Shown: one piece after another, positions 1-64,000 of the stretch | Numbering within the stretch: position 1 is the stretch's first letter | Layout: each line of letters opens with the position of its first letter | Source: Alphaproteobacteria bacterium | GTDB taxonomy: Bacteria; Pseudomonadota; Alphaproteobacteria; UBA828 | Direction of reading: 5' to 3' | DNA length: 64,000 bases | Assembly (NCBI GenBank): GCA_965214705.1 | Contig: CBDCCI010000002.1 | Coordinates: 1,344,001 to 1,408,000, forward strand | Translations under genes and position numbers: made by a program | The notes under the pieces: generated by a model | What the model saw: the letters and a program-made list of their open reading frames with translations, nothing else | Databases searched by the model: none | Told to the model about the DNA's origin: nothing

Positions 1-667
1 GGTCAGGCTGCCCGACGGCATTTCCGATGAAGACGCCGCCGGCATTACGCTCAAGGGCCTCACCGCCCAGTATCTGCTGCGCCGGACCTACCGCGTCCAG
101 CCCGGCGATCCGGTGCTGGTCCACGCGGCGGCAGGCGGCATGGGGCTGATCCTGTGCCAGTGGGCCAGGCACCTGGGCGCCACCGTGATCGGCACGGTTT
201 CGACCGACGAGAAGGCGGAGCTCGCCAAGGCCCACGGCGCCGACCACGTTGCCGTCTATTCGCGCGAGGACTTCGTGCCACTGGTCATGGAGGTCACCGA
301 CGGCAAAGGCTGCCCGGTGGTCTATGAGAGCATCGGCAAGGACACCTTCACCCGATCGCTGGACTGCTTGCGCCCGCTCGGCATCCTCGCGTGCTACGGC
401 CATGCCTCGGGTGCGCCCGACCCGGTCGATGTCGTGGAGCTTGGCGCGCGCGGCTCGCTGTTCGTTACCCGCCCGGCGCTCATGCACTACATGGAAGAAC
501 GCGAAGACCTGGTCGCTGCGGCGCAGGAGCTGTTCGACGTCGTCTCGACGGGGGCGGTGACGATCACCGTCCGCCACCGCTATCCGCTGCGCGAGGTCGC
601 CGAAGTCCACCGCGCCATCGAAGAGCGGCGCACCACGGGCTCGACGGTCCTCCTGCCGTTCGCGTAA
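1..667 (+). CDS. qor: NADPH:quinone oxidoreductase (zeta-crystallin/MDR family), 5'-truncated by window edge
   Basis: Frame open from position 2 (VRLPDGISDEDAAGITLKGLTAQYLL); nucleotide-binding VHAAAGGMG; C-terminal RRTTGSTVL. Confidence 0.9.
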   Translation, partial: VRLPDGISDEDAAGITLKGLTAQYLLRRTYRVQPGDPVLVHAAAGGMGLILCQWARHLGATVIGTVSTDEKAELAKAHGADHVAVYSREDFVPLVMEVTDGKGCPVVYESIGKDTFTRSLDCLRPLGILACYGHASGAPDPVDVVELGARGSLFVTRPALMHYMEEREDLVAAAQELFDVVSTGAVTITVRHRYPLREVAEVHRAIEERRTTGSTVLLPFA

Positions 668-744
668 CGCATTTCCCGTGTCGACGCGCTGCTCGACACC
701 GGGCGTCCCGGCCGGTCCTCCCTGATCGACGCCGCCGGCGAGTC

Positions 745-1209
745 ATGGCGATCTGCGAACTGAGCGAACTGAACGGCCTGCTGGCGGCCGATGCGCGCCT
801 GATGGGGCTCGATCTCGGAACCAAGACCATCGGCGTCGCGGTCTCCGACCTGAGCCGCACGATCGCGACGGCGCGTACCACGCTTCGCCGGACCAAGCTC
901 TCCCGCAATATCGAGACCCTGCGGGCGCTCATAGAGGACGAAGGGGTCGGCGGCATTGTCGTGGGGCTGCCGGTGAACATGGACGGCAGCGAGGGGCCGC
1001 GCGCGCAGTCTGCCCGCGACACGGCGGCGCGTCTTGCCGAGGCACTGGCGCTGCCGATCGCCTTCTGGGACGAACGCTGGTCCACCGTCGCCGCCGAGCG
1101 CGCGATGCTCGACGCCGACCTTTCGCGCCGCAAGCGGGCGCGCAAGGTCGATCAGGTGGCGGCGGCCTACATCCTGCAGGGCGCGCTCGACCGCCTGCGC
1201 GCGCCGTAA
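745..1209 (+). CDS. ruvX: YqgF/RuvX family nuclease
   Basis: GLDLGTKTIGVAVSD, VVGLPVNMDGSEG, WDERWST, VDQVAAAYILQ motifs; ATG at 745 inside ORF 391..1209. Confidence 0.93.
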   Translation: MAICELSELNGLLAADARLMGLDLGTKTIGVAVSDLSRTIATARTTLRRTKLSRNIETLRALIEDEGVGGIVVGLPVNMDGSEGPRAQSARDTAARLAEALALPIAFWDERWSTVAAERAMLDADLSRRKRARKVDQVAAAYILQGALDRLRAP

Positions 1210-1583
1210 CGGAACGATTCCAGTCCGTATTTTTATCAGTGTCCCGCACGCAAAACCGTGCGGGCTTGCGCGACTCAGGTCCGAGCGACCTCGGACCATG
1301 GTCCGGTGCACGGCGCGCTGCAGGCGCGCCAGTGTCACGCCATGAAATGCGAAGGAACGCCAACCGAGGCAACCGGGGTCAGGGTGAGCGGGCGCGCGTC
1401 ACTGAGGCGGTCACTTCCCACAGTCCACGTCACCGCCGCTAACGCAGACGAGGACGGCAGCCCATCCTACTTTGGAATGCCCGTTATCCCTCCCATCCCG
1501 CCTAATCCCGGCGTGTCCCGCATCAAATTTTTCGAGTCCGTCCCACGCGGAGTGCCCCTGCGCGCCGCAATCCACCGTCGCCA

Positions 1584-2528
1584 TCATTCGCGGAACTCGC
1601 GGATCGCGCCGCGCTGCACCACCAGGCTCGCAAGCAGGACGATGGCGAGGCCTGGCACGGTCATCAGCGGCGGCGCGGGCTTCCCCAAGGCAAGGTCGAG
1701 CAGGAGCACGATCGCCGGCAGCGCGTAGCTGTAGGCCTGCACCCGGGTCGCGCCGATGCGGAGCGTTGTGTACTGGGTGATGAAGAAGGAGATGATGGTC
1801 GGAAAGATCGCGAGATAGACGATGCCGCCCAGCACCACCACTTCGACCCCGGACCAGTCGGTGCGCCAAAGCTTGACGTTGCTCGCCGCCACCAGCCAGA
1901 GCGCCGCCGCCACCAGGGTCCAGAAGGTCAGCACCAGGACCGGCTCGCCCCGATGCAGGCGCTTGATCATCGGGCCGTAGATGCCGAAGCCGACGCATCC
2001 GGCGAGGAAGATCCCGTCGCCGATGTTGACCTCGAGCCCGATCAGGCGCGCGGGGTCGCCGCGGAAGATGATCCAGAGCGCGCCGATCATGCCGAGGAAA
2101 AGCGCGGCCAGACGATGGACGCCGAGCCGCTCGCCCACCAGCACCGCGCCGAAAATCGCGGAAAGGCCGGGCACGATGGTGAAGATCGCACTGGTGTTGA
2201 GGCCGCTCGTGGTGCGCAGCGCCTCGAACATGCACCAGAAGAAAAAGGCCAAGGGCGCGCCGAGCGCGAAATAGCGCAGGCACGACTTGGCATCCGGCAG
2301 CTTCAGTCCTTCGCGCCAGGCCACGATCGGCGCCATGAGCAGCGCCGCGAGCACGAAGCGGATGCACATCATCACCGCGGGGTTGAGGCCGTGGGTGATG
2401 TGCTCGCCGAGCGGAAAGGACGCGGAGATGACGACGGTCATCAGGAAGGCGAGCACGTGCGCGTGCGCCTGGCCCGTGCGCGCCGGCCCGCCTGGCTCTG
2501 ATGTCGCCTGCGGAGTCTGCTGCCCCAT
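1584..2528 (-). CDS. DMT/EamA family transporter
   Basis: 314 aa, about 10 hydrophobic segments in two repeats, LVGERLG loop. Confidence 0.85.
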   Translation of the reverse strand: MGQQTPQATSEPGGPARTGQAHAHVLAFLMTVVISASFPLGEHITHGLNPAVMMCIRFVLAALLMAPIVAWREGLKLPDAKSCLRYFALGAPLAFFFWCMFEALRTTSGLNTSAIFTIVPGLSAIFGAVLVGERLGVHRLAALFLGMIGALWIIFRGDPARLIGLEVNIGDGIFLAGCVGFGIYGPMIKRLHRGEPVLVLTFWTLVAAALWLVAASNVKLWRTDWSGVEVVVLGGIVYLAIFPTIISFFITQYTTLRIGATRVQAYSYALPAIVLLLDLALGKPAPPLMTVPGLAIVLLASLVVQRGAIREFRE

Positions 2529-2614
2529 GCCTCACACTACCGCCTGCATCACGGTAGGAAACAGCCCACTCCGGTGGAGCGGAGCGTCAGGCGGTCGAGC
2601 GCTCGCGCAGCGCG

Positions 2615-4696
2615 TTATGCATTCGCGCGCTCTCGAAGCGCGACGATGGCACCGAGCAGGACGAGGCCATAGATGATGTTGCGCACAGCCTCGGGCAGCA
2701 CTGTGCCGGACAGCATGATGCCGAGGCCGGTGAACAGGATCGCGCCGCCCAGGATGCCGAGATAGTGGCCCCGGCCCCCGGTGATCAACGTGCCGCCCAG
2801 CACCACCACGGCGATGGACGAGAGCAGGTAGGGGTCGCCCATGCCGTAGAACGCCTGGGCGCTGAAGCCCGCGAGGAAGACACCGACCAGCGCGGAGCAG
2901 AAGCCGCTCAGCACGTAGGCGCCAACGATGGGGAAGCCGGTGCGCACGCCCGAGAGGCGACTCACGCGCTCGCTGTTACCCACGGCGAAGATACGCCGGC
3001 CCGGTGCACTCCTGTTCAGGTAGAGGGTCGCGACGACGACGAAGGCGATGAGGAACCAGCCAATCGGCGCGATGCCGGCGATGCGTCCGGTCACGAACCA
3101 GGCCAGTGCCGGCGGTGCCTTGCCGATGGGCGCGCCCGAGCTGAACAGCAGCGACACGCCCTCCAGGATGCCGTTCATGGCGAGAGTCACGATGATCGGC
3201 GAGAGCCCGAAGAGGACGATGGTCATGCCGTTGAGGAAGCCGATGGCGATGCCGATCGCGAGCGACACCGGAATCACCCACACCGCCGGCGCGTCGACGC
3301 CGTTGCAGAGCGTGGTGACCACGATCGCAGGGAAGGTCATGGTCCAGGGCACCGAGAGATCGAGCCCGCCGGTGATGATGACCGTGCCCTGGCCGAGGCC
3401 GAGAATCGCCAGGAAGGCGGTCAGGATCAGCATGGCGTTGAGGTAGGCGAGTGGCGAGAAGTCTCCGCCGAAGATTCCGATCGTCGCGCCCAGGATGACG
3501 ATGTAGATGAGGTAGGCGGGCACGGCGAAGCGCAGCACCGCTCGATGCCGGTCGAGCCAGGGGACGGCGGCGGCTCCGGCGCCGCCCGCCGGCGGGTCCA
3601 GCCCGCCCAGGCGGATCGGCTCGCCCACGACGCGCAGCTTGGAAGGGAGCGAGGACTCCTTGAGCGCCCGCAGCGTCGCCCGCCAGAAGCGCGTGATCTC
3701 CACCACCGGCGAATCGCGGCCGAGGGAGAAGCCGAGCACGGCGAGGAGCAGGATCACGCCCTCGACGATCGGCGTGTAATAGGTCCGCACGCCGAGCACG
3801 AGGAAGATGTTGACCACTACGGTGAGCGTCAGCGCGCCGAAGATGGTGCCGACGGCGCCGCCCCGGCCGCCGCCGATCAGCGTGCCGCCCAGCACCACGG
3901 CGGCGAAGATCTGCAGCAGCATCTTGGCGCCGATCAGCGGGTCGCCGCCGCCCATGTTGGCGGTGATGAAGAGGCCGGCGGCGCCATAGCACATGCCGGC
4001 GAAGGTGAAGGTGAGGAAACGCGTGCGGCGCACGTCGACCCCGTTGGCCTCGGCCGATCCCGCATCGCTGCCGATGGCGTAGATGCCGGTGCCGATCCGC
4101 GTGTTCTTGAGCAGCAGCCAGAACAGGATGGCGACCGCAAGGACGACGACCGGCGCGGGCAGTCCCTCGGTGATGACATCGCCGGTGAAGACCAGGCTGA
4201 AGTCCCACGGCATTTCGCCGCCGGGGAACTTGAGCACGAGCAGCGCAGCGCCCTGGGCGATGAACATGGTGGCGAGCGTCACCACGATCGACTGCAGGCG
4301 CACGTAGGCCACGAGGAAGCCGTTAAGTGCGCCGATGGCGGCGCCCAGGCCGAGCGCGATGACCAGCGCAACCAGGGTGAAGAGGCCGGTCCCCATGTCG
4401 GCGGCGGGGCCGAGCTGGGTGACCAGGACCACGTTGACCAGCGAGATGACGGCGCCCGCCGAGAGGTCGAGCCCGCCGGCGAGGATGACGATGGTCTCGC
4501 CGAGCGCAGCGAGCGCGAGGGTCGCGGCGCTCGCGCTGATGCTGCTGATGTCGAAATACGCGATGCCCTGGCCGGTGATGAGCTGTAGCGCGATCATGGT
4601 CGCGGCAAACACGGCGATGGCAATGATCGTGCCGCGCTGGCGCGACCAGCTGAACGGCGGCAGGTAGGGTGCGCGTAGCGCGCCCAGCGGCGTCAT
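2615..4696 (-). CDS. Monosaccharide (CUT2) ABC permease, two RbsC-like domains fused
   Basis: GGLDLS motif twice, AVVLGGTLIGGGRG and VVVLGGTLITGGRG; 693 aa. Confidence 0.9.
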   Translation of the reverse strand: MTPLGALRAPYLPPFSWSRQRGTIIAIAVFAATMIALQLITGQGIAYFDISSISASAATLALAALGETIVILAGGLDLSAGAVISLVNVVLVTQLGPAADMGTGLFTLVALVIALGLGAAIGALNGFLVAYVRLQSIVVTLATMFIAQGAALLVLKFPGGEMPWDFSLVFTGDVITEGLPAPVVVLAVAILFWLLLKNTRIGTGIYAIGSDAGSAEANGVDVRRTRFLTFTFAGMCYGAAGLFITANMGGGDPLIGAKMLLQIFAAVVLGGTLIGGGRGGAVGTIFGALTLTVVVNIFLVLGVRTYYTPIVEGVILLLAVLGFSLGRDSPVVEITRFWRATLRALKESSLPSKLRVVGEPIRLGGLDPPAGGAGAAAVPWLDRHRAVLRFAVPAYLIYIVILGATIGIFGGDFSPLAYLNAMLILTAFLAILGLGQGTVIITGGLDLSVPWTMTFPAIVVTTLCNGVDAPAVWVIPVSLAIGIAIGFLNGMTIVLFGLSPIIVTLAMNGILEGVSLLFSSGAPIGKAPPALAWFVTGRIAGIAPIGWFLIAFVVVATLYLNRSAPGRRIFAVGNSERVSRLSGVRTGFPIVGAYVLSGFCSALVGVFLAGFSAQAFYGMGDPYLLSSIAVVVLGGTLITGGRGHYLGILGGAILFTGLGIMLSGTVLPEAVRNIIYGLVLLGAIVALRERANA

Positions 4697-6216
4697 CGCG
4701 AGCCCTCGCCGAGTGCTGCGCGCATGATGCTGGCCTCGGTGATCTCGGCCCCGGTGAGCGAGGCCGCCTTGCGGCCGCGGTAGATCACCATCACGGAGTC
4801 ACAGAGGTTCACCAGCTCCGGCACGTCGGTGGAGTAGTAGAGCACCGCGCCGCCGGCATCTGCGTAGGCGCGCACGAGGGCGTAGATCTCCGCCTTGGTG
4901 CCGACATCGACGCCGCGCGTCGGGTCGTACATGAGCAGCACGCGGCTCTCGGCGAGCAGCCACTTGGCGATGGCGATCTTCTGCTGGTTGCCGCCGCTGA
5001 AGACGTTGCAGGCGCTGTAGAGTGCGCGTCGGTCGACCTGCACCATGTCGAGCGCGCGGCCAACCGCTTGCGCTTCCTGCTCCAGGTTCACGAGGCCGAA
5101 GCGCACGCAGCGGTCGATGATGGGGAGCGAGATGTTCTCCCGCCCCGTCAGCGCGAGAAAGAGCGCTTCGGTCTTGCGGTCTTCCGGCACGAAGCTGATG
5201 CCGATGCGGCTGTTCACGGCGTCCTTCGGCGTGCGCAGGGTCACCCGCTGATCGCCGATCCGGATGTCGCCAGCGCTGAGCCCGACCATGCCGAAGAGCG
5301 CGAGGAAGAGATCGCGCTGGCCCATACCTTCCAGCCCGCCGACGCCGAGGATCTCGCCGGACCAGAGATCGAAGGAGAAGTCCTGCACGCCGCCTTCGAT
5401 GGCCAATCCGTCGCCGGCCAGGATCGGCGTCTCCCCGCGCCGAGCCGGCTGCGCCGGCCTGGGCGGAAACGTCGCGGCGAGCGAGCGTCCGATCACCAGC
5501 TCGATCACACGGTCGTCGGAGATTTCGTCGGCCCTGAAGCTCCCCACCATGCGGCCGTTGCGCAGGATGGTCAGGCTGTCGCAAAAATCCCGCACCTCCT
5601 GCATCCGGTGCGAGATGAAGACGATGGTGGTGCCCTCCGCACGCAGCCGATCGAAGAGCGCGCCCAGCCACTGCACGTCGTTGCCGGAAAGCGACGAGGT
5701 CGGCTCGTCCAGCAGCAGCAACTGCGGCTTGCGAGAGACGGCGCGGGCGATCTCGATTTTCTGCTGCGTCGGCAGCGCCAGCGTCCGCACCTCGGCGTGG
5801 AGGTCGATGTCGTCGAGGCCGAGATCGGCGAGGGCGCGCCGCACGCGCTGCTCGGACTCGCGCCGCTTGATGTTGCCGCTCGGGCCGGTCGGCTCGTAGG
5901 GCAGCAGCATGTTCTGCACGACCGTGAGGTCGCCGATCAGCGAAATCTCCTGGTAGGCGGTCTGGATTCCGAGCCGATGGGAATCCCTTGGCGTATGGAT
6001 GTGTGCGGGGCTGTCGAACAAGGCGATCTCGCCGGCGTCCGGTCGGCTGAGGCCGCTCAGGATCTTGACTAGCGTCGACTTGCCCGCACCGTTCTCGCCA
6101 AGGAGCGCATGGACCTCGCCGCGCGGAATGGCGAGCGAGACGTCGTCGAGCGCGACGGTCGCGCCGAACGCCTTGCTCAGGCCGTGGGTCTCGACCGCCG
6201 GCGCCTGCTCATTCAT
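4693..6216 (-). CDS. CUT2 sugar ABC ATP-binding protein (RbsA-like, tandem NBD)
   Basis: GENGAGKST, LLLDEPT, VPEDRK, SGGNQQK. Confidence 0.93.
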   Translation of the reverse strand: MNEQAPAVETHGLSKAFGATVALDDVSLAIPRGEVHALLGENGAGKSTLVKILSGLSRPDAGEIALFDSPAHIHTPRDSHRLGIQTAYQEISLIGDLTVVQNMLLPYEPTGPSGNIKRRESEQRVRRALADLGLDDIDLHAEVRTLALPTQQKIEIARAVSRKPQLLLLDEPTSSLSGNDVQWLGALFDRLRAEGTTIVFISHRMQEVRDFCDSLTILRNGRMVGSFRADEISDDRVIELVIGRSLAATFPPRPAQPARRGETPILAGDGLAIEGGVQDFSFDLWSGEILGVGGLEGMGQRDLFLALFGMVGLSAGDIRIGDQRVTLRTPKDAVNSRIGISFVPEDRKTEALFLALTGRENISLPIIDRCVRFGLVNLEQEAQAVGRALDMVQVDRRALYSACNVFSGGNQQKIAIAKWLLAESRVLLMYDPTRGVDVGTKAEIYALVRAYADAGGAVLYYSTDVPELVNLCDSVMVIYRGRKAASLTGAEITEASIMRAALGEGSR

Positions 6217-6259
6217 GGCCGGCTTCCACGCGCTGCCGCCGGCCGGCCATGCCGGAAGC

Positions 6260-6290
6260 GAGGGGCGCAGCGACGAGCGCTGCGCCCCTC
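6260..6290. repeat. Intergenic 13-bp perfect stem-loop between SBP and ATPase genes
   Basis: GAGGGGCGCAGCG-acgag-CGCTGCGCCCCTC; typical position for an mRNA-stabilising or attenuating hairpin. Confidence 0.7.
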
Positions 6291-7464
6291 ACGCCTCCGA
6301 TCCGGCCGAGACCGGTCCGGCCCGCCAGCGCTGCCTTGGGGTTGCGATCAGCTACCGTCGGGCACCTTGCCCTCGAGCGCGGAATAGACGTCGAGCTCCG
6401 GAACCTGCGAATGCCACACGTCGATGAAGTAGTTCGACGGCGCGACGGAAAGCGGCACCGCATTGCAGGACCACTCCTTGGAGGTGAGCTCGGCCTTGTC
6501 TCCCGTGTCGCAGAGCTCCGTCTGCCCCGGCGTAACCAGGGGCATCGGGATTTCGGCGAAGCGCGGGATCTCGGCGCCGTCGAACTTTGCCATCCCGAGC
6601 TTGAAGGCATACGGCGCGGCCCAGGGCGGCGAGCCCATGGAGGCGCTGCGCAGCCCGTAAGCGCCCTCGGTCGTCCCCGGCGCGAGCTGGGCCACGCGGT
6701 GGCCGTTGGTGCCGTTGCCGGCGCAGGGCTTGAGCGAATCGCCGCGGCCCGCATCCACCTGCATCTGGGTGAAGACGTAGCAGCCGGTCTGGGTCCACAA
6801 GCCGTCGATCTTGTCCCAGCCGTGGGTGGCCACGATCTCGGTCAGCTTCTGCTTCGCCGTGGCGTTGTTCCACATGCTCGGCGTGTCGGCGATGATCGTG
6901 ATGTCCGGGAACTCGGCGAATACCGCCTTGGCCGCGGAGTTCCGCCGCAGGTCGACCATGTTGCCAGGGATCCCGCCCATGAAGACGATGTTGCCCTTGC
7001 CGCCAAGCTCCTCGGCCAGCCACTCGGCCGGACCTGCGCCGGCCCAGTCCTGATTGATGCCGACGTGATGGGCGCAAGGCTCGGTAACCTGAGCGTCGAA
7101 GGTGATGAAGACCACGCCGCGGCGGCAGGCGTTGCGGATGGCGCGGTTGAGCGCCGTCGGCGAGATCGCCCAGGAGACGATGACCTGCGCGCCGGCCTGC
7201 ACCATGGCGTTGATCTGCTGGATCTGGGTCTGCGCATTGCCGCGCGCGGACTGGATTTCAATGTCCACCCGGTCCTTGTAGTCCTTGGTCCCGGCTATCG
7301 AGCTCAGCAGGTTGGTGGACGCATCCATCCAGGTGTTGCCCTCGAAACCCAGGCTCACATAGACCTTGACCTTGTCTTGTGCGGTGGCGGTCGCGACCGG
7401 CGCCATGCCGCCCGCGAGAAACGCCAGTGCCGCAGCACCGAGCGCCGCATTGCGCAAAATTGTT

Positions 7465-8490
7465 CCTGCTTATCCCTGATTCTCATCCTGCGACGAGGAT
7501 GCGATAAGGCATCGGGTTGGTTCGTGCGGCGCTGTGGACGAAGCGCGGGATCATGGTCTTGAGGTGGTAGCGCCGGTTGTAGCGCCAGGCGAAGCTGGCG
7601 AGGTAGCGCTCGGCATGGTCGGGGCCGAGCTTGCGGTAGGTTCCGGTGACCGCGCTCTTGATGTTGCCGAGCGTCGTGTTGACCCATTTGAACGAGGCCA
7701 CGCGGGCCGCCTTGGGGCCTGCGCCGGTGCGGATCGCCCGATGGCTGCAAGCACCCTCGTCGAGCGCGCTCCAGCAGCCGAGGCCGTCCGTCACGACCTC
7801 CGATCCGGGAGCCAGCCAGCGCGGGGCGCCGCGCGCGATCTCTCGCTTGCGGAAGCCTTTGACCGGGACCAGCTTCAGCTTGCGCGGGCGCCCCTCGGGG
7901 CCGGTCGAGACTGCGGCGACGAAGGGCGTCTTGCCGGCCGCACCCCGGCCCCGCTTGCCGCCGGAACGCCTGCCGCCGAGATAGGCGTCGTCCATCTCCA
8001 CCCGGCCCGAGAGCCGCGTCTCCCCCTCGCGCCGCGCCATCACTGCCATGATCTTGTGCTTCATGGCCCAGGCCGTCGGCTGCTTGACCCCGAGCCGGCG
8101 GCCGAGTTCCACCGACGAGACGCCGTTCTTCGCCGTCACGATCAGGTGGATGGCCGCGAACCACAGTGTCAGCGGCAGCTTGGTCGAATGGAAGATGGTG
8201 CCCGCCGTGGGCGAGGTCTGCCTCTTGCAGCGGTTGCACTGGTAGAGCCCCCGGCCCGCCAGCAGGCAATGCCCGCGATGGCCGCAGGAGGGACAGACGA
8301 AGCCGTCGGGCCAGCGCAGCCGGACCAGCGCCGCGAGGCACTGCTCCTCTCTGCCGAAGGCCTTGCGAAAGGCCTCGTCGCTCATCCCGCGCACCCGCGA
8401 TGCCACTTTGAACGCCATATCCGTGACCTCCGCATCAGGAACATATTGAGAACATACACGCTGTCCGGCGGAGTGTCACGGATAAGCAGG
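7465..8490 (-). mobile_element. IS1595-family insertion sequence, 1026 bp
   Basis: Imperfect TIRs CCTGCTTATCCcTGAttCTC / CCTGCTTATCCgTGAcaCTC; 8-bp TSD AAATTGTT at 7457-7464 and 8491-8498. Confidence 0.95.
7483..8418 (-). CDS. IS1595-family transposase
   Basis: RWPDGFVCPSC...CNRC zinc ribbon, VEMDDAYLGG, VVTDG, YLASFAWRYNRR. Confidence 0.95.
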   Translation of the reverse strand: MAFKVASRVRGMSDEAFRKAFGREEQCLAALVRLRWPDGFVCPSCGHRGHCLLAGRGLYQCNRCKRQTSPTAGTIFHSTKLPLTLWFAAIHLIVTAKNGVSSVELGRRLGVKQPTAWAMKHKIMAVMARREGETRLSGRVEMDDAYLGGRRSGGKRGRGAAGKTPFVAAVSTGPEGRPRKLKLVPVKGFRKREIARGAPRWLAPGSEVVTDGLGCWSALDEGACSHRAIRTGAGPKAARVASFKWVNTTLGNIKSAVTGTYRKLGPDHAERYLASFAWRYNRRYHLKTMIPRFVHSAARTNPMPYRILVAG

Positions 8491-8668
8491 AAATTGTTTT
8501 CATTTCCGTAACCTCCTGTTTGTTTCGCCGGCCGCGCGCGCACTCTTGCTGTTGACCGTTGGCGGACACGCCTCCCTTTCCGGCACCGCAATCATAGGCG
8601 GTGCATTCTCATCGGGACAAGCGGGAGGGAATTGGCCTGGCCGAACCAGGCGGCTTTTCGTGCGCGGG

Positions 8669-9187
8669 TCAGAACGGCTGCGTGAGCATCGGGAAGCTTT
8701 GATCGCAGTTCGTGAGATCGACCCGCTTGAGGCGGATGCGCAGCCGCTCGTCCTCATGCACGATGGTGTGGGAGTAGCGGCCGCCGAAGACGCGCTGCGG
8801 ATTGCCGGGGCGGTCCTCCACCATCACGAACTTGGAGCGGACCAGCCACGCGCCCTCCGAAGTCACCTCGTCGAGGCGGACGCCCGAGATCACGCGCACG
8901 CAGTTGGATGGCGGGCTCTGGCAGTGGATGCGGGGATGATTGAGGCGCTGGACGCGGACCCGCATCGTGTGCTTGTCGTCGTAGAAGAGCGAGACGTGGT
9001 CCAGCCAGCTCTCCTGCTCCGGCGTGGCGGGCACCCAGTAGGTGGCGTCCTCGGTGTAGAGATCGCACCACTCGTCGAAGCGCCGCTCGTCCAACAGCTC
9101 CGCCTCGTGCTCGATGAAGCGGCGCAGCTCCTCGAGGCGTACGGCGTTCGACCCGGCGACGGCGCGGGCGTCGGCGGTGACGCTCAT
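8669..9187 (-). CDS. Ring-hydroxylating oxygenase beta subunit
   Basis: EAELLDERRFDEWCDLYTEDATYWVP, KRVDLTN; ATGA overlap with alpha-subunit stop. Confidence 0.9.
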   Translation of the reverse strand: MSVTADARAVAGSNAVRLEELRRFIEHEAELLDERRFDEWCDLYTEDATYWVPATPEQESWLDHVSLFYDDKHTMRVRVQRLNHPRIHCQSPPSNCVRVISGVRLDEVTSEGAWLVRSKFVMVEDRPGNPQRVFGGRYSHTIVHEDERLRIRLKRVDLTNCDQSFPMLTQPF

Positions 9188-10467
9188 GCGCCCATCAGGT
9201 CGCGCCATGCTTCGTGCTGAGCGCGCTGGCCAACCTCGCTGGAGCGGGGCCCGAAGAACACCCCATCGCCCTCGTCGATCTCGGCGCCGAGGCCGCGTGC
9301 GACCAGCACCCAGTCGGTGCCCTGGGTCCGCAGCCCCTCCTGGCAGCGCTCGAAGGCCTCCATGTCGTCGGACTGGATGAACGAGGCGGCGGCATGTGTG
9401 ATGTTCACGAAACGCACGAGATCGTCGGAGATGCTGTCGGGCGCACCCTTGAGCCGCACCGGCCAGACCTCGACCTCGGTGAAGTCCACCGCCACCGGCC
9501 TGATCACCCGCACCGAAGTCTGCGCCAGCAGGATGTCGGAGCTGGGGAAGAAGGTCATGCTGTGACGGCGGTTCTTGAGGATGTCCGTCGTGCGCTCCTC
9601 CCCGTAGCGGTCCACCAGGATGGCGCGGTAGTCGTCCCAGTGCCCGCCCGACTGCTCCTTGTCGAAGAGCGAGGCTTCGGAGCTGTGCCGGTTGTTGAGA
9701 CCGCGCACACCGGTCTGAGCCACGATGGCCTCGCCGTTGGGGGCGAAGAACGCCGCATCACCACCTTCGTCGCCGGCGCGGCGCTTGAACTGCCGGCCGT
9801 CGGGGCCGACGGTCGACGCGTGGCAGGCGGCGGGGTGGTACATGTCCGCCAGGTTCTCCAGCTGGAGCTTCCAATTGCCGCGATAGTGGTAGCGGTGGCA
9901 ACCGGCGGAGAGCGCCACCTCGCCCTCCGGCGAGCGGTCGACCAGTTCGTCGATGCCGCGCCGGGCTTCCGCGAGATAGTCCAGCAAAGGCTCGGCGTCG
10001 GCGTTGAACGACGCGAACACGAAGCCCCGATAGCTCTCCACCCGCGGCAGCCGCGCCATGCCGAACTGCGCGTCCTTGAGCGGCTCCTCGGGGAAGTCCT
10101 TGCGCATGGGCACGCCGGCGAGCGCGCCGTTCGGCCGGAAGCTCCAGCCGTGATACATGCAGGTGAAGACCTTGGCGTTGCCGCGCTCGCGGTTGAGTAC
10201 CTTGGCGCCGCGGTGGCCGCAGCGGTTGAACAGCACGCAGATGCCGTCGTGCTTGTGGCGGCTCAGCACCACCGGCTGGCGGGCGAGGTGGGTGCAGTAG
10301 TAGTCGCCGGGGTTCGGCACCAGGCTCTCGTGGCCGACGTAGAGCCAGACCCGGCGGAAGATCTTCTCCATCTCGATCTCGAAGATCGCCGGGTCGACAT
10401 ACATGGCGCGGTGCACCCGGTCGGGCTGCACCATCTCCCGCAACTCGTCGCTGGTGTAGCCGGCCAT
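9184..10467 (-). CDS. Rieske ring-hydroxylating oxygenase alpha subunit
   Basis: NRCGHRG...CMYHGW Rieske site; NWKLQLEN..DMYH....H mononuclear iron site; DDMEAFE. Confidence 0.93.
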   Translation of the reverse strand: MAGYTSDELREMVQPDRVHRAMYVDPAIFEIEMEKIFRRVWLYVGHESLVPNPGDYYCTHLARQPVVLSRHKHDGICVLFNRCGHRGAKVLNRERGNAKVFTCMYHGWSFRPNGALAGVPMRKDFPEEPLKDAQFGMARLPRVESYRGFVFASFNADAEPLLDYLAEARRGIDELVDRSPEGEVALSAGCHRYHYRGNWKLQLENLADMYHPAACHASTVGPDGRQFKRRAGDEGGDAAFFAPNGEAIVAQTGVRGLNNRHSSEASLFDKEQSGGHWDDYRAILVDRYGEERTTDILKNRRHSMTFFPSSDILLAQTSVRVIRPVAVDFTEVEVWPVRLKGAPDSISDDLVRFVNITHAAASFIQSDDMEAFERCQEGLRTQGTDWVLVARGLGAEIDEGDGVFFGPRSSEVGQRAQHEAWRDLMGA

Positions 10468-10515
10468 CGTCCCCTCCGCCCGGTGCCGACGCGTGCGCAT
10501 CTTAACCCGGATTTC

Positions 10516-12174
10516 TCAGTCGTCGAGCAGCGGACCTCTTGCTTGGCGAGCTTCGGCGAAGTTATCGGCGAGGTGGTGAGCGGCGCGGTAGGCGAGGGCG
10601 CAGATGGTGCTGGTCGGGTTGATGGCCGCACCGGTCGCCATGACGCTGCCGTCGGTGATGTAGAGGTTGGGGCAGTCCCAGGCCTGGTGCCATCTGGTGA
10701 CGACCGAAGTCTCGGGATCGGCGCCCATGCGCGCGGTGCCGAGCAGGTGCCAGGCGGGCGGCGCGTAGACCCCGTTCGCATCGCGGAAGGGATTGACCTT
10801 GATGTCCCAGGCGTCCATCGCGCCCGCCAGCTCTGCGGCGCGGTCGATGCCGAAGCGCGCGAGCCGTGCGTCGTTCTCGCACATGCCGTAGGCGATACGG
10901 GGCGCCGGCAGCCCCGACGAATCGGCCAGGGTGTCGGAGAGGGTGACGCGGTTCTCTGGCCGGGGCAGGTCGTCGCCCACGATGAGGATACCGATGCCGT
11001 GCCCGAAGTGCCGGGCGAACCACGCGTGGTGATCCGCGCCCCACGGCGCCATGTTGCCGGAGTGCGAGCCCAGCGCCTGATAGCCCGCGCCGTTCTGGCG
11101 CACGATGTGCAGCGTGAAGCCGTTGACGAAGCCCCGCGCCGTGTCGCTCTCAGCAAACTCCTCGCAGATGGCGATGGCGGAGATCAGGCCCTTGTGCGCC
11201 TCAGTCGGCGCATCGACCCAGCACTCCACCATGCCGAGCGTGTGGTGCATCAGGTTGCGGCCGACCTGATCGGAGCGGTTGGCGAGCCCGTTCGGATGCG
11301 CCGCGCTTTCCGACAGCAGCAGCAGGCGCGGCGTGCCGACGCCGTTGGCGGCGAGGATCACGACATCCGCCGTCTGGACGTGGCGCACGCCGGTGTTGCG
11401 TTCGACGTAGACGACGCCGGTGGCCCGGCCCGACGCGTCGGTCTCGATGCGCTCGACCCGGCTGTCGGTGCGCAGCTCGACGCCCGCCGCAAGGGCCTTC
11501 GGCCAGTGGGTCACGGCCATGTCGTTGAGCGAGCCGCGCGGACAGCCGCTCTGGCAGGCACCGCAGTTGTTGCAGGCGAGGCGCCCGTCGTAGCCCTCCG
11601 CCAGAATGGCGCAGGGCATGGGCCACCAGTGCCAGCCGAGCTTGTCGAAGCCACGCGTCACGAGCTCGCCCATGGCGCCGCGCGGGCCGGGCCGGGTCTG
11701 GAAGGGGCCGCGCGGCGGCATCGCCGGATCGCCCGGCCAACCGGAGATGCCGCAGGCCTCGTCCGCCATCTCGAAGTAGGGCGCGAGATCTTCGTAGGAA
11801 ATCGGCCAGTCGGGCGCGAGGCCGTGCTCGGTCCCCTTGCGGAAATCGGACGGGCGGTAGCGCGGCCAGGTGGCCGTGTAGATGCCCGTGGAACCGCCGA
11901 CGCCGTTCCACATCAGCGTTGTCTCGTCCGTGCTGTCCACCGGGTAATCGTGCGCGTGGCCGCGCACGTTGACAGCAATCGACCAGTCGGTCGCGCGGCG
12001 CCATTCCCAGTCCCGGCCGAAATGCGGGCGTTCGGCTGGCGGGAACCAGGAGCCCTGCTCCAGGCACACCACCTTGATGCCTTTCCTGGCCAGCACGGCG
12101 GCCGGAATCACGCCGCCGGGGCCGGAGCCGACGATGACGACGTCGGTGTGGTCGTGGATGGTGCGCTTGGCCAC
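10516..12174 (-). CDS. GMC-family FAD oxidoreductase with Fe-S cysteine cluster
   Basis: GSGPGG, GVGGSTG, CNNCGACQSGC, VGRNLMHH, HLLGTARMG, NPTSTI; GTG start at 12174 inferred. Confidence 0.9.
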   Translation of the reverse strand: MAKRTIHDHTDVVIVGSGPGGVIPAAVLARKGIKVVCLEQGSWFPPAERPHFGRDWEWRRATDWSIAVNVRGHAHDYPVDSTDETTLMWNGVGGSTGIYTATWPRYRPSDFRKGTEHGLAPDWPISYEDLAPYFEMADEACGISGWPGDPAMPPRGPFQTRPGPRGAMGELVTRGFDKLGWHWWPMPCAILAEGYDGRLACNNCGACQSGCPRGSLNDMAVTHWPKALAAGVELRTDSRVERIETDASGRATGVVYVERNTGVRHVQTADVVILAANGVGTPRLLLLSESAAHPNGLANRSDQVGRNLMHHTLGMVECWVDAPTEAHKGLISAIAICEEFAESDTARGFVNGFTLHIVRQNGAGYQALGSHSGNMAPWGADHHAWFARHFGHGIGILIVGDDLPRPENRVTLSDTLADSSGLPAPRIAYGMCENDARLARFGIDRAAELAGAMDAWDIKVNPFRDANGVYAPPAWHLLGTARMGADPETSVVTRWHQAWDCPNLYITDGSVMATGAAINPTSTICALAYRAAHHLADNFAEARQARGPLLDD

Positions 12175-12184
12175 GGCGCTCGTC

Positions 12185-13264
12185 TCAGGCCTGGCCGGCC
12201 GTCTCGAGGCGAACGCCGCTGTCCGCATCGAAGACGTGAGCGCGTTCCGGGTCCGGGTTGATCCACACGGTCTCGCCCGGCCGGACCTCCGCGCGCGCCT
12301 GCAACAGCACGCAGATACGCCGCGACCCCAGGGTGCCGAACAGCTCGATCTCCCGCCCGGTCGTCTCTACCACGTCGACACCGAAGGCGATGCCTTCGCC
12401 CTCACCGACCAGTTGCAGGTCCTCCGGCCGGATGCCGTAAAGGACGTTGCGGCCGGCCTCCGCCGCGAGGCTTTCCATGTGGCGGACCGTGACGCCGCCC
12501 TCCAGCGCGATGGTGCCGTCCGGCCCCAGCGTGCCGGGCAGCAGGTTCATCTGCGGCGAGCCGATGAAGCCTGCGACGAAGGTATTGGCCGGCCGGTCGT
12601 AGACGTGCCCCGGCGCGCCGATCTGCTCGATGTAGCCGTCGCGCATGACGACGATACGGTCGGCAAGCGTCATCGCCTCCACCTGATCGTGGGTGACGTA
12701 GATCATGGTGGTCTGCAGACGCTGGTGCAGCTCGCGGATCTCGGTCCGCATCTGGACCCGCAGTTGCGCGTCCAGGTTGGAGAGCGGCTCGTCGAACAGA
12801 AAAGCGATGGGCTCCCGCACCAGCGCGCGGCCCATTGCGACGCGCTGCCGCTGCCCGCCGGAGAGTTGGCGCGGGTAACGCTTGAGGTAGTCGGTGAGCT
12901 CCAGCACCTCCGCCGCCCACCTGATGCGGCGGTCCTGCTCGTCCTTCGGGATCTTCCGCATCCTGAGGCCGAACGACATGTTCCGATAGACGGTCATGTG
13001 CGGATAGAGCGCGTAGGATTGGAACACCATGGCGATGTTCCGGTCCTTCGCGGCGACGCGATTGACCACCGTGTCCCCGATCGAAATCTCGCCGGCGGTG
13101 ATGTCCTCGAGGCCCGCAATCATGCGGAGCAGGGTCGACTTGCCGCAGCCCGACGGCCCGACAAGAACGACCAATTCCTTGTCCGCGATCTCGACGTCGA
13201 TGCCGTGGATTACCTCGACAGGACCGAAGGACTTGAAGATGTTCCTGACTTCGACGCTGGCCAT
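12185..13264 (-). CDS. CUT1 ABC ATP-binding protein (MalK/UgpC-like)
   Basis: [41 protein letters not shown]. Confidence 0.95.
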
Positions 13265-13273
13265 GAGCCGCCC

Positions 13274-13888
13274 CTATGTCCCGTCGTCCGCCGGGCCGGC
13301 GCCCGCCCGCCCGGCCGGCTTGCTGCCTGCGCCCCTGGCGATTGCGCCGCGGCCGGTCGCCACCGCGTCGTCCTGGGTAATCGTTTCCGGCGCGAGCGGA
13401 TCGGCCGGCAACGGCGTGAGGTCGAGGCGCGTCACGTCTTCCGTCCTCACGTAGTGGCCACGCCGGTGCGTCGGTGCCTGACGCGGGTCGGTCTCGTCGA
13501 AGGGCGCCATGGCGTAGCCCTCAGGCTGCGGCGCGTCGTTGTAGACGTGACCGAGGGAGCGGACGGCGCGCACCACGGCGGGGCTCTCGTAATAGGCGAG
13601 GTAGGCGATCATCCGAAGCGTCTCGAACTGCTCCGGGTGGTTCGCCTCGAAGCGCCGCACGACGTTCTGCCGCTCCGACGCGTTCAAGGGCCCGAGCGGC
13701 CCGCCGCAGGCCTCAATGGTCTGTGCGAGATCGTCCAGCGCAGCCTCGCCCGACTGCGCCACCAGCCGGTCCGCCACCACGCCGTGGGTGCCGGCATCGC
13801 TCGCGGCCGGGAAGCGCCCGTCGCCCGGCAGCAGCACGTCCACCAGCTCTCGCAGCATGGCCGCCATCGCGGCAGGACCGGTCGCCAT
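13274..13888 (-). CDS. Gluconate-2-dehydrogenase subunit-3-like small subunit
   Basis: VDVLLPGDGRFPAASDAG and FETLRMIAYLAYY...LGH pattern; near GMC gene; ATG 13888 follows permease stop. Confidence 0.65.
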   Translation of the reverse strand: MATGPAAMAAMLRELVDVLLPGDGRFPAASDAGTHGVVADRLVAQSGEAALDDLAQTIEACGGPLGPLNASERQNVVRRFEANHPEQFETLRMIAYLAYYESPAVVRAVRSLGHVYNDAPQPEGYAMAPFDETDPRQAPTHRRGHYVRTEDVTRLDLTPLPADPLAPETITQDDAVATGRGAIARGAGSKPAGRAGAGPADDGT

Positions 13889-13890
13889 GG

Positions 13891-14757
13891 CTACCTCGTG
13901 CTCCCTGCGGTCAGGCCGCGAATGAGCCAGCGCTGGAAGAACATCGCCAGCAGGTAGACCGGCACGATGCCGATCAGCGACGCTACCGACATCTGCCCGT
14001 AGCGAAGCTGCCGGTCGCCCTGATAGAGCGAGAGGCCCACCGGCAGGGTCTGCGTGCTCTCGCTGCGCGTGAGGAAAGAAGCGAGGAGGAACTCGTTGTA
14101 GGCCAGGATCAGGCAAATGATCCCGGTACTGATGATCCCCGGCATGAGCAGCGGCACGGTGATGCGGAACAGCACGGAACCGTAGCCCGCGCCGTCGATC
14201 CGCGCGGCGTCCTCCAGCTCCTCCGGCAGCCGGCGCACGAAGCTCGACAGCAGCCAGAACGCGACCGGCAGGTTCATCACGCCGTAGACGAGCGCCATGC
14301 CGAAGAGCGTGTTCACCAACCCGATGGAGCGCAGCAGGAAGAAGAGCGGGAAGAGCGCCACGATGGGCGGCGCCACGTAGGTCGCGAGGATGAATGCCGG
14401 CAGGAACTTGCCGCCGACGCGATAGCGCACGATGGCGTGGGTCGCAGGCACGGCGATGATCAGCGTCACCAGCGCACCCAGGGCGGCGGCGACGATGGAG
14501 TTGCGCAGGTAAGTGCCGACCGCAACGGAGTTCCACGCGTCCGGGTAGTTCTGCCAGAACCACTCCTCGGGTACGAAGCCGCCACTCGCGATATCCGGCT
14601 GCGTCTTGAACGACACCATGAGCATGAAGATCATGGGGAAGATGAAGAAGAGCACGACCGCCGCGGTCCCCGCCCAGCGGGCGAGTGTCCAGAGATCGAC
14701 CGGCGCGTCGGAGAGCCAGGTGCCGCCGTCGAACTTTCTGACTCGGGTGGCCGTCAC
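13891..14757 (-). CDS. CUT1 ABC permease (MalG-like)
   Basis: LPEELEDAARIDGA EAA loop, AYNEFL, TLPVG. Confidence 0.93.
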   Translation of the reverse strand: MTATRVRKFDGGTWLSDAPVDLWTLARWAGTAAVVLFFIFPMIFMLMVSFKTQPDIASGGFVPEEWFWQNYPDAWNSVAVGTYLRNSIVAAALGALVTLIIAVPATHAIVRYRVGGKFLPAFILATYVAPPIVALFPLFFLLRSIGLVNTLFGMALVYGVMNLPVAFWLLSSFVRRLPEELEDAARIDGAGYGSVLFRITVPLLMPGIISTGIICLILAYNEFLLASFLTRSESTQTLPVGLSLYQGDRQLRYGQMSVASLIGIVPVYLLAMFFQRWLIRGLTAGSTR

Positions 14758-15710
14758 GACAGCCTCTTCTCGGCGACATCGTGCGCGGTGGTGAAGGGGA
14801 TGGTGACGAGGCCCACCACCACCGCGAACATGAGGGTCTGCGCCGCCGCGGCGCCGATGTCGAATTGCTGGATCGCGACCCGATAGATGTAGAAGCTCGA
14901 TACCGTCGTCGCCTGGCCGGGCCCGCCGCCGGTCAGCACGAAGACGAGGTCAAAGACCTTGAAGGCGATGACCAGCTTGAGCACCGCGATGGCGATCAGC
15001 GCCGGCGCCAGCATCGGCAGCGTGATGGACCAGAACATCGCAGGGCCCGAGGCACCGTCGAGCTTGGCCGCCTCGTAGATGTCCTCCGGCAGAGTCTGCA
15101 GCGCGGCGTAGGTCATCAGCGCGATGAAGGGTGTCCACTGCCACACGTCCGCCAGGCAGACGAACGGGAACGCCATGGTGGGCGAGCCCAAGAAACTTAC
15201 CGGCTGGCTGAAGAGAGCCATGTCCATCAGGAAGCTGTTGAGCCAGCCGCCCTTCGGCATGAGCAGGAGCTGCCACATGACGGCGACGGTGATCGGCGGA
15301 GTCATCAGCGGCAGGAGAATGAGCGTGCGCAGGATCTGCCGCCCCTTCACCGCGCGGTCGATGAGAAGGGCCACGCAAACGCCGAGGATGACCGACGCCA
15401 GCGTCGTCATCAGCGCGAAGACGATGGAGCGGAGGAGGGACGCGGTGAACTTCGCCTGGCCGATGGAGTCCGTGTAGTGCTCGACGCCGACCCATCCCCG
15501 GAACAGCGTGCCGAGGTTGGAATCGGAAAAGGAGAGAAAGATCAGGTAGATGAACGGATAGACGGCGAACACGATCAAGCCGCCGATGAGCGGCATCACC
15601 ACCGCCCAGCCGATCAGCCGGCGCCGGTCGATCCCGCCCGTACCGGGCCAGCGCCGGCTTGTCGGCGGCCCTTGCCGCGTACGCTGCGGCGTGGTGTCCA
15701 GCTCAGCCAT
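14754..15710 (-). CDS. CUT1 ABC permease (MalF-like)
   Basis: DVWQWTPF, YEAAKLDGA, FDLVFVLTGGGPG. Confidence 0.93.
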   Translation of the reverse strand: MAELDTTPQRTRQGPPTSRRWPGTGGIDRRRLIGWAVVMPLIGGLIVFAVYPFIYLIFLSFSDSNLGTLFRGWVGVEHYTDSIGQAKFTASLLRSIVFALMTTLASVILGVCVALLIDRAVKGRQILRTLILLPLMTPPITVAVMWQLLLMPKGGWLNSFLMDMALFSQPVSFLGSPTMAFPFVCLADVWQWTPFIALMTYAALQTLPEDIYEAAKLDGASGPAMFWSITLPMLAPALIAIAVLKLVIAFKVFDLVFVLTGGGPGQATTVSSFYIYRVAIQQFDIGAAAAQTLMFAVVVGLVTIPFTTAHDVAEKRLS

Positions 15711-15722
15711 AACGGGAGGACA

Positions 15723-15764
15723 GGGCGGCCGCAGTCAGGGTAGTCCCTGAGCGTGCGGCCGCCC
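15723..15764. repeat. Intergenic stem-loop after SBP gene
   Basis: GGGCGGCCGCA.TCAGGG-tagt-CCCTGA...TGCGGCCGCCC. Confidence 0.6.
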
Positions 15765-15778
15765 GGCCCATGGCTGTA

Positions 15779-17110
15779 CTAACCGAGGATATCCTCCCAG
15801 GAGGCCTGGGCATCGGCCATGGCCTGCTCGGCGGTCTTGTCGCCGGCCATCATCAGTCCAAGCTCATCCGTGAGCGACTGCATGAGCTTGGGCGATTCCG
15901 GCTTCATCGGCCACGGGAAGGCATCGTCGATGGCCTGCTCCACGGCGTCCGCCTGCAGCGGCGCGAAGTCGCGATAGGCGGGCATCGCCGAGCGCCGGGT
16001 CGGGTCCACGCCGGTCGTGTTGTCGGTGAGCACGCGGACGTGGAAGTCCTTGCTAGACGACATGCGCACGAACTCCCAGGCCATCTCAGGGTTGTGCGAT
16101 CCGGACGAGACGCCGAAGGCCCAGCCCGCGTTCATCGCCGGCCGGTTGACCGTGTTGCTGCCGGCGACAGGCATGGGCGACACGCCCCACTTGTCGACGA
16201 TCTGGCTCTGATTAGCGTCCTGCGCCCAAGTGCCGAGGTCGGTCCAGAACTCGATCATGGCGGCGCCGCCGCTCAGGAACACCGGGATCGAGTTGCCGAA
16301 CTCGGTCTCCAGCGGCGTCGGCACCGCAGAGGGACCGGCATCGAGCATCGTTTGCGCGGCACCGATCGCGGCGTCGCTGGTCAATGCCGGTGCGCCATTG
16401 GCGTCGAGGAAGTCGCCGCCGTAGCCGCCCAGTCGGTTCGCGTAGGTGGAGCACAGGATGATCGGGAACTGCTTGCACATGAGCAGGGCGCCATAGACGC
16501 CGTTGGCCGACTCAGCATCCGTTACCGCCTTGGCGACCGCGTTGTACTCGTCCCACGTCGCCGGCGGCGTCAGCCCGTTCCGGTCGAGAATTTCTTTATT
16601 ATAGAAGAGAACGTGGGTGTCGCCGTCGTAGGGCAGGCCGTAGCGGCGGCCGCCCACCTCGGTATAGGCATCGTACAGCGCACCTAGGAAGTCGGCGGGG
16701 TCGATGTCGGCCTCTTCCGCCGCGATGCGGTCGGTGATGTCGGCGAGCACGCCGTCCCGCACCAGCGCTTCCTTGTCGACGTACCAATACTGGAAGACGT
16801 CGATCTCGTTGGTGCCGGACATCACGTCGAGCGTCGACTGCGCCGTGATCTGGTCGTAGGGCACCTTCACCGCCTCGACATTGGCGCCGGTGAGTTCGGT
16901 GAAGCCCTCCGAGAGCGGCTTGATGGAGCCGGCATGCGGGTTGATGATCATGAAGCGCAGGGTCTCGCCGGACCAGTCCGACGCCTGTGCGCGCCCTGCA
17001 AACGCGCCTGAGCCTGCAGCGGTCAGCGCAGCAGCGCCTGCCGCCGTACCTTTAAGGAAGGACCGCCGCGAGAGCGGTGCTCCCGACCAGCTTGTTCTGT
17101 GGTCGTCCAT
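15779..17110 (-). CDS. CUT1 ABC substrate-binding protein with Tat signal
   Basis: SRRSFLK twin-arginine signal, YGLPYDGD..LFYNK, PATWDE; GAGGA upstream of ATG 17110. Confidence 0.9.
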   Translation of the reverse strand: MDDHRTSWSGAPLSRRSFLKGTAAGAAALTAAGSGAFAGRAQASDWSGETLRFMIINPHAGSIKPLSEGFTELTGANVEAVKVPYDQITAQSTLDVMSGTNEIDVFQYWYVDKEALVRDGVLADITDRIAAEEADIDPADFLGALYDAYTEVGGRRYGLPYDGDTHVLFYNKEILDRNGLTPPATWDEYNAVAKAVTDAESANGVYGALLMCKQFPIILCSTYANRLGGYGGDFLDANGAPALTSDAAIGAAQTMLDAGPSAVPTPLETEFGNSIPVFLSGGAAMIEFWTDLGTWAQDANQSQIVDKWGVSPMPVAGSNTVNRPAMNAGWAFGVSSGSHNPEMAWEFVRMSSSKDFHVRVLTDNTTGVDPTRRSAMPAYRDFAPLQADAVEQAIDDAFPWPMKPESPKLMQSLTDELGLMMAGDKTAEQAMADAQASWEDILG

Positions 17111-17349
17111 CGATTGAATCCTCCTCGTGAGCCGTGTTCGGTTGTGCTGCGATAACGCCTCGTCTTGCTTCCCAATAGGGGATGCACGCGCGCCCATCAA
17201 CTCAAAACGGGATACAATGCGCTCTCGGAAGCGTCTGAACCGATGAGTTGGTCAGTCTGCCTTGACGTTTCCGCGAAAGTTTCGTGAATATCCGTGCCAG
17301 CCGCGCGCGAGAACGCGGCGACAGCAGCCAGCGCCGAGAGCGAAATTCG

Positions 17350-18963
17350 ATGGGCAAGGGAGACGGCGGCGGGGGAGCGGCCGCCGGGGATGGCGGTCCT
17401 GCACTTGAGGTCGAGCTGACGCTCGGCGGCGATCCCGCCGCCCTCGATCGCGGTTGGCGCGCGGCGGTTCCCGCGGATGGCGGCGGAACCGCCCAGCGGC
17501 TGCGGAGCACCTATTTCGACACCGGCGATTTCCGCCTGCGTCGGCGAGGCTTCACGCTGCGCATCCGTGAGGATGGGGACCGGCTGGTCCAGACCCTGAA
17601 GTCCGACGGGCCGTCGTCAGCCGCTGCCGTGCTCAAGCGCAACGAGTGGACTCGCATGGTCGAGAAGCCAGTGCCGAGCCTCCCCGTCGCGCCTGATCCA
17701 GCGGTGCGCGATGCGGTGGGGCCGCTCAAATCCGCCGAACTGGCGCCGACGTTCTCCACCGACGTGATGCGCCGCACCGCCATGGTCGAGGTTGCCGCGC
17801 CGGATGACGGCATCGCCCTCGTCGAGCTCGCGCTCGACAGCGGAGAGATCAAGGCGCGTGACCGGCGCGACACCGTCTCCGAGCTGGAGCTGGAACTGAT
17901 CGAGGGGCCGGCAAGCGCACTCTACGAGCTCGCCATAACGCTGCAGGCCTCTGCGCCGCTCCGCATACAGACGGCGAGCAAGGCCAAGCGCGGCTACGTC
18001 CTTGCCGGCGGGGAGGGCTACGCCGGCTACAAGGCGCCGGCGCTCGCGCTTGCGCGGGGCATCTCCGTCAACGAGGCCCTGGGCAAGATATTTCGCGTGT
18101 GTGCCAATCAGTGTGCGGCGAATCACGATGCGGTGTTGGACCGCAGCGATCCGGAAGGCGTGCACCAGTTTCGTGTCGCGTTGCGCCGGATGCGCTCGGC
18201 TCTCGTGGTCTTCAAGACGGTTCTTTTGCCGGGACACACTGCCTGGCTGAACAGGGAAGCCAGCCGTCTCATTAACGTGCTCGGACCGGCACGTGATTGG
18301 GACGTATTCATCACCGAGACGCTCGCGACCGTCCGGGCTGCCCGGCCGGATGACGAGTCACTGGAGCGCCTCGCCGAAGCGTCCGAGAGGGAGCGCGCCC
18401 GCGCCTACGAGCAGGCAGAGGCGCTGCGCGCGCCCGATTACACGGAATTCCTGCTTCGCTTCGGCCGGTGGATAGAGACGGCGGGCTGGCGTGAAGCTGC
18501 GAACCACGCCGCGCTCGATCAGCCGCTCGCACGCCTTGGAGGGCGCCTGCTCGACAAGCGCCATAAGCGCGTGTTGAAGCGCGGGCGCGACTTCGAGCAA
18601 CTGTCGGACACCGACCTGCACCGGCTCAGGATCTCGCTCAAGAAGCTGCGCTACGCGGGTGAGTTCTTCGCGGCCCAGTTCCCAGACGGCAAGCCGCGTT
18701 CCTACATCAGGACGTTGCGTCGGCTGCAGGACGACCTCGGCCAGCTCAACGACGCGGCGGTTGCGGAACGCTGTCTGAAAGAGCTCCTCGATGCCCAGCG
18801 CGAAAGCGACCATGTCGCCGCGCTCGGACTGGGTGCCGGGCAGGTGATCGGTTGGCACACTCGTGCCCGTGAGGAGACCCGGAGTCAAATGACCGAAGAT
18901 TGGCACGCTTTTGCTGCCACCGAGCCCTATTGGCGCACCACCGCAGGCGGACTACACGACTGA
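17350..18963 (+). CDS. CYTH + CHAD domain protein (YgiF-like)
   Basis: STYFDT..LRIR..TLK, ELELEL, SKAKRGY; CHAD VHQFRVALRRMRS, LHRLRISLKKLRY, LQDDLGQLND. Confidence 0.9.
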   Translation: MGKGDGGGGAAAGDGGPALEVELTLGGDPAALDRGWRAAVPADGGGTAQRLRSTYFDTGDFRLRRRGFTLRIREDGDRLVQTLKSDGPSSAAAVLKRNEWTRMVEKPVPSLPVAPDPAVRDAVGPLKSAELAPTFSTDVMRRTAMVEVAAPDDGIALVELALDSGEIKARDRRDTVSELELELIEGPASALYELAITLQASAPLRIQTASKAKRGYVLAGGEGYAGYKAPALALARGISVNEALGKIFRVCANQCAANHDAVLDRSDPEGVHQFRVALRRMRSALVVFKTVLLPGHTAWLNREASRLINVLGPARDWDVFITETLATVRAARPDDESLERLAEASERERARAYEQAEALRAPDYTEFLLRFGRWIETAGWREAANHAALDQPLARLGGRLLDKRHKRVLKRGRDFEQLSDTDLHRLRISLKKLRYAGEFFAAQFPDGKPRSYIRTLRRLQDDLGQLNDAAVAERCLKELLDAQRESDHVAALGLGAGQVIGWHTRAREETRSQMTEDWHAFAATEPYWRTTAGGLHD

Positions 18964-19100
18964 TCCTGTCGGAATCCGAAGCATCCGCGTCGCATCGAAG
19001 CCGATAGTCGCCAACTCCCCCATGATATGAGGAGGAGGGGAGGTGGTGCGGCCCGTCAGGGTACGTGCGCTGACTCTCGCGAAACCGAGAGAGTTCCGCC

Positions 19101-21587
19101 ATGCCCGAGATCATGAGGGACGACGGCGGCGTGGGCGCCGGCAAGCCGCTCCCAAGCCACGCCAGGGTCGTCGTCATCGGTGGCGGCGTGGTGGGTTGTT
19201 CGATCCTCTTCCATCTCGCCAAATTCGGCTGGAAGGACGTGATCCTGCTGGAGCGGGAAGAGCTCACCGCTGGATCGTCCTGGCACGCGGCCGGAATGAT
19301 CCATACGCTTTCGTCGGATCCCAACATCTCCCGCCTGCAGGGCTACACGATCAATCTCTACAAGGAGATCGAGGAGACCTCGGGCCAGTCCGTCGGCATG
19401 CACAACACCGGCGGCTTCTACCTTGCCTCCACCAGGGACTGGTACGACTACCTGAAGCGCGAGCGCTCCAAGGCGCGCTACATGGGGCTCGACCAGGAAT
19501 TCATCTCGCCGAAGGAGGTCGCGGAGCGCCATCCCCTGATCGATCCGAAGCACTACTACGCGGCGCTCTGGGACGAGCTCGACGGCGACGTCGACCCCTC
19601 CGGAGCGACCTACGCCTTCGCCAAGTCCGCGCGCGTCCACGGTGCCCAGTATTTCACCCGGACTCCGGTGGTGGAGACCAACCAATTTCCGGACGGCTCG
19701 TGGGACGTGGTCACACCGCGCGGCACGGTAAACGCCGAGCACATCGTGAACTGCGGCGGGCTCTGGGCGCGTGAAGTCGGACAGTTAGCGGGCGTCGCGC
19801 TCCCGGTCCAGCCGATGGAGCACCACTACCTCATTACCGACACGATCCGCGTGATCGCGGAGAGGATGGGGGAAGGCGGCGCCGGCCACTTGCCGGGGGG
19901 TATCGACTACGAGGCCAACATCTATTTCCGGCAGGAGCGGCATAGCGTCTTGCTGGGCACATACGAGCCCAAGTCCACGCCGTGGAACGTCTCCGGCACG
20001 CCGCTCGACTTCGGCCAGGAGCTGCTGCCGCACGACCTCGACCGCATCGCCGACCGGCTGGAGATGTCGTTCGAGCGCATCCCGGCGCTCGGTGAGGCGG
20101 GGATCAAGGACGTCATCTGCGGCCCCTTCACCTTTGGTCCCGACGGCAACCCGATGATCGGTCCGGTGCCGGGGGTGCGGAACTACTGGGTAGCCGTCGG
20201 CGTCATGGCCGGCTTCTGCCAGGGAGGCGGAGTTGGCCGCAGCATGGCCGAGTGGATGATCGACGGCGAGCCTTCGATCGATGTGTGGGCGATGGATATC
20301 GCCCGCTTCGGCGAGTTCGCGACGCCCGAGTGGGGCACGGTCAAGTCGGCGGAGAATTACGAGCGCCGCTTCGTGATGACCTTTCCCAACGAGACCTTGC
20401 CGAAGGGCCGGCGTCAGAAGACCACCGCGCTCTACGACCGGCTAGTCGCCAAGGGCGCGGTGATGGATCAGGGTTTCGGGCTGGAGCACGCGCTCTGGTT
20501 CGCCGATGGGCCGGAGGATGCCCACGAAGACCCATCCTTCCGTCGCTCCCGCGCCCACGAGTACGTCGCGCTCGAAGTGAAGGCGGTGCGCGAGGCCGTG
20601 GGCTGCATCGAGATCGCCAACTATTCCAAGCACGGCTTCGAAGGCCCCGGTGCCCGCGGCTTCCTGGATCGTGTGCTGGCCGGCCGCGTGCCGAAGCCCG
20701 GCCGCATCGCGCTGACGCCAATGCTGACCGAGCAGGGCAAGCTCTACGGCGATCTGACGGTCGCGTGCCTGGCGGAAGATCGCTTCCTGTTGGTCGGCTC
20801 AGGGGTCATGCAGGAGGCGCATCGGCGTTGGTTCGAGCAACGCCTCGGCACCGGCGTCGAGTACCAGAACCTCTCGGACGCGTTGCACGGCATCGCGCTC
20901 TCGGGCCCCAACTCCCGCGATTTGCTCGCCCGCATCACCCGCGACGACGTGTCGGCGGAGGCGTTCCGCTTCCGCGATATTCGCGAGACCTTCGTTGGCA
21001 GGGTGCCGGCCATCGTCTCGCGGCTCAGCTTCTCCGGTGAGCTCGGCTACGAGATCTATGCCGCGCCGCAGTACCAGATCGCGTTGGCGGAGGCGATCGA
21101 GGAGGCCGGCGCCGATCTTGGGCTGCGCTGGTACGGGGCGCGGGCACTGATGTCGCTCCGGCTGGAGAAGGCCTGGGGCGTCTGGACACTCGACTACCGC
21201 CCCGACTTCACTGCGGCCGAGAGCGGGCTCGACGCCTTCATCCAGTGGGACAAGGAGTTTGTCGGCAAGGCGGCGGCGGAAGCCGAGCGACAGGCAGGGC
21301 CTTCAAGGCGCCTGGTGCCGCTGGTTATCGACTCCCCGTCAATCGACGGTGAACCCATCGACGTTTCCAACGACGAGGCAGTTCTGCGAGACGGCGCGGC
21401 GGTCGGATACGTGAGTTCCGGCGGCTACGCGCACCATATCGGGCAGTCCATGGCGATGGGTTATGTGCCGACGGAGATGGCGGTGACCGACGAACGCTTC
21501 GACGTCGAAATCCTGGGCGAGATGTTCCCCGCCCGCGTTCACACCACACCGCTCTACGACCCCAACGGCGGGAGAATGCGAAGCTGA
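19101..21587 (+). CDS. Dimethylglycine-dehydrogenase-like flavoprotein (DAO + GcvT domains)
   Basis: GGGVVG, LTAGSSWHAAG, SFSGELGYEI, SLRLEK, YDPNGGRMRS. Confidence 0.9.
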   Translation: MPEIMRDDGGVGAGKPLPSHARVVVIGGGVVGCSILFHLAKFGWKDVILLEREELTAGSSWHAAGMIHTLSSDPNISRLQGYTINLYKEIEETSGQSVGMHNTGGFYLASTRDWYDYLKRERSKARYMGLDQEFISPKEVAERHPLIDPKHYYAALWDELDGDVDPSGATYAFAKSARVHGAQYFTRTPVVETNQFPDGSWDVVTPRGTVNAEHIVNCGGLWAREVGQLAGVALPVQPMEHHYLITDTIRVIAERMGEGGAGHLPGGIDYEANIYFRQERHSVLLGTYEPKSTPWNVSGTPLDFGQELLPHDLDRIADRLEMSFERIPALGEAGIKDVICGPFTFGPDGNPMIGPVPGVRNYWVAVGVMAGFCQGGGVGRSMAEWMIDGEPSIDVWAMDIARFGEFATPEWGTVKSAENYERRFVMTFPNETLPKGRRQKTTALYDRLVAKGAVMDQGFGLEHALWFADGPEDAHEDPSFRRSRAHEYVALEVKAVREAVGCIEIANYSKHGFEGPGARGFLDRVLAGRVPKPGRIALTPMLTEQGKLYGDLTVACLAEDRFLLVGSGVMQEAHRRWFEQRLGTGVEYQNLSDALHGIALSGPNSRDLLARITRDDVSAEAFRFRDIRETFVGRVPAIVSRLSFSGELGYEIYAAPQYQIALAEAIEEAGADLGLRWYGARALMSLRLEKAWGVWTLDYRPDFTAAESGLDAFIQWDKEFVGKAAAEAERQAGPSRRLVPLVIDSPSIDGEPIDVSNDEAVLRDGAAVGYVSSGGYAHHIGQSMAMGYVPTEMAVTDERFDVEILGEMFPARVHTTPLYDPNGGRMRS

Positions 21588-21797
21588 TATGCATTCTTGG
21601 ATATCAGCAATCGCCAACTACCGGGAGCCGGCACGGCGACACGCTCTCCCCCAAATGGGGCAAGGGGCGACAGGGCATCAGCAATGGGCTAGGTTTGGTC
21701 GGCCAGTTCGTTTGGGGCGGGGAGAATGGGGCCGCGTATCTCTTTCCAAGAGCGGTGCAGCGGTGCCGGCACAGAGCAACACTCGGAGGAAAAGCGG

Positions 21798-23525
21798 ATG
21801 AAAGACAGAAAAGTGCTAAGCCGTGATCCACGGCGCTATACGCTGCCGTCGGAGCGCGCATTGGGCGCCAAGACGCATTCCTATATGCCCGAGCTTTGCG
21901 ACCAGCTTCGAACGGGCAAGATCAACCGGCGCGACTTCCTGCGCCAGGCGGCCCTGCTCGGCATGGCGACCGGCACCGTCTACGCCATGGCCGACCAGCT
22001 CACCGGCCGCGGTGACGTGATCGGCTCTGCGATGGCCGACGAAATGCCAAAGGCGGGCGGCACGCTCAGGGTCTCCATGCGTGTGCAGGAGATGACCGAT
22101 CCGGCGACCTTCCCCTGGACAGAGAGGTCGAACGTCTCGCGCTTCATGGTCGAGTATTTGACTCGTACCGGGTCGGACAACGTCACGGTCCCCTATCTCG
22201 CCAAGAGTTGGGAGGCCTCCGACGACCTGGCGACCTGGGTGTTCCACCTGAACCAGGGCATCACCTGGTCGAACGGCGACGCCTTCACCTCCGCCGACGT
22301 TGCTCATACGGTCAACCGCTGGCTCGACCCGGCGGTCGGCTCTTCGAACCTCGGGCTCTTCGGCGCCATGGTCGAGGAGGGCGAGGACGGCCAACCGCGC
22401 GGCATCCCTGGCGCGGTCGAGGTGATCGACGACCACACGATCCAGTTCAACCTGAAGCAGCCCGCTCTGGCCATGCCGGAGAACTTCTACAACTACCCGA
22501 CCGCCATTGTGCATCGGGGCTTCGGTGTGGACTACGAGGCCGATCTCTCGGCCAACCCGATCGGCACCGGACCGTTCGAGCTTGCCGAGTACGCGCTGGG
22601 CGAGGTCGCCATCCTCAAGCGGGCACGGGACTGGTGGGCCGGGGACTTCTACCTCGACGAAATCCACTATTTCGACCACGGCGAGGACACCAACGCCTGG
22701 ATCGCGGCGCTCGCATCGCAGCAGGTGGACATGGTCTTCCGCCTGCCGAACAACCTTATCGATGCGGCGCAGGCTCTGCCGTTCGTGGACATTCACCCGG
22801 TCACGACCGCGCAGACCGCGGTCATGAGGTTCCGGATCACGGAGGCGCCCTTCGACAATCTCAAGCTTCGCCAGGCGGTCGCGGCGTGCATGGATCACCA
22901 GGAGATCCTGGACAAGGCGTTCCAGGGTCGTGGTCAGATCGCCGAGAACCACCACGTCTGCCCGATCCATCCAGAGTATGCGGCGCTGCCGCCGCTAACA
23001 CGGGACGTCGAGAAGGCGAAGGCGCTTTTGGCCGAGGCCGGCTATGCCGACGGGATCACGCTCGAGATCGCCAACGGCGACACTGAGGGCCCGTGGATGA
23101 CCGACGCCTGCGCGATCTTCAAGAACCAGGCGGCGCCGGCGGGCATCAACATTGAGATCAACAAGATGCCGGCCAACCAGTACTGGGAGGTCTGGGACAA
23201 GGCGCCATGGGGCTACACCGCGTGGACGCATCGCCCACTTGGCACCATGGTGCTCGGCCTTGCCTACCGGAAAGGCGTGCCGTGGAACGAAGTCGCCTAC
23301 GACAACCCGGCCTTCGATGCGGCGCTCGACGATGCCGAGGGTACTCTCGACGTCAACGAGCGCAGGAAGAAGATGGAGGTTTGCCAGAAGCTCCTGCAGG
23401 ACGACGCGATCATCCCGCAGCCGTTCTGGCGCTCGGTCTACAAGGCGGCGAACAAGCGGGTGAAGGGCCACCAGACCCACCCGACGCTTTACCACCAGTT
23501 CCACAACGTGTGGCTGGACGGTTGA
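21798..23525 (+). CDS. Peptide/nickel-type (DppA family) ABC substrate-binding protein, Tat signal
   Basis: NRRDFLR, GITWSNGDAFTSADV, IGTGPF; GGAGG upstream of ATG 21798. Confidence 0.9.
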   Translation: MKDRKVLSRDPRRYTLPSERALGAKTHSYMPELCDQLRTGKINRRDFLRQAALLGMATGTVYAMADQLTGRGDVIGSAMADEMPKAGGTLRVSMRVQEMTDPATFPWTERSNVSRFMVEYLTRTGSDNVTVPYLAKSWEASDDLATWVFHLNQGITWSNGDAFTSADVAHTVNRWLDPAVGSSNLGLFGAMVEEGEDGQPRGIPGAVEVIDDHTIQFNLKQPALAMPENFYNYPTAIVHRGFGVDYEADLSANPIGTGPFELAEYALGEVAILKRARDWWAGDFYLDEIHYFDHGEDTNAWIAALASQQVDMVFRLPNNLIDAAQALPFVDIHPVTTAQTAVMRFRITEAPFDNLKLRQAVAACMDHQEILDKAFQGRGQIAENHHVCPIHPEYAALPPLTRDVEKAKALLAEAGYADGITLEIANGDTEGPWMTDACAIFKNQAAPAGINIEINKMPANQYWEVWDKAPWGYTAWTHRPLGTMVLGLAYRKGVPWNEVAYDNPAFDAALDDAEGTLDVNERRKKMEVCQKLLQDDAIIPQPFWRSVYKAANKRVKGHQTHPTLYHQFHNVWLDG

Positions 23526-23532
23526 GCAGAAA

Positions 23533-23569
23533 GCGGCGCGGGAGGTGCAAGTCTCCCGCGCCGCGTTTT
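23533..23569 (+). terminator. Terminator-like hairpin after SBP gene
   Basis: 12-bp stem GCGGCGCGGGAG / CTCCCGCGCCGC followed by GTTTT. Confidence 0.65.
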
Positions 23570-23604
23570 CCGCTTAGGCGGGTGCCCTCGGTGCGGGGCG
23601 TTTA

Positions 23605-23875
23605 CTAGCCTGGATTTCTCACCAATGTCACAGCCTGCGTCGCGCCCAGACGTTCGATCCGCCAGGAGCGGGCCGAAAAGCGTATCAGGGAATACGGTTG
23701 AGGTTCGCGACGCCGCGGGCGAGCGCCGGGGCGCGACCCGAAGGGCGGTGCTTTCAGGCCGACAGAGTGCGTCAAGCCGTTTGCCCGATGCCCCACATCG
23801 CGCTGCACGGCTTTCCTGCTCTGTCGGCCTGAAAGCACCGCGCAGACCATGACATTGGTGAGAAAGCCGGGCTAG
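23605..23875. mobile_element. MITE-like non-autonomous element, 271 bp
   Basis: 26-bp TIRs CTAGCCtGGaTTTCTCACCAATGTCA (2 mismatches) with CTAG at both ends; internal perfect 23-bp IR at 23745-23767 / 23819-23841; no transposase. Confidence 0.8.
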
Positions 23876-23890
23876 ACACCGGCGTTCGGC

Positions 23891-24823
23891 ATGGTCCAGC
23901 TGATCATCCGTCGCATCGGCATGATGATCCTCATCATGCTGGTCGTTGCGCTGCTGCTCTTCCTCATCAACGAGGGCGACCCGAGACTGATCGCCCGCAG
24001 TATTCTCGGTCCCTACGCGCAAGACCAGCAGCTCGACGCCTGGGTCATCGAGAACGGCTACGACCGTTCCGTCATCGTCCGTTATTTCGAATGGATCGGC
24101 CGAATATTCTCCGGCGATCTCGGAGACTCGGTCATCTACAAGAGGCCGGTCAGCGAGATCTTCTGGGACCGCCTGGGCAACACCGGCATCTTGGCGGGCG
24201 TCACCTTCGTCATCATGGTGCTGATCGCACTCACCCTCGGCGTGCTGGCGGGGATGAAGGAAGGCTCCCTGCAGGACCGGGCGATCTCGGTCTTCTCGAT
24301 CATCACCACCTCGATTCCCGAATACGCGAGCGCCGTCTTCCTGGTCGGTATCTTCGTCTTCTGGCTCGGCTGGTTGCCCGGCACCTCGTCGATGACGTCC
24401 GGGTTCGATCCGGTCCAGATGATCCTGCCTGTACTTGTACTGACGCTATATGGCTTCGGCTACATCGCGCGGATGACGCGCGCGTCGATGGCCGAGGTGA
24501 TGACCACGCCTTACATACGAACGGCGGTGCTCAAGGGCCTGCCCTACCGGCACATCATCCTCAAGCACGCCTTGAGAAACGCGCTGATCGCGCCCTTCAC
24601 CGTGATCATGCTGCAGATCAACTGGCTGCTGTCCGGCGTGGTCGTGACCGAGTTTGCCTTCGGCTACAAGGGGTTCGGCGCGCTGCTTCTGGAGGCGGCG
24701 CTCCGGCGCGACATCTTCGTCATCGAGGCCTGCGGCGTCGCGGCGGTCTTCGTCGCGGTCTTCACCCAGACCGTAGGCGATCTTGGCTACACCTATCTGA
24801 ATCCGAGGATCAGGTTTAAGTGA
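23891..24823 (+). CDS. DppB/OppB-type ABC permease
   Basis: GDLGDS, YIRTAVLKGL, HALRNAL, LNPRIR. Confidence 0.93.
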   Translation: MVQLIIRRIGMMILIMLVVALLLFLINEGDPRLIARSILGPYAQDQQLDAWVIENGYDRSVIVRYFEWIGRIFSGDLGDSVIYKRPVSEIFWDRLGNTGILAGVTFVIMVLIALTLGVLAGMKEGSLQDRAISVFSIITTSIPEYASAVFLVGIFVFWLGWLPGTSSMTSGFDPVQMILPVLVLTLYGFGYIARMTRASMAEVMTTPYIRTAVLKGLPYRHIILKHALRNALIAPFTVIMLQINWLLSGVVVTEFAFGYKGFGALLLEAALRRDIFVIEACGVAAVFVAVFTQTVGDLGYTYLNPRIRFK

Positions 24824-25725
24824 GCGACGTGCCTCGCACGAACGACGTCAGCACGCCGCTCGCCAGGCGCGGCGCGAGCTTCGCGGCGTCGCTCAGGCCT
24901 GTCTTTCTGCTAAGGGAGAGCCCGGTCGGCATGATCGGGGGCGGAATCGTCCTCGGTTTTGTGATTCTGGCGATATTCGCGGAATTCATCGCGCCCTTCG
25001 ATCCCAATGCGACGATGGTGCCTTTCGCCTACCCCGGTGCGGAGGCGCCGGAAGGGGGCATCTTCCTACTCGGCACCGACCATCTTGGGCGCGACATCCT
25101 GTCGAGGATCATCTTCGGCGGTCAGCGGGTGCTCTTCTACGCCACGGCGGCTACGGTCGCGGCCTACGTCGTGGGCATCCTCATGGGCCTCGCCGCGGGG
25201 TACTTCCGGGGCTATCTCGACGAAATTCTTTCGTTTGTTGCCAACGTCATCCTCTCCTTCCCCATCATGGTGCTCTACGTGCTGATCATCGCGAAGGTCG
25301 GCGCGTCCGGGATCAACATCATCTTCGCCGTCGTCTTTGCGTCCTCGCCCGGCATCATGCGTATCGTGCGCGGCGTGACCATGGACATCGCGACGCGTGA
25401 TTACATCGCTGCAGCCCAGACCCGGGGCGAAGGCCCCTGGTACATCATGCTGATGGAGATCCTGCCCAACGCGCGCGGGCCGCTGATCGTCGATTTCTGT
25501 CTGCGCATGGGCTACACCACGATCACCATCGGCGCGCTCGGATTCCTCGGCCTCGGCCTGCCGCCGCCGGACCCCGACTGGGGCGGCATGATTACCGAGA
25601 CCCGCGCCTTCGTCTCCGGCGGCTTCCCGCACATGGCGATCTTGCCGGCCTGCGCCGTCTCCCTGCTGGTGCTCGGTTTCAACCTGCTGGCGGACGGCCT
25701 GCGCGAAGTGTCGCTCAGGGACTAG
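24820..25725 (+). CDS. DppC/OppC-type ABC permease
   Basis: LGTDHLGRDILSR, YIAAAQTRGE, LGFLGLGLPPPDPDWG. Confidence 0.93.
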   Translation: MSDVPRTNDVSTPLARRGASFAASLRPVFLLRESPVGMIGGGIVLGFVILAIFAEFIAPFDPNATMVPFAYPGAEAPEGGIFLLGTDHLGRDILSRIIFGGQRVLFYATAATVAAYVVGILMGLAAGYFRGYLDEILSFVANVILSFPIMVLYVLIIAKVGASGINIIFAVVFASSPGIMRIVRGVTMDIATRDYIAAAQTRGEGPWYIMLMEILPNARGPLIVDFCLRMGYTTITIGALGFLGLGLPPPDPDWGGMITETRAFVSGGFPHMAILPACAVSLLVLGFNLLADGLREVSLRD

Positions 25726-25735
25726 GAGAGGCAGA

Positions 25736-27847
25736 ATGTCGGATCACGCTTCCGAGCCGCCAGTCCTCGAGATCACCGGCCTCTGCCTCAGCTACTACAC
25801 GCGGGCCGGCGAGGTTCCCGCCGTCTACGACTTCGACCTCACCGTGGCCAGGGGCGAATCGGTCGGCCTCGTCGGCGAATCCGGCTGCGGCAAGTCGACG
25901 GTTGCCAACGGCATCATGCGCTACATGGGGCACAACGGCGACATCGTCGGCGGTACCATCAAATTCAAGGGCCGCGACATGGCCGAGATGTCCGAGGAGG
26001 AAATCCGCCGGGTGCGCGGCAAGGACATCGCCATGATCTACCAGGAGCCGATGGCCTCGCTCAATCCGAGCCTGACCATCGGCCAGCAGCTCACGGAAGT
26101 GCCGATAATCCACGAGGGCGTGAGCCGGAACGAGGCCTTCGAGCGCGCCCACGACATGCTGTCGGCGGTGCATATTCCGGACCCGAAGCGGCTGATGATC
26201 TCCTACCCGCACCAGGTCTCCGGCGGCCAGCAGCAGCGCGTGGTGATTGCCATGGCGCTGCTCTCACGGCCCGCACTGCTGTTGCTGGACGAGCCGACGA
26301 CGGCACTCGACGTGACGGTGGAGGCGGGCATCGTCGAGTTGATCGCTGAGCTCAGCCGCGAGACCGGCTCCTCGCTGCTCTACATCTCCCACAATCTCGG
26401 CCTGATGCTGGAGGTCTGCGACCGCATCTGCGTGATGTACTCGGGCGAGGTGGTGGAGGAGGGGACGATCGATTCGATATTCTCCTGGCCCAAGCACCCC
26501 TACACGCAGGGCCTCTTCGGTTGCATTCCGTTGCCGCACGCAGACAAGAACGCGCGCCCGCTGGTCTCGATCAAGGGCCAGCTTCCGCTCCCGCATGAGC
26601 GGCCCGAGGGCTGCAATTTTGGGCCGCGTTGCGGGTTCTTCGAGCAGGGGCGGTGTGACAAGGGCCTGATCCCGATGGATGAGGTGCACACCGACGACGA
26701 CCCGGCGCATCGGGTGCGATGTAGGCGCTGGGAGGGGATCGACGTCACCGAGGCGGTGCGTGTCGATGACGTCCGTGAGCCGATCAAGGTCGGCGAGACA
26801 GTCCTCGAGGTCGCCGACATGCGCAAGTATTACAAGGTGCGCGACCGCTCGTTGGCGGCGCTCGTCTCCGGCGGTGCCGTGCGCGAAGTCAAGGCGAACG
26901 AGAGCATCAGCTTCCGTGCGGGCGAGGGCGAGACGGTCGCCATCGTGGGTGAATCAGGCTGCGGCAAGTCCACCTTCGCCAAGGTGTTGATGGGGCTGGA
27001 GACTGCGACCGACGGCGAGGTGACGCTGGATGGAACCGACCTTGGCAGCATTCCGGTCAACAAGCGCACGGCAGCGCAACTCTCCTCCCTGCAGATGGTG
27101 TTCCAGAACCCGAACGACACGCTCAACCCGTCTCACTCCGTAGGCTATCAGATCGGCCGGGTGATCAAGCGCTTCGGCATCGAGCGCGATTCGGCCAAGC
27201 GGAGGGAGCTGGTGTACGAGCTGCTCGACACGGTGAAGCTGCCGCGCGCCTTCATGACACGCAAGCCGCGCCAACTCTCCGGCGGTCAGAAGCAGCGAGT
27301 GGGTATCGCCCGCGCCTTTGCCGGCAACCCGAAGACGGTGATCGCTGACGAGCCGATCTCGGCGCTCGACGTCTCGGTGGCCGCGGCGGTGACCGAGCTG
27401 CTGATGGACATTCAGCGCGAGCACCGCACCACGCTGCTCTTCATCAGTCACGACCTCTCGGCGGTGCGCTACCTTTCCGACCGCGTGGTGGTGATGTATC
27501 TCGGCCAGATCATGGAGCGCGGCTCAACGGAGCAAATTTTCGCGCCCCCCTACCATCCCTACACCGAGGTGCTGCTCTCTGCGGTGCCGATCGCCGACCC
27601 CGAGGTGGAGAGGCGCCGCATCGTGCTGGAAGGCAGCCTGCCGAGTCCGCTCGATCCGCCCAAGGGGTGTCCCTTCTCGACCCGCTGCCCGCGCAAGCTC
27701 GGCGAGATTTGCGATAATGAGGCGCCGCCGCTTCAGACCAACGCCGACCGCCACGTCATCGCCTGCCACATTCCGCTCGAAGAGCTGCGCGACGTTGAGC
27801 CGGTGATTTCCATTCCCGACCGCGACGAGCTCCACGCTGCACAGTAA
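25736..27847 (+). CDS. Fused DppD/DppF ABC ATP-binding protein
   Basis: Two GESGCGKST motifs, two HPYT motifs, two C-terminal GC.F..RC Cys clusters. Confidence 0.93.
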   Translation: MSDHASEPPVLEITGLCLSYYTRAGEVPAVYDFDLTVARGESVGLVGESGCGKSTVANGIMRYMGHNGDIVGGTIKFKGRDMAEMSEEEIRRVRGKDIAMIYQEPMASLNPSLTIGQQLTEVPIIHEGVSRNEAFERAHDMLSAVHIPDPKRLMISYPHQVSGGQQQRVVIAMALLSRPALLLLDEPTTALDVTVEAGIVELIAELSRETGSSLLYISHNLGLMLEVCDRICVMYSGEVVEEGTIDSIFSWPKHPYTQGLFGCIPLPHADKNARPLVSIKGQLPLPHERPEGCNFGPRCGFFEQGRCDKGLIPMDEVHTDDDPAHRVRCRRWEGIDVTEAVRVDDVREPIKVGETVLEVADMRKYYKVRDRSLAALVSGGAVREVKANESISFRAGEGETVAIVGESGCGKSTFAKVLMGLETATDGEVTLDGTDLGSIPVNKRTAAQLSSLQMVFQNPNDTLNPSHSVGYQIGRVIKRFGIERDSAKRRELVYELLDTVKLPRAFMTRKPRQLSGGQKQRVGIARAFAGNPKTVIADEPISALDVSVAAAVTELLMDIQREHRTTLLFISHDLSAVRYLSDRVVVMYLGQIMERGSTEQIFAPPYHPYTEVLLSAVPIADPEVERRRIVLEGSLPSPLDPPKGCPFSTRCPRKLGEICDNEAPPLQTNADRHVIACHIPLEELRDVEPVISIPDRDELHAAQ

Positions 27848-27860
27848 TCCCACGAACAAC

Positions 27861-29060
27861 GTGCCGCAGGCGCCGGACGAGACGGCGCTTCGGCTGGGAC
27901 GGCTCAAGCGGCTCCGCGCGGAGATGGCGCGGATGGAATTCGCTGCGCTCGTGCTGACCGATCCGCACAACGTGCGCTACGCCACCGGCGCCCGGAACAT
28001 GATGCCGTTCCTTCTGCGCAATCCGGCGCGCTACGTGTTCGTGCCCATGGAAGGCCCGGTCGTGTTGTTCGAGTTCGCGGGTTGCGAGCACATGGAACGT
28101 GATAACCCGGCGATCGACGAGATCCGCGTTTCGACGACGGTCTCATACGTGGCGCGCGGGCCCCTGCTGGATGAGACGGCAAGGCTCTGGGCCGAGGAGA
28201 TTGCCGCGCTGATGCGCCAGTACTGTCCGGGCGAGACACGGATCGGCTTGGAACGCATCGATGCACGGGCCGTCGGCTATCTGGCGGATCGGGGGTTCAC
28301 GATCCTCGATGCGCAGGCCCCGACAGAGAGAGCGCGTGCGATCAAGACGCCGGAGGAAATCGTCTGCTCGAAGCGCTCCATGGCGTGCGTCATGGCGGCG
28401 GAAAAGACTCTCGAAGTCTCGATCCGGCCGGGAATCACCGAGAACGCGCTGTGGGCAGAGTTCCACCGCCATGTGATTGCCAATGATGGCGACTACGTGG
28501 AGACCCGGCTGCTCAGCTCGGGCGAGAAAACCAACCCCTGGTTTCAAGAGACCGACGACCGCGTGATCCGCGCCGGTGACCTGGTAGCGCACGATACAGA
28601 TGTCGTGGGACCGCACGGCTATTACGCCGATTTTTCACGCACCTTCCTCTGCGGCGACGGCCGGCCGACCCCGGAACAGCGAACGCTCTATCGCCTCGCC
28701 CATGAGCAGATCCAGCACAACATGGCGCTGATCGCACCGGGACGGACGTTCCGGGAAATCACGGAGTCGGCCTGGAAAATTCCCGCACCGTACTACGCCA
28801 GGCGCTATTACCTGATGGTTCACGGCATCGGGGCGACCGGCGAATACCCCTATGTCGTGTACGAGGCCGACTACGATGGGGGGCGGGACTACGACGGTGT
28901 CATTGAACCCAACATGACGCTCTGCGTGGAAAGCTTCATCGGTCACGAGGAAGGGAGCGAAGGGGTAAAATTGGAGCAACAGGTTCTGGTCACCGAAACA
29001 GGTTTCGAACTGATGAGCACGTTTCCCTTCGACGAGAGGTTGCTCGGCCGCGAGCTGTGA
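27861..29060 (+). CDS. M24 metallopeptidase-fold protein, DddP-related
   Basis: DPHNVRYATG, ETRLLSSGEKTNPWFQE, DTD..GPHGYYADFSRT, HGIG..GEYP, VKLEQQV. Confidence 0.85.
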   Translation: MPQAPDETALRLGRLKRLRAEMARMEFAALVLTDPHNVRYATGARNMMPFLLRNPARYVFVPMEGPVVLFEFAGCEHMERDNPAIDEIRVSTTVSYVARGPLLDETARLWAEEIAALMRQYCPGETRIGLERIDARAVGYLADRGFTILDAQAPTERARAIKTPEEIVCSKRSMACVMAAEKTLEVSIRPGITENALWAEFHRHVIANDGDYVETRLLSSGEKTNPWFQETDDRVIRAGDLVAHDTDVVGPHGYYADFSRTFLCGDGRPTPEQRTLYRLAHEQIQHNMALIAPGRTFREITESAWKIPAPYYARRYYLMVHGIGATGEYPYVVYEADYDGGRDYDGVIEPNMTLCVESFIGHEEGSEGVKLEQQVLVTETGFELMSTFPFDERLLGREL

Positions 29061-29683
29061 CGATGGGGATGTTGTTTCCGCCGCTTCCGTCTGGAGAATT
29101 CGACATTCTCTATGCCGATCCGCCCTGGGACTACAAAGGGCAGCTGCAGCACGCCGGCGAGGGTAGCCAGGATACGGGAGGCGCGGTCAGGCACTATCCG
29201 ACCGTGACCCTGGATGACCTCAAGACGTTGAACGTGTCGAGCATTTCAGCACAAGACAGTCTCCTGTTCATGTGGGCAACCAATCCGCATCTGGACCAGG
29301 CCATTGACCTGGGAAAGGCGTGGGGCTTTGCGTGGGCAACCGTGGCCTTCGTGTGGGATAAGGTAAGGGTAAATCCCGGCTTTTATACCATGAGCCAATG
29401 CGAGTTATGCCTCGTGTTCAAGAAAGGAAAGATCCCGTCCCCGCGCGGCGCCAGAAACGTGCGCCAGCTCGTCACCGCCAAGCGGGAGGCTCACTCGCAA
29501 AAACCCGATGAAGTGCGGCTGCGCATCGAAGAGATGTTTCCGCTTCTCCGCAAGATCGAACTGTTCGCGCGCGAGAAGGATGAGCAGTGCCTCACCGATG
29601 ATCGTTGGACGAAATGGGGATTCGAAGCGCATGGCGCGGAAACACCTGGAGTGTCGGGAGAGTTGGCAGGCCGTTGCTGCTGA
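29057..29683 (+). CDS. MT-A70-family N6-adenine DNA methyltransferase (M.MunI-like)
   Basis: ILYADPPW, LFMWATNPHL, HSQKPDEV, KIELFAR. Confidence 0.9.
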   Translation: MTMGMLFPPLPSGEFDILYADPPWDYKGQLQHAGEGSQDTGGAVRHYPTVTLDDLKTLNVSSISAQDSLLFMWATNPHLDQAIDLGKAWGFAWATVAFVWDKVRVNPGFYTMSQCELCLVFKKGKIPSPRGARNVRQLVTAKREAHSQKPDEVRLRIEEMFPLLRKIELFAREKDEQCLTDDRWTKWGFEAHGAETPGVSGELAGRCC

Positions 29684-30182
29684 GAGAGGAGGAAAACTAG
29701 GGAAAGTATTCGACTTGATCATGCTTCACTACTTTATCGATTTGCCAATCGCAAGCGTAGAGAACCCGAAAGAACCCAGAGCAATTTACGGAGACGAACA
29801 CAGTCGGCACGGTATCGCTCCCGATTGCGCGTTTCGACATCGAGACATCAACAGGTCCGTGTTTATCGAAATCAAACAACAATGGGTAAAGGGAAACGCC
29901 CACGAGCGGGCTTGCAAATTCGTGATGCCTGGAATTCTAAACTCGACTAGGCGGATTGGTAATCAGCCTCCGGGATTAATTCCGGTTTGGTGGATTTTTG
30001 CTGACGAGGTCGCTTCCGATTCCCGCGACAGGCGAGAGATATTGCATTGGCTTCAGGGGATCAAGGCCCATGTCTTATTATCGGAGAATATCACAGATAA
30101 AAACCCGTCATCGATCATTTCGAGCAGCACATACAGCCGCTTATTTCGTAAATCGAAAAAGTGGCTAACAACGCATTGCTAG
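29631..30182 (+). pseudogene. MunI-like type II restriction endonuclease, probable C-terminal frameshift
   Basis: WQAVA, GIAPD...IEIKQ (PD-(D/E)xK), GNAHERACK..PG, REI..W resemble R.MunI as recalled; one extra A in the run at 30099-30103 gives a plausible end KPVIDHFEQHIQPLIS* (stop 30151); lower GC. Confidence 0.72.
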
Positions 30183-30457
30183 ACGGGAGAAATGGGATCA
30201 ATCTTGCATCGAGTGCGTGTTCTCGCGCCTGAGCTCAACGGCGTGACATGTGTCAGCGATGCGATCTGCATGGAGGATGTAACGCGCTGCGAGGAGGCGT
30301 CGGCCCGTCCTGTCGGAACCCTGGCAAGGATACCGTTCTCAGTTCGAGGCGTGGTTGAAATCAGTGGGAAGGAAACGTCTATGGATAGAAGCGGCCAAGT
30401 TGTGACTGCGTCGATCGGCGATCGGGGGCGTCGGCTCTCTCGGAACGGAGGCGCTAT

Positions 30458-31699
30458 ATGACACAGGCATCCGGCGGCACCGCCAACACACTGCGCCAGC
30501 ATGGTGCGATGGAGCACAGCAATTCGCCCTGCGATCTCGACGAGATGCGCCACTACCGGCTCGGGCGCGTGCGCGAGGCGCTGGCCGCCCGCGATCTCGC
30601 CGGCATCATCCTCTACGACCCGCTGAACATCCGCTACGCCGCCGATGCGTCAAACATGCAGGTGTGGTGCGCCCACAACGAGGCGCGCTACCTCTACGTG
30701 CCGGCGGAAGGGCCGGTTCGGCTGTTCGAGTTCGGCGGCGGCAGCGACCTGCTCACCGCCGGGCTCCCCACCATCGACGAGGTCCGCGGCGCGACCTATG
30801 TGCTCTATTTCATCGCCGGCGGACGACAGGCGGACAACGCGCGGGCCTGGGCGGCTGAGCTGGACTCGGTGATCCGTGAGCACGCGGGCGGTAACCGGCG
30901 CATCGCCATCGACCGGGTCGGACCGGTGGGCATGATCGAAATGCAGCGCCTCGGCTACGAGATCGTCGACGGCTTCGAGGTGATGGAGAACGCCCGGTCG
31001 ATCAAGTCAGCCGGCGAGATCACCCTGATGCGCCACTCGATTGCGGTGTGCGAGCAGGCCATCGCGCAGATGCGCGAGGCGCTCACGCCCGGCATCACCG
31101 AGAACGCGCTCTGGGCCGAGCTCCATCGCGGCAACATCGCCGGCGGCGGCGAGTGGATCGAGTGTCGACTGCTCGCATCCGGGCCACGCACGAACCCATG
31201 GTTCCGAGAATCCTCGATGCGCGTCATCGAGCGCGGCGACATCGTGGCCTTCGACACGGACCTTGTGGGACCCTACGGCTATTGCTGCGACATCTCGCGC
31301 ACCTGGGTGTGCGACGCGCGCCCGAGCGATGAGCAGCGGCGCATCTACGCCGAGGCCTACGCGCAGGTGCAGGAGAACAAGGCGTTGTTGAAGCCGGGCG
31401 CGACATTCCGTGAACTCACCGAGTTCTCGCGCCCCTTCAGCGACGAGTTCGTCGAGGGCCGCTATTCGGTGTCGATGCACGGGGTAGGGCTCTGCGACGA
31501 ATACCCAGCTATCCTCTACCCGCAAGACTATGAGCCCGGAGACGACGGCGTGCTGGAGGAGGGGATGGTGATTTGCGTTGAAGGCCTCGCCGCTCCCGCC
31601 GGCGGCCGTGAGGCGGTCAAACTCGAAGAGCAGGTGCTGATCACCGCAAACGGCCACGAGCAGCTCTCGTCGTATCCGTTGGAGGAGGACTGGCTGTAG
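30458..31699 (+). CDS. DddP-like M24-fold protein (possible DMSP lyase)
   Basis: DPLNIRYA.D.SNMQ.W, WIECRLLASGPRTNPWF, FDTDLVG.YG...DISRTW, MHGVGLCDEYP, VKLEEQVLIT. Confidence 0.8.
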   Translation: MTQASGGTANTLRQHGAMEHSNSPCDLDEMRHYRLGRVREALAARDLAGIILYDPLNIRYAADASNMQVWCAHNEARYLYVPAEGPVRLFEFGGGSDLLTAGLPTIDEVRGATYVLYFIAGGRQADNARAWAAELDSVIREHAGGNRRIAIDRVGPVGMIEMQRLGYEIVDGFEVMENARSIKSAGEITLMRHSIAVCEQAIAQMREALTPGITENALWAELHRGNIAGGGEWIECRLLASGPRTNPWFRESSMRVIERGDIVAFDTDLVGPYGYCCDISRTWVCDARPSDEQRRIYAEAYAQVQENKALLKPGATFRELTEFSRPFSDEFVEGRYSVSMHGVGLCDEYPAILYPQDYEPGDDGVLEEGMVICVEGLAAPAGGREAVKLEEQVLITANGHEQLSSYPLEEDWL

Positions 31700-31740
31700 C
31701 AGGGGAGGGGGCGAGCGAAATCGCGCAAGCTCGTGTATCC

Positions 31741-32547
31741 ATGAAGCATGTTCTCGACCTTGATCGCTGGCCCATGGACGCGCTGAATGGTGTGCCGGGA
31801 CGGGCGCTGGTCGCCCGTTGCCGCGATGAGCTGCGGGACACAGGCATGTTCAGCCTGCCGGGGCTCATCCGACGGGAGGCGCTTCGGACGTGTGTCACGG
31901 AGGTGGCGCACCTGTTCGACACCGCCGCCTTCACCCACGCCCGCGATCACAACATCTACTTCGACGACGAGATCGAGGGGCTGGAAGCCGGCTACCCGGC
32001 GCTCCGCCGCTTCACCACCGTCAACCGCACGATTTGCGGCGACCAAATCCCGGCCAGCGCCATCGAGCGTGTCTACGAGTGGCAGCCGCTCATTGATTTT
32101 CTGGCGGCGGCGATGGACAAGCCGCAGCTATACCCGATGGCCGACCCTCTCGGCCGGCTCAACGTCATGGCCTACCGGGAAGGGGAGCGGCTCAATTGGC
32201 ACTTCGACCGGGCGGAGTTCACCATCACCGTGCTCCTGCAGGCGCCGCTCGGAGGCGGAGATTTTCAGTACCGCAGCGGGCTGCGGAGCGATACCGACCC
32301 GAACTACGACGGCGTCGGCCGCTTGCTCGCCGGCGACGACGAACGGGTGCGGACGCTGCCGCTCACACCGGGCACGCTCAACGTCTTCAAGGGCAAGAAC
32401 ACGGCGCACAGGGTGACGCCGGTCGAAGGCGACCGCGCCAGGATCATCGCGGTGTTCTCGTACTACGAGACGCCGCACGTCACGTTCAGCGATACTGAGC
32501 GCCTGGGCTTCTACGGCCGGACGACCCCCGCGAGGGCGGAAGCGTAG
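31741..32547 (+). CDS. 2-oxoglutarate/Fe(II) oxygenase (BesD/HalD-like fold, HxD type)
   Basis: LNWHFD...LLQAP.GG.F...AHRVTPV...R facial-triad pattern. Confidence 0.8.
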   Translation: MKHVLDLDRWPMDALNGVPGRALVARCRDELRDTGMFSLPGLIRREALRTCVTEVAHLFDTAAFTHARDHNIYFDDEIEGLEAGYPALRRFTTVNRTICGDQIPASAIERVYEWQPLIDFLAAAMDKPQLYPMADPLGRLNVMAYREGERLNWHFDRAEFTITVLLQAPLGGGDFQYRSGLRSDTDPNYDGVGRLLAGDDERVRTLPLTPGTLNVFKGKNTAHRVTPVEGDRARIIAVFSYYETPHVTFSDTERLGFYGRTTPARAEA

Positions 32548-32647
32548 TCCTACCCTCGCGCACGCAGCCAGGCACCGGCGAGCCGATGACCGTCGCTCTC
32601 TTCTACAACCCGCGCTGCCCCGACTGCGTGCGGCAGGCGGCGCTTAC

Positions 32648-34807
32648 CCCAAGTTGGCACTTTTGTCCTACCCATGTCCTTTATCGTGTTGATGTAACGC
32701 GATATTTCTCTCGGCCGGTTCCAACATGGCACTACATTTTGTTGGATTCTGTCAGTTCGGCAGGCGGGTCCTCGTGCGGTAGATGGCGGGTTCCACGCCC
32801 GCCGCCGAGGAGATTGCGGCAACCTCAGCGGCCGGGCGCGTGTCCTGTCGATTGACGATCAAGGTGCCGTCGGTCTGGCGCAGGCGCGTGGTGATCCGCA
32901 CCCAGGTCCGCATGCTCTCGCGGATCGATGCCCAGCACTTGTGGATGTCCCGCGCGGCCAGCCGGGAACGGATCAGATGCACGGCGTGGTAGGCCAGCAC
33001 GGCGATCAGCAGGTGGGCCGCGATGCGCCGGTCGAGCTGGTGCCAGATCGGGCGAAGGCCGAGTTCGGATTTCAGGCTTCGGAATGTCGCCTCGATATCC
33101 GTGATCCGCCAGTACGTCCGCAGGACCGTCTCGATATCCCAGTCGACGTGGCTGGTGCGCAGCACATAGGCGCCCGCGCCCTCATCGGCCTCGTCGTATC
33201 GCGGCCTGCGCTTGAAGCGCACGGCGGTGGCATTGGGGCCGGTGTCCGCCTTCTCGACCGTGATCTCGTAGTGCCTGGCGACGGCGGAGAAGCGCTGCTT
33301 GAGGCGGCCTATGCTCTCCAGCACCTTGTCGTAGCGCTTGAGGCGGCCCTTGACCGCAAGGCCGCCGTGGAGCCTTTGCAGCGCCGCCTCGAAGCGGTTC
33401 CGCCTCAGGCCGATGATCGCGTTCTCGGCCTTCTTCTTGCCCTCGCTGACGACGTAGAGCCGCGCCTCGCCGTCCTCGCTGGCAAGCCGCCAGGCCCGCA
33501 CCTCGTGGCGCGCGCTGGTGATCAGCAGGGCCTCGGGTCCGCCCTCGGGCGGCGCAGGCCTGGCACCGCGGCTGACCGCGATCCAGTCGTAGCCCTGCTC
33601 GCCCAGCCAGACGATGTTCTCCTCGGTGGCGATGCCCGCGTCCATGACCACCGTGGGCTTCGCCGCCGTGCCGCCGCATACCGCCTCGAGCCGGGCCAGC
33701 GCCTCGTGCAGCGTGCCCGGCTCGCTCACGTTGCCGGGCAGGATCTCGCAACTGCGCGGGAAGCCCGCACCGTCGAGCGCCAGCGCCAGCGTGATGAGGG
33801 GACAGTCGTCGCGCTTCTGCTTGGAGCGCCCGAACCTGGGAAGCTCGCCGTCGGTGTGGCCGTGGTAGTGGACGTTGGTGAGATCGTAGAAGGCGATCGT
33901 CTCGGGCAGGTCGAGCAGCGCGCGCTCACGGTTGAACAGTTCCCTCTGGATGGCGGCCCGGTGGCGCCAGAGCAGGTCGCCGATGCGGTAGAGCGTCTTG
34001 CGCCGCAGCGCCTTGCGGTCGCCCTCCAGGCCCAGGAGCTCGGCGGCCGCGCTGTCGTGGCGGAGCCAGCGGCTGGTATCACGCTCGCTGGCGGGATGGA
34101 CCATCCTGGCGACGATCAGCGCGCTGGCGATGCGTCCGTCGCGGCCCTTGATGTCGAGGCCGTGGAGGATTTCGGCGAAGCCAAGGTCGTCGAGGGCCTT
34201 GAGGCACAGGCGCTCGCAGCCGACGGTGCGCGGGTTCTCATGCTCCAGGGTATCGAGGTCGACGGTGGCGATCTCGGGCTTGCGCGCCTCTTCCTGCATC
34301 GCCTCGGCACGGAACCCCCTGGCCCTGAGCTTGGCGACGATGTCCTCGGCTGCGGCCTGCACGTCCGGGACGGCTTGGAGCAGCGGCGGGCGGCCGTGCA
34401 GCAGCGCCTCGGCGAGTTCGGCCACTTCGCGCCATTTCTCCTTCGGCACCGGATAGTCGGTGCCGAGGTTGAGGAGCGTGCGCTGCCTGACCTTGTCGCC
34501 GATGCGCTGGGAGAGCACGAGGCGATGGCTTCGGACGGGCTTGCCGTCGGTGGTGTGGGTCTTGGTTGCCCTGATGAACATGTCGCCCGTCGCGAGATTG
34601 TTGCGAGGGGCCAAGATTTGTCGGCTTGGGGTCTGGGGTCAAGGGAAAATCGTCAATACCTAACAACTCCTGGCACTACAACGCGCTTCCAGCGCCTCAA
34701 TTACACATATAGTGGCATCATCTCGGAGCTACCCCAATATGTGGTACTTCGGTCCGCAAAATATGGGCAGACCGGCATTGAGCAACCGGAAAAAGTGCCA
34801 ACTTGGG
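32648..34807 (-). mobile_element. IS1634-family insertion sequence, 2160 bp
   Basis: 17-bp perfect TIR CCCAAGTTGGCACTTTT; flanking TTAC duplication at 32644-32647 and 34808-34811. Confidence 0.92.
32752..34581 (-). CDS. IS1634-family DDE transposase
   Basis: KVRQRTLLNLG, FYDLTN, FGRSKQKRDDC, VVMDAGI, IEATFRSLKSELGLRPIWH. Confidence 0.93.
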   Translation of the reverse strand: MFIRATKTHTTDGKPVRSHRLVLSQRIGDKVRQRTLLNLGTDYPVPKEKWREVAELAEALLHGRPPLLQAVPDVQAAAEDIVAKLRARGFRAEAMQEEARKPEIATVDLDTLEHENPRTVGCERLCLKALDDLGFAEILHGLDIKGRDGRIASALIVARMVHPASERDTSRWLRHDSAAAELLGLEGDRKALRRKTLYRIGDLLWRHRAAIQRELFNRERALLDLPETIAFYDLTNVHYHGHTDGELPRFGRSKQKRDDCPLITLALALDGAGFPRSCEILPGNVSEPGTLHEALARLEAVCGGTAAKPTVVMDAGIATEENIVWLGEQGYDWIAVSRGARPAPPEGGPEALLITSARHEVRAWRLASEDGEARLYVVSEGKKKAENAIIGLRRNRFEAALQRLHGGLAVKGRLKRYDKVLESIGRLKQRFSAVARHYEITVEKADTGPNATAVRFKRRPRYDEADEGAGAYVLRTSHVDWDIETVLRTYWRITDIEATFRSLKSELGLRPIWHQLDRRIAAHLLIAVLAYHAVHLIRSRLAARDIHKCWASIRESMRTWVRITTRLRQTDGTLIVNRQDTRPAAEVAAISSAAGVEPAIYRTRTRLPN

Positions 34808-35080
34808 TTACGGCGCGCATGGACTGGCTGGGCCGGATCGAGCTGCGGACTGATGATTCACCCCTGGGCGAAGTCCCCGTTGGCGAGATCGTCGTGGTGG
34901 ACAAGCAGCGCAGCAAGGTCTTCACGGGCGTCTACGCCACGCGCCAAGTGTGCCTGCAGGTTCCCCTACTATTTCTGTATGGGCTCGCGCTCTACCTGCC
35001 GCCACTCCGCCTCCTCTTTGGGCGCGAGAAGCAGGGCTGCAACGGCGACGCTTGCGAAATCTGACTGAGACCACTGCCGC

Positions 35081-36298
35081 TCAGGCAGCGCCGTTGGCTT
35101 CCGCCGCCTCCGTCATCTTCCGTGCCACCCAGCGATAGAAGCAGTGGGTGGTGCGCTCCAGGGCGGGGGAGAGCACGCCGCCCTTGTAGGCCGGTGAGGC
35201 GCGGCCGCGCTGCATGCCTTCCACGACAAAGCGGTCTTCCAGGAAAATGCCGCGCCACAGGTCCTTGTTGGCCGCTCGCAGCTCGGCGCAGCCCTCGCCC
35301 ATGGCCTCGTCGGCAAAGTAATAGAGGTCGACATGTTCGATGGTGCGCCCGGTGCCCGCCGGCATCAGCGTGCCGACGAAGCAGTGATCGGCGTGGACGC
35401 CGAACACCGCAGTCGGAAACAGCGCGACGTATTCGGCCGTCCCGTGCCAGCGCTCCAGCAGGCCCGGCATGGTCGGCAAGCCGTTTCCGTTTTCCACGAG
35501 CTGCGGCCGGTAGGCGGTGCTGCCCTGCCCGGCGTAGCCGTCATCCTCCTCTGCGATCTGGTAGTGATCTTCGAGCCGCGAATAGCTGTTGAGGCTCGGG
35601 TGGATCCACGGCAGGTGGTAGGCCTCGCAAAAGTTCTCCACCGCGAGCTTCCAGTTGCACGCGACGTCCAGGGTGAAGGAGGAGTCACTCTCCTTGTAGT
35701 GCAGATCGGCGTCGTCGAAGTCTTTCCAGCGCTCGGCCACCGGCGCGATGAAGCTCTCGAACGGCGGCGCATCGCCACTCAGGTTGACGAAAATGGCGTC
35801 GAACCAGGTGGCCGTCCGCACCGGCTTGAGCCCGTGCTTGGCCCACTCGAAGCCCTCGCAGGTGTTCTTGTCGGTGCCGCCAATCATGGGCGTAGAGCAA
35901 AGCGAGCCGTCCAGATCGTAGGTCCAGGAATGGTAGGGACAGCGGATCGTGCTGCGCCTCCGCGCGGGATCCTCCAGCAGCATCATGCCCCGGTGACTAC
36001 ACACGTTGTGGAAGACGCGAACCTCTTCGTCGCGCCCGCGTACCATGAAGAGGGGCAGGCCGGCGAACTCAAGCGGCATGGCATCGCCGGCGTCGGGCAC
36101 GCGCCTGCCGGTGCCGATGCAGGCCCAGGTTCGGGCAAGCAGAACGTCCTGCTCCCACTCGGCAAATTCGTCCGAGACGTAGGCCTCGTTTGGCAGTCCG
36201 CTTGCCCACTCCTCGATGGGTCGCACCACGTTCGCGAGAGTGGTGCTCACGCCCGTGCTGCTTTCCCACCAATGGTCTGTCATGGTCGTGTTCTCCAC
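35081..36298 (-). CDS. Rieske oxygenase alpha subunit, choline-monooxygenase/betaine-demethylase-like
   Basis: NVCSHRG...CPYHSW, NWKLAVENFCEAYHLPWIHP, EDRFVVEGMQRG; no beta subunit adjacent. Confidence 0.88.
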   Translation of the reverse strand: MENTTMTDHWWESSTGVSTTLANVVRPIEEWASGLPNEAYVSDEFAEWEQDVLLARTWACIGTGRRVPDAGDAMPLEFAGLPLFMVRGRDEEVRVFHNVCSHRGMMLLEDPARRRSTIRCPYHSWTYDLDGSLCSTPMIGGTDKNTCEGFEWAKHGLKPVRTATWFDAIFVNLSGDAPPFESFIAPVAERWKDFDDADLHYKESDSSFTLDVACNWKLAVENFCEAYHLPWIHPSLNSYSRLEDHYQIAEEDDGYAGQGSTAYRPQLVENGNGLPTMPGLLERWHGTAEYVALFPTAVFGVHADHCFVGTLMPAGTGRTIEHVDLYYFADEAMGEGCAELRAANKDLWRGIFLEDRFVVEGMQRGRASPAYKGGVLSPALERTTHCFYRWVARKMTEAAEANGAA

Positions 36299-37016
36299 GT
36301 GTGCCGGGGGCCGCGTCCACCCTGCAACTCAAGCTATCGCGGCGCGGACCATCACGACTACTGCGAATCCGCATCAATTTGTCGCGATTGCGACGCTGGT
36401 GGGCGCCTTCTAACTGGGCAATGCAAGCGCTGAAGGCGGTCCACCGACTGGCAATCGAGGAGCGGCCTGCCGCGACACGCAGTTCGGCCTCGAATGCACT
36501 AGCCCGCATTTCTCACCAAGGAATCCCTGAAAGAGAGAGTGGAGATATACGTGTTTGATCAATGAGTTGGAAGGCGGTTTCCCGGTTCGCGGGAACGCGA
36601 AACAGGAAAATATTCACCAAATAAGCACCGCGAAAAGATTTCAGTCCAGTCCTGACTTTCATGTTCCGCCGAGATCCTCGGTGAAGCAGGTGGCGAAAAC
36701 CTCCCCATCCGCCGCGGACCGTGGCGGAACGATACGGAACTGGCCCGGTTCATCGCCGCTGCCGAGCGCGTCTCAATGCCCGCCTTCTTGGCAGCCCCAC
36801 ACATTCTGCCGGGCGTAACCAACCAAACCGCTTATGCACATAGCTCCGGTTGCGGGAGTTTGTCGCCACATGTTGCGGCCTCAGGCCAACCTCGACGAGT
36901 TCTTATCAACATATTGGTCAAGCCGGAAGCAAGTGCATAAGCGGTCCGACCAAAACAGATTGCGCTGGTCGAAGCTGCATCACATCACGTCGCCAGCTCG
37001 CGCCGCTGTGCCGCCA

Positions 37017-38171
37017 TCACTCGCGATGAAGAGCAGAATGCGCCGCCAAGCGTTCGATGAATTGCCTCTTTCGTTCGTGCCTCAGCCGGATGGCGTCCAG
37101 TCGGTTGAAGAAGCCCGCCACCGTTCCGTTCTCCTCCGCCAGCGCCTTCAAGTCGAGGAGCAACTCCGTCGCCCGGTCGTAGCTCTTGGCGTTGCGCTTG
37201 CCGACTTCACTCTCGACCTCGCGCCACACGGCCTCGCCTCGATGTCGAAGTGCGTCGAGACGCGCGCGGCGCGCGTCTTGCGCTTCCCGTTCCTGCCGCC
37301 GGCGCTCGGCCTCGCGCTCCTCCGCCTCTGCGGCCTGTCGTTCTTCGCGAATGGCGGCTGCACGCGAGCGCAGATCGGATACCGTCCGAAATTCATTTCG
37401 CGCGGCTCCCGTCGCAGGCGATACTGCCTCCCGCACCCTTCTACGCAACTCCGCTGTCGCAAGCGGGTCGCCCTCGAAGAATCGGCGAAGCAACTCCGTC
37501 CTTTCGTCATCCGGGATGGAACCGAGCGCGGCAAGGGTGACTTCGGACGAGAGTTCGCCAAGCTCGGCATGCTCGGTCGTTTCGGCGGCCGCTCGGACAA
37601 GATCGAGGTCCATTCGGAAGAATCTGGCGAAGGCCTCCAGGCCACCGGTCAGCGGACCGATGCCCGCGAGCGGCTCCAACGCGTCATCTCGCAGCCCACC
37701 GCCGTCTACCGCCGCCAACCAGAGGAGATACGGCAGGCGCCAATCGCCGGAGAGCAGATCGGACCGAAGCGGTGCAAGAGCGCCAAGCCAGCCGGAGCCA
37801 TCGTCCCAGCCGTCGTAATCTGCCTCCTCACCATCGTCGCATACGTCGAGGATCAGGTGCTCGTCCAACTCGATGATTTCGCCGAGATCGCAGCCGTACA
37901 GGAAGGACTCAAGGCGGGATTGATCGACGAGCCGTTTGGGCAGCCGGATCATCAGTCGGCGCGTTCCCCAGTTCGCCAGATAGAGATGCACATCGAACCA
38001 GAGTTCCATGAGCAACCTCGGATTGCCCTTGAAGTCTCCCCACTCATAGTGATTGGTGAAGCTCGTGGCCGTGATCCGTGCCCGCGTCGAAAGCGTCCGC
38101 AACGCCTCCATGTCAGCCTCGCTGAGCGGGCGGTCTATCGCCTGGAACTCGTAGTACTGATATTCGCTCAC
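37017..38171 (-). CDS. Conserved hypothetical protein with C-terminal coiled coil
   Basis: Starts (M)SEYQYYEFQAIDRPL at GTG 38171; protein-like composition; charged helical tail. Confidence 0.75.
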   Translation of the reverse strand: MSEYQYYEFQAIDRPLSEADMEALRTLSTRARITATSFTNHYEWGDFKGNPRLLMELWFDVHLYLANWGTRRLMIRLPKRLVDQSRLESFLYGCDLGEIIELDEHLILDVCDDGEEADYDGWDDGSGWLGALAPLRSDLLSGDWRLPYLLWLAAVDGGGLRDDALEPLAGIGPLTGGLEAFARFFRMDLDLVRAAAETTEHAELGELSSEVTLAALGSIPDDERTELLRRFFEGDPLATAELRRRVREAVSPATGAARNEFRTVSDLRSRAAAIREERQAAEAEEREAERRRQEREAQDARRARLDALRHRGEAVWREVESEVGKRNAKSYDRATELLLDLKALAEENGTVAGFFNRLDAIRLRHERKRQFIERLAAHSALHRE

Positions 38172-38301
38172 GCCTTGTCGTTCCAGATAGCCGCGACCGT
38201 CCGTAGAACATGTACGTGGAGGACGCTCGCGCGTCAATCAAAGTGAAGATTACCGGTGCCAGCCGCGGGCGCGCGATCGCGGTCGCTGACGGAATCGCAA
38301 G

Positions 38302-38853
38302 GTAGGGTCGGGGGCTGACGCGCCAGCGTTAGGGGCTGGTGGCTGTTCCGGTGCTTTCGCGCCGGGCCGCAGTCCGACTCCCGTGACCGTGTTTCCAGTC
38401 CACCGCTCATCAAACCGGACGTGCGGTTTTCCCGCATCCGGCTTTCAGACGAGATCATGCCATCGCCCTCGGAAGGCCCATGGACTGCCGCGTCAGACGG
38501 ACGAGCACGTATTCGCCGTATAGCCTCTGGTCCGGGAAGCGCACGTGTTTCCCGCGCTGCGTCTGATGCTTTCGACAGAGCCATTGGCGATCTAGCCGCC
38601 TACCAGCGTGTCGGTTGATCGTGCTGTAGGCCGGGGCTGGCCTGCCCCAGGCTGAAGTAGTTGGCCCACCCGATCATGGTGCGGTTCAGACGGTCCGCCA
38701 TTTCCTCGGGCGACCGTCCGCCGTACCCACCCGCTTCCATATCGCTGATCTTGCGGCATATGCTTCGGACGCTGGCCTTGCCGGGCCGGGGCCGACGTAT
38801 GCTCCCGTCCCTTGGGGTCGATAGTTGCGCCCAATGCGGTATCTTAGGAACTC
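38302..38853 (-). mobile_element. Group II intron 3' remnant (frameshifted maturase tail plus domains V-VI)
   Basis: Domain V GAAAGCCGGATGCGGGAAAACCGCACGTCCGGTTTGATGAGCGG (38446-38403); DVI ending CCGACCCTAC; broken ORF EFLRY...LNRTMIGWANYF...RQWLCRKH. Confidence 0.88.
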
Positions 38854-39133
38854 ACCATCACCCTAAAGATGATCCCGATCATGATCACCGTCGCTGCGGG
38901 AGCCGCCACCTCCGACAACTCGTTGTGTTGGTGTCGCTTATTCGATAGCCGCTCCACCAGCCCCACACGCAGCCCAACACCGGAACTCGGAACGTGGCGG
39001 ATCTTGAGGGTTGGCTTGCTACAGAATTCGGGCACTGCCGTCGCGTATGAAACGGTGACCTTGCTTCTCCGGTTTAGCTTGAACATGCGAGCGCCCCGGG
39101 TCGGAGCCTCACGGCCTCGAGCGCCGGTGGCGA

Positions 39134-39346
39134 TCAGCGGTCGCTGCGGTCTCCGTGCGAGACAGGCCTGCCGGCAGCCCACTCGTCGAGGTCCACCACG
39201 CGCCATCTCACGCTGCGCTTGCCGATCTTCACCGGCTCCGGGAAGCGTCCGGCGCGCATCTCGCAATAGATCCAGCTGCGCGAGACGCCGAAGCGCTCCT
39301 CGACTTCCTCGCGGTGCAGCAACTCGCGCACCATGGCGTTGCCCAT
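39134..39346 (-). CDS. alpA: AlpA-family regulator / excisionase-like
   Basis: EVEERFGVSRSWIY..MRAGRFPEPVKIGKRSVRW; GGAGG RBS. Confidence 0.9.
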   Translation of the reverse strand: MGNAMVRELLHREEVEERFGVSRSWIYCEMRAGRFPEPVKIGKRSVRWRVVDLDEWAAGRPVSHGDRSDR

Positions 39347-39411
39347 CACAGGTTTCCTCCTGTTTCGTCGCGGCAGGGTTGGCATTCCCCGCCGCTTTCT
39401 CTCCACCGCGG

Positions 39412-40152
39412 TCACGGCCGCACCGTCAGCGGACAATCGACAACCGTGTCCGTCCGCATGGCCTCGAGTTCGCAATCGACGATGGTGCGACCGTAGGTGT
39501 GCCGGATGTGCTCGCCCCAGCCTCGGGTCGGATCGTGCAGGGGGATGACCTCGAATTGCACCTGGACCAGCAGGCCGAGAAGGACGCAGGCGGGGAAGCC
39601 CGCGGCCATCGCGAGACCGGCCCAGCGCCTGCGCCGGCGCCTTTCATTGTCGGCCCAATGCACGAAGTCGGCCTTGAAGGCGCGGAGCGCGGCCGCGAGT
39701 TCCGCAGCCGCGCTCATCGCCGCGTCCCGGGGCTCGTGAGCCTCGTCCGTCGATCGCTCGGGCTCCGCTCCTGTTCCAGCGGCGTCCCCACCGTGCGGGT
39801 CGCCTGGCTGCTCAGCGTCTTCCTGCGCTGGCTGCGGCAGTTCCTCTCCACGTCCTTCGTACTCGGCGATCTTTTCCGCGACATAGCGCGCGAAGAGCCA
39901 GCTTTCGCCGTCTGCCCGCGCAACGCCACCGCGCTTCTCCGCCGGAGCGGGGTCAGCCCCGGCATCGGGCGCCGGCGGGGCCGGGCCGTCGCCGGCAGGC
40001 GCGCCGCCCGCGCCTGCCGACTCATCCCCCGCCGGCTTGCCGCCGCGGGCTTCGCTCCACGGCTCGTGCCGCTGCCCGTTGACGGGCCGCGCCTCTGCGC
40101 GGTCCGGATCCAGGTCGATGCCAACCGGCATCGTGGGTCTCCTGGCAGTCAT
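39412..40152 (-). CDS. Hypothetical single-TM protein coupled to the coupling-protein gene
   Basis: ATGA overlap with virD4 stop; low-complexity N-terminus, RRRRRRW then hydrophobic helix, IPLHDPTRGW tail. Confidence 0.6.
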   Translation of the reverse strand: MTARRPTMPVGIDLDPDRAEARPVNGQRHEPWSEARGGKPAGDESAGAGGAPAGDGPAPPAPDAGADPAPAEKRGGVARADGESWLFARYVAEKIAEYEGRGEELPQPAQEDAEQPGDPHGGDAAGTGAEPERSTDEAHEPRDAAMSAAAELAAALRAFKADFVHWADNERRRRRRWAGLAMAAGFPACVLLGLLVQVQFEVIPLHDPTRGWGEHIRHTYGRTIVDCELEAMRTDTVVDCPLTVRP

Positions 40153-42140
40153 TCCGCACCTCCCATGATCGTCGTCGGCCGGCGCGTTCCGTCGCCCGCA
40201 GCGGCGTTGGCCGCCGCCATCTCCTTGCGCAGAACGTACGGGTTGGGATCGGCCAGGAAGCGCGTGTCCGGCCGCTCCCAGTAGTGCGCGTGGTGGAGAT
40301 GAAGCGCGTCGCGCTTGATGTCCCTGGCAGCCCCGATCACGTACTGCCGGTCCGGCCCCATCGTCATCAGCTCGTCGGGCGTCACCAGCCGCTCGCGCAC
40401 GAGGCTGAAGGATTCTCCGGCCTGCCACTGGGTGTTGCCGGCAACCACGCGGCTGTCCGAGACACTGCCCGAGCGGCTCTCCGTCCGGCCCTCGAAGGTG
40501 GCGGTGCCGATGGCCTTGGACATCTCCTCCGCGCCCTCCGCGTCGGTGCGCGGGAAGCCGAGGATCTGGACGACCTCGGCAAGGTCCAGCAGCGTCTTGC
40601 GGTGCTCCTTGCCCCAGGTCGAATCCAGCGCCGAGATCGACTGGGCGAAGCACCAGAAGTGCACCCCCTTGCCGGCGGCCATGGTATAGCCGTCCATCAC
40701 CGGCTTGAGGTATCCGAGCCGCGGCATCTCGTCGATGACGATCAGCATGTCGCGCTCGAGCGGCGTGATGCCCGCCACGGCGTTCGGGATGGCGACCCAG
40801 AGGCGGAGCCAGCCCTTGACGTGCTCGACGGTCTCCTCGGGCACGACGACGAACAGGTCGGTGTCGCCGTCTGCCAGCATCAGCGGATTGAAGCCCCTAT
40901 CGGAGCAAGAGGTGTGGTCGAGCAGCTCCGGGTAGTTGAGGAAGGAGAGCTGGTTGGCGATGGTGCTGAAGTTGGACCCGCCTTCCTCCTTGCCCACCTG
41001 CGCCTGGCGCTCGACGGCGATATGCGTCAGACCGCCGGCGAAGCGCTCCGTGCGCCGGACATGCTCGGCGAACTCCTCCCGCTCGCCCGGACCCATGGAG
41101 AGCAGGCGATGGACCATGCCCAGGGTCTGGAACTCGGGCGGCTCGCGGAAGCGCACCCAGGCCATGTATCCGGCGACGATGGCGCGGGCGGACTCGTAGA
41201 AGTGCCGGCTGTTCTCCAGCGCGCCCGGACGCGGCGGCGTCAGCAGGGCGTCGAGCAGCACGTTGATATCGCGCACCGCGAGGCCCTCGTCCTCGCGGAT
41301 GAACGAGAGCGGGTTGTAGGTGAAGCTGACCACCTCCGGCAGCCGGCACCCCCCGAAATCCTCCCTGTGCTTCCTCACCACGCCGAAGGGGTCGATGAGC
41401 ACGGTGCGCCGGCCCATCTCGCGGCGGCGGCGCGCGGCGATGCAGTAGAGCTCGCCGCGCGGATCGATGGTGACGGTGGAGCCGTCGAAGCCGCGGCCCT
41501 CGGGCGAGAGCAGGTTGAGGGCGATGAGGGCGCCCTTTCCGGCGCGAGGCGGGGCGACGGTGATGGCCGAGCCCTCGAGGGACCAGCCGATCAGGGGCGC
41601 GTTCTTTCGCTCGCCCCACTGGCCGAGCAGGATACCCCGGCGCTTCGCCAGCTTGCGCATGGAGCGCCGGTCCAGCAGCGCGGCCCTGCCGTGGAGGTCG
41701 GACTTCGCGCGCCGGCGGCGCTCGCCGCCGCCGGCCTGCCCGATCAGATGGAAAGCCGCCCCGCACCAGAGCAGGGCCAGCACCGGGACGGCCGCGATCG
41801 GGAGCACCAGCATGACCAGCCCGAACCCTTTCAGCCCAAGCAGCCAGTCCAGGGTGGCGTCGCGCCACTGGACGTCCCCAAGCGGGCGTACGATGCCGGT
41901 CCAGAACGACGCGATGGAAACCGAGAGGCCCGCGCTGTAGAGCCCGAAGCGGATCCAGCCTCCGGAGCGCTGGCGGCCGGTCGCGTAGTAGGCCGCGAGC
42001 GACGCTGCGGCCGCGAGCGCGAGAGCGGCGGCGGCCAAGTCGTTCGGCCTGTAGCCGGTGGTGAGCCAGATCGCCCAGCCTCCGCCCGCGGCGAGCAGGA
42101 GGGCGCAGACGGACAGTTCGAAGGTTCTCATGTCGTTCAT
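40149..42140 (-). CDS. virD4: VirD4/TraG-type type IV coupling protein
   Basis: N-terminal TM helices, HGRA, Walker A APPRAGKG, IDPRGEL, YNPL, Walker B IVIDE, RLVTPDEL. Confidence 0.88.
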   Translation of the reverse strand: MNDMRTFELSVCALLLAAGGGWAIWLTTGYRPNDLAAAALALAAAASLAAYYATGRQRSGGWIRFGLYSAGLSVSIASFWTGIVRPLGDVQWRDATLDWLLGLKGFGLVMLVLPIAAVPVLALLWCGAAFHLIGQAGGGERRRRAKSDLHGRAALLDRRSMRKLAKRRGILLGQWGERKNAPLIGWSLEGSAITVAPPRAGKGALIALNLLSPEGRGFDGSTVTIDPRGELYCIAARRRREMGRRTVLIDPFGVVRKHREDFGGCRLPEVVSFTYNPLSFIREDEGLAVRDINVLLDALLTPPRPGALENSRHFYESARAIVAGYMAWVRFREPPEFQTLGMVHRLLSMGPGEREEFAEHVRRTERFAGGLTHIAVERQAQVGKEEGGSNFSTIANQLSFLNYPELLDHTSCSDRGFNPLMLADGDTDLFVVVPEETVEHVKGWLRLWVAIPNAVAGITPLERDMLIVIDEMPRLGYLKPVMDGYTMAAGKGVHFWCFAQSISALDSTWGKEHRKTLLDLAEVVQILGFPRTDAEGAEEMSKAIGTATFEGRTESRSGSVSDSRVVAGNTQWQAGESFSLVRERLVTPDELMTMGPDRQYVIGAARDIKRDALHLHHAHYWERPDTRFLADPNPYVLRKEMAAANAAAGDGTRRPTTIMGGAE

Positions 42141-42804
42141 CTCCCCTTGGTCGAGAACGGCGCTCGCATGAGGCGGCCCCGGCACGGCGCGTGCGGCGAA
42201 AGGGACACCGACCCGGACCTTGCCAGCTGCAACACAGATTGCGCTGCGAAACCGTGAAGAAGGTCCACGAACAACGCGTTCGTTTCACCGCATCCTGTCC
42301 CCATTAACATCGCCGTCAGAGCTCTTTCCGGTCTCTGAATACACGCAAGAGAACGTGCGTAAGACGGGCTGTCAACTCGGATCGAGCAATGGTTACAGTC
42401 AGTTGCCATAGACATGCGCCCCATAGAGTACTCCTGAGTACGCCTGACTACTCTGGAGTACGCCGAGAATTTATTTTCGTCGGTGCTGATTCTCCAGCGG
42501 TCGCGACGGCGATCATCCTCCGACTCGACGGCGACGACGCGCTCGTCCTTGGCGATGCGGCCGTCGAGACCGCGCAGGTCGTGGATCGACCACCGCCCAT
42601 CGTTGGCGCCGCGCGGCTTGTCCCCAGCATCCGGGCTTGTCCCACGCCGGCGCTTGAGTGGCGCGGCAAAGCCGGAGTCGCCGTGCACCTTCGTTCCCAC
42701 GCGCCGGACCGAGGGGTCGGAGCGCTTCGGATTGGCCAGGATCAAGTCACGGATGGCGTGATCGAGAGTGTCCATGCGGGTGAACATAGGCGGAACATTC
42801 GCCA

Positions 42805-42834
42805 TTGACAATAGGGTTGTTTAGGAAATAGCCT
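42805..42834 (+). promoter_or_regulatory. Candidate sigma70 promoter for the S24 repressor
   Basis: TTGACA (42805-42810), 18 nt, TAGCCT. Confidence 0.45.
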
Positions 42835-42863
42835 GCATTCCCGCATACGCGCAAGGAGATGAC

Positions 42864-43544
42864 ATGAGCCCCGATCCACCGCGAGACAGCCTGCGCCAGG
42901 CGCTATGGAAGAACGGAATGTCCCTCGCCGAGGCCTCCCTCGCCATCGGCCGCAACAAGGCCTACCTTCACCAGTACTTCTCCCGCCTCATGCCCCGGGT
43001 GCTCTCGCACCAGGACAGCGAGGCGCTGGGAAAGCTCCTCGGCTCGGACCCCGCCGCGTTCCGCCACGAAGAGCTGCCGGCGCCCAAGCCCTGGAAAGGC
43101 AAGCGGCGCAAGACCTCCGCCGCCGGACCCGCGCTCGCCACCGTCATGGAGGTCGAGGTCGAGGCCTCTGCCGGGCCCGGCACCTTCGCCGAGGAGTTCG
43201 TTCAGGAGAGGGCACGCTGGCGCCTGCCGGAGGTCATGGTCCGCCACGAGGGCCACGCCGACCCCGATGCGCTCCGCATTCTCCGCGTACGCGGCAACTC
43301 GATGGAGCCCGAGTTGCGCGACGGCGACCGCGTCGTTGTCGACACCGCTAGGCGCATCCCCGTCACGGGCGAGTTGTTCGTGCTCTGGGACGGCACCGGC
43401 CTCGTCGTCAAGCGCGTCGCCGGCCTCTCCGCAGACGGCATGCTCAGCCTGCTCTCCGCCAATCCCGACTATCCGGCCTACGAGTGCCGCGCCGAAGAGG
43501 CCCACATCGTCGGAAAGGTGGTCTGGAAGTTCACACGGGCATGA
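42864..43544 (+). CDS. CI/LexA-like repressor (HTH + S24 peptidase)
   Basis: SLAEASLAIGRNKAYLHQY HTH; VRGNSMEP, VVKR, LLSANPDY, IVGKVVW. Confidence 0.9.
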   Translation: MSPDPPRDSLRQALWKNGMSLAEASLAIGRNKAYLHQYFSRLMPRVLSHQDSEALGKLLGSDPAAFRHEELPAPKPWKGKRRKTSAAGPALATVMEVEVEASAGPGTFAEEFVQERARWRLPEVMVRHEGHADPDALRILRVRGNSMEPELRDGDRVVVDTARRIPVTGELFVLWDGTGLVVKRVAGLSADGMLSLLSANPDYPAYECRAEEAHIVGKVVWKFTRA

Positions 43545-43740
43545 GGTGTTGGCGTCCAACCCTGCCCCCTGAGTCCCGCCAGACTGGACGCTTACCGTGC
43601 CGATCGGCAGCCAATCCGCAGGCTGTGCCCAACACCGCGAGCCGGATTATCGCGGACCCCGCCGGAACCTCCGCGCCTTGTCGCGACGGCTCCTCGGAGG
43701 AAATCTGCAACGGCTTGACCTCGATGGACGATGTCCGCCC

Positions 43741-44163
43741 TCATTCTGCCGACCAGGGATCGAAGATCTCCGCGCCCGTGGTCCGGAAATCGGCCACGTT
43801 CCCGGTGACCACCGTCATCCCGTGAACTATGGCCGTCGCCGCGATCAACGCGTCCCGTTCGGCCTGCGGATCGGGCACATGCAACTGTGCGCATTTGAGG
43901 GCCACGGCGGCATCGACGGGCAATGTGCGCTCCAGGAACTCGGGCAGGACGTGCCGATCCATCCATGTGCGCAGACGCTCACCTTGTCCGGTGTCCCGCC
44001 GCTCAACGCGAAGGATGCCGATCTCCAGTTCCATGAGCGTGAGCGCCGAGATGTAGAAGCTCGCCGCGTCCTGGCCGGAGACCCACGACGCAACGCGGGC
44101 ATTCGCCCTGCCGTCTCCGAGCTTGCGCAACTCGGAGATCACGTTCGTGTCCAACAGGAACAT
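43741..44163 (-). CDS. vapC: VapC PIN-domain toxin
   Basis: FLLDTNVISE, DALIAATA, VVTGNVADF. Confidence 0.93.
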   Translation of the reverse strand: MFLLDTNVISELRKLGDGRANARVASWVSGQDAASFYISALTLMELEIGILRVERRDTGQGERLRTWMDRHVLPEFLERTLPVDAAVALKCAQLHVPDPQAERDALIAATAIVHGMTVVTGNVADFRTTGAEIFDPWSAE

Positions 44164-44417
44164 CAGGAAAGATCGGGCGCAGCAGCTTCGATACGCGCGC
44201 GCGGCGGCTCGAAGTCGATATCGGCCAGACCCGGCATCGACAGTGCCTCCACGAGACTGCGGCCCTGGCCTGCCAGCCGCCTGTAATCCTCGATGCTGAG
44301 AAGAACGTGGGCAAGCTTTCCGCGGTCGGTGATGAACACCGGTCCTGACTTCGCCGCCTTCTTTGCGCGCGCGACGTCTTGATTGAGTTCGCGGCTGGTC
44401 ACGGTGGTGATGGTCAT
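44163..44417 (-). CDS. Phd/YefM-family antitoxin
   Basis: SRELNQDVARAKKAAKSGPVFITDRG; overlaps vapC start. Confidence 0.9.
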   Translation of the reverse strand: MTITTVTSRELNQDVARAKKAAKSGPVFITDRGKLAHVLLSIEDYRRLAGQGRSLVEALSMPGLADIDFEPPRARIEAAAPDLS

Positions 44418-44436
44418 GCCGGGCTCCATTGCCTAT

Positions 44437-44452
44437 GTAGTCATGTAACTAC
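44437..44452. promoter_or_regulatory. Palindromic operator candidate upstream of the antitoxin
   Basis: GTAGT-catgta-ACTAC 20 nt upstream of ATG. Confidence 0.55.
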
Positions 44453-44503
44453 TACAACGCTCGGCAGGCAAGCCGGAAGCCAGCACAAAATCGTTGCCAA
44501 CGA

Positions 44504-44914
44504 TCAGCGTGCTTTCCCTTTCGGCTTGCCGAGCACCTGTTCCACCTGCGCGCGCGAGATCCGGAGCTGGCGGGCGATGGCCGCGGGTTTGACCCCGGCC
44601 TCGAACGCTGCCCGGACGAGCCTCGCCTGACCCGCCGCGAGCGGCAGCGGCCGCCGCTTCGCCTTGCCGCCGGCGGCCGGTGCCGGCTTCTCCGATCCTG
44701 CAGCCTGCGGAGGGGCGAGTTCTCCGCCGAGCGGGCACCTCCGCCGCCGCGCTTCCTTGACGACCGCCCGCAGCAGCTCGTCAAGCTGAGCGTCATCGAG
44801 GTGGCGCAACGAGCCCGGCAGATCGGACGGCAGGGAATACCGCGTCCGCCCGGCGGTGCGCGCGCTGCCCGACCCGCGCCATTCCCGCCCATCCGGCGAG
44901 TCCGGATCCCACAC
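44504..44914 (-). CDS. Hypothetical protein with C-terminal HTH
   Basis: VRAAFEAGVKPAAIARQLRISRAQVEQVL; start uncertain. Confidence 0.6.
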   Translation of the reverse strand: MWDPDSPDGREWRGSGSARTAGRTRYSLPSDLPGSLRHLDDAQLDELLRAVVKEARRRRCPLGGELAPPQAAGSEKPAPAAGGKAKRRPLPLAAGQARLVRAAFEAGVKPAAIARQLRISRAQVEQVLGKPKGKAR

Positions 44915-44935
44915 GCCGAGCGCGAACCTGCCGCG

Positions 44936-45826
44936 TTAGCGGCCATCGATCCCGGGCCTGCGGTGAGCCTCATGCCCCGCTGCTTCCGAAGCCGGGCCGT
45001 CCGCCTCCAGGCGGCGAACCAGCCTCTGCGCCCTCGCGCTATCCATCTCGCGAAGCGCGTCGAGGACGGTCCCCGCGAGCGCAGGATGATTATCGGCACA
45101 CCGGCCGAGATGAACGATTGCGTCCTCATCCCCGATCATCGTCAGCGCCTCGATCACCTTTTCCGACGGCTCGCATGCGAGTTCCGCCACGAGCGGGGCC
45201 ACGGCAGCGGCGTCCCCGGCGATACCCAGGGCGATCGCCGCCAGACGCCGCACCGGGGCCGATGAATCGCTCAGCCCCTCGCGAAGCAGCTCAACCGGCA
45301 CCCCGGCCCTCGGCGCCAGTGCATACGAGGCAGCCCGCACTGCCTCGTCCTCGTGGGCAAGAAGTGGAGCGACGAATCCCGCGGGCAGGGACAGCGCCGC
45401 CTCCGCCGCCGCTAGCATGGCCGCCGGCATGAGCGATGCAGGCAGGCCCTTCGACAGCACGATCCCCCTCAGGACCGAGCAGGCCCGCGCGTCCTCAAGC
45501 CGCGCGAGCGTGTCCAGAACTGCGCGCTGCTCCACCAGCGGGATGCGCAATCCGAACCCGGCGAAACGCCGCCACAGGCTCTCCAGCGCAGGCACTGCCG
45601 CCGCCAGCCTGCGCGACGCCACCTCGGAACACAGCGCCTCTGCGTTCGACATCGTCGCCTGCGGCAGCAGCCCGATCAGCGCCGCGTCAGAAAGCCTGGA
45701 GGCGTCAGGAGGCGCCTCCGGGGCGGCCGCCGCGGTGACGCCGCCTGCGTCTGTCAGGCCACGATCGTCGAACAGGTCGGGCTGGCTCTCAGCCGTCGCC
45801 CGACCGGCAGCTCCCCGCCCGGACAT
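44936..45826 (-). CDS. HEAT-repeat-like protein
   Basis: LLAHEDEAVRAA, LSDSSAPVRRLAAIALG repeats; GGAGG upstream. Confidence 0.75.
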   Translation of the reverse strand: MSGRGAAGRATAESQPDLFDDRGLTDAGGVTAAAAPEAPPDASRLSDAALIGLLPQATMSNAEALCSEVASRRLAAAVPALESLWRRFAGFGLRIPLVEQRAVLDTLARLEDARACSVLRGIVLSKGLPASLMPAAMLAAAEAALSLPAGFVAPLLAHEDEAVRAASYALAPRAGVPVELLREGLSDSSAPVRRLAAIALGIAGDAAAVAPLVAELACEPSEKVIEALTMIGDEDAIVHLGRCADNHPALAGTVLDALREMDSARAQRLVRRLEADGPASEAAGHEAHRRPGIDGR

Positions 45827-46011
45827 CCCTCCACCTTATCAATGTTCGGAAGTGCCGGCATCCCGCCGGCCGCATCCCTCGCCTTCGCCGCCCGCCGTGC
45901 CTGCGCGCCGCCGGGAGGTAGAGCCTGGCCGGGACGGGGGCGCGGCGGGGTCGGGCTCGCGGAGAGAGGCCTCCCGCCGCTTCCACCAACCAGCCCGCGG
46001 GAGGCGGCATC

Positions 46012-46329
46012 ATGCGGACATCAGGCGGCATCCAAGGGAGCGCCCGGACCTTTCTCACCCACTTCTTCGGTCGCGGTCTCGACGACGCGCGCTACGTCGT
46101 CGAGAGGTACAAGTCGGATTACCAGGGCCAGATCCGGCCCTGGCGCCCGGCCAGGGGATCGAAGGGTGCGCGCAAGGAGGCGCGGAAGGTGATGAGCCTG
46201 CGCGCCGTTCAGCGGCTGCGGCCCGAGCGCGACGAGATCATCGTGGCCACCGGGGTCGAGCTCGCCGGCGGCGTGCAAATGTATGGAGACCTCGCGACCG
46301 GGCTCTTCGCCAGCGGCAGGCATCGGTAG
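46012..46329 (+). CDS. Hypothetical protein
   Basis: GGAGG 8 nt before ATG; protein-like composition. Confidence 0.5.
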   Translation: MRTSGGIQGSARTFLTHFFGRGLDDARYVVERYKSDYQGQIRPWRPARGSKGARKEARKVMSLRAVQRLRPERDEIIVATGVELAGGVQMYGDLATGLFASGRHR

Positions 46330-46415
46330 GGCCGGCCGGGCCGGGGCGTCCCCAACGGGGCGCCCCGGCCGCCGCCCTCCGTCCGACCCGACCCTTGCAG
46401 CGAGGCTCGCCGATC

Positions 46416-47231
46416 ATGTCCTATGCAGACCCCGACCGGGGCCGCGCGCTCGATCGCGAACGCCACCGCCGGCGCGCCGCCGAGCGGATCGCGCGCGGCC
46501 TGTGCCCCAGATGCGGCGTCCGCCCGATGGCGCCCGAACGCCGGCTATGCGCCGAGTGCGGCGAGAAGAAACGCAGGGCCGAGCGCGCCCGCTATGCCGC
46601 GGGCAAGGCGGCCGCGAAACTTTACGGCGGCCGCTGCGTGGAGACCCGCCGCCGCGACGCCCGCGTCCGGGGCAAGGATCGCCATCGCGCCCGGCGCGAG
46701 GCGGGAATCTGCACGACGTGCGGCCGCCAGCCCGCCGCCGAGGGTGCTGCGGTGTGCGCAGGTTGCGGCGAGGCGAGACGCGTCCGCGAGCGGGAGATTT
46801 ACGAAGAGCGCCGCGCCGCCGGCTGCTGCGTGCGCTGCCGCGGCACGGCGCCGGCGGGCGCTTCGCGCTGCCGCCGTTGCGCGGCCAGGGAGGCCGCGCG
46901 GACGCCGCGAGAGAGAAAGAACGCCGGGGACCGAAAGCGGTACGCGCGCCGCCGCGCCAGGAACCTATGTGAAAAGTGCGGCACCTGGTCGGGTGCCGCC
47001 TCGGCTTGCGAGGCGTGCGCCCGCCGGTCCCGGATGCGCTCTTCCGAGCATCGCGGGCTGCCCGTGACGGCGACCCGGTACACCGTCATCGAGATCGGCA
47101 CCAGCCGCGATCACGGGACCTACGACAATCCTGCCGAGGTGGCGGCGTGCCTGGCGTTCGCCAGGCTCGGTCCCGAGGACGTCGAAATCGTCACCGACGC
47201 CTCCCCCATGGCCGTGCTGACGTCGTGGTAG
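46416..47231 (+). CDS. Arg-rich protein with four C4 zinc-finger-like repeats
   Basis: CPRC..CAEC, CTTC..CAGC, CVRC..CRRC, CEKC..CEAC separated by basic helices; ATG at 46416. Confidence 0.75.
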   Translation: MSYADPDRGRALDRERHRRRAAERIARGLCPRCGVRPMAPERRLCAECGEKKRRAERARYAAGKAAAKLYGGRCVETRRRDARVRGKDRHRARREAGICTTCGRQPAAEGAAVCAGCGEARRVREREIYEERRAAGCCVRCRGTAPAGASRCRRCAAREAARTPRERKNAGDRKRYARRRARNLCEKCGTWSGAASACEACARRSRMRSSEHRGLPVTATRYTVIEIGTSRDHGTYDNPAEVAACLAFARLGPEDVEIVTDASPMAVLTSW

Positions 47232-47452
47232 GCGCAGGCCTCGCACCCTGGCGGCGGGCCATCGGCGAGAGCGCTCCCGATCATGGGCTGCCCCGACAAG
47301 AGGTGCGCGCGGGCGATCGCGGCCGGCGCCAACAAGCACGCGGGAGCCGGTCAAGACAGGGAAAACCGGCTCCCGCGCATCCGCAGGGTCCGCACCACCG
47401 CGGAGCTGACAGCAGCAGGAGGCGTCCGGAACCCGACGGATATTCCGTCCCT

Positions 47453-47740
47453 CTACGGCTTCGCCGCCTCGACAATGATGCGACCGCGCCCGCGCCTGAT
47501 CAGGTAGCCGCCGCGCGGGATCGCCAGCGTGCCCTGCTGAACGAGCGGCCACAGCGTGTCGACGATCGTCGCCGCGTTGCCGTCGGACCTGGCTCCCGTC
47601 GCAGGCTGTGACGCCAGCCACTCCGCGAAAGCGCGCTCAGCGATCCCGTCGCCGACCGACTTGCGCAGCGCGCGAAGCTTGCGCAGCTGGCCCTTCGTCA
47701 ATGCGCTCTCGTCGATCCCAGCCGATGATGTTCCATCCAT
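47453..47740 (-). CDS. Hypothetical protein (95 aa)
   Basis: Protein-like ORF directly downstream of the IHF gene on the same strand. Confidence 0.6.
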   Translation of the reverse strand: MDGTSSAGIDESALTKGQLRKLRALRKSVGDGIAERAFAEWLASQPATGARSDGNAATIVDTLWPLVQQGTLAIPRGGYLIRRGRGRIIVEAAKP

Positions 47741-47787
47741 TGTCCCGATTCCGTCAGCCGACTCGAAGCTCCTGACAATTACACAGC

Positions 47788-48117
47788 TTAGCCCCTGGTG
47801 GCCACCTGCGCGCCGTCCGCCGCGCCGGCCATCGCCGCCGTCACGTGCTTCTTCAGTTTCTCAGACGCCCGGAAGGTCACCACCCGCCGGGCCGCGATCG
47901 GCGCCTCCTCCCCGGTCCTGGGATTGCGTCCGGTGCGCTCGCTCTTGTCGCGCACCGAGAAGCTGCCGAAGCCGGAGATCCCGACAGGCTCCCCCGCCGC
48001 CAGCCGCTCGCTGATCGCTTCGACCAGCGTGTCCACCAGCTCGGCCGCGTCGCGCTTGCGCAGTCCGGCCTCCTCGCACACCGCCGCCGCCAGATCGGCT
48101 CCGGTCACCGTCGCCAT
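47788..48117 (-). CDS. ihfA: IHF-alpha/HU-family DNA-binding protein
   Basis: ISGFGSFSVRDKSERTGRNPRTGEE..I.ARRVVTFRAS. Confidence 0.9.
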   Translation of the reverse strand: MATVTGADLAAAVCEEAGLRKRDAAELVDTLVEAISERLAAGEPVGISGFGSFSVRDKSERTGRNPRTGEEAPIAARRVVTFRASEKLKKHVTAAMAGAADGAQVATRG

Positions 48118-48521
48118 GGCTGATCCGTCCCTCAGATTCCGCGCACCATAGCCGGGCCGGGCGGCCGGTCAATTCGGGGTGACGGGGCTGCTGCTGGGGG
48201 GGAACCGGGATCGGTTGCCGAGACCGCGCCCCACCCCGTGTTCATGTGCAGCGCTTCGCGCCGCAAAGGTGCAATCCTTGCCACCCGTTCTTCCGATCCC
48301 GGTGCCGCGCCTTCCGCATCCGGCGGCTGCCGGCCTTCGCGGCATCCTGCGCGGGCGTCCGTGCGGTCCGCGAGTTCCGCGCCTGCCCCGTTCCCGTCGA
48401 GGCAGGCGGCACAGGAGAGCTAGAGGAGGGCCTTGAGAAGAGTGAGCAGGGAAGGGGTCGAGAGAGATCCCTCTCCCGCTCGTCACCCATCGTCAGCAAC
48501 CTGGATATGAGGAGACGAACA

Positions 48522-48980
48522 ATGGCTTTCGGTCTCAACTCCGCGCAGCTCATCGGGCGCCTCGGCGCAGATGTCACGATCGGCAACCTCGCGTCCGGCG
48601 GGCGCGTCGCCAACATGTCGGTGGCGACCGACGAAAGTTTCATCGACCGGAACGGTACCGGCGACAGAATCGACAGGACAGAATGGCACCGGGTCGTGAC
48701 CTTCCAGGGCGGCCTGGTGGACATGCTGGAGAAGCACGCGAAGAAGGGCCGTTTGGTCTATGTCGCAGGCAAGCTGCAGACCCGGAAGTGGCGCAAGGAC
48801 GGCGAGGATAGCGACCGTTATTCGACCGAGATCATCCTCGTTCCGGGCTCGCGGATCCAGTTCCTCGAGCGGCCTGCCGCCGCGAACGGCGATGCCGCTC
48901 CGGCCTCCAACAACGAGGCCATGGCGCCGGCTGCGGCCGCTTCCGATGCCTCCGAAGCTGGCTCGGCGATTCCTTTCTAG
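48522..48980 (+). CDS. ssb: Single-stranded DNA-binding protein
   Basis: LIGRLGAD, TEWHRVV, KGRLVYVAGKLQTRKW, C-terminal IPF; GAGGAG RBS. Confidence 0.95.
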   Translation: MAFGLNSAQLIGRLGADVTIGNLASGGRVANMSVATDESFIDRNGTGDRIDRTEWHRVVTFQGGLVDMLEKHAKKGRLVYVAGKLQTRKWRKDGEDSDRYSTEIILVPGSRIQFLERPAAANGDAAPASNNEAMAPAAAASDASEAGSAIPF

Positions 48981-49123
48981 ACGGGTCACTCCCTCCCGTC
49001 AGCAGGCCGGTCCCGCCCTTCACCAGGGTCTCGGGATCGGCCCTTCTTTCATCATCAACCGGGACGCGGCGCAGCCCTCTGACGGGCGCAGCCGCGTTCC
49101 CGCTGCCTCCCCGGAGACACGTC

Positions 49124-49429
49124 ATGCCGAGCTGCGACTTCAGCATCCATGACATCAAGTTCCGCCGGCGCCTCGACGACGAGTGCGACATCGTCGTCTT
49201 CGGCGAGACGGTCGGAACCGTCGCCCGGCGTCCCGATATCGCGAACTCCGCCGGCGGCCGGTACTACGTCGTACATCTTCGGGACGATCACCGCGGTCCC
49301 CGCACGGTCGACGACCGCGACGCGATCAAGCCGGCCATCGCCCGCATGCTGGTCGACCGCGATCTCGTCCCCTGGACGCCGCCGCCGGTTCACCCGGCAT
49401 TCGCCGCGAACGCGCAGCATCCCGCCTGA
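49124..49429 (+). CDS. Hypothetical protein (101 aa)
   Basis: GGAG RBS, high GC3, follows ssb. Confidence 0.6.
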   Translation: MPSCDFSIHDIKFRRRLDDECDIVVFGETVGTVARRPDIANSAGGRYYVVHLRDDHRGPRTVDDRDAIKPAIARMLVDRDLVPWTPPPVHPAFAANAQHPA

Positions 49430-49912
49430 TCCTCAGCTTCTTCCTCCTCCCTCCGTTGCACCTTAGGGGGCAGCCACCGCCGACCTTCGGCGGCTGGCCG
49501 CCCCCCTCTTTCTTTGCAGCCAAGCCAGAGCCCGCTTCACGCCGGAATTGGCCCCCGCCCAGAGGCTGTCAACAAGAACAGAAACAGAGGAGCCGTGCGT
49601 GGGGAGAGGGAGGTCGTACCCCGTCGTGATGCGTCATTGTGCCACGCGTCCTCGGCCCGGCAACCCTGGCGGGTTCTCCGGTCGCTGCGCTCCCTCCGAC
49701 CTTCTCCAAGAGTTCCTAGGACCGGCCGTGAAGATGCCCGACCGTGAAGTCGACTTGCCCGAACTCCCCAAGACCTCGTCCGTGGCGCACCGGCCCCTCA
49801 AGCGCGGGGCCGGCGCGTCGGCCCGGCGCTAGCAGTTCTTGAGAAGGCCTACTCGAAACGCGGCCAATCACCAAGGCAGCGCGCCGGACCTCCCAGGTCC
49901 GCAGAACGTCGA

Positions 49913-49948
49913 CTTCCGCACCAAATCGGGCATCTTCCGCACCAAATC
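49913..49948 (+). repeat. 15-bp direct repeat with 21-bp period
   Basis: CTTCCGCACCAAATC at 49913 and 49934. Confidence 0.8.
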
Positions 49949-50070
49949 CGGTCCAAGAAACTCTAGGAGAAGGTGCCGGTCCTGCGGGCGCGTGTCCCAA
50001 CAACGCATCACGACGGGGCGCACCCGCAGGGTGGACACCGCCTCGGAGGATGAACGAAAGGGAGGTCGAC

Positions 50071-50988
50071 ATGATCGACACGCGCCAGGACACAGCTTCA
50101 CAGACCGCCGCCATCTGCGAGAACGTCGCACTCTACGGCGCAGCGCCCGAGAGGGGCGAGCTCGACAGCCGCGAGGTCTGGGACGAAGACGACGCCACCG
50201 AGGCGCTGAGCGAGGCCATCCGCATCATGGTGGACGGCATCACCGTGGAGGGGACGCAGATGGCCGACGAGCGCGAGGCCCTGCTCTGGAGCATCGTCAA
50301 CTGCCTCCATTCGCAGGTGGGCCGCCTCGACAGGGCGGTAGACCGCATCGCCCCGGAGATGAAGGACCTGGAGACCGCCCAAGACGGGAGCGAGGTGAAG
50401 GCCTGGGAGCTGCAGCTCCTCACCGACCGGGCGCGCAACCTCGGAGACCGGCGCGACGCCTTCGAGACCCTGCGCGATAGCGCCGCAGACGCCTACCGCG
50501 CCGAGACCGGCGATACCTGGCGGCCGAGACACGGCTCGCATACCTCGAAGGCGGCAGCGCTCACGTCGGCCGCCATCGACGCGCGCGACTACCGGCGCGC
50601 CCGCAAGGAGCGCGAGACCAGCGCGCACCTGCCCGACGGCACCCTGGTGGCGGTCACCGGCGGCAAGGAGGTCGCAGACCCCGCCGCCGTCTGGAGCGTC
50701 CTCGACCGGACGCATGCGAAGCACGGCGACATGGTGCTCGTCCATGGCGGCGCCCCCGGCGTCGAGACGGTGGCGGCGAAGTGGGCCGAGGCCCGCAGCG
50801 TGCACCAGGTAATCGTGCGCCCGGACTGGAAGGCGCACGGGAAGGCTGCACCCTTCAGGCGCAACGACGCGCTGCTCGACCTGCTGCCCAGGGGCGTCAT
50901 CGCCTTTCCCGGCAGCGGCGTCACCGGCAATCTCGTGGACAAAGCCCGGCAGATGGGAATCCCCGTGATGCAACTCAGCGCCGCCTGA
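50071..50988 (+). CDS. DUF2493 / SLOG (YspA-like) domain protein
   Basis: VAVTGG, LVHGGA.G, PDWKAHGKAAPFRRN, FPGSGVTGNLVDKA; GGAGG RBS. Confidence 0.85.
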   Translation: MIDTRQDTASQTAAICENVALYGAAPERGELDSREVWDEDDATEALSEAIRIMVDGITVEGTQMADEREALLWSIVNCLHSQVGRLDRAVDRIAPEMKDLETAQDGSEVKAWELQLLTDRARNLGDRRDAFETLRDSAADAYRAETGDTWRPRHGSHTSKAAALTSAAIDARDYRRARKERETSAHLPDGTLVAVTGGKEVADPAAVWSVLDRTHAKHGDMVLVHGGAPGVETVAAKWAEARSVHQVIVRPDWKAHGKAAPFRRNDALLDLLPRGVIAFPGSGVTGNLVDKARQMGIPVMQLSAA

Positions 50989-51367
50989 TGCGGCGCTTTC
51001 CCATTCGCCACCGGCCGGTCCTTCGCTTCGGCGAGGGATCGGCTTCTCTTTTTCGCCGCGCCCGGTGTCGCGCAGCGCGTCCCGGCGCTAACGCGCCGTC
51101 GCCGCTCGCGCTCTGTATGGGCAGCACCCGCCTCGATCTTCCACCACGGCCGCCTCGCGACCGCCTCGCCGCATACGCGGCTCCGCCGACCGCTCGCTTG
51201 CTCCCTCTGCATTGAAGCGCCTCACGTCGACCCACGGATCGCCGTGCTTCGCACGACGCATCGCCGATCCGGGCTCGGTCCGTCTCGGGCTCGACGCTCC
51301 GCGTCTTTGCCATGAGCCTTCGTCTTGCAGCCAGCTCGGCGCTTGCGCGCCTTCGACCGGTTCCGGC

Positions 51368-51673
51368 TCAGAAGGCATCCCCCTCCGAATCCTTGCCGCC
51401 GATCTTCGCCGCCACTGAAGCAGCCTTGCGCCCAGGAAGCTCCCCCTTGTCGAGGAAGACCTTAAGGCTTCGTTCGCCCAGCTCGATACCTCGCGCCGTG
51501 AGCACTTCGTGCATCTGCGCCACGGTCACGCCCTTGGACCGTTGCTCAAGCATACGCTCTCGCAACCGGTCTAGGACGTCCTTCAATGTCAGCTTAGGCG
51601 GCGCCAGCTTCGCCAGGTCCGTATCGATGGCATCGAAGTCGATATCCGATTCGTTGAAGCGCCTCACGACCAT
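51368..51673 (-). CDS. Small protein divergent from the relaxase; probable relaxosome accessory protein
   Basis: GAGGAGG RBS; HTH-like KGVTVAQMHEVL..RGI; position next to oriT. Confidence 0.6.
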   Translation of the reverse strand: MVVRRFNESDIDFDAIDTDLAKLAPPKLTLKDVLDRLRERMLEQRSKGVTVAQMHEVLTARGIELGERSLKVFLDKGELPGRKAASVAAKIGGKDSEGDAF

Positions 51674-51868
51674 GCGATCCCTCCTCGTCTTCCCGCAAAA
51701 ATTCCAGACAGCTACGCACGATTATCCAAGGTCCTGATTGTGTCAAGACCACCGACGTCCCCAATGCGGTACGTAACTCCGACGGGCTCTTGTGGAGCGC
51801 CAACCAGAAAACAAAATCGTGCCGATCCAGAAATCTCCTTGACGTACAGCAAGTCATAGCGCATTGAC

Positions 51869-51894
51869 CCTCCCACACCTATGCACTAAAGTGC
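51869..51894 (-). other. Candidate MOBF oriT/nic site
   Basis: Minus strand GCAC-TTTA-GTGC hairpin then ATAGGTGT|GG, resembling the F/IncN-type TGCGT.GGTGT nic pattern; predicted nick between 51875 and 51874. Confidence 0.65.
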
Positions 51895-52081
51895 GAGTCA
51901 TCGACATACATAGCCCATTGATGAGACAGCCTGGAAGCGGCCGTCTTGCGGATCCGGGTAGCCGTATGACCATCATGAAAAATCTCTCTCCGACGGCGTT
52001 CAGGTCCGCTCCGGTCTCAGGCCGGGAGCGGGGACCCGGCTGCGCCGCCCGCATCGGCCCGGCCAACCCGCGTGGCGCGCC

Positions 52082-55000
52082 ATGGTAGCGACGCTCGCCC
52101 AGGCGGCGTCTGCCGCGTACTACCTGGAAAGCCAGCGCTCGTTCCGCCATCCGAACGAGTACTATACGGCGGGCGAGGAGCCGGACGGGGTGTGGTTCAA
52201 CCCCAAGGGCCTGCTCGGGCTGGAGAACGGCGGCAAGGTCGACAGCGGCGACTTCCACCGGCTCTATAACGGCTTCGCGCCTGACGGCTCGCAGAGGCTC
52301 ACCAGGAACGCCGGCAGCGAGAGCCGCTCGCCCGGCCTGGACATGACCTTCTCGGCCGACAAGAGCGTGTCCGCGCTCTGGGCCATTGCCGATCCCGCGC
52401 TTCGCTCCCGGATCGAGGACGCGCACAACGACGCCGCCCGGGTCGCCCTCGAAGAGACGGTGTTCCGCTACTGCGCCTATACGCGAATCCGGGACAGGGA
52501 GGGGCGGATAGGGGTCCTGCCTGCCGATATAGCCGCCGCGATGTTCCAGCACGGCACCAGCCGCGAGAACGACCCGCAGCTCCACACCCACTGCCTCGTC
52601 TTCAACGCGGCCCGGACCCATGAGGATGGCAAGTGGCGGGCGATGCACCAGTACCCGGTCTACAGCTGGGCCAAGGCCGCGGGCGCCGTCTACCGCAATG
52701 CGCTCGCCTGGAACCTGCGCGAGCGCCTCGGCGTCCGCATCGGGCAGTATGGTCCCGACGGCGCGTTCACCCGCATCGAGGGCATGCCGGAGGACTTGCA
52801 GGTCTTCTGGTCCAAGCGGCGCAAGACGATCGTCGCGAAGGCCGGGGAGCTGGGTATCCCGACGCTCGCCAATGCCTCGCGCATGGCGGGCGTCAACAAG
52901 CTGACGCGGGCCGGCAAGTCTCACGACAACGATCCCGAGGTGCGTCACGGTCGCTGGCGCGACGAAGCACAGGGCTTCGCCGAGCGGGAGGAGCTGATCG
53001 CCTCAGTCACCGCCCATCAGGTCGCGATAGGGCGAGAAAAAATCCGTGAGCTGACGGACCGGCTCGACGACCTTCCCGCCCACCTGGCCCGTGAGGAGGC
53101 CGTGTTCCGGCGGCCTGACATGGTGGAGGCGGCCGCGAATGCGGCGGCAGGCCTGATCGGACCTGAAGCGCTGAAGACCGCCATCGAGCGGCTGCGGCGC
53201 AACCCGGAGATCGAGCGGCTTGAGCCGAAGAAGCCGACGGCCGAATCCCTCGCCGGCATGGTCCACACCGAGGTCTATTCCACCCGGCACAACCTGGGGC
53301 TGGAACAGGCCGTGAAGGACATGGCGTCGTCAATGGCGTCAGACGCCGGCCACGGACTGCCTGAAGAGGCGGTGGCGTTGAAGGTCGAGACCCTGCTGGA
53401 CCGGAACTATCCGCTGAGCCAGGAGCAGTCGCTGGCCATCCGCCATGCCACCGTCAAGGGCGGTCGTGTCGCCGTCATCGAGGGCGCGGCGGGCTCGGGC
53501 AAGACCACTACACTCCGGCCCATCACCGACCTGCACAGGGAGCACGGCTACGGGATCGTTCCCACTGCCGTCGCCTGGCGCACCGCCGTCGCACTGGGCG
53601 ACGACTGCGACGCCCGCCCCTACTGCGTGGACAAGCTGCTGAAGCTCGCCGCGAAGGGGCAGCTGGAGATCGGCCGCAATACCCTCATCGTGGTGGACGA
53701 GGCGGGGATGCTGTCGACCCGCCAGGCGCATCACATCCTCCAGCTCTCCGAGCGCCACGGCTCCAAGGTGGTGTTCGCCGGCGACACCCGTCAGCAGCAG
53801 CCCGTGGAGGCGGGGCCGGGACTGCGGCTCATCCGGGACGTCGCGGGCAGCGTCCGCGTCGACCGCATCCGGCGCCAGAAGGCGGACCTCGAAGACGTGC
53901 TGGTTCATGTGCACGGCGAGACGCCGGAGCAGGCGCGCTTCCGGACCGGACTGACCTCGCGGGAGGAGCGCGATGCGATTCTTGCCGACTACGAGGCGAT
54001 GGAGCGGAAGCCGCTGTTCACGCCCTGGCAGGTGGCGGTCTCGGAGGCGCTCAGGGACGGCGAAGCGGCACAGGCGATCGAGGCGTGGCGCCTGCGCGGC
54101 CGGCTTCACCTCTGCTACGACGAGGAGAAGACGCTCAAGCGTCTGGTGGACGACTGGGCGCACCACGCGCAGGCCGAGCCCGAAAAATCCGCTGTGGTGC
54201 TCGCGCGCACACGCGCGGAAGCAAGGGCGCTGTCATGGCTGATGCGGGAGCGGGTGCTTGCCCGAACGCCGGACGCAAAACGCGCGGTGATCGAGGTGAG
54301 CCGGGACCTGGACGGCCGCGTGACGGAGCCTCTGGAGATCGCGGTCGGGGACCGTCTCCGCATCGGCGCCACACAGTGGGAGAAGCAGCTCTTCAACGGC
54401 ACCGTGGTCACCGTCGAGGGCATCGAGATGCAAGACATCGAGGTGAGGAAGGAGGAAGGTGCGGCGGTATCACGAAAGGCTCGGAACCGGGAAGCCAGGG
54501 AGCAAGCGGCGCGCGGCACGGAGGCAGGTGAGGATCGCCTTGAAGCGGGTCATGCCAGCGAAAAGTCCGAAGGAAAAGCGGAAGACGGGCCATCGGTGTT
54601 CATCACCGCTCGGACCGACGACGGCCGGGCGGTCTCGTTCCGCCAAGACGAGATCCGGGACTTCCACGACAACATCCGCCTCGACTACGGCTATGCCACG
54701 ACCATCGCGTCCGCCCAGGGGATCACGGTCGACCGGGCCTTCCTCCTTATCGACGACAGGCCCTCCCGCGAGACCGTCTATCCCGCCGCGACCCGCCACC
54801 GCGAGGGGATCGACGTCTACGTCAACCGCGCGCCCATCGTCTTCGACATCGCCGAGCACCGGCCCGAGGACGAGGCGGACATGCCCGTCACGGACAGCGA
54901 CGTCCGCGCGTATCTGGCGGAGCGCTGGTCGCGCTCACAGCCCAAGGAAGCCGCGCTCGACTACATCGCGGACGGCGCATGGCGGGATGCGAGAGAACGG

Positions 55001-56446
55001 GCTCAGCTCGCAGCACGGCACGGAGCGCAGATCGGGCGCGGCGGCAACGGGAGCGAAGCAAACCCGCCAGGGGGCGCGAATCAACACGATCCCGGCGAAC
55101 GGCAGGCAGCCGCAGCGCAGGCGGCGGCGAACGACAACGCCATCGTGCGGATCGCCCGCGAAATCTGCCATGCGGTCAACGGCTGGCGCCACGGCGCCGC
55201 CGTCGACGCCTTCGCGGCGGAGAGCACCGCGGTCATGGCGTCATGGGAGGAGCTGCGCCGGCGCGCACGCGCCGAGGGCGAGGCGGTGGCGCTCAGTCCG
55301 GCCTTCCGCGAGACCCTCGACCGTCACCGCGCGCTGATGAAGCAGGCCGCGTCCTTCCGCTCCCGGCCGCAGGCGTTCGAGCGCCTGCTCGCCGAGCGCG
55401 CGGGTATTGGCGAAGCCGAGATCGGGGAACTGCACAATCAGCACGCGCGCGCCGGCAAGTGCCTGCGCTCCGCGGCGGCCAGGGCCGCCCACCGGGCGCG
55501 GCAAGACGCGAGGCGCCAGGACGCGCAACGCCAAGACGCACCGCGCGAAGAAGCGGGGATCGCCGAGGCCATCGCAGCCGAGGCTGTCACAGCCGAGGCT
55601 GTCGCAGCCGGGATCGCCACCCCTGCCGCCGGGCCCGCTCCCGAAGAGACCCTGCCGCCCCGGACGCCGGAGGCGCTCGCGCCCGGCCCGGAGCGCGAGG
55701 CCCCGCCCGACTGGCGGACCCTCTACCGGGAGCTGCAATGCGACTGGAACGATCTTGTCGCGCGCGCCGAGGAGCCCGACCTGCCCCTGCCGCTGATGGA
55801 TGGGTACGACACGCTCATCGGCCGCGTCCGCGCGCTCGCCGATGATCCCGGCCTGTCCGAGCGCGCGCGCAGCGTGATCGACGGGCTCCTCGACTACCAT
55901 GACGACGAGACCGCGGCGCGCGAGATCGCCGAGGGCTATCTTGCGGCAGCCGAGCGGCATGTGGAGGCGTACAGGGCCCTCGAACGTCACGCCGGCGAGC
56001 GCGGCGTTCCCATGGTCCGTCTCGACGCCTGGCCCCGGTGGCGCGAAACGGCCGAGCTGCTGGCGGACACCGGCAAGGCCGTGCTCGCCAACGACGAGAG
56101 ATACGGCGCATATCTCGACGCGATCGCCGCCGGAAAGCCGCGCGCTCGCTTGACGGTCGACCAACTGCGCAACCGGCTCGACGAGAATCGCACGGTCGCA
56201 ACTAAGCCGGAGGAGTCACGGACTCGGCGCGAGCAGAAGCCCGGGCAGCAGCAGGGTTTTGCGCACCGGCTGGACGATGATCGCCAGCCTCGGAATCAAC
56301 CCCGGCCCGCGGTCGAGGGCGAACGGCAGGGCTTCGCCCACATCCTCGACGATCCCGAGAAACTACGCGAACTGCGCAAGAAAGCGGAGCAGCGCGACCG
56401 CAAGCTCGGCAGGCACATGCGCAGGAGCCGGGGGATCAGCATGTAG
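52082..56446 (+). CDS. MOBF relaxase-helicase (TrwC/TraI-like)
   Basis: N-terminal YY...YY, DMTFSADKSVS, HGTSRENDPQLHTH, WSKRR; helicase GAAGSGKTT, VDEAGM, YGYATT..AQGITVD. Confidence 0.95.
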   Translation: MVATLAQAASAAYYLESQRSFRHPNEYYTAGEEPDGVWFNPKGLLGLENGGKVDSGDFHRLYNGFAPDGSQRLTRNAGSESRSPGLDMTFSADKSVSALWAIADPALRSRIEDAHNDAARVALEETVFRYCAYTRIRDREGRIGVLPADIAAAMFQHGTSRENDPQLHTHCLVFNAARTHEDGKWRAMHQYPVYSWAKAAGAVYRNALAWNLRERLGVRIGQYGPDGAFTRIEGMPEDLQVFWSKRRKTIVAKAGELGIPTLANASRMAGVNKLTRAGKSHDNDPEVRHGRWRDEAQGFAEREELIASVTAHQVAIGREKIRELTDRLDDLPAHLAREEAVFRRPDMVEAAANAAAGLIGPEALKTAIERLRRNPEIERLEPKKPTAESLAGMVHTEVYSTRHNLGLEQAVKDMASSMASDAGHGLPEEAVALKVETLLDRNYPLSQEQSLAIRHATVKGGRVAVIEGAAGSGKTTTLRPITDLHREHGYGIVPTAVAWRTAVALGDDCDARPYCVDKLLKLAAKGQLEIGRNTLIVVDEAGMLSTRQAHHILQLSERHGSKVVFAGDTRQQQPVEAGPGLRLIRDVAGSVRVDRIRRQKADLEDVLVHVHGETPEQARFRTGLTSREERDAILADYEAMERKPLFTPWQVAVSEALRDGEAAQAIEAWRLRGRLHLCYDEEKTLKRLVDDWAHHAQAEPEKSAVVLARTRAEARALSWLMRERVLARTPDAKRAVIEVSRDLDGRVTEPLEIAVGDRLRIGATQWEKQLFNGTVVTVEGIEMQDIEVRKEEGAAVSRKARNREAREQAARGTEAGEDRLEAGHASEKSEGKAEDGPSVFITARTDDGRAVSFRQDEIRDFHDNIRLDYGYATTIASAQGITVDRAFLLIDDRPSRETVYPAATRHREGIDVYVNRAPIVFDIAEHRPEDEADMPVTDSDVRAYLAERWSRSQPKEAALDYIADGAWRDARERAQLAARHGAQIGRGGNGSEANPPGGANQHDPGERQAAAAQAAANDNAIVRIAREICHAVNGWRHGAAVDAFAAESTAVMASWEELRRRARAEGEAVALSPAFRETLDRHRALMKQAASFRSRPQAFERLLAERAGIGEAEIGELHNQHARAGKCLRSAAARAAHRARQDARRQDAQRQDAPREEAGIAEAIAAEAVTAEAVAAGIATPAAGPAPEETLPPRTPEALAPGPEREAPPDWRTLYRELQCDWNDLVARAEEPDLPLPLMDGYDTLIGRVRALADDPGLSERARSVIDGLLDYHDDETAAREIAEGYLAAAERHVEAYRALERHAGERGVPMVRLDAWPRWRETAELLADTGKAVLANDERYGAYLDAIAAGKPRARLTVDQLRNRLDENRTVATKPEESRTRREQKPGQQQGFAHRLDDDRQPRNQPRPAVEGERQGFAHILDDPEKLRELRKKAEQRDRKLGRHMRRSRGISM

Positions 56447-56548
56447 TCCAACCATCGTCGTTACTGGTGTGAGCCGCTGCTACGGACCGCTATCTGAGCA
56501 TCCGCGCTGCCTGTCGTTCGCTCTTGGAGTGTGGCCCTCGCAATGCTA

Positions 56549-56563
56549 TATGACCAAGTCATA
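56549..56563. promoter_or_regulatory. Palindromic operator candidate upstream of parD
   Basis: TATGAC-caa-GTCATA just before the AGGAG RBS. Confidence 0.55.
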
Positions 56564-56577
56564 CCCAGGAGACGCCG

Positions 56578-56847
56578 ATGACCGTCAAGACGACACTTAG
56601 CTTCACGGACCGGCATCATAAGTTCATGTCGGCGAAAGTTGACGACGGCGTCTTCGCCTCTCAAAGCGCAGTGGTCGCCTCTGCCATCGAGAATATGATG
56701 CGCGACGAACAGGAACGCGACGTCGCTCTTGCAGCTATGGCAGAAGAGGTTCGCGCGCGCATGCAAACGGCGCGATCCGAATATGTTGACGGCGAGCGAA
56801 CCTTCTCCGCTGCTCGCGCAACCGTCGCGGCGGCGCGAGAGGGGTGA
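56578..56847 (+). CDS. parD: ParD-like RHH antitoxin
   Basis: TTLSFTD...KVDDGVFASQSAVV; GTGA overlap with toxin. Confidence 0.8.
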   Translation: MTVKTTLSFTDRHHKFMSAKVDDGVFASQSAVVASAIENMMRDEQERDVALAAMAEEVRARMQTARSEYVDGERTFSAARATVAAAREG

Positions 56848-57303
56848 CATATCGTATCCGTTACCACCCACTCGTATCCCGTGATCTTGAGGTGATCGCC
56901 CGGTGGATCGTCGACTACGCGGGAAGCGAAGCGGCAAACCGCAGGCTCACAGAGATAGAAGAAGCGATTGCCGCTCTGGCGCAGACGCCGCACAAGGTTA
57001 AGGGTTGGGCAGGCTCTCTCTCGAGAGCCTGCCCAACCCTTTTGAACGAAGCCGCGGGCCACGAGAGGCGAAGTTGAGCTATGTGGAAAGTGCGCTGATG
57101 TCAGCGTCAGGCGGCATCCACCGGCAGCAGAGTTGCGCATAAAATCGACGCTCGCGCCGGTCTTTCGGCAGGCATGCGGGCGCACGCTGCGAGGACTGAG
57201 CGGGGTGTGAGCCGAGGGCTGTCAGCCCGGCTCAAGCGGAGACAGGTTCGGTCGTGCGTCGGCGCTTTGGCGCCGTTGCGCGGGGCCGAAGCGAGCGGGC
57301 GTC

Positions 57304-58545
57304 TCACGGTTTCCCCCTGTGGGTCGGCGGCAGCGCCGGCGGGCCGCGCGTCGAGCGGGGCTCATGGCGGCGGCGGATTTCGCGGACGAGGCGCATGACG
57401 CCGCCGCAGTGGGGGCAGGCCACGGGCGCGGTGCCGATCTCGGGCTCTTCGTCGGGCTCGGCCCGAGCGCCGTCCACGCTTCCCTCGGGGGCGGCGCAGC
57501 CGAGGGCGCCGAGAGCCTGGCGTGCTCTCTCCAGCGTGCTGGCGCGGCAGCCGTTGGCGAGGATGCCGAAGTAGCGAGTGCGGTGCATGCCGTCCGGCAG
57601 GACGTGCCTCAGGAAGCGGCGGATGAACTCGTCGGCGCTCACGGTGGCGATGCCGTAGCGCGGCTTTCTCTGCCCCGGCGCCTTGGGCTTTCGGTGGCGG
57701 AAGGAGACCGTCTCGCCGTCGAAGGAGACGATGCGGCTGTCGGAGATGGCGATCCTGTGCGTGTAGTGCGAGAGGTACCGGAAGACCTGCTCAGGCCCGC
57801 GGAAGGGCCGCTTGGCGTAGACCACCCAGTCCCTGGCCCGGGCGGCGGCAAGCGTGGCGTGGAACTCGCCGGGATTGGCGAGGTGGGCGACGGTGCCGTG
57901 GAACTCCAGGTCCCCCCGGCCGTGGGCGCGGGCGAGCTCCTCGAGGAAGAGGCGGCGGAACAGGCTGCCGAGGACCTTGACGGGGGCGAGGAAGGTGGTG
58001 CTCCCCGTCTTCCACTCGCCACTGTCTACGTCGAAGCCCGCGTTGGGCACGACCACGTGCAGGTGCGGGTGGAAGCGGAGCTTCTGATCCCAGGTATGGA
58101 GGACCGCGGTGCCGCCGATGCGCATGCCGCCGTGGCGGGGATCGGCGGCGATGGTGCGCAGGGTCTCGGCGACGGCCCGGAAGAGGATGTCGAACACCAC
58201 CCTGCGGTTGCAGAAGGCAATGGCGGCAACCTCCTTGGGCAGGGTGAAGACCACATGGAAGTAGGGCACCGGCAGGATGTCCCCGGCGCGCTCCTCGCTC
58301 CAGAGGTTGGCGGCGAGACCCTGGCAGGTGGGGCAGTGGCGGTTGCGGCAGGAGTTGAAGAGCGGATGCTCGCGCCCGCAGCCCTCGCAGGCGTACATGT
58401 GGCCGCCGAGCACGGCGGTGCGGCACGCCTCGATGGCGCCCATGACCTTGAGCCGGGCGGCGTCGATGCGCCCTTTGTGGCGCTCACGGAAAGCGGCGCC
58501 GGCGCGGCGGAAGATCTCCGCCACGCCCGCGCGTTCGGCCTCCAC
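57304..58545 (-). CDS. IS91-family Y2 HUH transposase
   Basis: SCRNRHCPTC zinc domain, YFHVVFTLP, HPHLH, YLSHY, RTRYFGILAN. Confidence 0.93.
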   Translation of the reverse strand: MEAERAGVAEIFRRAGAAFRERHKGRIDAARLKVMGAIEACRTAVLGGHMYACEGCGREHPLFNSCRNRHCPTCQGLAANLWSEERAGDILPVPYFHVVFTLPKEVAAIAFCNRRVVFDILFRAVAETLRTIAADPRHGGMRIGGTAVLHTWDQKLRFHPHLHVVVPNAGFDVDSGEWKTGSTTFLAPVKVLGSLFRRLFLEELARAHGRGDLEFHGTVAHLANPGEFHATLAAARARDWVVYAKRPFRGPEQVFRYLSHYTHRIAISDSRIVSFDGETVSFRHRKPKAPGQRKPRYGIATVSADEFIRRFLRHVLPDGMHRTRYFGILANGCRASTLERARQALGALGCAAPEGSVDGARAEPDEEPEIGTAPVACPHCGGVMRLVREIRRRHEPRSTRGPPALPPTHRGKP

Positions 58546-58551
58546 GCGCCG

Positions 58552-59430
58552 TCAGTTGCGCAACGCTGCGAAGCCTGAGATCGGGTGGTCGAGGCCCTCG
58601 AACATCTTGCCGGTGACGCGGGCGTAGTGACGGGTCGTGTTCGCGCTTCGATGGCCGAGCATGTCCCGGATCACCTCGATATCGCCGCCGCGCTCGAGGA
58701 GATGGGTCGCCGCCGAATGGCGCAGGCAATGGAAGGTGTAGCTGCGGTCGAGCTCGGCAATGTCGCGCGCCCTCCTGAAGGCGGCCTGCAAGGTCTCCGT
58801 TGCGATGGGCCTGTCGAGCGAGACGCCGTAGAAGAGCCAGCTCGTCGGACGCGGCCAGATGTTCCTGTAGTAGACGCGCAAGTAGTGGATGACGATGTCC
58901 GGCAACGGTGCCATTCTCTCGGTGCCGCCTTTGCCGGAGGGGATGTGCAGCAGCTTCTTCTCCGACAGGATGTCGCCGACCTTGATGGCCAAGGTCTCGG
59001 AGATGCGGAGCCCGCCGCCATAGCCGGTGACAATGGCAGCACGGTGGCGGAGGTCGGGTGTCGCAAGGATGAGGTGCTCGACCTCCTGCTCCGACATGTA
59101 GCGCGGCAGCTTGCCGGGCTTCTTGCGGGAGCGCAGGCCGGCGACATGGTCAGGCCAGCCGAGTGTGTCGATGTAGAGGAAGTTCAGCGCGGCGAAGGAG
59201 ACGTTGGTCGTGCCCGGACTGAGCCCCTTGTCGATCCGCCCCAGGTACCACTGGCGCACCTGCTCGGCGTCGAGCTCGTCCGGCGAGGCGTCGTAGTACC
59301 TGGCCAGGTTCTTGATCTCGCAGATGTAGGCCTTGGACGTGCTCGCGGCCAGATTGGCGATGCGGAGCTGCTCCTCCATGCGCTGGCGAAGAGGGGTGAC
59401 GGTGTTCGTGTCGCACGCGGTCCCGGTCAT
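58552..59430 (-). CDS. Tyrosine recombinase (XerD-like with N-terminal SAM-like domain)
   Basis: GLRISE, GKGG, HCLRHSAATHLLE, LGH, TRHY: full catalytic set. Confidence 0.93.
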   Translation of the reverse strand: MTGTACDTNTVTPLRQRMEEQLRIANLAASTSKAYICEIKNLARYYDASPDELDAEQVRQWYLGRIDKGLSPGTTNVSFAALNFLYIDTLGWPDHVAGLRSRKKPGKLPRYMSEQEVEHLILATPDLRHRAAIVTGYGGGLRISETLAIKVGDILSEKKLLHIPSGKGGTERMAPLPDIVIHYLRVYYRNIWPRPTSWLFYGVSLDRPIATETLQAAFRRARDIAELDRSYTFHCLRHSAATHLLERGGDIEVIRDMLGHRSANTTRHYARVTGKMFEGLDHPISGFAALRN

Positions 59431-59988
59431 TATCGATCTCCCTGGATCGCGACGGCGCGCCGCCGGACCGATCCGGCGACGGTCCGTCGCAGGGGTCGAT
59501 GCTAACCACTGGTGATCGGGAGGCTGCTGGGGATCCGCCACCCGACGGGCGGAGCGCCACTGACGCAACCGGGAAGCGAACGCACAGAACAAACGGCACC
59601 CGCGACGCCTCGGAAATGAATGAACTCTACGCCGCTAACTCCGCGTAGCGGCTTCGTTCAAGGGAACCGTACGCAATGAAATTGCTCCCGGTCTCCGGGC
59701 CATCCCAGCCGGAAAGAGGGCCGTCATCGTGTTCACGGTCGACGACGCAAACGAGGAAGTACTCGTTCACGTCGTAAGCTACAGCGGAGCCGATTGGATC
59801 AGCCGCAGCCGCGCGAGAGTCTTGTAGTTCCGCACCGCCGGTGTTCAAAGGTTAACGCCCCGAGTAGCGGTGATTGCAGGGAGACACTCGGTTCCCCAGA
59901 GTATTGCAGGCTGCTCCAGTACGAACGCGGATTCATGCGTAAGACGGAAGCTCTACGATCCATGAACAAAATGGCCGAACGAGGCGAG

Positions 59989-62538
59989 ATGCGTGAAGCC
60001 TGGGGCAAATTCGACGGTGAGAAGACTCATCCACTCGCACATCACTGCATAGATGTCGCCGCGGTCTTTGCGCGGATGATCGAACTGCCGGTCGTTCGAG
60101 ACCGGTTGGATAAGGCGGTCGGAGTGCCGCTGGACGACGTGCAACGACACCGGCTGTCGGCGTTGGTGTTCCTGCACGACATCGGGAAGCTGCATCCGGG
60201 ATTTCAGGCCAAGGGCTGGCCAAACGGGGCATGGTCCGGTCCGGTGCGTGGCCACCTGAAGGAAAGCTGGGCGTTCTTGACGCTCGCCCTCAAGTGGCCG
60301 GAGCATCCATTCAATGGGACGATGCACCGGATAATGACATGGGGCGAGGCGGTCGGCCCTCTCCTCGCCGCAGCGGTCGCGCACCACGGCCGACCCGTGT
60401 CGCCGCCGGCCGGCCCGACGCTCATGGACTGGGATGGGCGATCGTTGCTTCACTACGATTGGCGAGCGGAGGCACGGACGATAGCCGACGCGTTTACCCA
60501 GTGGTTTGCCGGAGCCTTCGATACGGCCGCGGAGCCGTTACCGGATACTCCCCGGTTCCACCATGCGGTCGCCGGACTCGCCGCCCTTGCCGACTGGATC
60601 GGATCGGACCAGCGGTTTTTCGAGTTCCAGGCGCCATTCGATCCATGCTACGACGTCACCGCACATCGTCAGGCGGCACAGGCGCTAAGTACGGTTGGCT
60701 TGGATGTTCGCACGCTTGCCGACGGGTCTGCGCCCGAATTCACGAAGATGACGGGTTTCGCGGCGCCGAGGCCCGCGCAGGACGTAGCGGGTGCGGTGGG
60801 GGCCGAGGCCCGACTGGTCATCCTCGAAGCCGAGACCGGATCGGGCAAGACCGAAGCTGCGCTGTGGCGGTTCGCTCAACTCTTTGCGGCAGGCAAGGTT
60901 TCCGGTCTCTATTTCGCTGTGCCCACGCGCGCGGCGGCGCGCCAGTTACACCGGCGCGTCGTCGAGACGATGCAGCGCACTTTCGGCGAGGACGCGCCGG
61001 AGCCAGTACTGGCCATCCCCGGCATGTTGCGGGCGGGTGAGTTCGACGGCCATCGCCTACCCGGATGGGAGGTGCGATGGGACGACGACAGGGATACGGC
61101 TCCCCGACGTTGGGCGGCCGAACACGCGACCCGATTTCTTGCCGCGACGATTGCCGTGGGCACGGTGGACCAAGCGATGCTCGCGGGCCTTCGAGTCAAG
61201 CACGCGCATCTGCGGGGCAGTGCGCTCAGTCGTAGCATACTGGTGATCGACGAGGTTCATGCTTCCGATGCCTACATGACAGAAGTCCTGAAGCGGCTTC
61301 TTGATGGACATCTCGCGGCCGGCGGATATGCGATGCTGATGTCCGCCACACTCGGCGCGCGAGCACGAGTCCGCTGGACTGGTGAAGCCTTGCCAGACTT
61401 CACGACCGCTCACGCGTTGCCCTATCCAGCGGTCTGGGTGAAGGGGGAACTCGAACCACGTGCCGTCGGCGAAGCGGAGCGCCCAAAGACGGCGCACTTG
61501 GAGACCGTGCCTACGATGGACGCGGTGACGGCGGCGGCGCGGGCTATCTCAGCGGCAGAGCACGGCGCTCGGGTCCTGGTAATCCGCAATACGGTGGCCG
61601 CGGCGGTGGCGACGTGGCGTGCGGTTCTGGAGGCCGAAGCGGAATCCCTGCTCATGCAGGTCGAAGGACATTCTGCGTTGCATCATGGACGGTTCGCCGC
61701 AGAGGACCGCCTCCTCCTGGATCGAGCCGTGGAGGCGGCACTGAAACCGGAACAAGACCGGGAATGCAAAGGCTGCATCGTCATTGGCACGCAGACACTG
61801 GAACAATCCCTCGATATTGACGCCGATTTTCTCGTTACCGACTTGTGTCCGATGGATGTGCTGCTGCAACGGATCGGTCGGCTTCACCGGCATGACATTC
61901 GCCGGCGACCGTCAGACTTCGATAATGCCCGCGTCGCATTGCTGTTACCTGAGGATGGGCTGGACCCACTCGCGAAACCAGCGTTCAAGAACGGACTTGG
62001 CGCGTGGGAGACGCCGGAGGGTATTAACGGGATCTATCGCGATCTCGCGGGGCTCGAGCTGACTTCGCGAGCAATCGCAAAGAATCGGAAATGGCGGATA
62101 CCGCAGATGAACCGTGCGCTGGTCGAGGGTGCTACCCATCCCGAGCACATCGACGCGCTGATCGAAGAGAAGGGCCAGGGCTGGAAGCGTTACGAGAGAA
62201 AGGTCGGCGGTGCGGCCTTGGCCGAAGGCATGATCGCCGAGCTCAACTCCCTGGACCGTGAGGAGCGGTTCGAAGACGCGATCTTTCCCGATTCGGACGA
62301 ACGGATCATTACACGGCTCGGAGAGGAGGGAATCGTGCTGAGGCTCGATCCGCCGCCTGTCGGCCCGTTCGGTCGTTGCATAAGTCGTATTGCCCTGCTG
62401 GCACGCTGGTCCCGCGGCATCGGTATTGACGAACCCGTGGAGATATGCGCCGAAGCGGAGAGTCTTGTCCTGTCGCTCGGGGGTAGGCGGTTCCGCTATT
62501 CGCGAGAGGGGTTGGCAGTCGAAACGGGACGGCCTTGA
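59989..62538 (+). CDS. cas3: Cas3 HD nuclease-helicase (type I-E)
   Basis: HCIDVAA, LHDIGK, LADWIGS, ETGSGKTEAA, DEVH, SAT, QRIGRLHRH; start at MREAWGK inferred. Confidence 0.95.
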   Translation: MREAWGKFDGEKTHPLAHHCIDVAAVFARMIELPVVRDRLDKAVGVPLDDVQRHRLSALVFLHDIGKLHPGFQAKGWPNGAWSGPVRGHLKESWAFLTLALKWPEHPFNGTMHRIMTWGEAVGPLLAAAVAHHGRPVSPPAGPTLMDWDGRSLLHYDWRAEARTIADAFTQWFAGAFDTAAEPLPDTPRFHHAVAGLAALADWIGSDQRFFEFQAPFDPCYDVTAHRQAAQALSTVGLDVRTLADGSAPEFTKMTGFAAPRPAQDVAGAVGAEARLVILEAETGSGKTEAALWRFAQLFAAGKVSGLYFAVPTRAAARQLHRRVVETMQRTFGEDAPEPVLAIPGMLRAGEFDGHRLPGWEVRWDDDRDTAPRRWAAEHATRFLAATIAVGTVDQAMLAGLRVKHAHLRGSALSRSILVIDEVHASDAYMTEVLKRLLDGHLAAGGYAMLMSATLGARARVRWTGEALPDFTTAHALPYPAVWVKGELEPRAVGEAERPKTAHLETVPTMDAVTAAARAISAAEHGARVLVIRNTVAAAVATWRAVLEAEAESLLMQVEGHSALHHGRFAAEDRLLLDRAVEAALKPEQDRECKGCIVIGTQTLEQSLDIDADFLVTDLCPMDVLLQRIGRLHRHDIRRRPSDFDNARVALLLPEDGLDPLAKPAFKNGLGAWETPEGINGIYRDLAGLELTSRAIAKNRKWRIPQMNRALVEGATHPEHIDALIEEKGQGWKRYERKVGGAALAEGMIAELNSLDREERFEDAIFPDSDERIITRLGEEGIVLRLDPPPVGPFGRCISRIALLARWSRGIGIDEPVEICAEAESLVLSLGGRRFRYSREGLAVETGRP

Positions 62539-62563
62539 CAAGAGGCGAGCGAGTTCCTAGTGT
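62535..62563 (+). promoter_or_regulatory. sigma70-type promoter of the cascade operon
   Basis: TTGACA (62535-62540), 17 nt, TAGTGT (62558-62563). Confidence 0.75.
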
Positions 62564-62614
62564 TTCCAAAACAGTGTAACTGGCAGAAGATCATCTTCCC
62601 TAGGAGATCCCACG

Positions 62615-62830
62615 ATGCGCTTCAGCATAGGTCTTGGTTTAGGGGTCGATTGGCGACGCGACAGCCATGTCAACCACCGCTGGACGGCACTTGTGATGCT
62701 GGCGCTTAGCGCCATATGTTATCCCCGAAGCTGGATTCGGGATAGACCTAGTGTGACTGGTACGCCCGTGTCGCACCGGATGGATTCCCCGTTGACTGCG
62801 GGGGTGAGAAGGGACCGGATCGGCGAATGA
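62615..62830 (+). CDS. Putative 71-aa leader ORF spanning the mini-array
   Basis: AGGAG at 62602-62606, 8 nt before ATG; stop overlaps cas8e start (ATGA). Confidence 0.35.
   Translation: MRFSIGLGLGVDWRRDSHVNHRWTALVMLALSAICYPRSWIRDRPSVTGTPVSHRMDSPLTAGVRRDRIGE
62718..62811 (+). CRISPR. Degenerate one-spacer type I-E mini-array (crRNA-like regulatory RNA)
   Basis: GTTATCCCCGAAGCTGGATTCGGGATAGACCT, 32-nt spacer (62750-62781), GGATTCCCCGTTGACTGCGGGGGTGAGAAG; both repeats fold into I-E-like stems. Confidence 0.75.
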
Positions 62831-64000
62831 ATCTCATTTCCGATCCGATCCTGACCCTTGCCGGTCGTACCAGGGCTTCGCTCCCCGGTCTGCTCGCGGC
62901 GATGGCGTGCCGCGAGGTGCGGGGATTTCCGGCGCTGCGTCCACACCAGCGGCCAGCTTGGCACATGTTTCTTGTTCAGCTCGCTGCCCTAGCGCTCTGG
63001 ACGGCTGGCCGCGACGATCAGCCCCTCGACGTCGAATCCTGGGCCGAGACCCTACGTGGGCTGACGGCGGACCATCCGGACGACTCGCCCTGGCGATTAG
63101 CGGTTGCGGATCGGAGCAAGCCCGCCTTCATGCAGGCCCCGGCACCGGACGGATTGAAGTGGTCCGAGGTCCCCACGCCCGACGCACTCGACATGCTCAT
63201 CACCGCGCGCAATCACGACTTGAAGCAGGCGGTCGCGCGGCAGGCGACGGCCGAAGATTGGGTCTACGCCCTGGTGTCGCTGCAGACCTGCGAAGGATAC
63301 GGCGGTAGAGGGAACAACGGGATTGCGCGCATGAACGGCGGTTCGTCCAGCCGCCCGTTGCTGGGCCTCGCGCCGACCCGCGGAGAGGACATGTCCATCA
63401 ATCCCTCAGCTTGGTGGGCGCGGGACGTGAAGCTGTTGTTGGCTGCACGGGAGAAGGGCGCGCATGGCCAACTCGGCACGCAGGGCGGACCGGCACTGCT
63501 TTGGTGCCTCGACTGGCCGGAGGGCCGACAGCTCGACATTCGCACACTCGATCCCTGGTTCATCGAGACTTGCCGCCGCGTGCGCTTGACAGAGTCGGGC
63601 GGGCGGCTATCGGCGCACCGCGCTACTTCTAATGGAACGCGCATCGACGCAAAAGCGCTCAGGGGCAATACCGGCGATCCCTGGACGCCGGTCGACAACA
63701 GTGGCAAGAGCCTGACCCTCAGCGAGAGTGGCGACTTCCACTATCGCCGCCTCTACGACTTGCTGTTCTCCGGCAATTGGAACAGGCCGCTTCTCGCTTG
63801 TCCAGGGGACGACGAGACCGTTGACATGCTCGTCGTGGCGGAGGCGTTCGCGCGCGGCAACAGCAAGACCGGGGGCTTCAAGTCGCGCGTGGTGCCGGTG
63901 CCGGGAAGAGTCTTGCCGCTATTCTCGTCCGGCGATATCGGCAGACTTGCCTCGGAGCAGCTAAAGGAGATCGAGAGCTTCGACAAGGCGCTGGCATATG
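62827..64000 (+). CDS. casA: Cas8e/Cse1 (CasA), truncated by window end
   Basis: MNLISDP, FPALRPHQRPAWHMFLVQL, PAFMQ, NHDLKQ, GIARMNGG, GNSKTGGF; follows cas3. Confidence 0.9.
   Translation, partial: MNLISDPILTLAGRTRASLPGLLAAMACREVRGFPALRPHQRPAWHMFLVQLAALALWTAGRDDQPLDVESWAETLRGLTADHPDDSPWRLAVADRSKPAFMQAPAPDGLKWSEVPTPDALDMLITARNHDLKQAVARQATAEDWVYALVSLQTCEGYGGRGNNGIARMNGGSSSRPLLGLAPTRGEDMSINPSAWWARDVKLLLAAREKGAHGQLGTQGGPALLWCLDWPEGRQLDIRTLDPWFIETCRRVRLTESGGRLSAHRATSNGTRIDAKALRGNTGDPWTPVDNSGKSLTLSESGDFHYRRLYDLLFSGNWNRPLLACPGDDETVDMLVVAEAFARGNSKTGGFKSRVVPVPGRVLPLFSSGDIGRLASEQLKEIESFDKALAY

What the first reader, a model, noticed from the sequence alone, without database searches (positions are those of the whole stretch)
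62535..62811. Hidden crRNA-like unit that targets the cascade operon's own promoter
Seen: two degenerate I-E repeats flank a 32-nt spacer. The first hairpin is followed by an 8-nt handle, ATAGACCT. The spacer starts AGTGTgACTGGtA. About 180 bp upstream, just after a TTGACA-17-TAGTGT promoter, is AAC-AGTGTaACTGGcA (PAM 62570-62572, target 62573-62585). Positions 1-5, 7-11 and 13 match, positions 6 and 12 mismatch, and pairing stops after that. Established: Cascade flips out every sixth guide base, AAC is a usable I-E PAM, and short pairing allows binding without Cas3 cleavage, as in CreA/CreR-type regulation. Inference: Cascade represses its own transcription through this RNA, sensing crRNA supply or anti-CRISPR proteins. 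The class is described, but this instance would likely be missed by array finders.
Basis: partly seen in the sequence, partly recalled or inferred. Interest (0 to 1): 0.88.

Follow-up and report, generated by a model that had tools for sequence, protein, structure and literature searches.

The report
Self-targeting guide RNA inside cascade leader
A decayed two-repeat mini-CRISPR just upstream of the type I-E cascade genes very likely makes a guide RNA that steers Cascade onto its own promoter, and it is unexpectedly embedded in a conserved small protein-coding frame.

Summary
The cas3-cas8e spacer (62539-62826) holds a mini-CRISPR: PsiR1 62721-62749, a 32-nt spacer 62750-62781 and PsiR2 62782-62810. 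The spacer seed matches AAC|AGTGTAACTGGCA (62570-62585), 9 nt after a TTGACA-17-TAGTGT promoter.

The unit sits at the same distance from cas8e in 27 of 81 related I-E loci from several phyla. In 20 of those 27 the locus's own spacer matches its own promoter-proximal site at 9-10 of 10 seed positions. The 22 loci tallied carry 18 different seeds, so guide and target co-vary. Mismatches fall at positions 6, 12 and 18, and the PAMs are AAC, AAT or TAC.

This is a CreR-type autorepressor, a described class. It differs in three ways. The RNA lies in the leader of the operon it represses. AAC looks like the cognate PAM. A conserved ORF of about 71 codons, with SD and ATG, reads through the mini-CRISPR and stops on the cas8e start codon. 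Stops in 99 nt by frame: 2 versus 46 and 23. Its role is unknown.

No expression data were available.

The parts
59794..62538 (+). cas3 (914 aa); its stop codon lies inside the -35 hexamer
   Evidence: ORF list. NCBIfam Cas3 helicase and HD domains score above their cut-offs.
62535..62563 (+). Putative cascade promoter: TTGACA (62535-62540), 17 nt, TAGTGT (62558-62563)
   Evidence: Sequence. Not called by the tool's scan, because the -10 matches only 3 of 6. An equivalent TTGAC.. / TAnnnT pair lies 0-27 nt before the protospacer, or up to 3 nt into it, in relatives. Mean best score 8.5 of 12, against 6.0 for shuffles and 5.2 for internal windows.
62570..62572 (+). PAM AAC on the non-target strand
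   Evidence: PAMs at the homologous sites are AAC 14, AAT 6 and TAC 2 of 22. The 29th repeat base of native arrays is C, then T.
62573..62585 (+). Protospacer seed AGTGTAACTGGCA. Matches PsiS at positions 1-5, 7-11 and 13. Expected to lie at about +1 to +16 of the transcript.
62602..62606 (+). Shine-Dalgarno AGGAG, 8 nt before the ATG of the small ORF
   Evidence: TAGGAGAT and the ATG are conserved in L084 while the 5' UTR around them diverges.
62615..62830 (+). Conserved small ORF (71 aa). It reads through the mini-CRISPR, and its TGA overlaps the cas8e ATG (ATGA).
62721..62749 (+). PsiR1: hairpin 62724-62729 with 62736-62741, then the 8-nt 5' handle ATAGACCT (62742-62749)
62750..62781 (+). 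PsiS, a 32-nt spacer-like segment. The predicted mature RNA is about 62742-62803.
62782..62810 (+). PsiR2: GGATTCCCCG..., hairpin 62787-62791 with 62799-62803 (3' handle)
62827..64000 (+). [quoted passage not shown] It runs to 64371, beyond the window.
   Evidence: NCBIfam casA_cse1 matches end to end at E 1.2e-13 but below the curated cut-off. Cas7e, Cas5e, Cas6e, Cas1e and Cas2e follow.

Best explanation
This is a CreR-type crRNA-like regulator of a type I-E system.

Inferred mechanism:
1. Transcription starts at the promoter that overlaps the end of cas3, near 62570, and runs through a 257-nt leader into cas8e-cse2-cas7-cas5-cas6e.
2. Cas6e cuts at the base of the two degenerate hairpins. 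This releases an RNA of about 62 nt: 8-nt handle AUAGACCU, 32-nt PsiS and a 3' hairpin.
3. Cascade loaded with this RNA recognises AAC and pairs with positions 1-5, 7-11 and 13 on the template strand at 62573-62585.
4. Pairing is too short to lock the R-loop and recruit Cas3, so Cascade sits on the transcription start region and represses its own operon.
5. By analogy with the described CreR, genuine crRNAs or anti-CRISPR proteins that take Cascade away from this RNA would relieve the repression.

Shown here:
- the anatomy;
- the likeness to the true repeat;
- hairpin covariation;
- guide-target covariation across about 20 loci;
- the conserved placement of the target just after a promoter-like motif.

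Inferred, not shown: the transcription start, processing, loading into Cascade and repression.

An added layer, which I rate about 0.75 likely to be real: a conserved ORF of about 71 codons, with SD and ATG, starts about 42 nt after the target, reads through PsiR1-PsiS-PsiR2 and terminates on the cas8e start codon. Translation of the leader and Cas6e processing of the same RNA should therefore exclude each other on any one transcript.
For: - Exact anatomy in register with the true repeat, which lies outside the window.
- Repeat likeness at this spacing is expected about 1e-4 times per region of this size.
- The seed plus an AAY PAM is unique in the genome.
- The locus encodes a complete I-E gene set with arrays downstream.
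- 27 of 81 related loci carry the unit, typically with the handle at -85 from the cas8e start.
- Own-spacer to own-region seed scores over the 27 loci: 10/10 in 12, 9/10 in 8, 8/10 in 3, 7/10 in 3 and 6/10 in 1. The cross-locus control gives 9 or more in 36 of 702 pairs.
- There are 18 different seeds among 22 loci. Matches at positions not used for selection, of 22: position 13 = 18, 14 = 15, 15 = 12, 16 = 10, 17 = 8. Against these: position 6 = 2, 12 = 6, 18 = 4.
- Hairpins: 89.7% of cells are paired, against 19-64% when the partner is slid. 12 cells carry compensatory changes. 0 of 500 shuffles reach the observed covariation score.
- Promoter-like motifs sit immediately upstream of the targets: mean 8.5 of 12 against 6.0 shuffled, and 11 of 22 score 9 or more. 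Upstream of PsiR1 none of 22 does.
- Native repeats in five relatives end in ATAGACC+N, with N = C 79, T 17, G 7, A 1 of 104. In the own genome the count is C 37, T 2, G 1 of 40. This mirrors the target PAMs.
- Class precedent: the CreR preprint and the mini-array survey (passages read; section 22 of the survey read).
Against: - There are no expression data: no RNA run was listed for this organism.
- The tool's promoter scan finds no promoter here, since the -10 matches 3 of 6.
- Pairing in this window is the shortest of the family (11 of the first 13), and Cas6e must accept hairpins with A-U pairs and 6-7-nt loops.
- 7 of 27 mini-CRISPR loci have no site at 9 or more of 10. Four of them (L013, L014, L061, L081) have only 6-7 of 10.
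- The closest relatives by Cas8e (L004, L005 at 89-90%; L011 at 71%) lack the unit altogether, so it is dispensable.
- Seed positions were used to pick the sites, so their match counts are biased upward. The loci are related, so the counts are not independent.
Confidence: 0.8

Rival explanations
1. A CreTA/CrePA-like addiction or anti-anti-CRISPR module. The small ORF directly behind the Cascade-repressed promoter would encode a toxic peptide, and the embedded mini-CRISPR would be its antitoxin. Loss or inhibition of Cascade would then unleash the toxin.
For: - A conserved translated-looking ORF sits exactly where a Cascade-repressed toxin gene would sit.
- It is small and basic, with an amphipathic N-terminal beta-hairpin. 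AF2 gives pLDDT 72-79 over residues 1-30. The alternation score is 3.41, against a null of 1.36 +/- 0.13.
- Protein toxins under CreA control are described for type I-F (passages read).
Against: - The same promoter drives the cascade genes. Any physiological derepression, which is the point of CreR logic, would also make the toxin.
- There are no matches in Pfam.
- 2-3 of 27 mini-CRISPR loci lack a full-length ORF (L015, L032, L045).
- Toxicity is untested.
Confidence: 0.1
2. The region is only a small protein gene, and the CRISPR-repeat likeness is a by-product of coding constraints. Alternatively, the ORF alone matters as a translational-coupling leader for cas8e and the RNA is never processed.
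For: - The frame stays open: 2 stops against 46 and 23.
- SD and ATG are conserved.
- 41 database clusters of the same length.
- Serine in the PsiR2 loop is encoded by TCG, TCT or TCC in different loci.
Against: - Compensatory changes keep both hairpins.
- PsiR1 and PsiR2 resemble the native repeats of each genome exactly in the parts that form the crRNA handles.
- The spacer is exactly 32 nt.
- Coding cannot explain why the 13 nt after the handle co-vary with a site 155-233 nt upstream that lies outside the ORF.
Confidence: 0.05
3. A decaying remnant of an old array or a chance resemblance, with no present function.
For: - The repeats are degenerate.
- The closest relatives lack the unit.
- The sequence-only criterion gives 7 other hits in the genome.
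Against: - The position, hairpins, handle and guide-target match are conserved across loci from at least six phyla. Cas8e is only 52-67% identical to the window's in these loci, and the flanking leader is not alignable.
Confidence: 0.03

Closest known systems
CreR of the Salmonella enterica type I-E system (bioRxiv 10.1101/2023.03.10.532045; passages read)
   Same: - A degenerate mini-CRISPR beside the effector genes.
- PsiR1 keeps the 8-nt 5' handle and PsiR2 keeps the 3' handle.
[quoted passage not shown]
- The proposed outcome is Cascade autorepression that responds to crRNA load and to Acr proteins.
   Different: - There: 15 consecutive matching nucleotides and an AAG PAM. Here: 11 of the first 13, broken at positions 6 and 12, and AAC.
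- Here the RNA lies downstream of its target, inside the leader of the operon it represses.
- Here it is overlapped by a conserved ORF. The passages I read mention no such ORF.
- Function here is inferred, not assayed.
Type I-E mini-arrays between cas3 and cas8 (Shmakov et al., bioRxiv 10.1101/2023.03.03.530964; passages read, section 22 read)
   Same: - Two repeat-like units in a long cas3-cas8 spacer, reported for about 19% of bacterial I-E loci.
- A seed-type match to the cas8 promoter with a PAM.
- Mismatch at every sixth position.
   Different: - In the cases they examined, the mini-array is read opposite to cas3 and the target lies downstream of it, with an AAG PAM.
- Here it is co-directional with cas3 and cas8e, the target is upstream and the PAM is AAY.
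- Their upstream repeat is near-identical to the array repeat. Here both repeats are strongly diverged from the true repeat but are conserved between loci.
CreTA (type I-B) and CrePA (Acinetobacter baylyi type I-F) Cascade-repressed toxin modules (passages read)
   Same: A crRNA-like RNA directs the effector to the promoter of a small gene that sits between cas3 or cas6 and cas8.
   Different: - Those toxins are separate genes: an RNA toxin, or a 103-aa KilAC protein.
- Here the small ORF contains the guide RNA, is co-transcribed with and abuts cas8e, matches no family, and has not been tested for toxicity.
Long-form tracrRNA autorepression of cas9 (recalled from memory; cited within the preprint passage)
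   Same: A natural guide with short complementarity turns the effector into a repressor of its own promoter.
   Different: Class 2 system, different RNA architecture, no Cas6 processing.

Membership tests
CreR / regulatory crRNA-like RNA (mini-CRISPR) | Two repeat-like elements flank a spacer-like segment of the native spacer length | tested here: met
   PsiR1 62721-62749, PsiS 32 nt, PsiR2 62782-62810. Native arrays have a 29-nt repeat and 32-nt spacers. About 1e-4 expected by chance per region of this size.
CreR / regulatory crRNA-like RNA (mini-CRISPR) | PsiR1 preserves the 5'-handle part of the repeat and PsiR2 the 3'-handle hairpin part | tested here: met
   ATAGACCT against the true ATAGCCCC. 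GGATTCCCCG plus a hairpin against the true GGCTCCCCCG plus a hairpin. Across 22 loci the handle ATAGNCC and both stems are kept, with compensatory changes. Relatives' true repeats end in ATAGACC.
CreR / regulatory crRNA-like RNA (mini-CRISPR) | Lies within the cas locus next to the effector genes | tested here: met
   Between cas3 and cas8e of a complete I-E set.
CreR / regulatory crRNA-like RNA (mini-CRISPR) | The seed of PsiS matches a PAM-flanked site at the effector promoter, with only partial complementarity | tested here: met
   AAC plus 11 of the first 13 positions, then no pairing. Homologous loci pair over 11-21 nt with PAM AAC, AAT or TAC, and the site starts 0-27 nt after a promoter-like -10 or overlaps it by up to 3 nt. 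The cognate status of AAC is inferred from the 29th repeat base plus a recalled E. coli rule.
CreR / regulatory crRNA-like RNA (mini-CRISPR) | Guide and target are kept matched in relatives (covariation) | tested here: met
   20 of 27 loci reach 9 or more of 10 with their own site, against 36 of 702 cross pairs. 18 seeds among 22 loci.
CreR / regulatory crRNA-like RNA (mini-CRISPR) | Stands alone, with no coupled toxin gene (this separates CreR from CreA) | tested here: inconclusive
   A conserved 62-84-aa ORF lies between the target and cas8e and overlaps the RNA. Whether it is a toxin is unknown.
CreR / regulatory crRNA-like RNA (mini-CRISPR) | The RNA is expressed, cut by Cas6e and loaded into Cascade | not testable with these tools
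   No RNA run was listed.
CreR / regulatory crRNA-like RNA (mini-CRISPR) | Represses the cas promoter; relieved by excess crRNA or by Acr | not testable with these tools
   Needs reporter assays.
CreTA / CrePA Cascade-repressed toxin-antitoxin | A gene under the guide-targeted promoter whose product arrests growth when Cascade is lost | not testable with these tools
   The position fits. There are no matches in Pfam. Toxicity is unknown.
Canonical CRISPR array | Several near-identical repeats with a leader that accepts new spacers | tested here: not met
   Only two units. By my position-by-position comparison of the sequences, both are less than about 60% identical to the true repeat over 29 nt. 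The same single unit occurs in all the relatives that have it.

The most novel reading that the evidence does not exclude
The cascade leader is a dual-coding element: one stretch of RNA is both a Cas6e-processed guide (CreR) and the 3' half of a translated gene of about 71 codons whose stop overlaps the cas8e start. Ribosomes crossing the two hairpins and Cas6e cutting them would compete on each transcript. Cas6e and Cascade levels would then feed back twice. The first loop is transcriptional, through the guide on the promoter. The second is post-transcriptional, through severing the translated leader from cas8e. In addition, or instead, the N-terminal amphipathic beta-hairpin peptide may itself be a new Cascade-linked factor or a toxin. 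I found no description of a protein-coding frame laid over a crRNA-like regulator in the papers and passages I could search. Supplements were closed.
Probability: 0.35. Interest if true: 0.8.

Novelty: new variant of a known kind. Interest (0 to 1): 0.62.

Why it matters
CreR-type autoregulation explains how CRISPR systems keep Cas levels low yet respond to crRNA demand and to anti-CRISPR proteins.

This locus, with about 20 co-varying relatives in Pseudomonadota, Acidobacteriota, Latescibacterota, Binatota, Deinococcota and Spirochaetota, gives natural evidence for the mechanism in type I-E from compensatory changes, outside the enterobacterial example. The 5+1 mismatch signature is written in evolution.

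It also shows a compact design in which the guide is made from the transcript it shuts off. It further raises a testable new point: a conserved small ORF overlaps the guide, which links translation, Cas6e processing and transcriptional feedback.

In practice, such units are invisible to array finders and could be annotated from the rule found here: handle ATAGNCC about 85 nt before cas8e, plus a seed match after the promoter.

Tried and rejected
- RNA evidence. The look-up of sequencing runs listed 4 runs of one study that hold the DNA, and no RNA holder was listed.
- Native PAM from protospacers. None of 35 native spacers hits elsewhere in the own genome at up to 5 mismatches. Array 1 searched against phages gave one weak 36-nt match at E 0.4. 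Against plasmids it gave only other CRISPR arrays, through the repeat. The PAM was instead inferred from the 29th repeat base.
- Viral mimics of this guide. The pattern handle+seed in viral contigs gave 3 stretches. None has hairpins. The best one, L096, lies inside a 710-aa ORF on the other strand. I judged them chance matches.
- An internal promoter for the guide. The window has TTGTGA-18-TATGTT at 8 of 12, but none of 22 loci reaches 9 or more, and the mean is below that of shuffles. A terminator-like hairpin at 62700-62714 is not kept in L084.
- DNA similarity in 60 relatives. Only the cas3 3' end matched, in 2 genomes.
- Global RNA stability of the leader. z = -0.33 and -1.14, not informative.
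- dN/dS of the ORF's N-terminal part. Values were 0.2-1.0 in 11 pairs and 2.3 in one; 4 pairs were saturated. The numbers are small and noisy, and WIN against L084 shows 9/5/9 differences by codon position. This is no clear proof of amino-acid constraint.
- Pfam. No credible family among 27 peptides. The clusters carry no names.
- A first pattern search for native arrays had a wrong period and found nothing. It was corrected.
- The careful tree search did not finish. The quick tree is reported (L041 and L056 were left out).
- Literature. Searches were too generic to be useful.

- The search of earlier findings;
- the protein Atlas;
- Complex prediction (nothing folded);
- The look-up of encoding contigs (stated closed, not called);
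- supplements of papers. Figure S7 and the supplementary files of the two preprints may list loci of this family.
Full report
**What is there.** The window ends in a type I-E locus. cas3 runs 59794-62538. A 288-nt spacer follows, and cas8e starts at 62827. Beyond the window the same contig carries cse2, cas7, cas5e, cas6e, cas1e and cas2e, and two arrays. NCBIfam recognises Cas3, Cas7e, Cas5e, Cas6e, Cas1e and Cas2e above their cut-offs. Cse1 matches end to end but below its cut-off, and the cse2-sized ORF matches nothing. The true repeat is 29 nt, GGCTCCCCCGCCCGCGCGGGGATAGCCCC, with 32-nt spacers.

**Check of the observation.**
- PsiR1 ends GGGATAGACCT against the true GGGATAGCCCC.
- Exactly 32 nt later, PsiR2 begins GGATTCCCCG against the true GGCTCCCCCG, and it forms a hairpin.
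- Both hairpins appear in the minimum-energy fold of the 271-nt leader.
- A genome-wide scan for the two motifs (up to 2 mismatches each, spacing 31-33) finds 8 non-array places on both strands of the 7.9-Mb genome, this one included. That is about 1e-4 expected per region of this size.
- The seed AGTGT.ACTGG occurs four times in the genome. Only the promoter copy carries an AAY PAM.
- The tool's promoter scan does not call TTGACA-17-TAGTGT, because the -10 matches only 3 of 6.

**Relatives.** The Cas8e N-terminus retrieved 80 loci, 52-90% identical, mostly metagenome-assembled genomes.
- An unbiased search for 5+1+5 self-matches in the 450 nt upstream of cas8e immediately recovered the same arrangement in a dozen loci.
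- A rule-based scan, plus three manual additions or corrections, gives 27 of 81 loci with a mini-CRISPR (L029 and L030 are two identical copies in one genome). Three of the 81 had too little upstream sequence: L004, L057 and L056.
- The handle ATAGNCCN usually starts 85 nt before the cas8e start.
- The five relatives checked have true repeats G[GT]TT[CT]CCCCGC....GCGGGGATAGACC, so the retained handle is the native one.
- On a gapless alignment of 22 units, 89.7% of stem cells pair, against 19-64% when the partner is slid. 12 cells carry changes on both sides. No shuffle in 500 reaches the observed covariation score.

**Guide-target covariation.**
- Each locus's own spacer was scanned against its own upstream region at positions 1-5 and 7-11. 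Scores over the 27 loci: 10/10 in 12, 9/10 in 8, 8/10 in 3, 7/10 in 3 and 6/10 in 1. The runner-up site never exceeded 8.
- Spacers tried on other loci's regions reach 9 or more in 36 of 702 pairs, nearly all between related seeds.
- The 22 loci with 8 or more (L030 dropped) use 18 different seeds.
- Positions not used for choosing the site show the Cascade signature. Matches of 22: position 13 = 18, 14 = 15, 15 = 12, 16 = 10, 17 = 8. Against these: position 6 = 2, 12 = 6, 18 = 4. Beyond position 18 the counts fall to 3-9.
- PAMs are AAC 14, AAT 6 and TAC 2, never AAG.
- In native arrays the base after ATAGACC is C 79, T 17, G 7, A 1 of 104. In the own genome the 29th base is C 37, T 2, G 1 of 40. 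In E. coli the last repeat base is copied from the PAM (recalled, not from a call). On that rule AAC is the cognate PAM of this clade.

**Where the target sits.** Windows ending at the protospacer hold a promoter-like pair, often TTGAC[ACG] over the cas3 stop. The mean best score is 8.5 of 12, against 6.0 for shuffles. 11 of 22 reach 9 or more. The -10 ends 0-27 nt before the protospacer, or overlaps it by 3 nt. Windows ending at PsiR1 average 5.2, and none reaches 9. The guide is therefore most likely cut out of the leader of the operon it represses.

**An unexpected overlay.** ORF 62615-62830 has AGGAG 8 nt before its ATG, reads through the whole mini-CRISPR (handle read as R-D-R-P) and ends with the TGA of ATGA on the cas8e start.
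- In 25 of 27 loci the longest open frame across the unit is this same frame. L026 ties and also has it.
- In the 99 nt upstream of PsiR1, a stretch that does not align between families, stops by frame number 2, against 46 and 23. 25 of 27 loci have none in this frame.
- An ATG lies near -212, giving 62-84 aa with a mode of 71. In 19 of the 24 chosen starts an SD core of 4 or more nt lies 3-12 nt upstream.
- Loci without a mini-CRISPR mostly have only 0-130 nt open in that frame. The exceptions look like an abutting cas3.
- In L084 (72% amino-acid identity) the SD and ATG are kept and no indel occurs over 213 nt, while the short 5' UTR has one.
- Gene callers found the frame elsewhere. There are three close homologues of exactly 71 aa. 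A profile search gave 41 clusters at E up to 1e-3, of which 37 are 62-82 aa (the others are 96, 97 and 170 aa), and most align nearly end to end. One hit is a translated CRISPR array.
- The N-termini are diverse, and one-third to one-half as conserved as Cas8e: 17-35% identity against 56-65%.
- They share a strict hydrophobic alternation. The score is 3.41, against 1.36 +/- 0.13 in 1000 shuffles.
- AlphaFold2 predicts a beta-hairpin, strands 2-15 and 21-34, with pLDDT 72-79. The guide-encoded C-terminal half is disordered.
- Pfam gives nothing. dN/dS is noisy.

I conclude that the frame is very probably translated. Its role is open: a coupling leader, a Cascade-linked peptide or a toxin.

**History.** On a quick Cas8e tree of 79 rows, units are interleaved with unit-less loci. 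Well-supported branches force at least 9 changes. The window's nearest relatives lack the unit. The cassette is old, travels with the operon between phyla, and is repeatedly lost.

**Comparison with what is known.** CreR-mediated autorepression of type I-E Cascade was shown for Salmonella (passages read). Mini-arrays between cas3 and cas8 were reported for about 19% of bacterial I-E loci (passages read; section 22 read). The present unit meets every sequence-level criterion of that class. It differs in orientation and placement (guide downstream of its target, inside the leader), in PAM, and in the overlapping ORF. The texts I could search do not mention such an ORF. Supplements were closed.

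**Verdict.** This is a new variant of a known kind, with an unexplained dual-coding feature worth an experiment.

Noticed in passing
window 62615-62830: A conserved small ORF of about 71 codons overlaps the guide RNA and ends on the cas8e start codon. Its N-terminal 35 residues form a predicted amphipathic beta-hairpin. It matches no known family.
   Followed up: yes
own genome, contig C3 about 2,065,155-2,066,110 (minus strand), outside the window: A third CRISPR array with the same repeat, far from the cas operon.
   Followed up: no
window coordinates 70467-71858 (outside the window; L085:11467-12855): A 463-aa ORF between the two arrays downstream of cas2. It has no NCBIfam match at E 1e-5.
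   Followed up: no
L086-L090 and own arrays: The 29th base of the native repeat varies, C then T then G, in five related genomes. It is nearly always C in this genome. It reads like a record of the acquisition PAM.
   Followed up: partly
L004, L005, L011 (upstream of cas8e): The closest Cas8e relatives (71-90% identity) have a shorter, unrelated cas3-cas8e spacer of about 170 nt, with neither a mini-CRISPR nor the ORF.
   Followed up: partly
L061:3840-3927: The spacer-like segment contains an internal 17-nt duplication of part of the handle plus the seed (AGACCC+TGCTTGTTTGT twice). It may be a slipped or two-unit version. No good target was found within 450 nt.
   Followed up: no
window 62700-62714: A GC-rich hairpin followed by a T-rich tail, terminator-like, lies just before PsiR1. 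It is not conserved in L084.
   Followed up: partly
22 homologous loci, guide position 6: Position 6 is mismatched in 20 of 22 loci, which is fewer matches than the 25% expected by chance. This could hint at selection for a mismatch, or it could reflect shared ancestry.
   Followed up: no
L085:3827-5368 and L085:5046-5936: Cse1 scores below the NCBIfam cut-off (50.8 against 70 bits) and the cse2-sized ORF matches nothing, so this is a divergent I-E clade.
   Followed up: no
P0045: A 170-aa database 'protein' that hit the peptide profile four times is evidently a translated CRISPR array.
   Followed up: no
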